Assembly: GCA_964016885.1 (NCBI GenBank)
Contig: OZ024741.1
Location: forward strand, 275,528,001-275,592,000
Direction: 5' to 3'
DNA: 64,000 bases
Origin: Eledone cirrhosa
Lineage: Eukaryota
In this document: positions 1 through 64,000 of the stretch, piece after piece
Layout of the letters: each line of letters begins with the position of its first letter
How positions within the stretch are numbered: the stretch's first letter is position 1
Program-made: the position numbers and the translations under genes
The notes under the pieces: generated by a model
Seen by the model: the letters and a program-made list of their open reading frames with translations, nothing else
Database searches by the model: none
What the model was told of the DNA's origin: nothing

Positions 1-3000
1 TGTTGGTAGTGACGGCAGTGGTGGTGTTGGTAGTGATGACAGTGGTGGTGTTGGTAGTGATGACAGTGGTGGTGTTGGTAGTGATGACAGTGGTGGTGTT
101 GGTAGTGACGGCAGTGGTGGTGTTGGTAGTGATGACAGTGGTGGTGCTGGTAGTGATGACAGTGGTGGTGTTGGTAGTGATGACAGTGGTGGTGTTGGTA
201 GTGACGGCAGTGGTGGTGTTGGTAGTGATGACAGTGGTGGTGTTGGTAGTGACGGCAGTGGTGGTGTTGGTAGTGATGACAGTGGTGGTGTTGGTAGTGA
301 TGGCAGTGGTGGTGTTGGTAGTGATGACAGTGGTGGTGTTGGTAGTGATGACAGTGGTGGTGTTGGTAGTGATGACAGTGGTGGTGTTGGTAGTGATGAC
401 AGTGGTGTTGTTGGTAGTGATGACAGTGGTGGTGTTGGTAGTGATGACAGTGGTGGTGTTGGTAGTGATGGCAGTGGTGGTGTTGGTAGTGATGGCAGTG
501 GTGGTGTTGGTAGTAATGACAGTGGTGGTGTTGGTAGTGATGACAGTGGTGGTGTTGGTAGTGATGACAGTGGTGGTGTTGGTAGTGATGGCAGTGGTGG
601 TGTTGGTAGTGATGGCAGTGGTGGTGTTGGTAGTGATGGCAGTGGTGGTGTTGGTAGTGATGACAGTGGTGGTGTTGGTAGTGATGACAGTGGTGGTGTT
701 GGTAGTGATGACAGTGGTGGTGTTGGTAGTGATGGCAGTGTGGTGTTGGTAGTGATGACAGTGGTGGTGTTGGTAGTGATGGCAGTGGTGGTGTTGGTAG
801 TGATGGCAGTGGTGGTGTTGGTAGTGATGGCAGTGGTGGTGTTGGTAGTGATGACAGTGGTGGTGTTGGTAGTGATGACAGTGGTGGTGTTGGTAGTGAT
901 GACAGTGGTGGTGTTGGTAGTGATGACAGTGGTGGTGTTGGTAGTGATGACAGTGGTGGTGTTGGTAGTGATGACAGTGGTGGTGTTGGTAGTGATGGCA
1001 GTGATGGTGTTGGTAGTGATGGCAGTGGTGGTGTTGGTAGTGGTGGTGTTGGTAGTGATGACAGTGATGGTGTTGGTAGTGATGGTAGTGGTGGTGTTGG
1101 TAGTGATGACAGTGATGGTGTTGGTAGTGATGGCAGTGGTGGTGTTGGTAGTGATGACAGTGGTAGTGATGGTGTTGGTAGTGATGACAGTGGTGGTGTT
1201 GGTAGTGATGACAGTGGTTGTGTTGGTAGTGGTGGTGTTGGTAGTGATGACAGTGGTGGTGTTGGTAGTGATGGCAGTGGTGGTGTTGGTAGTGATGACA
1301 GTGGTGGTGTTGGTAGTGATGACAGTGGTGGTGTTGGTAGTGATGGCAGTGGTGGTGTTGGTAGTGATGACAGTGGTGGTGTTGGTAGTGATGACAGTGG
1401 TGGTGTTGGTAGTGATGGTGTTGGTAGTGATGACAGTGGTGGTGTTAGTAGTGATGGTGTTGGTAGTGATGACAGTGGTGGTGTTGGTAGTGATGACAGT
1501 GGTGGTGTTGGTAGTGATGGCAGTGGTGGTGTTGGTAGTGATGACAGTGGTGGTGTTGGTAGTGATGACAGTGGTGGTGTTGGTAGTGATGACAGTGGTG
1601 GTGTTGGTAGTGATGGCAGTGGTGGTGTTGGTAGTGATGACAGTGATGGTGTTGGTAGTGATGGCAGTGGTGGTGTTGGTAGTGATGGCAGTGGTGGTGT
1701 TGGTAGTGATGACAGTGGTGGTGTTGGTAGTGATGACAGTGGTGGTGTTGGTAGTGATGACAGTGGTGGTGTTGGTAGTGGTGACAGTGGTGGTTTTGGT
1801 AGTGATGGCAGTGATAGTGTTGGTAGTGATGACAGTGGTGGTGTTGGTAGTGATGACAGTGGTGGTGTTGGTAGTGGTGACAGTGGTGGTGTTGGTAGTG
1901 ATGGCAGTGATAGTGTTGGTAGTGATGACAGTGGTGGTGTTGGTAGTGATGACAGTGGTGGTGTTGGTAGTGATGACAGTGGTGGTGTTGGTAGTGATGA
2001 CAGTGGTGGTGTTGGTAGTGATGGCAGTGGTGGTGTTGGTAGTGATGACAGTGGTGGTGTTGGTAGTGATGACAGTGGTGGTGTTGGTAGTGGTGACAGT
2101 GGTGGTGTTGGTAGTGGTGACAGTGGTGGTGTTGGTAGTGGTGGTGTTGGTAGTGATGGCAGTGGTGGTGTTGGTAGTGGTGACAGTGGTGGTGTTGGTA
2201 GTGATGGCAGTGGTGGTGTTGGTAGTGGTGGTGTTGGTAGTGATGGCAGTGGTGGTGTTGGTAGTGATGGCAGTGGTGGTGTTGGTAGTGATGGCAGTGG
2301 TGGTGTTGGTAGTGGTGGTGTTGGTAGTGATTGCAGTGGTGGTGTTGGTAGTGGTGGTGTTGGTAGTGATGGTAGTGGTGGTGTTGGTAGTGATGGCAGT
2401 GGTGGTGTTGGTAGTGATGACAGTGGTGGTGTTGGTAGTGATGGCAGTGGTGGTGTTGGTAGTGGTGACAGTGGTGGTGTTGGTAGTGATGACAGTGGTG
2501 GTGTTGGTAGTGATGGCGGTGGTGGTGTTGGTCGTGATGGCAGTGGTGGTGTTGGTAGTGATGACAGTGGTGGTGTTGGTAGTGACGGCAGTGGTGGTGT
2601 TGGTAGTGATGACAGTGGTGGTGTTGGTAGTGATGACAGTGGTGGTGTTGGTAGTGATGACAGTGGTGGTGTTGGTAGTGACGGCAGTGGTGGTGTTGGT
2701 AGTGATGACAGTGGTGGTGCTGGTAGTGATGACAGTGGTGGTGTTGGTAGTGATGACAGTGGTGGTGTTGGTAGTGACGGCAGTGGTGGTGTTGGTAGTG
2801 ATGACAGTGGTGGTGTTGGTAGTGACGGCAGTGGTGGTGTTGGTAGTGATGACAGTGGTGGTGTTGGTAGTGATGGCAGTGGTGGTGTTGGTAGTGATGA
2901 CAGTGGTGGTGTTGGTAGTGATGACAGTGGTGGTGTTGGTAGTGATGACAGTGGTGGTGTTGGTAGTGATGACAGTGGTGTTGTTGGTAGTGATGACAGT

Positions 3001-6000
3001 GGTGGTGTTGGTAGTGATGACAGTGGTGGTGTTGGTAGTGATGGCAGTGGTGGTGTTGGTAGTGATGGCAGTGGTGGTGTTGGTAGTAATGACAGTGGTG
3101 GTGTTGGTAGTGATGACAGTGGTGGTGTTGGTAGTGATGACAGTGGTGGTGTTGGTAGTGATGGCAGTGGTGGTGTTGGTAGTGATGGCAGTGGTGGTGT
3201 TGGTAGTGATGGCAGTGGTGGTGTTGGTAGTGATGACAGTGGTGGTGTTGGTAGTGATGACAGTGGTGGTGTTGGTAGTGATGACAGTGGTGGTGTTGGT
3301 AGTGATGGCAGTGTGGTGTTGGTAGTGATGACAGTGGTGGTGTTGGTAGTGATGGCAGTGGTGGTGTTGGTAGTGATGGCAGTGGTGGTGTTGGTAGTGA
3401 TGGCAGTGGTGGTGTTGGTAGTGATGACAGTGGTGGTGTTGGTAGTGATGACAGTGGTGGTGTTGGTAGTGATGACAGTGGTGGTGTTGGTAGTGATGAC
3501 AGTGGTGGTGTTGGTAGTGATGACAGTGGTGGTGTTGGTAGTGATGACAGTGGTGGTGTTGGTAGTGATGGCAGTGATGGTGTTGGTAGTGATGGCAGTG
3601 GTGGTGTTGGTAGTGGTGGTGTTGGTAGTGATGACAGTGATGGTGTTGGTAGTGATGGTAGTGGTGGTGTTGGTAGTGATGACAGTGATGGTGTTGGTAG
3701 TGATGGCAGTGGTGGTGTTGGTAGTGATGACAGTGGTAGTGATGGTGTTGGTAGTGATGACAGTGGTGGTGTTGGTAGTGATGACAGTGGTTGTGTTGGT
3801 AGTGGTGGTGTTGGTAGTGATGACAGTGGTGGTGTTGGTAGTGATGGCAGTGGTGGTGTTGGTAGTGATGACAGTGGTGGTGTTGGTAGTGATGACAGTG
3901 GTGGTGTTGGTAGTGATGGCAGTGGTGGTGTTGGTAGTGATGACAGTGGTGGTGTTGGTAGTGATGACAGTGGTGGTGTTGGTAGTGATGGTGTTGGTAG
4001 TGATGACAGTGGTGGTGTTAGTAGTGATGGTGTTGGTAGTGATGACAGTGGTGGTGTTGGTAGTGATGACAGTGGTGGTGTTGGTAGTGATGGCAGTGGT
4101 GGTGTTGGTAGTGATGACAGTGGTGGTGTTGGTAGTGATGACAGTGGTGGTGTTGGTAGTGATGACAGTGGTGGTGTTGGTAGTGATGGCAGTGGTGGTG
4201 TTGGTAGTGATGACAGTGATGGTGTTGGTAGTGATGGCAGTGGTGGTGTTGGTAGTGATGGCAGTGGTGGTGTTGGTAGTGATGACAGTGGTGGTGTTGG
4301 TAGTGATGACAGTGGTGGTGTTGGTAGTGATGACAGTGGTGGTGTTGGTAGTGGTGACAGTGGTGGTTTTGGTAGTGATGGCAGTGATAGTGTTGGTAGT
4401 GATGACAGTGGTGGTGTTGGTAGTGATGACAGTGGTGGTGTTGGTAGTGGTGACAGTGGTGGTGTTGGTAGTGATGGCAGTGATAGTGTTGGTAGTGATG
4501 ACAGTGGTGGTGTTGGTAGTGATGACAGTGGTGGTGTTGGTAGTGATGACAGTGGTGGTGTTGGTAGTGATGACAGTGGTGGTGTTGGTAGTGATGATAG
4601 TGGTGGTGTTGGTAGTGATGGCAGTGGTGGTGTTGGTAGTGATGACAGTGGTGGTGTTGGTAGTGATGACAGTGGTGGTGTTGGTAGTGGTGACAGTGGT
4701 GGTGTTGGTAGTGGTGACAGTGGTGGTGTTGGTAGTGATGGCAGTGGTGGTGTTGGTAGTGGTGACAGTGGTGGTGTTGGTAGTGATGGCAGTGGTGGTG
4801 TTGGTAGTGGTGGTGTTGGTAGTGATGGCAGTGGTGGTGTTGGTAGTGATGGCAGTGGTGGTGTTGGTAGTGATGGCAGTGGTGGTGTTGGTAGTGGTGG
4901 TGTTGGTAGTGATTGCAGTGGTGGTGTTGGTAGTGATGGTAGTGGTGGTGTTGGTAGTGATGGCAGTGGTGGTGTTGGTAGTGATGACAGTGGTGGTGTT
5001 GGTAGTGATGGCAGTGGTGGTGTTGGTAGTGGTGACAGTGGTGGTGTTGGTAGTGATGACAGTGGTGGTGTTGGTAGTGATGACAGTGGTGGTGTTGGTA
5101 GTGATGGCGGTGGTGGTGTTGGTCGTGATGGCAGTGGTGGTGTTGGTAGTGATGACAGTGGTGGTGTTGGTAGTGACGGCAGTGGTGGTGTTGGTAGTGA
5201 TGACAGTGGTGGTGTTGGTAGTGATGACAGTGGTGGTGTTGGTAGTGATGACAGTGGTGGTGTTGGTAGTGACGGCAGTGGTGGTGTTGGTAGTGATGGT
5301 GTTGGTAGTGATGACAGTGGTGGTGCTGGTAGTGATGACAGTGGTGGTGTTGGTAGTGATGACAGTGGTGGTGTTGGTAGTGACGGCAGTGGTGGTGTTG
5401 GTAGTGATGACAGTGGTGGTGTTGGTAGTGACGGCAGTGGTGGTGTTGGTAGTGATGACAGTGGTGGTGTTGGTAGTGATGGCAGTGGTGGTGTTGGTAG
5501 TGATGACAGTGGTGGTGTTGGTAGTGATGACAGTGGTGGTGTTGGTAGTGATGACAGTGGTGTTGTTGGTAGTGATGACAGTGGTGGTGTTGGTAGTGAT
5601 GACAGTGGTGGTGTTGGTAGTGATGGCAGTGGTGGTGTTGGTAGTGATGGCAGTGGTGGTGTTGGTAGTGATGACAGTGGTGGTGTTGGTAGTGATGACA
5701 GTGGTGGTGTTGGTAGTGATGGCAGTGGTGGTGTTGGTAGTGATGACAGTGATGGTGTTGGTAGTGATGGCAGTGGTGGTGTTGGTAGTGATGGCAGTGG
5801 TGGTGTTGGTAGTGATGACAGTGGTGGTGTTGGTAGTGATGACAGTGGTGGTGTTGGTAGTGATGACAGTGGTGGTGTTGGTAGTGGTGACAGTGGTGGT
5901 TTTGGTAGTGATGGCAGTGATAGTGTTGGTAGTGATGACAGTGGTGGTGTTGGTAGTGATGACAGTGGTGGTGTTGGTAGTGGTGACAGTGGTGGTGTTG

Positions 6001-9000
6001 GTAGTGATGGCAGTGATAGTGTTGGTAGTGATGACAGTGGTGGTGTTGGTAGTGATGACAGTGGTGGTGTTGGTAGTGATGACAGTGGTGGTGTTGGTAG
6101 TGATGACAGTGGTGGTGTTGGTAGTGATGGCAGTGGTGGTGTTGGTAGTGATGACAGTGGTGGTGTTGGTAGTGATGACAGTGGTGGTGTTGGTAGTGGT
6201 GACAGTGGTGGTGTTGGTAGTGGTGACAGTGGTGGTGTTGGTAGTGGTGGTGTTGGTAGTGATGGCAGTGGTGGTGTTGGTAGTGGTGACAGTGGTGGTG
6301 TTGGTAGTGATGGCAGTGGTGGTGTTGGTAGTGGTGGTGTTGGTAGTGATGGCAGTGGTGGTGTTGGTAGTGATGGCAGTGGTGGTGTTGGTAGTGATGG
6401 CAGTGGTGGTGTTGGTAGTGGTGGTGTTGGTAGTGATTGCAGTGGTGGTGTTGGTAGTGGTGGTGTTGGTAGTGATGGTAGTGGTGGTGTTGGTAGTGAT
6501 GGCAGTGGTGGTGTTGGTAGTGATGACAGTGGTGGTGTTGGTAGTGATGGCAGTGGTGGTGTTGGTAGTGGTGACAGTGGTGGTGTTGGTAGTGATGACA
6601 GTGGTGGTGTTGGTAGTGATGGCGGTGGTGGTGTTGGTCGTGATGGCAGTGGTGGTGTTGGTAGTGATGACAGTGGTGGTGTTGGTAGTGACGGCAGTGG
6701 TGGTGTTGGTAGTGATGACAGTGGTGGTGTTGGTAGTGATGACAAGGGTGGTGTTGGTAGTGATGACAGTGGTGGTGTTGGTAGTGACGGCAGTGGTGGT
6801 GTTGGTAGTGATGACAGTGGTGGTGCTGGTAGTGATGACAGTGGTGGTGTTGGTAGTGATGACAGTGGTGGTGTTGGTAGTGACGGCAGTGGTGGTGTTG
6901 GTAGTGATGACAGTGGTGGTGTTGGTAGTGACGGCAGTGGTGGTGTTGGTAGTGATGACAGTGGTGGTGTTGGTAGTGATGGCAGTGGTGGTGTTGGTAG
7001 TGATGACAGTGGTGGTGTTGGTAGTGATGACAGTGGTGGTGTTGGTAGTGATGACAGTGGTGGTGTTGGTAGTGATGACAGTGGTGTTGTTGGTAGTGAT
7101 GACAGTGGTGGTGTTGGTAGTGATGACAGTGGTGGTGTTGGTAGTGATGGCAGTGGTGGTGTTGGTAGTGATGGCAGTGGTGGTGTTGGTAGTAATGACA
7201 GTGGTGGTGTTGGTAGTGATGACAGTGGTGGTGTTGGTAGTGATGACAGTGGTGGTGTTGGTAGTGATGGCAGTGGTGGTGTTGGTAGTGATGGCAGTGG
7301 TGGTGTTGGTAGTGATGGCAGTGGTGGTGTTGGTAGTGATGATAGTGGTGGTGTTGGTAGTGATGGCAGTGGTGGTGTTGGTAGTGATGACAGTGGTGAT
7401 GTTGGTAGTGATGACAGTGGTGGTGTTGGTAGTGGTGACAGTGGTGGTGTTGGTAGTGGTGACAGTGGTGGTGTTGGTAGTGGTGGTGTTGGTAGTGATG
7501 GCAGTGGTGGTGTTGGTAGTGGTGACAGTGGTGGTGTTGGTAGTGATGGCAGTGGTGGTGTTGGTAGTGGTGGTGTTGGTAGTGATGGCAGTGGTGGTGT
7601 TGGTAGTGATGGCAGTGGTGGTGTTGGTAGTGATGGCAGTGGTGGTGTTGGTAGTGGTGGTGTTGGTAGTGATTGCAGTGGTGGTGTTGGTAGTGGTGGT
7701 GTTGGTAGTGATGGTAGTGGTGGTGTTGGTAGTGATGGCAGTGGTGGTGTTGGTAGTGATGACAGTGGTGGTGTTGGTAGTGATGGCAGTGGTGGTGTTG
7801 GTAGTGGTGACAGTGGTGGTGTTGGTAGTGATGACAGTGGTGGTGTTGGTAGTGATGGCGGTGGTGGTGTTGGTCGTGATGGCAGTGGTGGTGTTGGTAG
7901 TGATGACAGTGGTGGTGTTGGTAGTGACGGCAGTGGTGGTGTTGGTAGTGATGACAGTGGTGGTGTTGGTAGTGATGACAGTGGTGGTGTTGGTAGTGAT
8001 GACAGTGGTGGTGTTGGTAGTGACGGCAGTGGTGGTGTTGGTAGTGATGGTGTTGGTAGTGATGACAGTGGTGGTGCTGGTAGTGATGACAGTGGTGGTG
8101 TTGGTAGTGATGACAGTGGTGGTGTTGGTAGTGACGGCAGTGGTGGTGTTGGTAGTGATGACAGTGGTGGTGTTGGTAGTGATGGCAGTGGTGGTGTTGG
8201 TAGTGATGACAGTGGTGGTGTTGGTAGTGATGACAGTGGTGGTGTTGGTAGTGATGACAGTGGTGTTGTTGGTAGTGATGACAGTGGTGGTGTTGGTAGT
8301 GATGACTGGTGGTGTTGGTAGTGATGGCAGTGGTGGTGTTGGTAGTGATGGCAGTGGTGGTGTTGGTAGTGATGACAGTGGTGGTGTTGGTAGTGATGAC
8401 AGTGGTGGTGTTGGTAGTGATGACAGTGGTGGTGTTGGTAGTGATGGCAGTGGTGGTGTTGGTAGTGATGGCAGTGGTGGTGTTGGTAGTGATGGCAGTG
8501 GTGGTGTTGGTAGTGATGACAGTGGTGGTGTTGGTAGTGATGACAGTGGTGGTGTTGGTAGTGATGACAGTGGTGGTGTTGGTAGTGATGGCAGTGGTGG
8601 TGTTGGTAGTGATGACAGTGGTGGTGTTGGTAGTGATGGCAGTGGTGGTGTTGGTAGTGATGGCAGTGGTGGTGTTGGTAGTGATGGCAGTGGTGGTGTT
8701 GGTAGTGATGACAGTGGTGGTGTTGGTAGTGATGACAGTGGTGGTGTTGGTAGTGATGACAGTGGTGGTGTTGGTAGTGATGACAGTGGTGGTGTTGGTA
8801 GTGATGACAGTGGTGGTGTTGGTAGTGATGGCAGTGGTGGTGTTGGTAGTGATGACAGTGGTGGTGTTGGTAGTGATGGCAGTGGTGGTGTTGGTAGTGA
8901 TGACAGTGGTGGTGTTGGTAGTGATGACAGTGGTGGTGTTGGTAGTGATGGCAGTGGTGGTGTTGGTAGTGATGACAGTGGTGGTGTTGGTAGTGATGGC

Positions 9001-12000
9001 AGTGGTGGTGTTGGTAGTGATGGCAGTGGTGGTGTTGGTAGTGATGGCAGTGGTGGTGTTGGTAGTGATGGCAGTGGTGGTGTTGGTAGTGATGACAGTG
9101 GTGGTGTTGGTAGTGACGGCAGTGTGGTGTTGGTAGTGATGACAGTGGTGGTGTTGGTAGTGATGACAGTGGTGGTGTTGGTAGTGGTGGTGGTGTTGGT
9201 AGTGATGACAGTGGTGGTGTTGGTAGTGATGACAGTGGTGGTGTTGGTAGTGATGACAGTGGTGGTGTTGGTAGTGGTGACAGTGGTGGTGTTGGTAGTG
9301 ACGGCAGTGGTGGTGTTGGTAGTGATGACAGTGGTGGTGTTGGTAGTGATGACAGTGGTGGTGTTGGTAGTGATGACAGTGGTGGTGTTGGTAGTGATGA
9401 CAGTGGTGGTGTTGGTAGTGATGGCAGTGGTGGTGTTGGTAGTGATGACAGTGGTGGTGTTGGTAGTGATGACAGTGGTGGTGTTGGTAGTGATGGTAGT
9501 GGTGGTGTTGGTTGTGATGACAGTGGTGGTGTTGGTAGTGATGACAGTGGTGGTGTTGGTAGTGATGACAGTGGTGGTGTTGGTAGTGATGGCAGTGGTG
9601 GTGTTGGTAGTGATGACAGTGGTGGTGTTGGTAGTGATGACAGTGGTGGTGTTGGTAGTGATGGTAGTGGTGGTGTTGGTTGTGATGACAGTGGTGGTGT
9701 TGGTAGTGATGACAGTGGTGGTGTTGGTAGTGATGACAGTGGTGGTGTTGGTAGTGATGACAGTGGTGGTGTTGGTAGTGATGACAGTGGTGGTGTTGGT
9801 AGTGACGGCAGTGGTGGTGTTGGTAGTGATGACAGTGGTGGTGTTGGTAGTGATGACAGTGGTGGTGTTGGTAGTGACGGCAGTGGTGGTGTTGGTAGTG
9901 ATGGTAGTGGTGGTGTTGGTAGTGATGACAGTGGTGGTGTTGGTAGTGATGACAGTGGTGGTGTTGGTAGTGACGGCAGTGGTGGTGTTGGTAGTGATGA
10001 CAGTGGTGGTGTTGGTAGTGACGGCAGTGGTGGTGTTGGTAGTGATGGTAGTGGTGGTGTTGGTAGTGATGACAGTGGTGGTGTTGGTAGTGATGACAGT
10101 GGTGGTGTTGGTAGTGACGGCAGTGGTGGTGTTGGTAGTGATGACAGTGGTGGTGTTGGTAGTGATGACAGTGGTGGTGTTGGTAGTGACGGCAGTGGTG
10201 GTGTTGGTAGTGATGGTAGTGGTGGTGTTGGTAGTGATGACAGTGGTGGTGTTGGTAGTGATGACAGTGGTGGTGTTGGTAGTGATGACAGTGGTGGTGT
10301 TGGTAGTGGTGGCAGTGGTGGTGTTGGTAGTGATGGCAGTGACGGTGTTGGTAGTGATGGCAGTGGTGGTGTTGGTAGTGATGACAGTGGTGGTGTTGGT
10401 AGTGACGGCAGTGGTGATGTTGGTAGTGATGACAGTGGTGGTGTTGGTAGTGATGGCAGTGGTGGTGTTGGTAGTGGTTACAGTGGTGGTGTTGGTAGTG
10501 ACGGCAGTGGTGGTGTTGGTAGTGATTACAGTGGTGGTGTTGGTAGTGATGACAGTGGTGGTGTTGGTAGTGATGACAGTGGTGGTGTTGGTAGTGGTGA
10601 CAGTGATGGTGTTGGTAGTGATGACAGTGGTGGTGTTGGTAGTGATGGTAGTGGTGGTGTTGGTAGTGATGACAGTGGTGGTGTTGGTAGTGATGACAGT
10701 GGTGGTGTTGGTAGTGATGACAGTGGTGGTGTTGGTAGTGATGACAGTGGTGGTGTTGGTAGTGGTGGCAGTGGTGGTGTTGGTAGTGATGGCAGTGACG
10801 GTCTTGGTAGTGATGGCAGTGGTGGTGTTGGTAGTGATGACAGTGGTGGTGTTGGTAGTGACGGCAGTGGTGGTGTTGGTAGTGATGACGGTGGTGGTGT
10901 TGGTAGTGATGGCAGTGGTGGTGTTGGTAGTGGTGACAGTGGTGGTGTTGGTAGTGACGGCAGTGGTGGTGTTGGTAGTGATGACAGTGGTGGTGTTGGT
11001 AGTGATGACAGTGGTGGTGTTGGTAGTGATGACAGTGGTGGTGTTGGTAGTGGTGACAGTGATGGTGTTGGTAGTGATGACAGTGGTGGTGTTGGTAGTG
11101 ATGGTAGTGGAGGTGTTGGTAGTGATGACAGTGGTGGTATTGGTAGTGACGGCAGTGGTGGTGTTGGTAGTGGTGACAGTGATGGTGTTGGTAGTGATGA
11201 CAGTGGTGGTGTTGGTAGTGACGGCAGTGGTGGTGTTGGTAGTGATGACAGTGGTGGTGTTGTTAGTGATGGCAGTGGTGGTGTTGGTAGTGGTGACAGT
11301 GGTGGTGTTGGTAGTGACGGCAGTGGTGGTGTTGGTAGTGATGACAGTGGTGGTGTTGGTAGTGATGACAGTGGTGGTGTTGGTAGTGATGACAGTGGTG
11401 GTGTTGGTAGTGATGACAGTGGTGGTGTTGGTAGTGATGACAGTGATGGTGTTGGTAGTGATGGTGGTGTTGGTAGTGCTGACAGTGGTGGTGTTGGTAG
11501 TGATGACAGTGGTGGTGTTGGTAGTGATGACAGTGGTGGTGTTGGTAGTGGTGACAGTGATGGTGTTGGTAGTGATGACAGTGATGGTGTTGGTAGTGAT
11601 GACAGTGGTGGTGTTGGTAGTGATGGTAGTGGTGGTGTTGGTAGTGATGACAGTGGTGGTGTTGGTAGTGATGGTAGTGGTGGTGTTGGTAGTGATGACA
11701 GTGGTGGTGTTGGTAGTGACGGCAGTGGTGGTGTTGGTAGTGATGACAGTGGTGGTGTTGGTAGTGACGGCAGTGGTGGTGTTGGTAGTGATGACAGTGG
11801 TGGTGTTGGTAGTGACGGCAGTGGTGGTGTTGGTAGTGATGACAGTGGTGGTGTTGGTAGTGACGGCAGTGGTGGTGTTGGTAGTGATGACAGTGGTGGT
11901 GTTGGTAGTGATGACAGTGATGGTGTTGGTAGTGATGACAGTGGTGGTGTTGGTAGTGATGATAGTGGTGGTGTTGGTAGTGATGACAGTGGTGGTGTTG

Positions 12001-15000
12001 GTAGTGATGGCAGTGGTGGTGTTGGTAGTGATGACAGTGGTGGTGTTGGTAGTGATGACAGTGGTGGTGTTGGTGGTGGTGTTGGTAGTGATGACAGTGG
12101 TGGTGTTGGTAGTGATGACAGTGGTGGTGTTGGTAGTGATGACAGTGGTGGTGTTGGTAGTGATGACAGTGGTGGTGTTGGTAGTTATGGCAGTGTGGTG
12201 TTGGTAGTGATGACAGTGGTGGTGTTGGTAGTGATGGCAGTGGTGGTGTTGGTAGTGATGGCAGTGGTGGTGTTGGTAGTGATGGCAGTGGTGGTGTTGG
12301 TAGTGATGACAGTGGTGGTGTTGGTAGTGATGACAGTGGTGGTGTTGGTAGTGATGACAGTGGTGGTGTTGGTAGTGATGACAGTGGTGGTGTTGGTAGT
12401 GATGACAGTGGTGGTGTTGGTAGTGATGACAGTGGTGGTGTTGGTAGTGATGGCAGTGATGGTGTTGGTAGTGATGGCAGTGGTGGTGTTGGTAGTGGTG
12501 GTGTTGGTAGTGATGACAGTGATGGTGTTGGTAGTGATGGTAGTGGTGGTGTTGGTAGTGATGACAGTGATGGTGTTGGTAGTGATGGCAGTGGTGGTGT
12601 TGGTAGTGATGACAGTGGTAGTGATGGTGTTGGTAGTGATGACAGTGGTGGTGTTGGTAGTGATGACAGTGGTTGTGTTGGTAGTGGTGGTGTTGGTAGT
12701 GATGACAGTGGTGGTGTTGGTAGTGATGGCAGTGGTGGTGTTGGTAGTGATGACAGTGGTGGTGTTGGTAGTGATGACAGTGGTGGTGTTGGTAGTGATG
12801 GCAGTGGTGGTGTTGGTAGTGATGACAGTGGTGGTGTTGGTAGTGATGACAGTGGTGGTGTTGGTAGTGATGGTGTTGGTAGTGATGACAGTGGTGGTGT
12901 TAGTAGTGATGGTGTTGGTAGTGATGACAGTGGTGGTGTTGGTAGTGATGACAGTGGTGGTGTTGGTAGTGATGGCAGTGGTGGTGTTGGTAGTGATGAC
13001 AGTGGTGGTGTTGGTAGTGATGACAGTGGTGGTGTTGGTAGTGATGACAGTGGTGGTGTTGGTAGTGATGGCAGTGGTGGTGTTGGTAGTGATGACAGTG
13101 ATGGTGTTGGTAGTGATGGCAGTGGTGGTGTTGGTAGTGATGGCAGTGGTGGTGTTGGTAGTGATGACAGTGGTGGTGTTGGTAGTGATGACAGTGGTGG
13201 TGTTGGTAGTGATGACAGTGGTGGTGTTGGTAGTGGTGACAGTGGTGGTTTTGGTAGTGATGGCAGTGATAGTGTTGGTAGTGATGACAGTGGTGGTGTT
13301 GGTAGTGATGACAGTGGTGGTGTTGGTAGTGGTGACAGTGGTGGTGTTGGTAGTGATGGCAGTGATAGTGTTGGTAGTGATGACAGTGGTGGTGTTGGTA
13401 GTGATGACAGTGGTGGTGTTGGTAGTGATGACAGTGGTGGTGTTGGTAGTGATGATAGTGGTGGTGTTGGTAGTGATGGCAGTGGTGGTGTTGGTAGTGA
13501 TGACAGTGGTGGTGTTGGTAGTGATGACAGTGGTGGTGTTGGTAGTGGTGACAGTGGTGGTGTTGGTAGTGGTGACAGTGGTGGTGTTGGTAGTGGTGGT
13601 GTTGGTAGTGATGGCAGTGGTGGTGTTGGTAGTGGTGACAGTGGTGGTGTTGGTAGTGATGGCAGTGGTGGTGTTGGTAGTGGTGGTGTTGGTAGTGATG
13701 GCAGTGGTGGTGTTGGTAGTGATGGCAGTGGTGGTGTTGGTAGTGATGGCAGTGGTGGTGTTGGTAGTGGTGGTGTTGGTAGTGATTGCAGTGGTGGTGT
13801 TGGTAGTGGTGGTGTTGGTAGTGATGGTAGTGGTGGTGTTGGTAGTGATGGCAGTGGTGGTGTTGGTAGTGATGACAGTGGTGGTGTTGGTAGTGATGGC
13901 AGTGGTGGTGTTGGTAGTGGTGACAGTGGTGGTGTTGGTAGTGATGACAGTGGTGGTGTTGGTAGTGATGGCGGTGGTGGTGTTGGTCGTGATGGCAGTG
14001 GTGGTGTTGGTTGTGATGACAGTGGTGGTGTTGGTAGTGACGGCAGTGGTGGTGTTGGTAGTGATGACAGTGGTGGTGTTGGTAGTGATGACAGTGGTGG
14101 TGTTGGTAGTGATGACAGTGGTGGTGTTGGTAGTGACGGCAGTCGTGGTGTTGGTAGTGATGGTGTTGGTAGTGATGACAGTGGTGGTGCTGGTAGTGAT
14201 GACAGTGGTGGTGTTGGTAGTGATGACAGTGGTGGTGTTGGTAGTGACGGCAGTGGTGGTGTTGGTAGTGATGACAGTGGTGGTGTTGGTAGTGACGGCA
14301 GTGGTGGTGTTGGTAGTGACGGCAGTGGTGGTGTTGGTAGTGATGACAGTGGTGGTGTTGGTAGTGATGGCAGTGGTGGTGTTGGTAGTGATGACAGTGG
14401 TGGTGTTGGTAGTGATGACAGTGGTGGTGTTGGTAGTGATGACAGTGGTGTTGTTGGTAGTGATGACAGTGGTGGTGTTGGTAGTGATGACAGTGGTGGT
14501 GTTGGTAGTGATGGCAGTGGTGGTGTTGGTAGTGATGGCAGTGGTGGTGTTGGTAGTGATGACAGTGGTGGTGTTGGTAGTGATGACAGTGGTGGTGTTG
14601 GTAGTGATGACAGTGGTGGTGTTGGTAGTGATGGCAGTGGTGGTGTTGGTAGTGATGGCAGTGGTGGTGTTGGTAGTGATGGCAGTGGTGGTGTTGGTAG
14701 TGATGGCAGTGGTGGTGTTGGTAGTGATGACAGTGGTGGTGTTGGTAGTGATGACAGTGGTGGTGTTGGTAGTGATGACAGTGGTGGTGTTGGTAGTGAT
14801 GGCAGTGGTGGTGTTGGTAGTGATGACAGTGGTGGTGTTGGTAGTGATGGCAGTGGTGGTGTTGGTAGTGATGGCAGTGGTGGTGTTGGTAGTGATGGCA
14901 GTGGTGGTGTTGGTAGTGATGACAGTGGTGGTGTTGGTAGTGATGACAGTGGTGGTGTTGGTAGTGATGACAGTGGTGGTGTTGGTAGTGATGACAGTGG

Positions 15001-18000
15001 TGGTGTTGGTAGTGATGACAGTGGTGGTGTTGGTAGTGATGGCAGTGGTGGTGTTGGTAGTGATGACAGTGGTGGTGTTGGTAGTGATGGCAGTGGTGGT
15101 GTTGGTAGTGATGACAGTGGTGGTGTTGGTAGTGATGACAGTGGTGGTGTTGGTAGTGATGGCAGTGGTGGTGTTGGTAGTGATGACAGTGGTGGTGTTG
15201 GTAGTGATGGCAGTGGTGGTGTTGGTAGTGATGGCAGTGGTGGTGTTGGTAGTGATGGCAGTGGTGGTGTTGGTAGTGATGGCAGTGGTGGTGTTGGTAG
15301 TGATGACAGTGGTGGTGTTGGTAGTGACGGCAGTGTGGTGTTGGTAGTGATGACAGTGGTGGTGTTGGTAGTGATGACAGTGGTGGTGTTGGTAGTGGTG
15401 GTGGTGTTGGTAGTGATGACAGTGGTGGTGTTGGTAGTGATGACAGTGGTGGTGTTGGTAGTGATGACAGTGGTGGTGTTGGTAGTGGTGACAGTGGTGG
15501 TGTTGGTAGTGACGGCAGTGGTGGTGTTGGTAGTGATGACAGTGGTGGTGTTGGTAGTGATGACAGTGGTGGTGTTGGTAGTGATGACAGTGGTGGTGTT
15601 GGTAGTGATGACAGTGGTGGTGTTGGTAGTGATGGCAGTGGTGGTGTTGGTAGTGATGACAGTGGTGGTGTTGGTAGTGATGACAGTGGTGGTGTTGGTA
15701 GTGATGGTAGTGGTGGTGTTGGTTGTGATGACAGTGGTGGTGTTGGTAGTGATGACAGTGGTGGTGTTGGTAGTGATGACAGTGGTGGTGTTGGTAGTGA
15801 TGGCAGTGGTGGTGTTGGTAGTGATGACAGTGGTGGTGTTGGTAGTGATGACAGTGGTGGTGTTGGTAGTGATGGTAGTGGTGGTGTTGGTTGTGATGAC
15901 AGTGGTGGTGTTGGTAGTGATGACAGTGGTGGTGTTGGTAGTGATGACAGTGGTGGTGTTGGTAGTGATGACAGTGGTGGTGTTGGTAGTGATGACAGTG
16001 GTGGTGTTGGTAGTGACGGCAGTGGTGGTGTTGGTAGTGATGACAGTGGTGGTGTTGGTAGTGATGACAGTGGTGGTGTTGGTAGTGACGGCAGTGGTGG
16101 TGTTGGTAGTGGTGGTGTTGGTAGTGATGACAGTGGTGGTGTTGGTAGTGATGACAGTGGTGGTGTTGGTAGTGACGGCAGTGGTGGTGTTGGTAGTGAT
16201 GACAGTGGTGGTGTTGGTAGTGACGGCAGTGGTGGTGTTGGTAGTGATGGTAGTGGTGGTGTTGGTAGTGATGACAGTGGTGGTGTTGGTAGTGATGACA
16301 GTGGTGGTGTTGGTAGTGACGGCAGTGGTGGTGTTGGTAGTGATGACAGTGGTGGTGTTGGTAGTGATGACAGTGGTGGTGTTGGTAGTGACGGCAGTGG
16401 TGGTGTTGGTAGTGATGGTAGTGGTGGTGTTGGTAGTGATGACAGTGGTGGTGTTGGTAGTGATGACAGTGGTGGTGTTGGTAGTGATGACAGTGGTGGT
16501 GTTGGTAGTGGTGGCAGTGGTGGTGTTGGTAGTGATGGCAGTGACGGTGTTGGTAGTGATGGCAGTGGTGGTGTTGGTAGTGATGACAGTGGTGGTGTTG
16601 GTAGTGACGGCAGTGGTGATGTTGGTAGTGATGACAGTGGTGGTGTTGGTAGTGATGGCAGTGGTGGTGTTGGTAGTGGTTACAGTGGTGGTGTTGGTAG
16701 TGACGGCAGTGGTGGTGTTGGTAGTGATTACAGTGGTGGTGTTGGTAGTGATGACAGTGGTGGTGTTGGTAGTGATGACAGTGGTGGTGTTGGTAGTGGT
16801 GACAGTGATGGTGTTGGTAGTGATGACAGTGGTGGTGTTGGTAGTGATGGTAGTGGTGGTGTTGGTAGTGATGACAGTGGTGGTGTTGGTAGTGATGACA
16901 GTGGTGGTGTTGGTAGTGATGACAGTGGTGGTGTTGGTAGTGGTGGCAGTGGTGGTGTTGGTAGTGATGGCAGTGACGGTCTTGGTAGTGATGGCAGTGG
17001 TGGTGTTGGTAGTGATGACAGTGGTGGTGTTGGTAGTGACGGCAGTGGTGGTGTTGGTAGTGATGACGGTGGTGGTGTTGGTAGTGATGGCAGTGGTGGT
17101 GTTGGTAGTGGTGACAGTGGTGGTGTTGGTAGTGACGGCAGTGGTGGTGTTGGTAGTGATGACAGTGGTGGTGTTGGTAGTGATGACAGTGGTGGTGTTG
17201 GTAGTGATGACAGTGGTGGTGTTGGTAGTGGTGACAGTGATGGTGTTGGTAGTGATGACAGTGGTGGTGTTGGTAGTGATGGTAGTGGAGGTGTTGGTAG
17301 TGATGACAGTGGTGGTATTGGTAGTGACGGCAGTGGTGGTGTTGGTAGTGGTGACAGTGATGGTGTTGGTAGTGATGACAGTGGTGGTGTTGGTAGTGAC
17401 GGCAGTGGTGGTGTTGGTAGTGATGACAGTGGTGGTGTTGTTAGTGATGGCAGTGGTGGTGTTGGTAGTGGTAACAGTGGTGGTGTTGGTAGTGACGGCA
17501 GTGGTGGTGTTGGTAGTGATGACAGTGGTGGTGTTGGTAGTGATGACAGTGGTGGTGTTGGTAGTGATGACAGTGGTGGTGTTGGTAGTGATGACAGTGG
17601 TGGTGTTGGTAGTGATGACAGTGATGGTGTTGGTAGTGATGGTGGTGTTGGTAGTGCTGACAGTGGTGGTGTTGGTTATTGATGACAGTGGTGGTGTTGG
17701 TAGTGATGACAGTGGTGGTGTTGGTAGTGGTGACAGTGATGGTGTTGGTAGTGATGACAGTGGTGGTGTTGGTAGTGATGGTAGTGGTGGTGTTGGTAGT
17801 GATGACAGTGGTGGTGTTGGTAGTGATGGTAGTGGTGGTGTTGGTAGTGATGACAGTGGTGGTGTTGGTAGTGACGGCAGTGGTGGTGTTGGTAGTGATG
17901 ACAGTGGTGGTGTTGGTAGTGACGGCAGTGGTGGTGTTGGTAGTGATGACAGTGGTGGTGTTGGTAGTGACGGCAGTGGTGGTGTTGGTAGTGATGACAG

Positions 18001-20160
18001 TGGTGGTGTTGGTAGTGACGGCAGTGGTGGTGTTGGTAGTGATGACAGTGGTGGTGTTGGTAGTGATGACAGTGATGGTGTTGGTAGTGATGACAGTGGT
18101 GGTGTTGGTAGTGATGATAGTGGTGGTGTTGGTAGTGATGACAGTGGTGGTGTTGGTAGTGATGGCAGTGGTGGTGTTGGTAGTGATGACAGTGGTGGTG
18201 TTGGTAGTGATGACAGTGGTGGTGTTGGTAGTGGTGGTGGTGTTGGTAGTGATGACAGTGGTGGTGTTGGTAGTGATGACAGTGGTGGTGTTGGTAGTGA
18301 TGACAGTGGTGGTGTTGGTAGTGATGGTGGTGTTGGTAGTGATGACAGTGGTGGTGTTGGTAGTGATGGCAGTGGTGGTGTTGGTAGTGATGACAGTGGT
18401 GGTGTTGGTAGTGATGACAGTGGTGGTGTTGGTAGTGATGACAGTGGTGGTGTTGGTAGTAATGACAGTGGTGGTGTTGGTAGTGATGGTAGTGGTGGTG
18501 TTGGTAGTGATGACAGTGGTGGTGTTGGTAGTGATGGCAGTGGTGGTGTTGGTAGTGATGACAGTGGTGGTGTTGGTAGTGATGGTGGTGTTGGTAGTGA
18601 TGACAGTGATGGTGTTGGTAGTGATGACAGTGATGGTGTTGGTAGTGATGGTGGTGTTGGTAGTGATGACAGTGGTGGTGTTGGTAGTGATGACAGTGGT
18701 GGTGTTGGTAGTGATGACAGTGGTGGTGTTGGTAGTGGTGGTGGTGGTGGTGTTGGTAGTGGTGGTGGTGGTGGTGTTGGTAGTGATGGTAGTGGTGGTG
18801 TTGGTAGTGATGACAGTGGTGGTGTTGGTAGTGATGGGAGTGGTGGTGTTGGTAGTGATGACAGTGATGGTGTTGGTAGTGATGGTAGTGGTGGTGTTGG
18901 TAGTGATGACAGTGGTGGTGTTGGTAGTGATGGGAGTGGTGGTGTTGGTAGTGATGACAGTGATGGTGTTCGTAGTGATGGTAGTGGTGGTGTTGGTAGT
19001 GGTGACAGTGGTGGTGTTGGTAGTGATGACAGTGGTGGTGTTGTTAGTGATGACAGTGGTGGTGTTGGTAGTGATGACAGTGGTGGTGTTGGTAGTGATG
19101 GCAGTGATGGTGTTGGTAGTGATGGTAGTGGTGGTGTTGGTAGTGACAGTGGTGGTGTTGGTAGTGATGACAGTGGTGGTGTTGGTAGTGATGAGAGTGG
19201 TGGTGTTGGTAGTGATGACAGTGGTGGTGTTGGTAGTGATGACAGTGGTGGTGTTGGTAGTGATGACAGTGGTGGTGTTGGTAGTGATGACAGTGGTGGT
19301 GTTGGTAGTGATGGCAGTGGTGGTGTTGGTAGTGATGACAGTGGTGGTGTTGGTAGTGGTGGCAGTGATGGTGTTGGTAGTGATGACAGTGGTGGTGTTG
19401 GTAGTGGTGACAGTGGTGGTGTTGGTAGTGATGACAGTGGTGGTGTTGGTAGTGATGACAGTGGTGGTGTTGGTAGTGATGACAGTGGTGGTGTTGGTAG
19501 TGGTGGCAGTGATGGTGTTGGTAGTGATGACAGTGGTGGTGTTGGTAGTGATGACAGTGATGGTGTTGGTAGTGATGACAGTGGTGGTGTTGGTAGTGGT
19601 GGCAGTGGTGGTGTTGGTAGTGATGACAGTGGTGGTGTTGGTAGTGATGACAGTGGTGGTGTTGGTAGTGATGACAGTGATGGTGTTGGTAGTGATGACA
19701 GTGGTGGTGTTGGTAGTGGTGACAGTGGTGGTGTTGGTAGTGATGACAGTGGTGGTGTTGGTAGTGATGACAGTGGTGGTGTTGGTAGTGATGACAGTGG
19801 TGGTGTTGGTAGTGATGACAGTGGTGGTGTTGGTAGTGATGACAGTGGTGGTGTTGGTAGTGATGGTGTTGGTAGTGATGGCAGTGGTGGTGTTGGTAGT
19901 GATGACAGTGGTGGTGTTGGTAGTGATGACAGTGATGACAGTGGTGGTGTTGGTAGTGATGGTGTTGGTAGTGATGACTGGTGGTGTTGGTAGTGATGAC
20001 AGTGGTGGTGTTGGTAGTGATGACAGTGATGGCAGTGATGACAGTGGTGGTGTTGGTAGTGATGACAGTGGTGGTGTTGGTAGTGGTGACAGTGGTGGTG
20101 TTGGTAGTGATGACAGTGATGGCAGTGATGACAGTGATGACAGTGGTGGTGTTGGTAGTG
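1..20160. repeat. 24-bp minisatellite array, consensus GTGGTGGTGTTGGTAGTGATG(A/G)CA, with kb-scale higher-order repeats; runs off the window's left edge
   Basis: Unit read directly (8-codon period VVVLVVMT/A). Variant units and a 1-bp-deletion marker (gcagtgtggtg) recur near 737, 3310, 9121, 12192 and 15332. Array degenerates after ~18200. Confidence 0.98.
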
Positions 20161-20349
20161 TAGATGCTGGGGAGAAGTCTGTGTCAGTCAGACTACATAT
20201 CTTAGACTAAATTACTAGGTCATGTGTAGATTATATATAGCTATTGCTATACATTGCTCAGCTAATGTTCTACGTATGTATATAATGTATATACATCGTT
20301 CCACGTGTGTAGATGTGTGCCTCATTTGCATACATCGCTAACATAAACC

Positions 20350-20797
20350 TGTGTATGTATATATGTGTGTGTATGTATGTGTATGTATGTATGTGTGTGT
20401 GTATGTGTATGTATATGCATGTGTGTGTATGTATGTGTATATGTGTGTATGTATTTGTGTATATGTATGTGTATATATGTATATATGTGTGGGTATATGT
20501 GTGTATATGTGTGTGTGTATATGTGTGTATATATATGTGTATATATATATGTATATATGTGTATATATGTGATTATATATGTGTATATATATGTGTATAT
20601 ATATGTGTATATATGTGTATATATATGATTATATATGTGTATATATGTGTGTATATATGTGTATATATATGTGTATATATATGTGTGTGTATATATATGT
20701 GTGTGTATATATATGTGTGTATATATATATGTGTGTGTATATATATGTGTGTATATATATGTGTGTATATGTATATATAGATATGTTTGTATATATA
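20350..20797. repeat. (TG/TA)n compound microsatellite
   Basis: Seen directly. Confidence 0.95.
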
Positions 20798-21029
20798 TCA
20801 TCATCATCGTCCGCTTTTCCCTGCTTGCGAGGGTGGGACAGGTCCTATTCAGCACAGCATCTCTCCACTTGTCACGGTCCTTCGTCATCTCCACCATGAG
20901 TTTCAGCGATCTGAGGGAGGTCTGCCCTCACCACCTCTGACCATGTTTTTTGTGGTCTACCTCAACTGCATCTTCCTTCTACTGGGAGTTCCTGGCACTT
21001 CTTCACCCATCGGTCATCCTCAATGCGCA
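20798..21029 (-). mobile_element. RTE-clade LINE 3' fragment (family B) with (ATG)n tail
   Basis: Minus strand encodes ...[16 protein letters not shown]... and [29 protein letters not shown], matching 52449-52748. (CAT)n on plus strand marks the 3' end. Confidence 0.85.
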
Positions 21030-21071
<42 letters not shown>

Positions 21072-21220
21072 ATATATATGTGTATATATATATATATGTG
21101 TATATATATATATATGTGTATATATATATATATGTGTATATATATGTGTATATATATATATATGTGTATATATATATATATATATGTGTATATATATATA
21201 TATATGTGTATATATATATA

Positions 21221-21292
<72 letters not shown>

Positions 21293-21841
21293 TACCTGTG
21301 TATATATATACATACGTGGTTATATATATATATATACGTGTGTATATATATATACATATGTGTGTATATATACACATACGTGTGTATATATATATATACG
21401 TGTGTATATATACACATACGTGTGTATATATATATATACGTGTGTATATATATACATACGTGTGTATATATATATATATATACGTGTGTATATATATATA
21501 TATACGTGTGTATATATATATATATATATATACGTGTGTATATATATATATACGTGTGTATATATATATATATATACGTGTGTATATATATATATACGTG
21601 TGTGTGTGTATATATATATATATACGTGTGTATATATATATATACGTGTGTGTGTGTATATATATATATATATACATGTGTGTATATATATACGTGTGTG
21701 TGTGTATATATATATATATATACATGTGTGTATATATATACGTGTGTATATATATATATACATGTGTATATATATACGTGTGTATATATATATATACATG
21801 TGTTTATATATACGTGTATATATATATATATATATATATAC

Positions 21842-21872
<31 letters not shown>

Positions 21873-21892
21873 CACGTGTGTATATATATATA
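21030..21892. repeat. (TA)n microsatellite with TACGTG interruptions
   Basis: Seen directly. Confidence 0.95.
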
Positions 21893-22475
21893 CAGGGTGC
21901 GGACGATATTTGTTCGCAAGATTACTGTCTAGGAAAAAATAACACAGTAGTTTTATTTTTTAAGATTTATTTATCAAACTTGTCTCAGGTTGTCTCCATG
22001 GCTTGTTCTTTCAATCTCACTCGATAAACCCGCCATTGGCTTTGATGACGGCCTCAAGGCGGCCTCTGACCCGGCTACAGGCCTTCATCACTGTCCCCCG
22101 ACTTAGGCCCCTAAAGGTACTTGTGATCCTGGCCTTTAGATCGTCTTTCGTCTTGCAGCTAGATCTGTTGGTGTCTCGTTCCACTGCGTCCCACACAAAG
22201 AAGTCAAGGGGGTTGCAGTCAGGCGAGCTGGGAGGCCAGATGTCGGGCGAAGTGTGGTCGACAAAGTTTTCTGACAGCCAGGCTTGGGCCTTTCGGCTGG
22301 TATGGCAGGGCGCTGAGTCTTGCTGTCACATGTATGTCCTACCTACAGCTACCTGGTCGATCCAGGGCTTTACTACCTCACACAGAACATGGATGTAGCC
22401 ATCGGTGTTCAGCTTGAGGCCCTCAGGGAAGAAGTGAGGTGACATGACGTCACCTTGACTGCTGACGACACCTAA
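21893..22475 (-). mobile_element. Tc1/mariner superfamily DD37D (maT-type) transposon, 3' relic with right TIR
   Basis: Manual minus-strand translation: ...VKPWIDQVAVGRTYM*QQDSAPCHTSRKAQAWLSENFVDHTSPDIWPPSSPDCNPLDFFVW...[14 protein letters not shown] (stop 22017-22019). 37 residues between 2nd and 3rd Asp. End TA|CAGGGTG is a typical TA target plus TIR start. One in-frame stop. Confidence 0.88.
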
Positions 22476-22476
22476 G

Positions 22477-23132
22477 TTGGACTGTCTGGCGGTTTTCTAC
22501 AGCTGGATGCCCTTCCTAACACCAACCACATTTACAGTGTGGGACTGGGAGGTTTTTACCGTGTTGCCTACACGGTCACATTACAGCGTGGACTGTGTGT
22601 TTTTTTTTGTCGTGACACCTACACGATCTCATTTGTTTCGGCCTGGATTTTGTGGCACCAACATAACTTTACATTGAAAGGGGCGGTGTGGATGGGGGTG
22701 TATTTTGTTAGAGATGCCTACTGACTGTAGTAGGTTTTACTTTGTATTTAGGTAAGGCGGGTCTTCTCTATTACTGAGTACCGCCAAAGGTCTCGGTCCA
22801 GTGACATTGTCTTGGAGAGGTGTAAGTGTGTGAGGTCGGAATTTATCATCTCGTTCCAGGTTTTTCTGGGTCTGCCTACTCCGTGGCTACCGTCTATCTT
22901 TATTGCCCTGCACTTTGCTATACAGCTGTCGTCTTTCATGCGCATCACGTGACCATACCAAAGTAGCCTTCTCTCGAGTAAACATCTGATCCCTCTTATT
23001 TCTAATTTTTTCCTTAGTTCGTTTATGCTTTGCCGTTCGCGTATATTACTATTACACATCCAGCGGAGCATGCAAGCTTCGTTCCTCTCTAGTCTGCGTA
23101 TACCCTCTGCACACAATGCCCAGGTCTCACTG
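22477..23132 (-). mobile_element. RTE-clade LINE 3' fragment (family A) with partial 3' UTR
   Basis: ORF 22748-23116 with [15 protein letters not shown]...WYGHVMRM...GRPRKTW...DRDLWR, the RTE C-terminal signature. Confidence 0.9.
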
Positions 23133-23154
23133 TATATATATATATATATATATA

Positions 23155-26100
23155 TCTAACTTTGAAATGTTTTGGCCAGTATTGGCCCAGGCCATGTCTA
23201 ACTTAATAGCACCACCTGGCGAAGTCTTTCAACTCAGGATTTGGGCACCATGGCCCATTCGAGAAGAGAATTACTGTTTGCGGAGACATATCCGGGTGTG
23301 GGTGGTTTGTCCGGGATTACTTGGAGGAATTTCTCCAAAGACTTCTTGAATTTTGTGTGGTCAGTTTCTATTTTGACGTGTCCTGGTTTGATGTTGAAGA
23401 GAGCAGGGCCAATTGAGGTGAAATAATTGTGCCATATTGTTGTTATGTGTTGCGATTTAGATTTTTGTTTGGGACGGATAGCACGGGGCCCAAGCCTTGG
23501 GTGTATTTTGAAGGTGATGCCAACATCATTTGGGCAGTGCTGATGAAACATTTTCCACATCATGCAGATAATATAACGCTCACGGCGACGTTGGAGTGAG
23601 TAAAGTTTTAGCTTTTCTAGTTGACCCCAGTAGTCAAGGTCTGACATGCCATCTATCTTTTTCGTGATTGCCCTTTGGGGAGCTTCAAGTTTCATGATAC
23701 TTTGTTTCGTGTGGGGAGACCACAGTGGACAACAGTATTCAAGGTGTGGTCGGGCAAAAGTGGAGTAGAGAAGGATAATGGTGTGGGAATCTCTCGACTG
23801 GAAGGTTCTGAGGATCCAGGAACACATTCTGCGGGCCATGTCAACTTTGCTGCTTATATGCGTGGCCCAGCTTATGTTGCTGTCCACGGTTACTCCCAAG
23901 TCTCTGATGTTGTTAGATGCCACGAGAGTTTCACCGGAGTGAAGGGAGTACGGGAGTTTCAGAGCATCCTCTTTTCCAAAGTGGATCAGTTCGAATTTGT
24001 CTTCTCAGTCACATGTTGTTCTTTTCCGCCCATTGGGTAACAGCCAGAAGGTCTGACTGAAGGCTTATCCGGTCATCCACGCCATTGATGACGTTTTGGA
24101 GCTTGGAATGATCAGCGAAAATTCTAATGTTGCTGTGTTTGATGTCAGTGATGTCATTAATATAGATGATGAAGAGAAGTGGGCCCAACACAGTGCCTTG
24201 TGGGACCCCACTACTGACTTTGGCTGGGCTGGATTTGACTCCTTCGACTACATGTTGGGTTCTGTTTGACAGGAAGCTCTTGATCCACTGTAGCAGCTGT
24301 CCAGTGACACCAATATTGGACAGCTTTCTCAGTAGAATGTTGTGATCAACCCTGTCAAAGGCCTTGCTGAAATCAAGGTAGATAACATCAGTGTTGGAAC
24401 CCTCTCCCAAGGCTCTCAAAATGTCATCAAAGTGATGCAGTAGCTGCGTCAGGCAATCCCTTCCATTACGGAATCCATGCTGGTTGGAGTTCAGCATATT
24501 GTTACTCTCAAGGAAGTGAGTGATTCGCGATCTCACCACTCTCTCAAATACCTTAATGATATGAGAGGTGAGTGAGATTGGACGGTAATTCACGGCAAGG
24601 GATTTGTTTCCTTTTTTGAAAACTGGGACAACAGACTGGGATAGGTTTTCTGGTACATATCCAGCATCCAGTGAGTTCCGCCACAGATTGGCAAGAGGAG
24701 ATGCAAGTTGGTGTTGATATGCCTTCAACACACAAGCAGGGAACCTATCGGGACCTACTGCTGAATTATGCTTGATTTCCTTTATTGCCACTAAGACATC
24801 AGGGGCACCAAACGTTATGTCCGATAAGGTGTAATGGGGAGTAACATCGCCGATACAGCCCAGATCGGCCATATCAGGATTGCTGAAAACAGAGCAGTAT
24901 TGTTTTTGCAGTATCTCACCCATGGTTTTAGCATTGTCTTGAAGAGTGCCATTTTCATCAATTAGTGCCATTTTCATCAACAGTAGAGCCAGTGATTTTG
25001 TGTTTTTTTGCAAATGAAAAGAACACTTTGGGATTGAGTTTGATCTTCTCAATGGCCCAGGCCTCTTCAGCTCTTCTCTGATTGTTGATGATAGACATCA
25101 TATTGTTTTGGAGGTTATGTTTTTTAATCTCTAGTGATGAAATGGCAGTCAAGTTTGTGTGTTGCTGCTGACAGTATTTCAGCTTGTTGATTTTTTTGTT
25201 AGTTCTCTTAATTTTCCTGATGAGCGTTTTTTTTATTTCTAGGGATTCTGCTCTTAGATTTGTTTCTAGTTCTTAATGGAGTGTGTTTTGCACATATCTT
25301 TGTAACAGTGTCCACAAATGTCTGCCAGGACTTTTTGATGTTAGTGGGTGTATGAGTGTGCGTGAAGGACCAGTCGACGTGTGCAAGATCATGACTGATC
25401 GCTTCCCAGTTTGCATTGTGGAAATCCATAGTATCAAACGGATGGACAGAAGAGATGACATTGGGTTTGTATATTGGACGGTGGAATATCAGATCACAGA
25501 GAACCATGTCATGATCAGAGAGTAGAGTTTTCTCCACTGTAATATTGTGGATATTGTCAGTGTGATTGCTGAAAATTAAGTCTAGGACGTTTTTGTGGCA
25601 CCTCGTTGGTTCGAGCACCAGTTGGGACAGGAAGAAATCCTCCATGAAGTCAAGAAGCGATTCCACTGCTTCCCTGTCAGAGGTTGAGGCAGAAGAACTT
25701 GGTGGCAGGCTGTTTGTGGACCAGTCAACTCCGGGGAGGTTGAAGTCCCCCATCATTAGGATGTTGTCAGGGTGACACTCTTGGATGAAACACTTTATGC
25801 TGTTGAGGCATTCCTTGAAGCATGGTGGAGGCGTTTGGGGTGGCCTATAGAGCCCAACTACTATTAGGTTGTTGGTTTGACAGAATACAGTGACTGCTTC
25901 GCAGTATCCATTAGTAAATATGTTCAAAGCCTCTGTTGAGAAAAAATTATGGACATAAATGGCAGTCCCACCCTTTCTTCTGCCAGCGCGATCAGCACGG
26001 ATGGCTTTGAAATTTTTCACTTTCACCTCGGCTTCCAAGTGGAGGTTACTGAGATGGGTTTCAGTGAGGACGAAGAAAGAGATGTGGTTTGGATGGACAT

Positions 26101-26988
26101 CAACCCAATCCTCCAGGAATTTGATCTTCCATTTTTGAGTATTGGTGGAAGGGCTGATGCCTTGGGCGTTAAGCAAAAATGTTGAGGCGAGAGTGGATGG
26201 TTTTAATTGTTTTGGTGTGTTGTTAATTTGTTTGTTTGTTAATGGCAGCAATGGGAGTTTGTGCAGTGGGGTGATAGTGGAGGGTGGTGCTGGGTGATAG
26301 CTCCGAATGTTTTTTTTCAGTTCTTTTGCCAGATTCATTATGGCTAAAAAAGAGGAAGAAGTTTCCTGTTTAGGAGACTGTTGGTGACTGTGGTAGTAGT
26401 TATTTTTATGTAGGTTATGGTTTTTGTTTTTGCTTTTATTTTTATTTTTATTTTTATTTTCATTTGTCCGACGGGTCCCCGGGAGATGGGTAAAGGGACA
26501 ATCCCGGTGTAAACACAATCTGTCTCGCAGGGAAAAGCGGCAGATTTGTGGATTCCTTGTTTGAGTTATTGGTGGTTGTGTTGGTGTTAAATTAGAGTAT
26601 GTATTATGGTGGTGGCTGTTTGTGGGGATAGACCGTTTTGTCCTAGGTAAATGGGTGAATTTGCAGCCACTATCCGTACATATTCTATAGCGTAGAGAGT
26701 AGCGCCAAATGATGGGGTTTCGAGTGGGTGTGTATGTATGTATGTGTGTGTGTTGTGAGAGGTGTAGATGATGGTTTGAGTAGGTTTTGACGACCTTTGT
26801 GGGCTGTGGGAGGGAGAGTTATTGTACTGGTATTAGAAGGGAAATTCCTTGAGATAGCAGTAGGCAAAGATGTTGTAGTAGTAGGCAGTGGTGATGATTG
26901 GTCTGTTGGGGTAGAGAAAGGAAGTGGCGTTTCCTGCTGTGAGGCAGTGGCTACTGGGAGGTCAATAGTTTCATTTAGTAGATCGGCC

Positions 26989-26990
<2 letters not shown>
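23155..26990 (-). mobile_element. Near full-length CR1/L2-group LINE (CCCH fingers + APE endonuclease + RT), frameshifted
   Basis: APE motifs (NAQG, LTETHL, GGTAIYV, GLYRPP, MGDFNLP, LDLIF, SDH) in 25208-26518. RT motifs (NYRPISLTS, QHGFR, YLDFSKAFDRV, SGVPQGTVLGPLLF, degraded FADH) in 24009-25052. C-terminus [14 protein letters not shown] in 23234-23923. (TA)n on both sides. Confidence 0.93.
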
Positions 26991-27022
<32 letters not shown>

Positions 27023-27059
27023 ACGTATATATACATATATATATATACATATATATACG

Positions 27060-27111
<52 letters not shown>

Positions 27112-27155
27112 CATATATATATACGTATATATACATATATATACGTATATATACG

Positions 27156-27245
<90 letters not shown>

Positions 27246-27246
27246 C

Positions 27247-27277
<31 letters not shown>

Positions 27278-27278
27278 C

Positions 27279-27309
<31 letters not shown>

Positions 27310-27322
27310 CATGTATATATAC

Positions 27323-27357
<35 letters not shown>

Positions 27358-27387
27358 CATATATATATACATATATATACATATATA
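26991..27387. repeat. (TA)n microsatellite
   Basis: Seen directly. Confidence 0.95.
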
Positions 27388-28655
27388 TCATCATCATCAT
27401 CATCATCATCAACGTTTAACGTCCGTGTTCCACGCTTGCATGGGTTTGGACGGGGGTAGTCCCACTTGAGGCAAGAGTGATTGTCTTGCTCGCATAGGAC
27501 TGTCTGGCAGGTTTTCTACAGTTGGATGCCCTTCCTAACACCAACCACATTTACAGTGTGGGTCTGGGAGGTTTTTACCGTGTTGCCTACACGGCCACAT
27601 TACAGCGTGGACTGTGTGTTTTTTTGTCGTGACACCTACACGATCTCATTTGTTTCGGCCTCGATGGCGCGGCACCAACATAACTTTACATAGAACGGGG
27701 TGGTGTGGATGGGGTGGGGGCGGGGGTGGTGGGACGGGGTGTATTTTGTTAGAGATGCCTACTGGCTGGAGTAGGTTTTACTATATATTTAGGTAAGGCG
27801 GGTCTTCTCTGTTACTGAGTACCGCCAAAGGTCTCGGTCCAGTGACATTGTCTTGGAGAGGTGTAAGTGTGTGATGTCGGAGTTTATCAGCTCGTCCCAG
27901 GTTTTCCTAGGTCTGCCTATTCCGTGACTACCGTCTATCTTTATTGCCCTGCACTTTGTTATACAGCTATCGACTTTCATGCGCATCACGTGTCCATACC
28001 AACGTAGCCTTCTCTCGAGTAAACAACATCTGATCCCTCTTATCTCTAATTTTTTCCTTAGTTCGTTTATGCTTTGCCGTTCACGTATATTACTGTTACA
28101 CATCCAGCGGAGCATGCAAGCTTCGTTCCTCTCTAGTCTGCGTATATCCTCTGCACACAATGCCCAGGTCTCACTGCCGTGCAGCATTGCTGTTCGTATG
28201 CAGGCATCGTACAACCTGCCTTTCATTTTTAGTGAGAACCCTTTAGCAGCTAATAGTGGTATAAGCTCTCTGAACTTTTTCCAACCAGTTCTGACTCTAG
28301 CTACAGTACTTTCAGAGCACCCTCCCCCACTGCTGATTTTATCGCCCAGGTAACGGAAGCTGTCCACTATTTCTATAGAACCCTCTGCGCAATTGAAAGA
28401 GCTAGTAGTTTGTGGGCACTTGCTGCTACTTATTGCACCAGAGCACCGGCCACATGTAAAATCTATGTTCTTAGTTAGCTTACCTGTGATCCCACTACAT
28501 CTTTTATGCACCCATACTTTGCATTTAGGACATAAAATGGAGTTTCTACCTACGCCTTTCCTACACACCGAGCACGACCATTTCCCAGAAGGGACCGCCG
28601 CCTTGTTTTCTTTCCTACAAACTAGTACTTTGGTCTTAGCCAGGTTAATTTTAAG
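27388..28655 (-). mobile_element. RTE-clade LINE 3' portion (family A) with Cys-rich insert, full 3' UTR and (ATG)n tail
   Basis: ORF 27789-28568: [25 protein letters not shown]...FRYLGD...MLHGSETW...GRPRKTW. Terminal hairpin-like GTCCGTGTTCCACGCTTGCATGGGTTTGGACG next to (CAT)n. Confidence 0.92.
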
Positions 28656-28817
28656 TCCAGGTTAATTTTATATATATATATATACATATATATATACATA
28701 TATATACATATATATATACATATATATACATATATATATACATATATATACATATATATATACATATATATACATATATATATACATATATATACATATA
28801 TATATACATATATATAC

Positions 28818-29020
28818 TTCCAGAGTTGACATTGCACTCAGTGCTCCTTTGGGAGCCCCTACATGGACACACTAGAAGGGGAAGACCAAGGTTGACATAT
28901 GTTGATGCCCTGGGGGCAGACACTGGTCTGTTGGAGATGCAGGATATGGCGGCGATAATGAGGGACAGAGACCGCTGGAGAGAACTCGTCCATGGATCTC
29001 GGGAATTTTACCCGCCTTAG
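28818..29020 (+). mobile_element. RTE-like LINE 3' fragment (family C)
   Basis: [21 protein letters not shown]...[11 protein letters not shown] is a typical RTE/RTEX C-terminus. Second copy at 61561. Confidence 0.8.
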
Positions 29021-36118
<7,098 letters not shown>

Positions 36119-36452
36119 ATCATCATCATTTTACGTCCGCTTTTCCCTGCTTGCAAGGGTGGGACGGGAACTGATTTTGGCTTGATTTCTACAGCTGGAT
36201 GCCCTTCCTAATACCAACCTCATTTACAGTGAGTGCTGGGTGCTTTTTTGCCGTGGCACCTCCACGTCCACTTTGCAGTGGAATGATAGGGATCCCAGTC
36301 CCTATCATCTCATTTCTACAGCTGAGTAAACTGGAGCAATGTGAAATAAAGTGTGTTGCTCAAGGAAACAACACATCACCCGGTCTGAGAATTGAACTCA
36401 CAATCTTTCGATTGCAAAGCCAATGCTCTAACCACTAAGCCATGTGCCTCCA
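36119..36452 (-). mobile_element. tRNA-derived SINE with RTE-derived tail
   Basis: Minus head TGGAGGCACATGGCTTAGTGGTTAGAGC (A box) ... GTGAGTTCAATTC (B box). Central CCTTGAGCAA..CACTTT core. Tail matches RTE family B 3' end and ends in (ATG)n. Confidence 0.85.
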
Positions 36453-36456
36453 CATA

Positions 36457-36841
36457 TCATCATCATCATCACCGTTTTACGTCCGTTCTTCCACGCTAGC
36501 ATGGGTTAGACGGGTTGTCCTGTTGTGGGCAGTGTCTGGTCGGCTGACCATGCCTTGCTCGTACAGGAACTGATTTAGCTTGATTTCTACAGCTGGATGC
36601 CCTTCCTAACACCAACCTCATTTACAGTGAGTGCTGGGTGCTTTTTCGTGGCGCCTACACGTCCACTTTACAGTGTGGGCTGGGAGGTTTTTTGCCGTGG
36701 CACCTCCACGACCACCTTGCGGTGGGGGCATATTGTCTATATGCTTCAGCTTGTACCCATGGGAGGTCGGGTACCCTGTATTACTGCGTGACGCCAGAAG
36801 TCACGGTCGTGTGTCATTGACTTTGAGAGGTGTAGTTGGGT

Positions 36842-36843
<2 letters not shown>
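36457..36843 (-). mobile_element. RTE-type 3' UTR / non-autonomous retroposon fragment with (ATG)n tail
   Basis: Shares TTTCTACAGCTGGATGCCCTTCCTAACACCAACC and the terminal hairpin with RTE family A UTR. Second copy at 40630-40972. Confidence 0.7.
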
Positions 36844-36879
<36 letters not shown>

Positions 36880-36884
36880 TATAG

Positions 36885-39800
36885 ATAGGTAAATATACAT
36901 GGGTGTGTATGATTGTGTATAGAAGATTATATTAATAAGAGGAATTCCAACTTTGTCTGATTTACTCGTTTTATTTACAATCCTTTAAAATATATATAAT
37001 ATGGTATTATAATGAAACAGTATGATAGAATATTAAATTCTAAGTGTTAATTGAACAAGTACTTTCATGCTTTCGCAATCTTCAGGTTCATGATATGTGG
37101 TGACAGTCGAGTTTGCAATTTTCAACTGTAATGAGATGGGTAAATTTACTACCTTTTATACATTTTATACAGAGAAAAGTGGCTCCAGAATGCAAAGCCC
37201 TGTAAACTGTATTTCGACCAATCAGTGTGTAGTTTCACTGAATTACTATAGCTGATTGGTTTAAGCGTCACGGCTGGTTGAGCATGCTAACGACCAATAG
37301 TCATACCCAACGTATCAATTGTTTTGCTTTTTGAAATGATGAAAATAGCATTTTCTATTAATCATCACCATCAACATCACTTTTATTATTATTATTATTG
37401 TTGTTGTTGTTGTTGTTAGTGGTCGTGGTCATAGTGGTAGTAGAAGTAATACCCCTAGGCGTTATTATTGTTCATTTAGCTTGGGTTTGAATTTATCAAT
37501 AAAATTCTTTTCTTTGATTTTTCTCTTGATTTCACTTGGGCTGTGTAATTTGTAGAATGGGAATATTATAAATATTCCCTGACCACATGTTGCCAGGTGG
37601 CCGCTTAGGGGTATCTGACGGACATTTGGGTCTCTGATTTGTTGACGGTGTACCCGTGCACGTTCCGATAGTGCATTTCCAGTTTGACCGACATATAGTT
37701 CTTCACAATTCGGGCATTTAATGCAGTAAATTAGATTTCTGCTTTTGCAGTTCATATTTGCATTTGGGAATATTTTTCCAGTTTTTGTTTTCATATATTG
37801 ACCGGCGTGTATGGATTGACATGTGCCGCATCGATTATCATTGCATTTAGATACAGTGAATGATTGGTCTTTGTTGTTAAGGTCAAACTTTGCTTTTGTT
37901 AGCAATTGCTTCAAATTTTTTGGCTGTCTTTTACTAAGAGTCAAAGATCGATCTGTGATTAAGCCTTTTAATTCATTACTTTGAGCAATGATCGGTAGGT
38001 TTGCTTTGGCAGTGTTGAAGATATTCTGGTGACATGGGTTGTGTGTCATTATAAATGGTATGACCAGTTCTTGGTTTCTTCTTCCTTGGGTTGTTCTAAG
38101 TTGTTGTATAGGTATTTTTATAGCCCGCTGTATGCCATTTTCTATAAGTAGAGATGGGTATTTTTGTTTGAGCAAAAATTCTCTTAGTTCTGTTAGGCGT
38201 TTGTACCTGGTATTCGTATCTTCTACAATGGTACAAATTCTTCTGGCTAGGCAGTATGGGATATTGCGTTTTGTATGAGGTGGATGGCACGACTTAAAAT
38301 TCAGATATTGATGGGTGTCTGTGTGTTTATAATATATATCCGTGGTAATGGTGGTGTCGTTTTTGATTATCATTATATCTAGGAATGGTAATTTGGTCCT
38401 ACTCATCTCTTTTGTGAATTGGAGAGATGGGTGTAGGTTATTCAGGAGGATATTGAACTCATCCAAAGTATCTAGAGATTCTGTCCAGATGATGAAACAG
38501 TCGTCAAGGTATCTCTTCCAAGATTTTTCAATGTACTTTCTAAAGTCAGTACTATATTTTTCCTCTATTTCTTGGTAGAGTTGTTGTTCTAAGTATCCCA
38601 TTACAGAGTTCGCGTAAACGGGAGCAAACTTCGTTCCCATCGCTGTGCCTCTAATTTGGATGTAATTCTTTCCATTGAAGAAGAAAGTGTTGTTTTCCAG
38701 AATAAGTTTAACTGCATCTAATATAAATGGCGCTGTGAATCTAATGGGAATCACTTCTCTGTTTTTCCACCCAGTATTTAACCGCCTTTATTCCTAAATC
38801 ATGTGTAATGTTGGTGTAAAGGCTTACCACATCAAAACTGAGTAGAAGTGAATTCGTTTCCGTGGTTTTGGGAAGATGGGACAGGAAGTCGATATCATCC
38901 CGGATGAAACTGGGTATGTGAATACATAGTGGTTTCAAAATAATGTCAACAAAATTGCTTAGACGGTGAGTGGGGCATGTTGGACCAGCTATAATAGGTC
39001 TAAGTTTTAAGTCTTTTGGGTGTAATAATTTAATGTACTCACTGTTTTGTTCTCTTACTGCCAGTTGTATTTCTTTTGATTTGTGAACTTTCGGTAGGCC
39101 ATACAGGTTGCTGGGTTTCGGCTCAAAATTGGTGATGTAGTCTCTTTCCTTATCAGTAAATGAGTTGTGGTATTTTGAAGCCAGGTTGTTGATCTTCTTC
39201 ATGATGTTGTGGTCTATATTTGACGGTATTTCATGATAGAATGTTGTGTCTTTCAGTTGTTCCTCAACCAAATCCTTGTAGTATTCAGTATCCATTATAA
39301 CAACTGCACCCCCTTTATCTGCTTGTTTAATTATTATTGTTTTATCATTTTGTATACGTTTAAGTGCAGACATTTCTGATTTGTTAATGTTTGGCCTAAC
39401 ATTAGTATTATGTCTAAGAGGAAATTTAGACAGGATGTCAATGTATTGGTCGAGATAGATATTTCTTCCTTTTGGCGGAGTGAAATTTGATTTATTCTTT
39501 ACTAGTGATTCATCACTCTCATTATTTTATCAGCGAAGAATTCTACAAGACGTAATTTTCGACAGAATTCTTGGGTATCCTCCTTCAGTTCTTGGTGGTT
39601 GACTGTTGGAGTCGGTGTGAATTTCAGTCCTTTTGACAGAATTTGCATTTCATCATTGTCAAGATCTCTTTTAGATAAATTAATTATTTTAGGATCTACG
39701 TGTACAGCTGTTTTGGGTATGTTTCCTCCTGGAGTTTTTCTTTTTCCGGTTTTTGTTGTCCTGACGTTAAAAAATGAATTTTTCTCTGTTCAGGATTTAT

Positions 39801-40106
39801 ATTCCTGTTGGTGTTCGCTTTATGAACTTTTGGTCGTGATATTATATTTGGTTTCGTTATGTATTTTGTCCTATTTTTGGTATTCTGTATATTATTTTTC
39901 TTGCTGTTAGCCTTATTTTTAACAATCTGGGAAAATGACCTAGGTTTGCTTTCAGGTTTAGATCGTTTTTTCGTCCAGTTTCTTGTGGGCAATCTCTGTT
40001 GAGATCTTGAGAGTGATCTGGTTATTCTACGTTTTGTTTCCACATTCCTTGTTGGTAGTCTCTGTTGAGATCTTGAGAATGATCTCCTGGTTTTACTACT
40101 TCTCAT
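36885..40106 (-). mobile_element. Penelope-like element (RT + C-terminal GIY-YIG, Neptune-like Cys linker), frameshifted
   Basis: IINLS...EMQILSKGLKFTPTP (manual, ~39610-39690). IKQADKGGAVVIMD, FDVVSLYTNI in 38741-39373. GTAMG, RYLDD, LPFLD, CxxxxCxxC, LIYCIKCPNCEELYVGQT, R...H in 37465-38754. HHR in 3' region. Confidence 0.95.
37052..37090 (-). ncRNA. Type I minimal hammerhead ribozyme in PLE 3' region (pseudo-LTR)
   Basis: Minus UGAAC-CUGAAGA-U UGC gaaa GCA U-GAA-AGUACU-U^GUUCA: stem I UGAAC/GUUCA, palindromic stem III AGUACU. Same strand as the PLE ORF. Confidence 0.88.
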
Positions 40107-40110
40107 ATAT

Positions 40111-40455
40111 CATCATCATCATCATCATCATTTTACGTCCGCTTTTCCCTGCTTGCAAGGGTGGGACGGGAACTGATTCTGGCTCGATTTCTACAGCTGG
40201 ATGCCCTTCCTAACACCAACCTCATTTACAGTGAGTGCTGGGTGCTTTTTTTCCCGTGGCACCTCCACGACCACTTTACAGTGGAATGATAGGGACTGGC
40301 GTCCCTATCATCTCATTTCTACAGCTGAGTAAACTGGAGCAATGTGAAATAAAGTGTCTTGCTCAAGGAAACAACACATCACCCGGTCTGGGAATTGAAC
40401 TCACAACCTTTCGATTGCAAGGCCAATGCTCTAACCACTGAGCCATGTGCCTCCA
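40111..40455 (-). mobile_element. tRNA-derived SINE with RTE-derived tail (copy 2)
   Basis: A box TGGCTCAGTGG, B box GAGTTCAATTCC. Close paralogue of 36119-36452. Confidence 0.87.
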
Positions 40456-40473
40456 TATATATATATGTATATA

Positions 40474-40592
<119 letters not shown>

Positions 40593-40593
40593 G

Positions 40594-40625
<32 letters not shown>

Positions 40626-40629
40626 TATA

Positions 40630-40972
40630 TCATCATCATCACCGTTTTACGTCCGTTCTTCCACGCTAGCATGGGTTAGACGGGTTGTCCTGTTGTGGGC
40701 AGTGTCTGGTCAGCTGACCATGCCTTGCTCATACAGGAACTGATCTGGCTTGATTTCTACAGCTGGATGCCCTTCCTAACACCAACCTCATTTACAGTGA
40801 GTGCTGGGTGCTTTTTCGTGGCGCCTACACGTCCACTTTACAGTGTGGGCTGGGTGCTTTTTTGCCGTGGCACCTCCACGACCACCTTGCGGTGGGGGCA
40901 TATTGCGTATATGCTTCAGCATGTACCCATGGGAGGTCGGGTACCCTGTATTACTGCGTGACGCCAGAAGTC
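40630..40972 (-). mobile_element. RTE-type 3' UTR / non-autonomous fragment (copy 2)
   Basis: Near-identical to 36457-36803. Confidence 0.7.
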
Positions 40973-44319
<3,347 letters not shown>

Positions 44320-44320
44320 G

Positions 44321-44351
<31 letters not shown>

Positions 44352-44359
44352 ATATATAC

Positions 44360-44413
<54 letters not shown>

Positions 44414-44414
44414 G

Positions 44415-49712
<5,298 letters not shown>

Positions 49713-49713
49713 C

Positions 49714-49902
<189 letters not shown>

Positions 49903-49931
49903 CATATATATATATACATATATATATATAC

Positions 49932-49976
<45 letters not shown>

Positions 49977-50041
49977 CATATATATATATACATATATATA
50001 TATACATATATATATATACATATATATATACATATACATAT

Positions 50042-50075
<34 letters not shown>

Positions 50076-50081
50076 ATATAC

Positions 50082-50262
<181 letters not shown>

Positions 50263-50477
50263 TGAGAAGTAGACTTTTTTTAGCCGTTGCGCGCACCAAC
50301 CTGAGGTATATGGCCTTTAAAGCGACGAAATGCCTAGGACGGTTGGAAGGCCACTGATGAAGGACAAACTTTTTCATATGTAACCCATTTGCAACGCCGC
50401 AGCTCCATTATTATCATATATACATATATATATATACATATATACATATATACATATATATACATATATATATATAC

Positions 50478-50508
<31 letters not shown>

Positions 50509-50519
50509 CATATATATAC

Positions 50520-50551
<32 letters not shown>

Positions 50552-50553
<2 letters not shown>

Positions 50554-51170
50554 CATCATCATCTTCGTTTAAGTCCATATTCCACGCTCGCATGGGTTTG
50601 GACGGGAGTTTTCCCACTTGAGGCAAGAGTGGTTGTCTTGCTCGCATAGGACTGTCTGACGGGTTATCTATGGCTGGATGCCCTTCCTAACACCAACCAC
50701 ATTTACAGTGTGGAATTTGGAGGTTTTACCGTGTTACCTACACGGCCACATTACAGCATGGACTGTGTGTTTTTTGTCGTGACACCTACACGACCTCATA
50801 TGTTTCGGGCTGTATGTAGTGGCACCAACATAACTTTACATTGAAAGGGGCGGTGTGGATGGGGTGGGGGTGGTGGGACGGGGATGTATTTTGTTAGAGA
50901 TGCCTACTGACTGAAGTAGATTTCACTTTGCACTTAGGTAAGGCGGGTCTTCTCTATTACTGTGTAGCGCCAAAGATCTCGGTCCAGTGACATTGTCTTG
51001 GAGAGGTGTAAGTGTGTGAAGTCTGAATTTATCAAGTCGTCCCAGGTTTTTCTGGGTCTGCCTACTCCATGGCTACCGTCTATTTTTATTGCCCTGCACT
51101 TTTTTATACAGCTGTCGTCTTTCATGCGTATCACGTGACCATACCAACGTAGTCTTCTCTCGAGTAAACA

Positions 51171-51172
<2 letters not shown>
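50552..51172 (-). mobile_element. RTE family A 3' fragment with UTR and tail
   Basis: [21 protein letters not shown]...GRPRKTW...DRDLWRY. UTR homologous to 27388-27790. Confidence 0.9.
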
Positions 51173-51206
<34 letters not shown>

Positions 51207-51207
51207 A

Positions 51208-51332
<125 letters not shown>

Positions 51333-51382
51333 ATATATATACATATATACATATATATATATACATATATACATATACATAT

Positions 51383-51425
<43 letters not shown>

Positions 51426-51445
51426 CATATATATATATACATATA

Positions 51446-52120
51446 CAGAATGTGTTCCTGGATCCTCAGAACCTTCCAGTCGAGAGATTCCCGCACCATT
51501 ATCCTTCTCTTCTCTACTTTTGCCCGACCACACCTTGAATACTGTTGTCCACTGTGGTCTCCCCACACGAAACAAAGTATCATGAAACTTGAAGCTGCTC
51601 AAAGGGCAATCACGAAAAAGATAGATGGCATGTCAGACCTTGACTACTGGGGTCGATTAGAAAACCTGAAACTTTACTCACTCCAACGTCGCCGTGAGCG
51701 TTATATTATCTGCATGATGTGGAAAATGTTCCATCATCACTGCCCAAATGATGTTGGCATCGCCTTCAAGATACACCCAAGGCTTGGGCCCCGTGCTATC
51801 CGTCCCATTCAAAAATCTAAATCGCAACTCATAACAACAATACGGCACAATTATTTCACCTCAATCGGCCCTGCTCTCTTCAACATCACACCAGGACACG
51901 TCAAAACAGAAACTGACCACACAAAATTCAAGAAGTCTTTGGACAAATTCCTCCAAGTAATCCCGGACAAACCACCCACACCCGGATATGTCTCCGCAAA
52001 CAGTAATTCTCTTCTCGAATGGGCCATGGTGCCCAAATCCTGAATTGAAAGACTTCGCCAGGTGGTGCTATTAAGTTAGACATGGCCTGGGCCAATACTG
52101 GCCAAAACATTTCAAAGTTA
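51446..52120 (+). mobile_element. CR1/L2-group LINE 3' fragment (same family as 23155-26990)
   Basis: [14 protein letters not shown]...[10 protein letters not shown] and same 3' end ...ACATTTCAAAGTTA|(TA)n. Confidence 0.92.
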
Positions 52121-52144
52121 TACATATATATATATACATATACA

Positions 52145-52176
<32 letters not shown>

Positions 52177-52217
52177 CATATACATATATATATATACATA
52201 TATATATATACATATAC

Positions 52218-52254
<37 letters not shown>

Positions 52255-52329
52255 TATATATATATACATATACATATATATATATATTTATATATACATA
52301 TATATATGTATATATATATACACACACAC

Positions 52330-52412
<83 letters not shown>

Positions 52413-52434
52413 CACACACACACACATATATATA

Positions 52435-53812
52435 TCATGATCATCATTTTATGTCCGCTTTTCCCTGCTTGAAAGGGTGGGACGGGTCTTATTCAGCACA
52501 GCATCTCTCCACTCGTCACGGTTCCTCGTCAGCTCCACCGTGAGCTTCAATGATCTGAGTTCTGTTCTCACCACCACCGCCCATGTTTTTTGTGGTCTAC
52601 CTCTACCACGTCTTCCTTCAACTGACATTTCCTGGCACTTCTTCACCCATCGGTCATCCTCCATGCACATCACATGTCCATACCGCCTCAGTCTCCTCTC
52701 CCGTACACTACATTCTATCCCTCTCAGACATAGTTTCTCTCGCAGCACATTTATGCTGGGTCATTCACGCACATCCAATGGAGCATGCTTGCCTCATTTC
52801 TCTCCAGCCGTCGCATATCCTCTGCAGTTGCTGCCCATGTCTCACTACCATGCAGCATCGCGCTCCTCACACAGGCATCATACAACCGGCCTTTCGTACG
52901 CAGGGAGAAACCCTTCTTCGTCAACAGAGGAAGCAGCTCCCTAAACTTCTTCCAACACGTCCTTATTCTAGATACTATGGCCTCGGAACACCCTCCTCCC
53001 ATGCTAATCTGATCTCCTAGGTACCGGAAGCTATCCACCACTTCTATAGCGCCCTCTTGCATTTGAAAAATGTGTCTATCAGTGCGACTTCTGTCTAATT
53101 TCCCTGTACATCTACTGCATACATATTTCTCCCTACCTGTTAGTTTGCCTGCTATCCCGCTACATCTCTTGTATACCCAGGATCTGCATTGTGTGCATTT
53201 TATAGAATTTAAGCCAGTTCCTTTTCTGCATATCGAACATGGCCATTTCCCTGACGGAATCAGGGTTTTGTCCTCTTTTCTACTCATCAACACTTTTGTC
53301 TTAGCTAGATTCACTCTCAGTCCTCTTGCTTCCAACTGCTGTTTCCATAGCCAGAATTTATTCTCTAGCTCCTCTACTGATTCTGCTATAAGAACCAGAT
53401 CGTCAGCATAGAGAAGTTCCCATGGACAGACAGTCTTAAACTTCTCTGTTATGGCTTGGAGGACTATAATGAACAAGAGCGGACTGAGAATCGAACCCTG
53501 ATGTACTCCTACTTGTATCTGGAATTCCTCACTAAACTCCATTCCTACCCTGACTTTGCTGAGAGTACCTCTGTACAAAGTTTGCACTGTCCTCACAAGC
53601 CATTCCTCAACACCTAGCTTCCTTAGGGACCACCGGATGACAGATCGGGGTACCCTATTAAAGGCCCTCTCTAGGTCAACAAAGGCTAAGTACAGTGGCT
53701 TATTCTTCTCTAAGAACCTCTCTTGCAATTGTCTCACCAAGAAGAGGGCATCTGTTGTACTCTTCCCAGGCACAAAACCAAACTGCATCTCATCTAGTTT
53801 GACCCTTTCTCT

Positions 53813-53816
<4 letters not shown>
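52435..53816 (-). mobile_element. RTE family B LINE, RT and C-terminal part, frameshifted
   Basis: [60 protein letters not shown]. Confidence 0.93.
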
Positions 53817-53859
<43 letters not shown>

Positions 53860-53920
53860 CACCAACTTTTACGCTAAACTCTTCACTATATTCGTTGTTA
53901 ATTCTAACCTTGCTGACTAT
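53860..53920 (-). mobile_element. 60-bp RTE fragment, mirror image of 57033-57080
   Basis: [21 protein letters not shown]. Same 5' breakpoint as the plus-strand copy. Confidence 0.75.
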
Positions 53921-53998
53921 ATATATATATATATATATATGTGTATATATATATATATGTATATATGTATATATATGTATATATATACATATATATAC

Positions 53999-54048
<50 letters not shown>

Positions 54049-54122
54049 ATATACATATATATACATATATATATATACATATATATATACACATATATAT
54101 ATATACATATATATATATACAC

Positions 54123-54153
<31 letters not shown>

Positions 54154-54190
54154 CACATATATATATATACATATATATACATATATATAC

Positions 54191-54221
<31 letters not shown>

Positions 54222-54263
54222 CATATATATATATACATATATGTATATATATATATATATACA

Positions 54264-54320
<57 letters not shown>

Positions 54321-54321
<1 letters not shown>

Positions 54322-54811
54322 ATAAAATAAAATAAGATAAATAAATACATACACAAGCACAATAACAAGAAGCACATAAACACACACTAGTCACCCAGCA
54401 AACATAACACTATACACACTAGTCACACAGCAAACATAACACTATACACACAATCAAACGCATGCGCAAAGAAGACAAAATAAAATAAACAAACAAGCAA
54501 ATAAATAAATAAATATATAGATAGACTGAATAAAAATGGCATAGACATACAACACAACAGGAGGAAAATATAACACCACTGACGATGTTGCAGATGTGCA
54601 ACGAAAGATTTATGTAAACTATATATATGTGTTTGTCTATATTATATCTGTATTATTTTTGACCGTCGGTCAGTCAATGGCAACATTGAGGACCGAGTAA
54701 GTTAGATTACAGATATAAAAGACAGCGAGAAGCGAAAACCAACCAAACAGTGAGTGTGTTCTGTTATTAATTCTGGCAATATTATTACACAAATATGACC
54801 CTCCCAAGTAT

Positions 54812-54817
<6 letters not shown>
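54321..54817 (+). mobile_element. PLE 3' non-coding end (inverted paralogue of 55745-56270) with HHR-like motif at ~54572-54633
   Basis: Reverse complement of the UTR behind the GIY-YIG ORF at 56282-56578. CUGACGA-U GUUGCA gaug UGCAAC-GAAA core, weak stem I. Ends ...TGACCCTCCCAAGTATAACAA|(TA)n. Confidence 0.65.
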
Positions 54818-54860
<43 letters not shown>

Positions 54861-54867
<7 letters not shown>

Positions 54868-55703
54868 AATTTATATCTAGTAACATTTATATACTCACAG
54901 ATGCATATCAATGCTAGCAAATATATAGGTTTTGTCTTATTAACAATGTGGTTCAATGCATGGGGTTGCAGAACAATAATATGAGAGACGTAAAATAAGA
55001 AAATTATAAAATTAACTTACTTACTAAAAAATCACTTCCAACTAATTAGTTTCTGGAATGGAGTAAATATATTTTCCGAAGAAACATATAGAAAATCATT
55101 CCGTCATCAGGAAAGTCTTTTTCCGAATAGGTCTTCAGGCATAGCGAGGACACTGGAAACTTATTAAAAAAATAATTCAGTGGAATGGAAATAGCGAAGC
55201 GTGGACTGGATTCCAAGCCATTGAGAAAATCACTGCCTCTACGTCTGTGGCAAATTCAAAAAGAATCAATCACGTGACATCGAGGTCAATCAGTGGAAAG
55301 CGAGTGGTTATTAAGACAGCGGCCAGCTTACTACCATAGTAGCAGTCATGGCCAAATATTGCTCGACAAATGAATTGGAGATAATTATAAGGAATTTATA
55401 TCTAGTAACATTTATATACACACAGATGCATATCAATGCTAGCAAATATATAGGTTTTGTCTTATTAACAATGTGGTTCAATGCATGGGGTTGCAGAACA
55501 ATAATATGAATTATTTTTTTAATAAGTTTCCAGTGTCCTCGCTATGCCTGGAGACCTATACGGAAAAAGACTTTCCTGATGACGGAATGATTTTCAATAT
55601 GTTTCTTCGGAAAATATATTTACTCCATTCCAGAAACTAATTAGTTGGAAGTGATTTTTTAGTAAGTAAGTTAATTTTATAATTTTCTTATTTTACGTCT
55701 CTC
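54861..55703. mobile_element. Retrozyme-like element, 525-bp unit, head-to-head inverted: ~1.2 units minus (54861-55509) + ~0.4 unit plus (55507-55703)
   Basis: 54861-54984 repeats at 55386-55509. 55507-55703 is the reverse complement of ~54983-55179. HHR in each arm. (TA)n on both sides. Confidence 0.8.
55570..55652 (+). ncRNA. Type I hammerhead ribozyme with enlarged stem II (minus copy at 55034-55116)
   Basis: ACUUUC-CUGAUGA-C GGAAUG...CAUUCC A-GAA-ACUAAUUAGU-U^GGAAGU: 6-bp stem I, palindromic stem III, GUU triplet. Confidence 0.8.
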
Positions 55704-55744
<41 letters not shown>

Positions 55745-55749
<5 letters not shown>

Positions 55750-56611
55750 ATACTTGGGGAGGGTCATATTTGCGTAATATTGCCAGAATTAATAACAGAA
55801 CACACTCACTGTTTGGTTGGTTTTCGCTTCTCGCTGTCTTTTATATCTGCGATCTAACTTACTCGGTCCTCAATGTTGCCATTGACTGACCGACGGTCAA
55901 AAATAATACAGACACAATGTAGACACAAACACATATATATAGTTTACATAATTTACATAAATCTTTCGTTGCACATCTGCAACATCGTCAGTGGTGTTAT
56001 ATTTTTTCCTCCTGTTGTGTTGTATGTCTACGCCATTTTTTTTTATTCAGTCTGTCTATATATTTATTTATTTATTTGCTTGTTTGTTTATTTTATTTTG
56101 TCATCTTTGCGCATGTGTTTGGGTGTGTGTATAGTGTTATGTGTGCTGTGTGACTAGTGTGTATAGTGTTGTGTCTGCTGGGTGACTAGTGTGTGTTTAT
56201 GTGCTTGTTGTTATTGTGCTTGTGTATGTATTTATTTATCTTATTTTATTTTATTTTATTTTATTTTATTTATTTACTTATTTATACTTCTCTTAGGTCA
56301 GTGTTGTTTGTTTGGGTGTTGTTGTTGTTCCACTCATTCTTTCTGTTTAGCTTTGGTCTTCTAATTTCTATTTCACTGACCTCTCTGATTTGCCTATCTG
56401 CTGGGTCATTCCTATGTTTAGATATTATTCTAATTTCTATGTTGTCTATGTTACCGTCATGTTGTTGTCTAGCATGTTCGTATAGTACTGACCCGTTTTT
56501 TCGTCCTTTTAGTTCCCCCCAGTGTTGGTCTATCCTTTCACCTAGTATAACAATATCTGTTTCGACACACGATTTCATATAAAAAACCTCGCTAAACTAA
56601 TTCATCGCCGC
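55745..56611 (-). mobile_element. Second PLE family: GIY-YIG C-terminal remnant plus 3' UTR with HHR-like motif (~55928-55998)
   Basis: ORF 56282-56578 LGERIDQH...SVLYEHARQQH...RQIRE...PKLNRKNEW resembles the R..H/H/E/LN tail of PLE GIY-YIG domains. Confidence 0.7.
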
Positions 56612-56684
56612 TATATATATATACATATATATATATACATATATACATATATACATATATATATATACATATATATATATATAC

Positions 56685-56753
<69 letters not shown>

Positions 56754-56772
56754 CATATATATATATATATAC

Positions 56773-56831
<59 letters not shown>

Positions 56832-56868
56832 CATATATATATATATATACATATATATATACATATAC

Positions 56869-56901
<33 letters not shown>

Positions 56902-56920
56902 CATATATATATACATATAC

Positions 56921-56953
<33 letters not shown>

Positions 56954-56972
56954 CATATATATATACATATAC

Positions 56973-57020
<48 letters not shown>

Positions 57021-57032
57021 ATATATATACAT

Positions 57033-58142
57033 ATAGTCAGCAAGGTTAGAATTAACAACGAATATAGTGAAGAGTTTAGCTCTGTTCTTAGCTCCCTACT
57101 ATTTATTATTGCCCTTCAGGCTATAACAGAGGAGTTCAAGACCGGCTGCCCATGGGAACTCCTATACGCAGATGATCTAACGCTCATAGCTGAATCAATG
57201 ACCGAACTAGAGAAGAAATTCCAAACATGGAAGCACGGCCTAGAATCAAAAGGCCTTAAAATTAACCTGGCTAAGACTAAAGTTCTAGTTTGTAGGAAAG
57301 AAAACAAGGCGGCGGTCCCTTCCGGGAAATGGCCATGCTCAGTGTGTAGGAAAGGCGTAGGTAGAAACTCCATTTTATGTCCCAAATGCAAAGTATGGGT
57401 GCATAAAAGATGTAGTGGGATCACAGGTAAGCTAACTAAGAACATAGATTTTACATGTGGCCGGTGCTCTGGTGCAATAAGTAGCAGCAAGTGCCCACAA
57501 AATACTAGCTCTTTTAATTGCGCAGAGGGTTCTATAGAAATAGTGAACAGCTTCCGTTACCTGGGTGACAATCAGCAGTGGGGGAGGGTGCTCTGAAAGT
57601 ACAGTAGCTAGAGTCAGAACTGGATGGAAAAAGTTCAGAGAGCTTATACCACTATTAGCCGCTAAAGGGTTCTCCCTAAAAATGAAAGGCAGGTTATACG
57701 ATGCCTGCATACGAACAGCAATGCTGCATGGCAGTGAGACCTGGGCATTGTGTGCAGAGGATATACGCAGACTAGAAAGAAACGAAGCTTGCATGCTCCG
57801 CTGGATGTGCAATAGTAATATACGTGAACGGCTAAGCATAAACGAACTAAGGAAAAAATTAGAAATAAGAGGGATCAGATGTTGTTTACTCGAGAGAAGG
57901 CTACGTTGATACGGTCACGTGATGCGCATGAAAGACGACAGCTGTATAACAAAGTGCAGGGCAATAAAGATAGACGGTAGCCACGGAGTAGGCAGACCCA
58001 GACAAACCTGGGACGACATGATAAATTCCGACCTCACACGCTTACACCTCTCCAAGACAATGTCACTGGACCGAGACCTTTGGCGGTACTCAGTAATAGA
58101 GAAGACCCGCCTTACCTAAATACAAAGTAAAACCTACTACAG
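57033..58142 (+). mobile_element. RTE family A LINE fragment (RT YADD to C-terminus), frameshift and stop
   Basis: [39 protein letters not shown]. Runs into the gap. Confidence 0.93.
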
Positions 58143-58342
58143 NNNNNNNNNNNNNNNNNNNNNNNNNNNNNNNNNNNNNNNNNNNNNNNNNNNNNNNNNN
58201 NNNNNNNNNNNNNNNNNNNNNNNNNNNNNNNNNNNNNNNNNNNNNNNNNNNNNNNNNNNNNNNNNNNNNNNNNNNNNNNNNNNNNNNNNNNNNNNNNNNN
58301 NNNNNNNNNNNNNNNNNNNNNNNNNNNNNNNNNNNNNNNNNN
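58143..58342. other. Assembly gap (200 N)
   Basis: Run of n. Confidence 1.
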
Positions 58343-58351
58343 GGAATCCCC

Positions 58352-58396
58352 AGTCACTGAAGAGGTCACAGAGTGTGTGACGAAAGGACTATGACT
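58352..58396 (+). ncRNA. Type I minimal hammerhead ribozyme in a probable PLE 3' end (58343-58559)
   Basis: AGUCA-CUGAAGA-G GUCACA gagug UGUGAC-GAA-AG ga CU-A^UGACU. Segment ends TGACCCTCCCAAAGTATAACAA|(TA)n, like ~54797-54816. Confidence 0.8.
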
Positions 58397-58558
58397 ATAT
58401 ATAAGCAACTATCTGGTTGTGGAACCAACCAACCAACCAGAAATTTATAAGTTTGTAAATTTGTAAATTTATAAATTTATAAATATATAATAAATTGAAG
58501 TGAAAGCAACTGGTGCGTGTGTTTCTTATTGGCAACATGACCCTCCCAAAGTATAACA

Positions 58559-58559
<1 letters not shown>

Positions 58560-58592
<33 letters not shown>

Positions 58593-58611
58593 GTATATAT
58601 ATATGTATATA

Positions 58612-58654
<43 letters not shown>

Positions 58655-58667
58655 GTATATATATATG

Positions 58668-58700
<33 letters not shown>

Positions 58701-58815
58701 GTATATATATATATATATGTATATATATATGTATATATATATATATATATATGTGTATATATGTATATATATATCTATATATGTATATATATATGTATAT
58801 ATGTATATATATATG

Positions 58816-58846
<31 letters not shown>

Positions 58847-59244
58847 GTATATATGTATATATATATGTATATATGTATATATATATGTATATGTATATAT
58901 ATATGTATATGTATATGTATATATATATGTATATGTATATATGTATATATATATGTATATATATATATATGTATATATATATATGTATATATATATGTAT
59001 ATATATATATATACATATATATATATACATATATATATACATATATATATATATATACATATATATATACATATATATATATATATACATATATATATAC
59101 ATATATATATACATATATATATACATATATATATATACATATATATATACATATATATATACATATATATATATACATATATATATACATATATATATAT
59201 ATACATATATATATACATATATATATATATACATATATATATAC

Positions 59245-59301
<57 letters not shown>

Positions 59302-59342
59302 CATATATATATACATATATATATATATACATATATATATAC

Positions 59343-59400
<58 letters not shown>

Positions 59401-59401
59401 G

Positions 59402-59452
<51 letters not shown>

Positions 59453-59483
59453 GTATATATATATATATATGTATATATATATG

Positions 59484-59530
<47 letters not shown>

Positions 59531-59531
59531 G

Positions 59532-59564
<33 letters not shown>

Positions 59565-59628
59565 GTATATATATGTATATATATATATATATATGTATAT
59601 GTATATATATGTATATATATATATATGT
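58560..59628. repeat. (TA)n microsatellite
   Basis: Seen directly. Confidence 0.95.
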
Positions 59629-61187
59629 ACAATATATTTAGAAACACACAGATACATGCGGACACACACATATATACATGAATGCATCCGCACCCAACTG
59701 TGAGTTAAGGGTGCCAACTTCACCGATGTTGCTCAATGAGTGACCGGGACAGACCAATTCAGTTGAACTAGACTGAACCAGTATCAGAGTTAAAAATACA
59801 TTATGAAGAGAGAAGAAACATTTAGATATAATTAGTAATAAAATGTATCATACCTAAACTGCTCCTAAATTCCTCGACTACGTAGTTTCGTGGCATAAAC
59901 AAAAACAATATATCATAAAGATATAGAGTCCCTGCGAGGTCTGCCGACTTATCAAGAGGATACCTCATTTTACTAGTCTCAAGAACGCGTCTACACGACG
60001 TGAGAAAGAATCCCAAAAGGCGGAGGGGGAGATAGTCACGCGCTATAACGGTCGAGAAACAGAGCTAAGCCTCTTATAACCACGAAGAAAATACCACGGA
60101 GGCGGAGGGGGTATTCATATCGAGGCCGCAGAAGAGGTGGTGAAGAAGGCGAGAAGTATGAGTAATGGAAGCTTTCCAGTTGTCCCCACACTTCAAAGAT
60201 TGCTCGACCAGAGGGAGTTATTAACAATATATTTAGAAGCACACAGATACATGCGGACACACACATATATACATGAATGCATCCGCACCCAACTGTGAGT
60301 TAAGGGTGCCAACTTCACCGATGTTGCTCAATGAATGACCGGGACAGACCAATTCAGTTGAACTCCGCCTTTTGGGATTCTTTCTCACGTCGTGTAGACG
60401 CGTTCTTGAGACTAGTAAAATGAGGTATCCTCTTGATAAGTCGGCAGACCTCGCAGGGACTCTATATCTTTATGATATATTGTTTTTGTTTATGCCACGA
60501 AACTACGTAGTCGAGGAATTTAGGAGCAGTTTAGGTATGATACATTTTATTACTAATTATATCTAAATGTTTCTTCTCTCTTCATAATGTATTTTTAACT
60601 CTGATACTGGTTCAGTCTAGTTCAACTGAATTGGTCTGTCCCGGTCATTCATTGAGCAACATCGGTGAAGTTGGCACCCTTAACTCACAGTTGGGTGCGG
60701 ATGCATTCATGTATATATGTGTGTGTCCGCATGTATCTGTGTGTTTCTAAATATATTGTTAATAACTCCCTCTGGTCGAGCAATCTTTGAAGTGTGGGGA
60801 CAACTGGAAAGCTTCCATTACTCATACTTCTAGCCTTCTTCACCACCTCTTCTGCGGCCTCGATATGAATACCCCCTCCGCCTCCGTGGTATTTTCTTCG
60901 TGGTTATAAGAGGCTTAGCTCTGTTTCTCGACCGTTATATCGCGTGACTATCTCCCCCTCCGCCTTTTGGGATTCTTTCTCACGTCGTGTAGACGCGTTC
61001 TTGAGACTAGTAAAATGAGGTATCCTCTTGATAAGTCGGCAGACCTCGCAGGGACTCTATATCTTTATGATATATTGTTTTTGTTTATGCCACGAAACTA
61101 CGTAGTCGAGGAATTTAGGAGCAGTTTAGGTATGATACATTTTATTACTAATTATATCTAAATGTTTCTTCTCTCTTCATAATGTAT
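59629..61187. mobile_element. Retrozyme-like element, 595-bp unit, head-to-head inverted: ~1.2 units minus (59629-60364) + ~1.4 units plus (60363-61187)
   Basis: 595-bp period (59629/60224; 60372/60967). Strand flip at ...gttgaaCTccgcc... Three HHR copies. (TA)n flanks. Confidence 0.83.
60428..60517 (+). ncRNA. Variant (U3-A8) type I hammerhead ribozyme with enlarged stem II (copies 61023-61112 plus, 59871-59960 minus)
   Basis: UCCUC-UUGAUAA-GU c GGCA...UGCC AC-GAA-ACUACGUAGU-C^GAGGA: stem I UCCUC/GAGGA, palindromic stem III, GUC triplet, compensatory C3G8 to U3A8 change. Confidence 0.78.
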
Positions 61188-61198
61188 ATATATATATG

Positions 61199-61310
<112 letters not shown>

Positions 61311-61469
61311 TATGTATGTATATATATTTATATATGTATATATATATATGTATATGTATATATATGTATAATATATATATATATATGTGTGTATGTATAT
61401 ATATTTATATATGTATATATATATATTTATATATGTATATATATATATATATGTATATGTATATATATG

Positions 61470-61548
<79 letters not shown>

Positions 61549-61560
61549 GTATATATATAT

Positions 61561-61673
61561 AGAGGAGACTGAGGTTGGCTGGACATGCTCACCGACATCC
61601 AGAGTTGACATTGCACTCAGTGCTCCTTTGGGAGCCCCTACATGGACACACTAGAAGAGGAAGACCAAGGTTA

Positions 61674-61676
<3 letters not shown>
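61561..61676 (+). mobile_element. RTE-like family C fragment
   Basis: [39 protein letters not shown], overlapping homology with 28818-28900. Confidence 0.8.

Positions 61677-64000
<2,324 letters not shown>

What the first reader, a model, noticed from the sequence alone, without database searches (positions are those of the whole stretch)
54861..55703. Hidden 525-bp HHR element repeating the same head-to-head architecture
Seen: order A-B-C-A followed by inverted B, HHR sense outward on both sides, TGA microhomology at 55507-55509, left 3' end merging into (TA)n via UAUA. The arms differ by several substitutions (ctgaagacctattcgg vs ctggagacctatacgg), which argues against a read fold-back artefact. 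Inference: an independent, older instance of the same mechanism, or use of two different RNA templates.
Basis: partly seen in the sequence, partly recalled or inferred. Interest (0 to 1): 0.7.

Follow-up and report, generated by a model that had tools for sequence, protein, structure and literature searches.

The report
Inverted hammerhead-ribozyme retroelement in TA repeat
This is a small non-coding mobile element with a hammerhead-ribozyme motif, of a kind already known to depend on Penelope-like retrotransposons, and its breakpoints suggest it was copied in from both strands of a TA repeat at once using one long RNA.

Summary
A 525-bp non-coding unit sits in (TA)n as a 649-bp partial tandem on the minus strand plus a 197-bp inverted piece, joined at TGA. 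Each arm has an outward type I hammerhead motif with a palindromic stem III. It is best read as a non-LTR retrozyme, a non-autonomous Penelope-like element (PLE). Partial tandem plus inverted truncated copy, (TA)n targeting and opposite-strand hammerhead pairs are all published PLE features. The new detail is the junction arithmetic: the right arm ends at unit position 403 and the left arm starts at 402-405, so the arms split one continuous 1.6-unit RNA. A neighbouring 595-bp family shows a similar register (26-nt gap) and cannot be a fold-back; the 485-bp array does not fit (155-nt gap). Cleavage is untested, the motif lacks the canonical G10.1-C11.1 closure, and no other copy of the unit was found. 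Verdict: new member of a known kind.

The parts
54861..55509 (-). Left arm, 649 bp = 1.24 units of the 525-bp monomer (unit positions 402/405-525, then 1-525); 3' end at the (TA)n
54861..54984 (-). Segment A, 3'-terminal copy
   Evidence: 123 of 124 identical to 55386-55509
55386..55509 (-). Segment A, upstream copy (partial tandem, equivalent to a pseudo-LTR)
55180..55385 (-). Segment C, single copy, unit positions 1-206; holds a short motif at 55353-55367 shared with the 595-bp family just past the 3' register
   Evidence: 14 of 15 nt match, 0 of 1000 shuffles
55507..55703 (+). Right arm, inverted 5'-truncated piece, unit positions 207-403; 3' end at the (TA)n
55507..55509 (.). Head-to-head junction, 3-nt microhomology TGA
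55034..55116 (-). Type I hammerhead motif: stem I 6 bp, CUGAUGA, stem II 6 bp with a C.A opposition at its base and an inner UUCG-loop hairpin, GAAA, 10-nt palindromic stem III, predicted cut after GUU at 55040
   Evidence: activity not tested
55570..55652 (+). Second copy of the hammerhead motif, predicted cut after 55646
54944..54958 (-). 15-nt motif identical in the 485-bp family, about 80-100 nt before the 3' end; candidate cis signal (inference)
   Evidence: 10 of 1000 shuffles reached the score
54818..54864 (.). Pure (TA)n, left half of the target; last 4 nt shared with the element
55705..55745 (.). Pure (TA)n, right half of the target
54322..54817 (+). Left flank: 3' UTR of a Penelope-like element with a degenerate hammerhead-like motif near 54574-54630 (seen by eye, not passed by my scans), ending at the (TA)n
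   Evidence: mirror of the right flank, 16 substitutions in 477 aligned nt and 6 indel events
55746..56611 (-). Right flank: 3' end of the same Penelope-like element, with the C-terminal part of a GIY-YIG endonuclease at 56282-56596
   Evidence: 27 relatives, best E 2.5e-15; 11 of 27 score GIY-YIG at E up to 0.1, 2 above cut-off; one relative carries an upstream YVDD RT motif
53860..53917 (-). Outer end of the left mirrored flank: LINE RT fragment
   Evidence: 45 of 45 nt identical to 57036-57080 inverted, same junction to the impure (TA)n, no third copy in the window
57036..57080 (+). Outer end of the right mirrored flank: start of a longer LINE RT remnant

Best explanation
The 525-bp unit is a non-autonomous Penelope-type retroelement (non-LTR retrozyme) and this copy was made by twin priming on one RNA. 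Shown: the anatomy, the motif, the (TA)n target and the breakpoints. Inferred steps: (1) a tandem source array elsewhere was transcribed into a multimer of at least 1.6 units that spanned two hammerhead sites uncut; (2) a PLE RT/GIY-YIG protein acting in trans nicked both strands of a (TA)n tract; (3) one 3'-OH primed at the unit's usual 3' register (position 525, UAUA), the other primed internally at position about 404 (AUAU), 57 nt past the ribozyme site; (4) the first cDNA ran 649 nt until it met the second primer, the second ran 197 nt, and the two ends were joined at TGA. With one hammerhead per strand this copy cannot release a monomer and is probably a dead end. The mirrored flanks are most likely an older local inverted duplication into whose central (TA)n the element inserted. 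I put the class assignment at about 0.85 and single-template twin priming at about 0.65.
For: Right arm ends at unit 403, left arm starts at 402 (405 if the TGA is given to the right arm); a uniform start would fall within 3 nt of that point 7 of 525 times. The 595-bp element has a 26-nt gap, and its right arm (825 nt) exceeds the 397 nt a fold-back could copy. In 3 of 3 inverted insertions the left 3' end sits at a unit register and the right 3' end lies 57, 82 and 80 nt past the predicted cut, at a TA-like microhomology. All 3 junctions have 2-3 nt microhomology. Five different palindromic-stem-III hammerhead motifs in the window keep stem I paired with different sequences; one is in the 3' UTR of a PLE and one has the U3-A8 core. 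Literature: PLE insertions often are partial tandems with an adjacent inverted 5'-truncated copy, with (TA)n bias in some clades (PMC8557442); a purified PLE protein nicks and extends both strands, starts internally at two sites, and needs no ribozyme cleavage (PMC11167929); dual hammerheads 100-700 bp apart on opposite strands are known PLE remnants (PMC4209133); twin priming defined for L1 (PMC2837659).
Against: One insertion of this family only; the 1.3% figure is post hoc. The 485-bp array does not fit (155-nt gap, 5' ends 16 nt apart). For this insertion a fold-back is geometrically possible (197 of 319 nt available). No significant similarity of the unit's last 200 nt to any of 4 PLE 3' ends in the window (best 21 of 500 shuffles), so the mobilising partner is unidentified. 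The studied PLE protein primes without homology to the target, whereas here 3-4 nt microhomology is seen. The motif lacks the adjacent G10.1-C11.1 pair that PMC4209133 calls highly conserved, has a GUU triplet and escapes Rfam. The mirrored flanks are not explained by twin priming and their greater age is not significant (p=0.07 for substitutions, 0.09 for indels).
Confidence: 0.62

Rival explanations
1. Dual priming: two separate RNA molecules of the same family were copied, one from each nicked strand.
For: Three internal substitutions between the B copies. The right 3' end looks like a preferred start site in 3 of 3 families, which a second RNA could use. The 485 array shows no register.
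Against: It leaves the abutting ends (403 | 402-405) to a chance of about 7 in 525. B is no more diverged than A (p=1.0).
Confidence: 0.15
2. Self-priming fold-back: the first cDNA folded back at TGA/TCA over a 330-nt loop and copied its own B segment, then joined the target (the model proposed for PLE head-to-head junctions in PMC3846280).
For: Geometry allows it here (197 of 319 nt). The 485 junction has its two 5' ends only 16 nt apart, like the 15-bp overlap described in that paper.
Against: Only 3 nt of pairing and a long loop. It does not explain why copying stopped at 403. It is impossible for the 595 element (825 vs 397 nt) and, as assembled, for the 485 array (2736 vs 2360 nt).
Confidence: 0.1
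3. One event made both the inverted arm and the 1.0-1.4 kb mirrored flanks: either a DNA-level inverted duplication followed by loss of A from the right arm, or priming of both cDNAs from the same flank on two sister chromatids.
For: Three layers are mirrored around the element (LINE fragment, impure (TA)n, PLE 3' end); the LINE fragment is 45 of 45 identical with a shared junction; inner and outer divergence do not differ significantly.
Against: Outer copies differ by 3.4% with 6 indel events and lack about 330 bp on the left, against 1.2% and no indel inside. The impure (TA)n tracts are no more alike than unrelated tracts. The 485 array has the same internal start site but its flanks are not mirrored. 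The deletion version needs the same 1.3% coincidence.
Confidence: 0.11
4. Sequencing or assembly fold-back artefact, or a chance motif.
For: Repeat-dense scaffold with an N gap at 58143-58342; no Rfam hit.
Against: Asymmetric arms, substitutions but no indels inside, a diverged outer mirror with large indels, microhomology junctions, and 0 of 5000 shuffles with such a motif.
Confidence: 0.02

Closest known systems
Metazoan non-LTR retrozymes (Cervera and de la Pena 2020, PMC7229834; Li et al. 2026, bioRxiv 10.64898/2026.07.22.740005)
   Same: Non-coding, GC 35%, type I hammerhead, tandem organisation, co-occurring with PLEs.
   Different: Monomer of 525 nt is above the 170-400 nt of the 2020 paper but inside the 51-972 bp of the 2026 preprint. 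Only 1.24 tandem units. The word 'inverted' does not occur in the 2020 main text, and 'retrozyme' with 'head-to-head' found 0 papers.
Penelope-like element insertions with direct and inverted pseudo-LTRs (Craig et al. 2021, PMC8557442; Arkhipova et al. 2013, PMC3846280)
   Same: Partial tandem plus adjacent inverted 5'-truncated copy, head-to-head, in (TA)n, hammerhead in the repeated part.
   Different: No RT/EN ORF; the two 3' ends are 122 nt apart in the unit rather than a 30-40 bp tail; the junction is not a short palindrome.
PLE hammerheads with palindromic helix III (Cervera and de la Pena 2014, PMC4209133)
   Same: Type I topology, long helix II, palindromic helix III suited to dimer formation, an extra base after A9, pairs on opposite strands 100-700 bp apart.
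   Different: An extra A before G12 breaks the G10.1-C11.1 closure; GUU triplet; a 10-nt palindrome, longer than the minimal forms.
L1 twin priming (Ostertag and Kazazian 2001, seen only as a reference-list entry; described in Meyer et al. 2010, PMC2837659)
   Same: Two inverted fragments of one RNA, 3' ends outward, abutting in RNA coordinates, microhomology at the inner junction.
   Different: Different enzyme (inferred PLE RT with GIY-YIG nickase), tandem multimer as template, no poly(A), and a target duplication cannot be read in (TA)n.

Membership tests
Non-LTR retrozyme | Type I hammerhead motif | tested here: met
   Core boxes, stems I-III; 0 of 5000 shuffles as good. Rfam does not score it.
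Non-LTR retrozyme | Tandem repeat of a few hundred bp | tested here: inconclusive
   Period 525 shown by one 124-bp direct repeat only; related units in the window form arrays of 5-6 copies.
Non-LTR retrozyme | Non-coding, GC below 45-50% | tested here: met
   GC 0.349; 7 stop-to-stop frames of 41-76 aa scanned, 0 Pfam matches above cut-off, 1 at E 0.068; no tRNA gene.
Non-LTR retrozyme | Active copy: two consecutive units with a complete hammerhead (criterion of Li et al. 2026) | tested here: not met
   One motif per strand; criterion read.
Non-LTR retrozyme | Self-cleavage; linear and circular monomer RNA in cells | not testable with these tools
   Needs assay and RNA data. Computed only: hammerhead fold 2.5 kcal/mol above the monomer minimum; dimer favoured by about 10 kcal/mol.
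Non-LTR retrozyme | Many dispersed genomic copies | not testable with these tools
   None in the window; none in phages, plasmids or prokaryotic genomes; no eukaryotic genome collection was available.
Non-autonomous Penelope-like element | Partial tandem with adjacent inverted 5'-truncated copy | tested here: met
   against PMC8557442
Non-autonomous Penelope-like element | Insertion into a simple repeat such as (TA)n | tested here: met
   Pure (TA)n of 47 and 41 nt on the two sides
Non-autonomous Penelope-like element | Sequence similarity to the pseudo-LTR of an autonomous PLE | tested here: inconclusive
   None with the 4 PLE-type 3' ends in the window (21-400 of 500 shuffles scored as well); other PLE families of the host not available.
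Non-autonomous Penelope-like element | Optional 30-40 bp tail at one end | tested here: not met
   The two 3' ends differ by 122 nt in the unit.
PLE-type hammerhead | Palindromic helix III | tested here: met
   Perfect 10-nt palindrome
PLE-type hammerhead | G10.1-C11.1 pair closing helix II | tested here: not met
   C and A oppose each other at the base of helix II in both copies. Two other motifs in the window have U.U there, as does an active axolotl motif.
Autonomous PLE | RT plus GIY-YIG ORF | tested here: not met
   No such ORF in 54861-55703
Twin-primed insertion | Inverted and direct fragments abut in RNA coordinates, with inner microhomology | tested here: met
   Gap -2 nt, TGA microhomology
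Twin-primed insertion | Target-site duplication | not testable with these tools
   Cannot be read inside a pure (TA)n tract

The most novel reading that the evidence does not exclude
These retrozymes carry two built-in start sites 106-167 nt apart, so that a PLE protein primes both strands of (TA)n on one uncut multimer and head-to-head insertion is programmed rather than accidental; and in this copy both primers came from the same flank on two sister chromatids, so the ribozyme element itself created the 1.0-1.4 kb inverted duplication around it. The first half alone I put near 0.4; both together are much less likely.
Probability: 0.1. Interest if true: 0.72.

Novelty: new member of a known kind. 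Interest (0 to 1): 0.4.

Why it matters
How Penelope-like elements form their tandem and inverted insertions is stated as open in PMC8557442, and PMC3846280 proposed self-priming. Short retrozyme units record both priming sites and both stop points in a few hundred bases, so a simple genome-wide count of end-to-start gaps could separate twin priming, dual priming and fold-back. The insertion also spans two predicted ribozyme sites uncut, which fits the in vitro result that unprocessed RNA is the substrate, though a re-ligated circle is not excluded. The element class and the layout themselves are known.

Tried and rejected
Rfam at gathering score and at E up to 10: no hammerhead; the microRNA matches are (TA)n hairpins and were rejected. 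Monomer folding of the motif is not better than shuffles. Whole-unit folding is better than 100 of 100 shuffles (z -3.97), but the antisense strand is also better than 40 of 40 (z -2.35), so it says little about strand. Other copies: none in phages, plasmids or prokaryotic genomes (one exact 23-nt pattern). A MITE or foldback DNA transposon reading of the outer inverted repeat was rejected because it encodes the end of a GIY-YIG PLE ORF; the first protein search for it, limited to longer proteins, found nothing, Pfam did not match the fragment itself, and the Atlas gave only a 17% GIY-YIG lead. A partner PLE could not be assigned by end similarity; the low shuffle counts of the 480 and 595 units with flank PLE ends are TA-rich matches and were discounted. 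A three-way global alignment of the 525, 485 and 595 units was too poor to use. Two values (525 right 5' start, 595 left 5' start) were wrong through a failed anchor and were replaced. Interruption patterns of the two impure (TA)n tracts did not support the mirror. The host was not determined.

Full report
Context. The window is a eukaryotic repeat cluster: a 20-kb 24-bp satellite, then LINE and PLE remnants separated by (TA)n tracts. A frameshifted PLE ORF at about 37465-39789 (-) matches Pfam GIY-YIG (E 1.8e-6) and weakly RVT_1; its best named relatives are from bivalve molluscs at 55-58% identity, the top unnamed ones 64%. The host was not determined; a mollusc is a guess from those hits.

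Anatomy. A (54861-54984) recurs at 55386-55509 with one substitution, which gives the 525-bp period; B recurs inverted at 55507-55707. The sense strand, defined by the ribozyme motif, is minus on the left and plus on the right, so both 3' ends face pure (TA)n tracts of 47 and 41 nt and the 5' ends meet at TGA. Three B substitutions are internal and none touches the core boxes or stems I and III; the fourth is at the junction with the target. The unit is 35% GC and 7 scanned frames gave no Pfam match above cut-off.

The motif. My descriptor finds type I hammerheads at 55116-55034 and 55570-55652. Of 5000 shuffles, 14 gave a relaxed match and none a match of this quality. The window holds five distinct motifs with a palindromic stem III: in the 525 unit (2 copies), the 485 array (11), the 595 element (3, U3-A8 core), the 480 array (6) and the 3' UTR of the PLE at 37090-37052 (1). 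Stem I stays paired in all five with different sequences. These features match PLE hammerheads, including the U3-A8 variant and opposite-strand pairs 100-700 bp apart (PMC4209133, parts 1-2 of 4 read). Against activity: no adjacent G10.1-C11.1 pair, a GUU triplet, no Rfam hit and a monomer that prefers another fold by 2.5 kcal/mol. Pairing through the palindrome favours a dimer by about 10 kcal/mol, though the computed dimer is not the active fold. In one study 8 of 9 predicted retrozyme dimers did not cleave in vitro, so activity cannot be assumed.

Class. Tandem non-coding units with type I hammerheads are non-LTR retrozymes (PMC7229834, passages), proposed to be non-autonomous PLE derivatives with units of 51-972 bp (bioRxiv 10.64898/2026.07.22.740005, parts 1-3 of 5). 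A partial tandem with an adjacent inverted 5'-truncated copy is the typical PLE layout, and (TA)n bias is reported for Naiad and Hydra clades (PMC8557442, passages and sections 11 and 15; PMC3846280, passages). The 525 unit is distantly related to its neighbours (0 of 300 shuffles for 595, 6 of 300 for 485) but not detectably to the PLE ends in the window, so the partner is unknown.

Mechanism. With unit position 1 at 55385, the left arm is 402/405-525 then 1-525, and the right arm is 207-403. Together they tile one RNA of 1.6 units with its 5' part flipped: the twin-priming signature described for L1 (PMC2837659, passages). A uniform left start would land within 3 nt of the right end 7 times in 525; this is one post hoc case. 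The 595 element has a 26-nt gap and a right arm too long for fold-back (825 vs 397 nt); the 485 array has a 155-nt gap and 5' ends 16 nt apart, so 2 of 3 insertions fit. In all three the right arm ends 57-82 nt past the predicted cut at a TA-like stretch, which suggests a preferred second start; the 525 unit has 10 clusters of such 4-mers. A purified PLE protein nicks and extends both strands at AT-rich DNA, starts at two internal RNA sites and uses uncut RNA (PMC11167929, parts 1-2 of 4), which makes the model plausible; that protein primes without homology, which differs from the short microhomologies here. Substitution counts cannot separate one template from two (p=1.0).

The mirrored flanks. 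Beyond both (TA)n tracts lie inverted copies of a PLE 3' end (91.5% over 589 columns). The right copy encodes the end of a GIY-YIG domain: 27 relatives, 11 of 27 scoring GIY-YIG, with a Cys-rich linker and in one case an RT motif upstream. Further out a 45-nt LINE fragment is identical on both sides with the same junction. The outer copies differ by 16 of 477 plus 6 indel events against 4 of 321 and none inside (p=0.07 and 0.09). An older duplication is likelier, but a single event is not excluded.

Novelty. Searches: 'twin priming' with 'Penelope' gave 3 papers, none on PLE mechanism by title; one was opened and held the term only in its references. 'Retrozyme' with 'head-to-head' gave 0. Broader searches led to the papers above; an octopus repeat annotation does not use the word ribozyme (passages). 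The library omits most subscription journals and I read no supplements. The class and layout are known; the family and the reading of its breakpoints as twin priming appear not to be in that library. Verdict: real, new member of a known kind, modest interest (0.4) because it offers a cheap test of an open mechanistic question.

Noticed in passing
window 59629-61187: A 595-bp family in the same head-to-head layout with a U3-A8 variant hammerhead core (3 copies); gap 26 nt, fold-back impossible.
   Followed up: yes
window 44492-49601: 485-bp head-to-head array with 11 canonical hammerhead motifs, very young (4 substitutions in 5111 nt); its junction looks like a short fold-back yet the right arm is longer than the left, possibly an assembly copy-number error.
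   Followed up: partly
window 31044-34108: 480-bp tandem array, 6 hammerhead motifs on the minus strand, no inverted arm; the unit contains its own short (TA)n, where the array begins.
   Followed up: partly
window 36888-40110: Frameshifted Penelope-like element (RT plus C-terminal GIY-YIG, Cys-rich linker) ending at (TA)n, with a small hammerhead motif at 37090-37052 in its 3' UTR.
   Followed up: partly
window 58343-58558: After the N gap, another 3' end resembling the flanking PLE's terminus, with a hammerhead-like motif at 58352-58396.
   Followed up: no
window 56545-56557 and 55745-55757: The right flanking PLE copy has the same 13-mer at its 3' terminus and, inverted, near its 5' end, where the ORF stops resembling its relatives; unexplained, seen by eye.
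   Followed up: no
window 57080-57081: The right LINE remnant appears to lack about 8 codons that the left 58-nt mirror fragment partly retains, suggesting a deletion after duplication.
   Followed up: partly
window 1-20160: 20-kb satellite of a 24-bp G/T-rich unit with extreme GC skew (0.83); the transposon cluster lies right beside it.
   Followed up: no
window 54983-55703: A read-through transcript would form a hairpin with 195 of 197 B positions paired, a possible source of double-stranded RNA.
   Followed up: partly
window 31044-61187: In all three inverted insertions, the 480 array and the long PLE, the arm with the standard 3' end is on the minus strand; small numbers, may be chance.
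   Followed up: no

Follow-up and report, generated by a model that had tools for sequence, protein, structure and literature searches.

The element at positions 59629–61187 of the window (the whole 64,000-nucleotide stretch of Eledone cirrhosa DNA that was analysed) is, judged from its sequence, a real and young insertion of a non-LTR retrozyme in the inverted layout known from Penelope-like elements (PLEs). Two arms of a single 595-bp unit, 736 and 825 nt long, lie in inverted orientation and are joined 5′-to-5′ with a 2-nt overlap inside a (TA)n tract. We consider it probable (roughly 65%) that PLE machinery wrote this element by using both cut target strands as primers. The head-to-head polarity was already known, and what this locus contributes is the geometry of its arms, neither of which is contained in the other. 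By itself, the locus offers limited insight into the copying of such repeats into a genome.

Architecture of the inverted element and its hammerheads

Self-BLAST and the mapping of unit phases, in which phase 1 is the first base past the predicted hammerhead cut, reproduced the coordinates, unit length, arm lengths, and outer ends given in a first-pass annotation (Table 1). Direct matches at an offset of 595 nt were found within both arms, and inverted matches between the arms showed 99.5–99.7% identity. With the right-arm unit as reference, the arms carry four substitutions and no indels, which is compatible with a circular and a linear multimeric template alike. The left arm matches the right arm over 569 of its 736 nt, and the first 397 nt of the right arm are an inverse match to the left arm, followed by 428 nt more. 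The arms are circularly permuted relative to each other, as the annotation had claimed (phases 107 to 247 versus 446 to 80), and this permutation probably corresponds to the one-sided lengthening of the 3′ end that is usual in PLEs, which here amounts to 167 nt. The CT microhomology that it had placed at the junction was also seen, although an overlap of 2 nt alone has p = 0.15. The final 3 nt of the right arm match the target repeat, or 6 nt if the G variant of the tract is counted, and the match at the left outer end is 1 nt.

Table 1. Positions of the features within the window
Feature	Positions	Strand	Remarks
One-armed 480-bp hammerhead array	31044–34063	−	Other type: short helix II, 2-nt loop III; 6 hammerheads
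Frameshifted Neptune-type PLE	36888–39789	−	RT, Cys-rich linker, C-terminal GIY-YIG; frame 37465–39789
Sister head-to-head array, 485-bp unit	44492–49601		5 + 6 hammerheads; 2-nt overlap at 46866–46867
Sister head-to-head element, 525-bp unit	54861–55704		1 + 1 hammerheads; 3-nt overlap at 55507–55509
Left (TA)n target tract	58559–59628		248 nt adjoining the element: 17 G and 0 C interruptions
Left arm, 736 nt	59629–60364	−	Phases 107 to 595, 1 to 247; RNA 3′ side faces left, to the TA tract
Type I hammerhead, left arm	59871–59960	−	Predicted cut after 59876
Head-to-head junction	60363–60364		2-nt overlap (CT), without inserted bases
Right arm, 825 nt	60363–61187	+	Phases 446 to 595, 1 to 595, 1 to 80; RNA 3′ side faces right
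Type I hammerhead, right arm	60428–60517	+	Predicted cut after 60512
Full cut-to-cut unit, 595 nt	60513–61107	+	42% GC
13-nt motif, copy in the 595-bp unit	60650–60662	+	11 of 13 positions; common to the 485- and 525-bp units
Second right-arm hammerhead	61023–61112	+	Predicted cut after 61107
Right (TA)n target tract	61188–61560		28 G and 0 C interruptions

The element occurs once in the 64-kb window and had no match in 50,697 phage records. The longest ATG frame of the unit is 48 aa on either strand, which ruled out a coding role, and unlike an autonomous PLE, the element contains no reading frame for RT and GIY-YIG. The sense strand of the unit folds strongly (z = −6.6; in a second run with 12 shuffles, −5.7 versus −0.7 for the antisense strand). 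The unit contains two copies of a 12-nt C-rich box, at phases 360 and 442 (59992–60005 region), and the right arm begins inside the second copy; these boxes may be candidate GC-box promoter elements.

Both flanks have the same strand polarity and are not mirror images. Because only G interrupts them, they form a single continuous tract around the element, and the palindrome is confined to the element. Each end is bordered by a 5-nt variant of the repeat, but this variant is common in the tract, and (TA)n blurs any target-site duplication. TA tracts lie on both sides of all four hammerhead arrays in the window. More generally, the TA tracts are interrupted by either G or C alone over blocks of a few hundred bases, and this strand polarity switches from block to block within a tract (for example, at 29000–31040, 34060–36110, 41000–43500, and 58559–59628), which suggests inversions inside the microsatellite.

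A type I hammerhead was found by pattern scan in all three passes of the unit that cover the site, with a 5-bp helix I, a U3–A8 pair replacing C3–G8, a 59-nt helix II domain, and a helix III whose 6-nt palindromic loop lies inside a 10-nt self-complementary stretch. The constrained active monomer fold lies 1.1 kcal/mol over the minimum. The descriptor, which requires a palindrome and was adjusted after the motifs had been seen, matched none of 2000 dinucleotide-shuffled versions of the unit, nor did it match the antisense strand. Its 23 matches in the window all fell within five elements (3 in the 595, 11 in the 485, 2 in the 525, and 6 in the 480 element, and 1 behind the Neptune frame). Rfam returned no matches at gathering score in the 64 kb, and the 23 weak matches over the 595 element included no hammerhead family. 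Six hammerhead candidates showed no notable local folding (z-scores from −1.6 to +1.1), and the ribozymes are therefore called from their core and helix pattern. Aligning the three ribozyme regions with MAFFT put the cores out of register, and that alignment was set aside. The 595-, 485-, and 525-bp units carry three different 6-nt palindromes, each within a 10-nt self-complementary stretch, and this divergence points to selection for the dimeric form; hammerheads with a palindromic helix III are described, in the available part of PMC4209133, as cleaving poorly as monomers and having low activity without dimers.

Sister arrays and other elements in the window

Two further head-to-head elements share features with the 595 element. 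In the 485 array, the left arm measures 2376 nt and the right arm 2736 nt, the junction is nearly symmetric, its inner ends falling 16 nt from each other at an imperfect inverted repeat (chance approximately 0.07), and the antisense strand of the unit folds better than the sense strand (z = −3.9 versus −1.5). A strong hairpin at this junction was not counted because it includes bases of the other arm and so arises by construction. As a circle, the 485-bp unit holds a 113-aa ATG frame, and its right arm shows five single-base gaps, which are probably sequencing errors. In the 525 element, the right arm (198 nt) is nested in the left arm. Thus, the annotation's statement that each arm exceeds one unit holds for the 595 and 485 elements but fails for this 198-nt arm.

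The 485- and 525-bp units have a 15-nt identity in common (shuffle p = 0.01), and its 13-nt core recurs in the 595-bp unit with two changes; further copies in the 595 element start at 60333 and 59738 on the minus strand. This core groups the three elements as one clan, which has the ribozyme layout, the motif, and the polarity in common, and the three are therefore not independent across families. All three inverted arrays in the window are head-to-head, as had been noted in the first pass, and the coin-flip chance of this is p = 0.125 (one-sided) to 0.25, which by itself falls short of significance. A contrast between the clan (inverted in 3/3) and the other elements (0/4; p = 0.029) was rejected as weak, since two of the four are poorly identified; the 104-aa frame of those two had no Pfam match and scored −0.4 bits on the Neptune profile.

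In the one-armed 480 array, unit phase 171 alternates strictly between A and G over six units, giving a 960-bp dimer period. This fits the copying of a dimeric circle or the amplification of a dimer, and an assembly effect is also possible, since the site lies in a TA run. The frame of the Neptune-type PLE has RT and GIY-YIG Pfam matches, and the element is so named because its Cys linker fits the CX2-5CxxC linker described for the Neptune clade (PMC8557442). A minimal hammerhead lies 408 nt past its stop, and 169 nt beyond the predicted cut, the 3′ end of the element borders on a TA tract. Among 2269 candidates, 384 relatives of the frame were found, the best named of which were bivalve proteins (52–58%). 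PLE machinery thus exists in this genome, and it is only a candidate mobiliser of retrozymes. When the 595-bp unit was compared with four PLE-like ends in the window, only AT/TG-rich patches aligned.

When bacterial and archaeal genome contigs were scanned with a Neptune alignment, 16 candidate stretches yielded two loci, neither of which aligned with the 595-bp unit. An inverted repeat was present in neither, and their only match to the 13-nt motif (two mismatches) lay at the border of the coding match. In one of the two (1659–2021), on a 2-kb contig from a bacterial assembly, a Neptune-like frame with 44% identity is followed by a minimal hammerhead with the same core as that of the Neptune element in the window; this locus is likely host DNA in that assembly.

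The window consists almost wholly of repeats, with a 200-N gap at 58143–58342. Related segments at 54322–54818 (+) and 55746–56611 (−) (475 matches, 16 mismatches) face each other across the TA tracts of the 525 element and, together with 58344–58558, have a 24–25-nt end motif that abuts (TA)n. The two facing segments look like PLE 3′ ends, tail-to-tail with target DNA between them, the endonuclease call from the 104-aa frame being weak. Outside this pair lies an identical inverted 47-bp piece of an RTE-like LINE (53873–53919 and 57035–57081), both copies of which are cut at the same base adjoining TA; they may mark an earlier inverted duplication around the tract into which the 525 element was later inserted. 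Fragments of LINEs (RT-bearing) and SINE-like sequences occur in multiple copies between the TA tracts (23135–26200 on the minus strand, 27389–28658, 50550–51170, 52435–53815, and 57035–58142). Positions 1–20160 form a 20-kb satellite with a 24-bp period, approximately 830 copies, and a strong G skew, whose minus strand, judged by eye, may encode a mucin-like repeat.

Proposed priming from both target ends and its alternatives

In target-primed reverse transcription, the RNA 3′ side of each arm is tied to the target, so two primed ends can meet only 5′-to-5′. Priming from both target ends would accordingly yield a head-to-head product and an array that is multimeric from birth. By this logic, the suggestion of the first pass that the common polarity reflects a mechanism is supported; the pattern is already published, and the inference is not new from n = 3. 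In the mechanism that we propose, a source array would be transcribed into an RNA longer than one unit, or into a circle, to which a PLE RT–GIY-YIG protein would bind before cutting both strands of (TA)n. Going by the geometry, each target 3′-OH would then prime cDNA internally, shortly past the hammerhead (phases 247 and 80). As the sequence shows, both cDNAs crossed intact hammerhead cut sites, one and two of which are seen in the respective arms; their ends would finally anneal over 2 nt and be repaired.

The junctions of the three elements all overlap by 2–3 nt (2 nt in the 595, 2 nt in the 485, and 3 nt in the 525 element) without an insert (p = 0.005). Four of the six outer ends match the TA target over at least 3 nt (p = 0.002 when ends are sampled from the first 250 nt), and when the 480 end is included, five of seven do (p = 0.00015 by count, 0.024 by sum). 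All six outer ends lie within 250 nt past the cut (p = 0.011, post hoc), and in each element they fall on either side of the 13-nt motif, at phases 57–82 and 179–247 (247 and 80 in the 595, 188 and 82 in the 485, and 179 and 57 in the 525 element). The inner ends (107 and 446, 238 and 254, and 56 and 386, respectively) all lie away from the cut, and a cut site is crossed in each arm; the template would therefore be an uncleaved multimer, a circle, or template-jumped monomers.

The gap from the right-arm 3′ end to the left-arm 5′ end is 26 nt in the 595, 155 nt in the 485 (65 nt with the arms paired the other way), and −2 nt in the 525 element, with a combined p of 0.043 for the best of two pairings and 0.020 for a fixed pairing, both post hoc; the 26-nt gap alone has p = 0.17. 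The values of 26 and −2 nt in two of the three elements hint at twin priming on one uncleaved multimer. Within priming from both ends, we therefore tentatively entertain one shared uncleaved multimer as the template of both arms, regard two separate templates as rather unlikely, and hold one circle to be improbable. A pause site near the upstream start, combined with two templates, would be expected to give the same abutment. In its fullest and more doubtful form, the proposal is that PLE proteins carry out twin priming on one uncleaved multimeric retrozyme RNA, beginning at two preferred internal starts (approximately 57–82 and 179–247 nt past the cut) that bracket a conserved, putatively protein-binding motif, and that the first cDNA stops at the second primer.

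Inverted copies could also arise by self-priming, in which antisense RNA or nascent cDNA folds back, is copied to a hairpin, and is integrated. This model was published for PLEs from palindromes at inverted junctions (PMC3846280), and it agrees with the near-symmetric 485 junction at its imperfect inverted repeat and with the nested right arm of the 525 element. However, at the 595 locus, the fold-back would have only 2 bp to close a loop of 256 or 339 nt, the left-arm end of the junction forms no local hairpin (z = +0.62), and target-anchored cDNA supplies neither arm in full; since the arms are not contained in each other, fold-back of such cDNA cannot write the element. The 485 array likewise has a right arm longer than the left arm, the source that a short fold-back must copy. 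A variant with a long free antisense RNA that is trimmed at integration may be considered, but overall we judge self-priming unlikely. We think it quite unlikely that a tandem insertion or satellite was rearranged later in DNA, whether by an inversion with breaks in the element and the TA tract or by two insertions fused through a deletion. Such events would suit (TA)n, which is self-complementary and unstable and whose polarity flips in blocks across the window, as well as the probable older inverted pair around the 525 element, and a 2026 preprint, in its available part, favours local amplification for retrozyme arrays (bioRxiv 10.64898/2026.07.22.740005). Yet TA bases occur in none of the three junctions, which would require a break exactly at the element end three times, the arms are 99.5–99.7% alike, and random fusion would yield both polarities.

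That the structure is an assembly or library artefact, from fold-back chimeric reads or a mis-join in TA-rich DNA, is very improbable: the palindrome ends at the element and the flanks do not mirror each other, the two arms have different end phases and carry four substitutions with no indels, and the same geometry appears in three unrelated unit sequences. The 200-N gap, the long TA tracts, and the five single-base gaps in the 485 right arm speak for this explanation, and such structures are known to trouble assemblies (PMC8557442). Priming from both target ends has points against it as well. The sample is three elements of one clan, and the tests were chosen after the data had been seen. The 485 gap misfits the abutment expected of twin priming on a single RNA, and the 485 inner ends lie as self-priming predicts. 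The target match is 1 nt at the left end of the 595 element and 0 nt at the right end of the 525 element, the 485 antisense strand folds better than the sense strand, and the unit has no sequence link to a PLE end in the window beyond AT/TG-rich patches.

A retrozyme with a PLE insertion signature supports mobilisation by PLEs and arrays that are multimeric at birth. If twin priming on a single RNA is true, retrozyme arrays would be written as multimers in one event. Periodic templates would then provide a genome-wide readout of twin priming versus self-priming and of linear versus circular templates, for which the phases of arm ends can be counted without bench work.

Comparison with known systems

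By the sequence criteria in the available parts of PMC7229834 and bioRxiv 10.64898/2026.07.22.740005, the 595-bp unit is a non-LTR retrozyme. Like the metazoan examples described there, it has non-coding tandem units of less than 45% GC with a type I hammerhead per unit, in a genome that has PLEs. Its length lies within the 51–972 bp of the preprint but exceeds the 170–400-nt RNAs of the first-described retrozymes (PMC7229834), and its arrangement in inverted arms differs from these elements as described. Inverted retrozyme arrays were not found in the available main text of either source; the word "inverted" is absent from PMC7229834 and occurs once in the preprint. Both sources infer, rather than demonstrate, the partner and the template of retrozymes in animals. 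Among the matches listed in literature searches, supplements being outside their scope, no paper combined retrozymes with inverted and head-to-head arrangement, and no octopus and hammerhead ribozyme paper among those listed concerned such arrays by its title. By title and abstract, with poor coverage of subscription papers, no paper on a PLE mechanism of twin priming for inverted copies was found.

Twin priming has been described for L1 (PMC2912911, available part), and it resembles the mechanism proposed here in that both target ends prime, the 3′ sides face outward, and microhomology occurs at the junction and the ends. The present elements differ in having no poly(A) tail and internal starts at both ends, and their periodic template gives repeated sequence in the arms, while a target duplication is indefinable in (TA)n. 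According to the available part of PMC11167929, the purified Poseidon PLE protein cuts and extends both target strands and starts inside the RNA, at two sites in an AC-rich stem-loop, using mainly uncleaved RNA. By subtraction (111–118 and 26), these starts lie 85–92 nt past the hammerhead cut. The tail of that in vitro element is 30–40 nt, compared with 106–167 nt in the 595, 485, and 525 elements.

The hammerheads resemble the minimal PLE hammerheads of PMC4209133, as far as its available part describes them, in a helix I of 4–5 bp, a long helix II, a palindromic loop III, and G10.1–C11.1, and the U3–A8 variant of the 595-bp unit is reported in Schistosoma. Pairs of minimal PLE hammerheads on opposite strands, approximately 100–700 bp apart, were noted there in 2014; the opposite-strand cuts of the three elements are 636, 477, and 606 bp apart. 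Unlike those hammerheads, the present ones are in regular tandem units of 485–595 bp, and the 595-bp unit has no unpaired base between positions 9 and 10.1.

Head-to-head is "the most frequently observed" inverted PLE arrangement (PMC3846280), and an inverted 5′-truncated copy at the 5′ end is a common PLE feature, although the mechanism of tandem and inverted PLE insertions has been called undefined (PMC8557442). The 595 element differs from PLE insertions in having no RT or endonuclease gene, in an end difference of 167 nt (106 and 122 nt in the sisters) instead of 30–40 nt, and in two arms that both cross the hammerhead site and exceed one unit. It agrees with insertions of endonuclease-bearing PLEs in the head-to-head copy at the 5′ end, the (TA)n targets, the partial tandems, and probably the one-sided extension (PMC3846280, PMC8557442).
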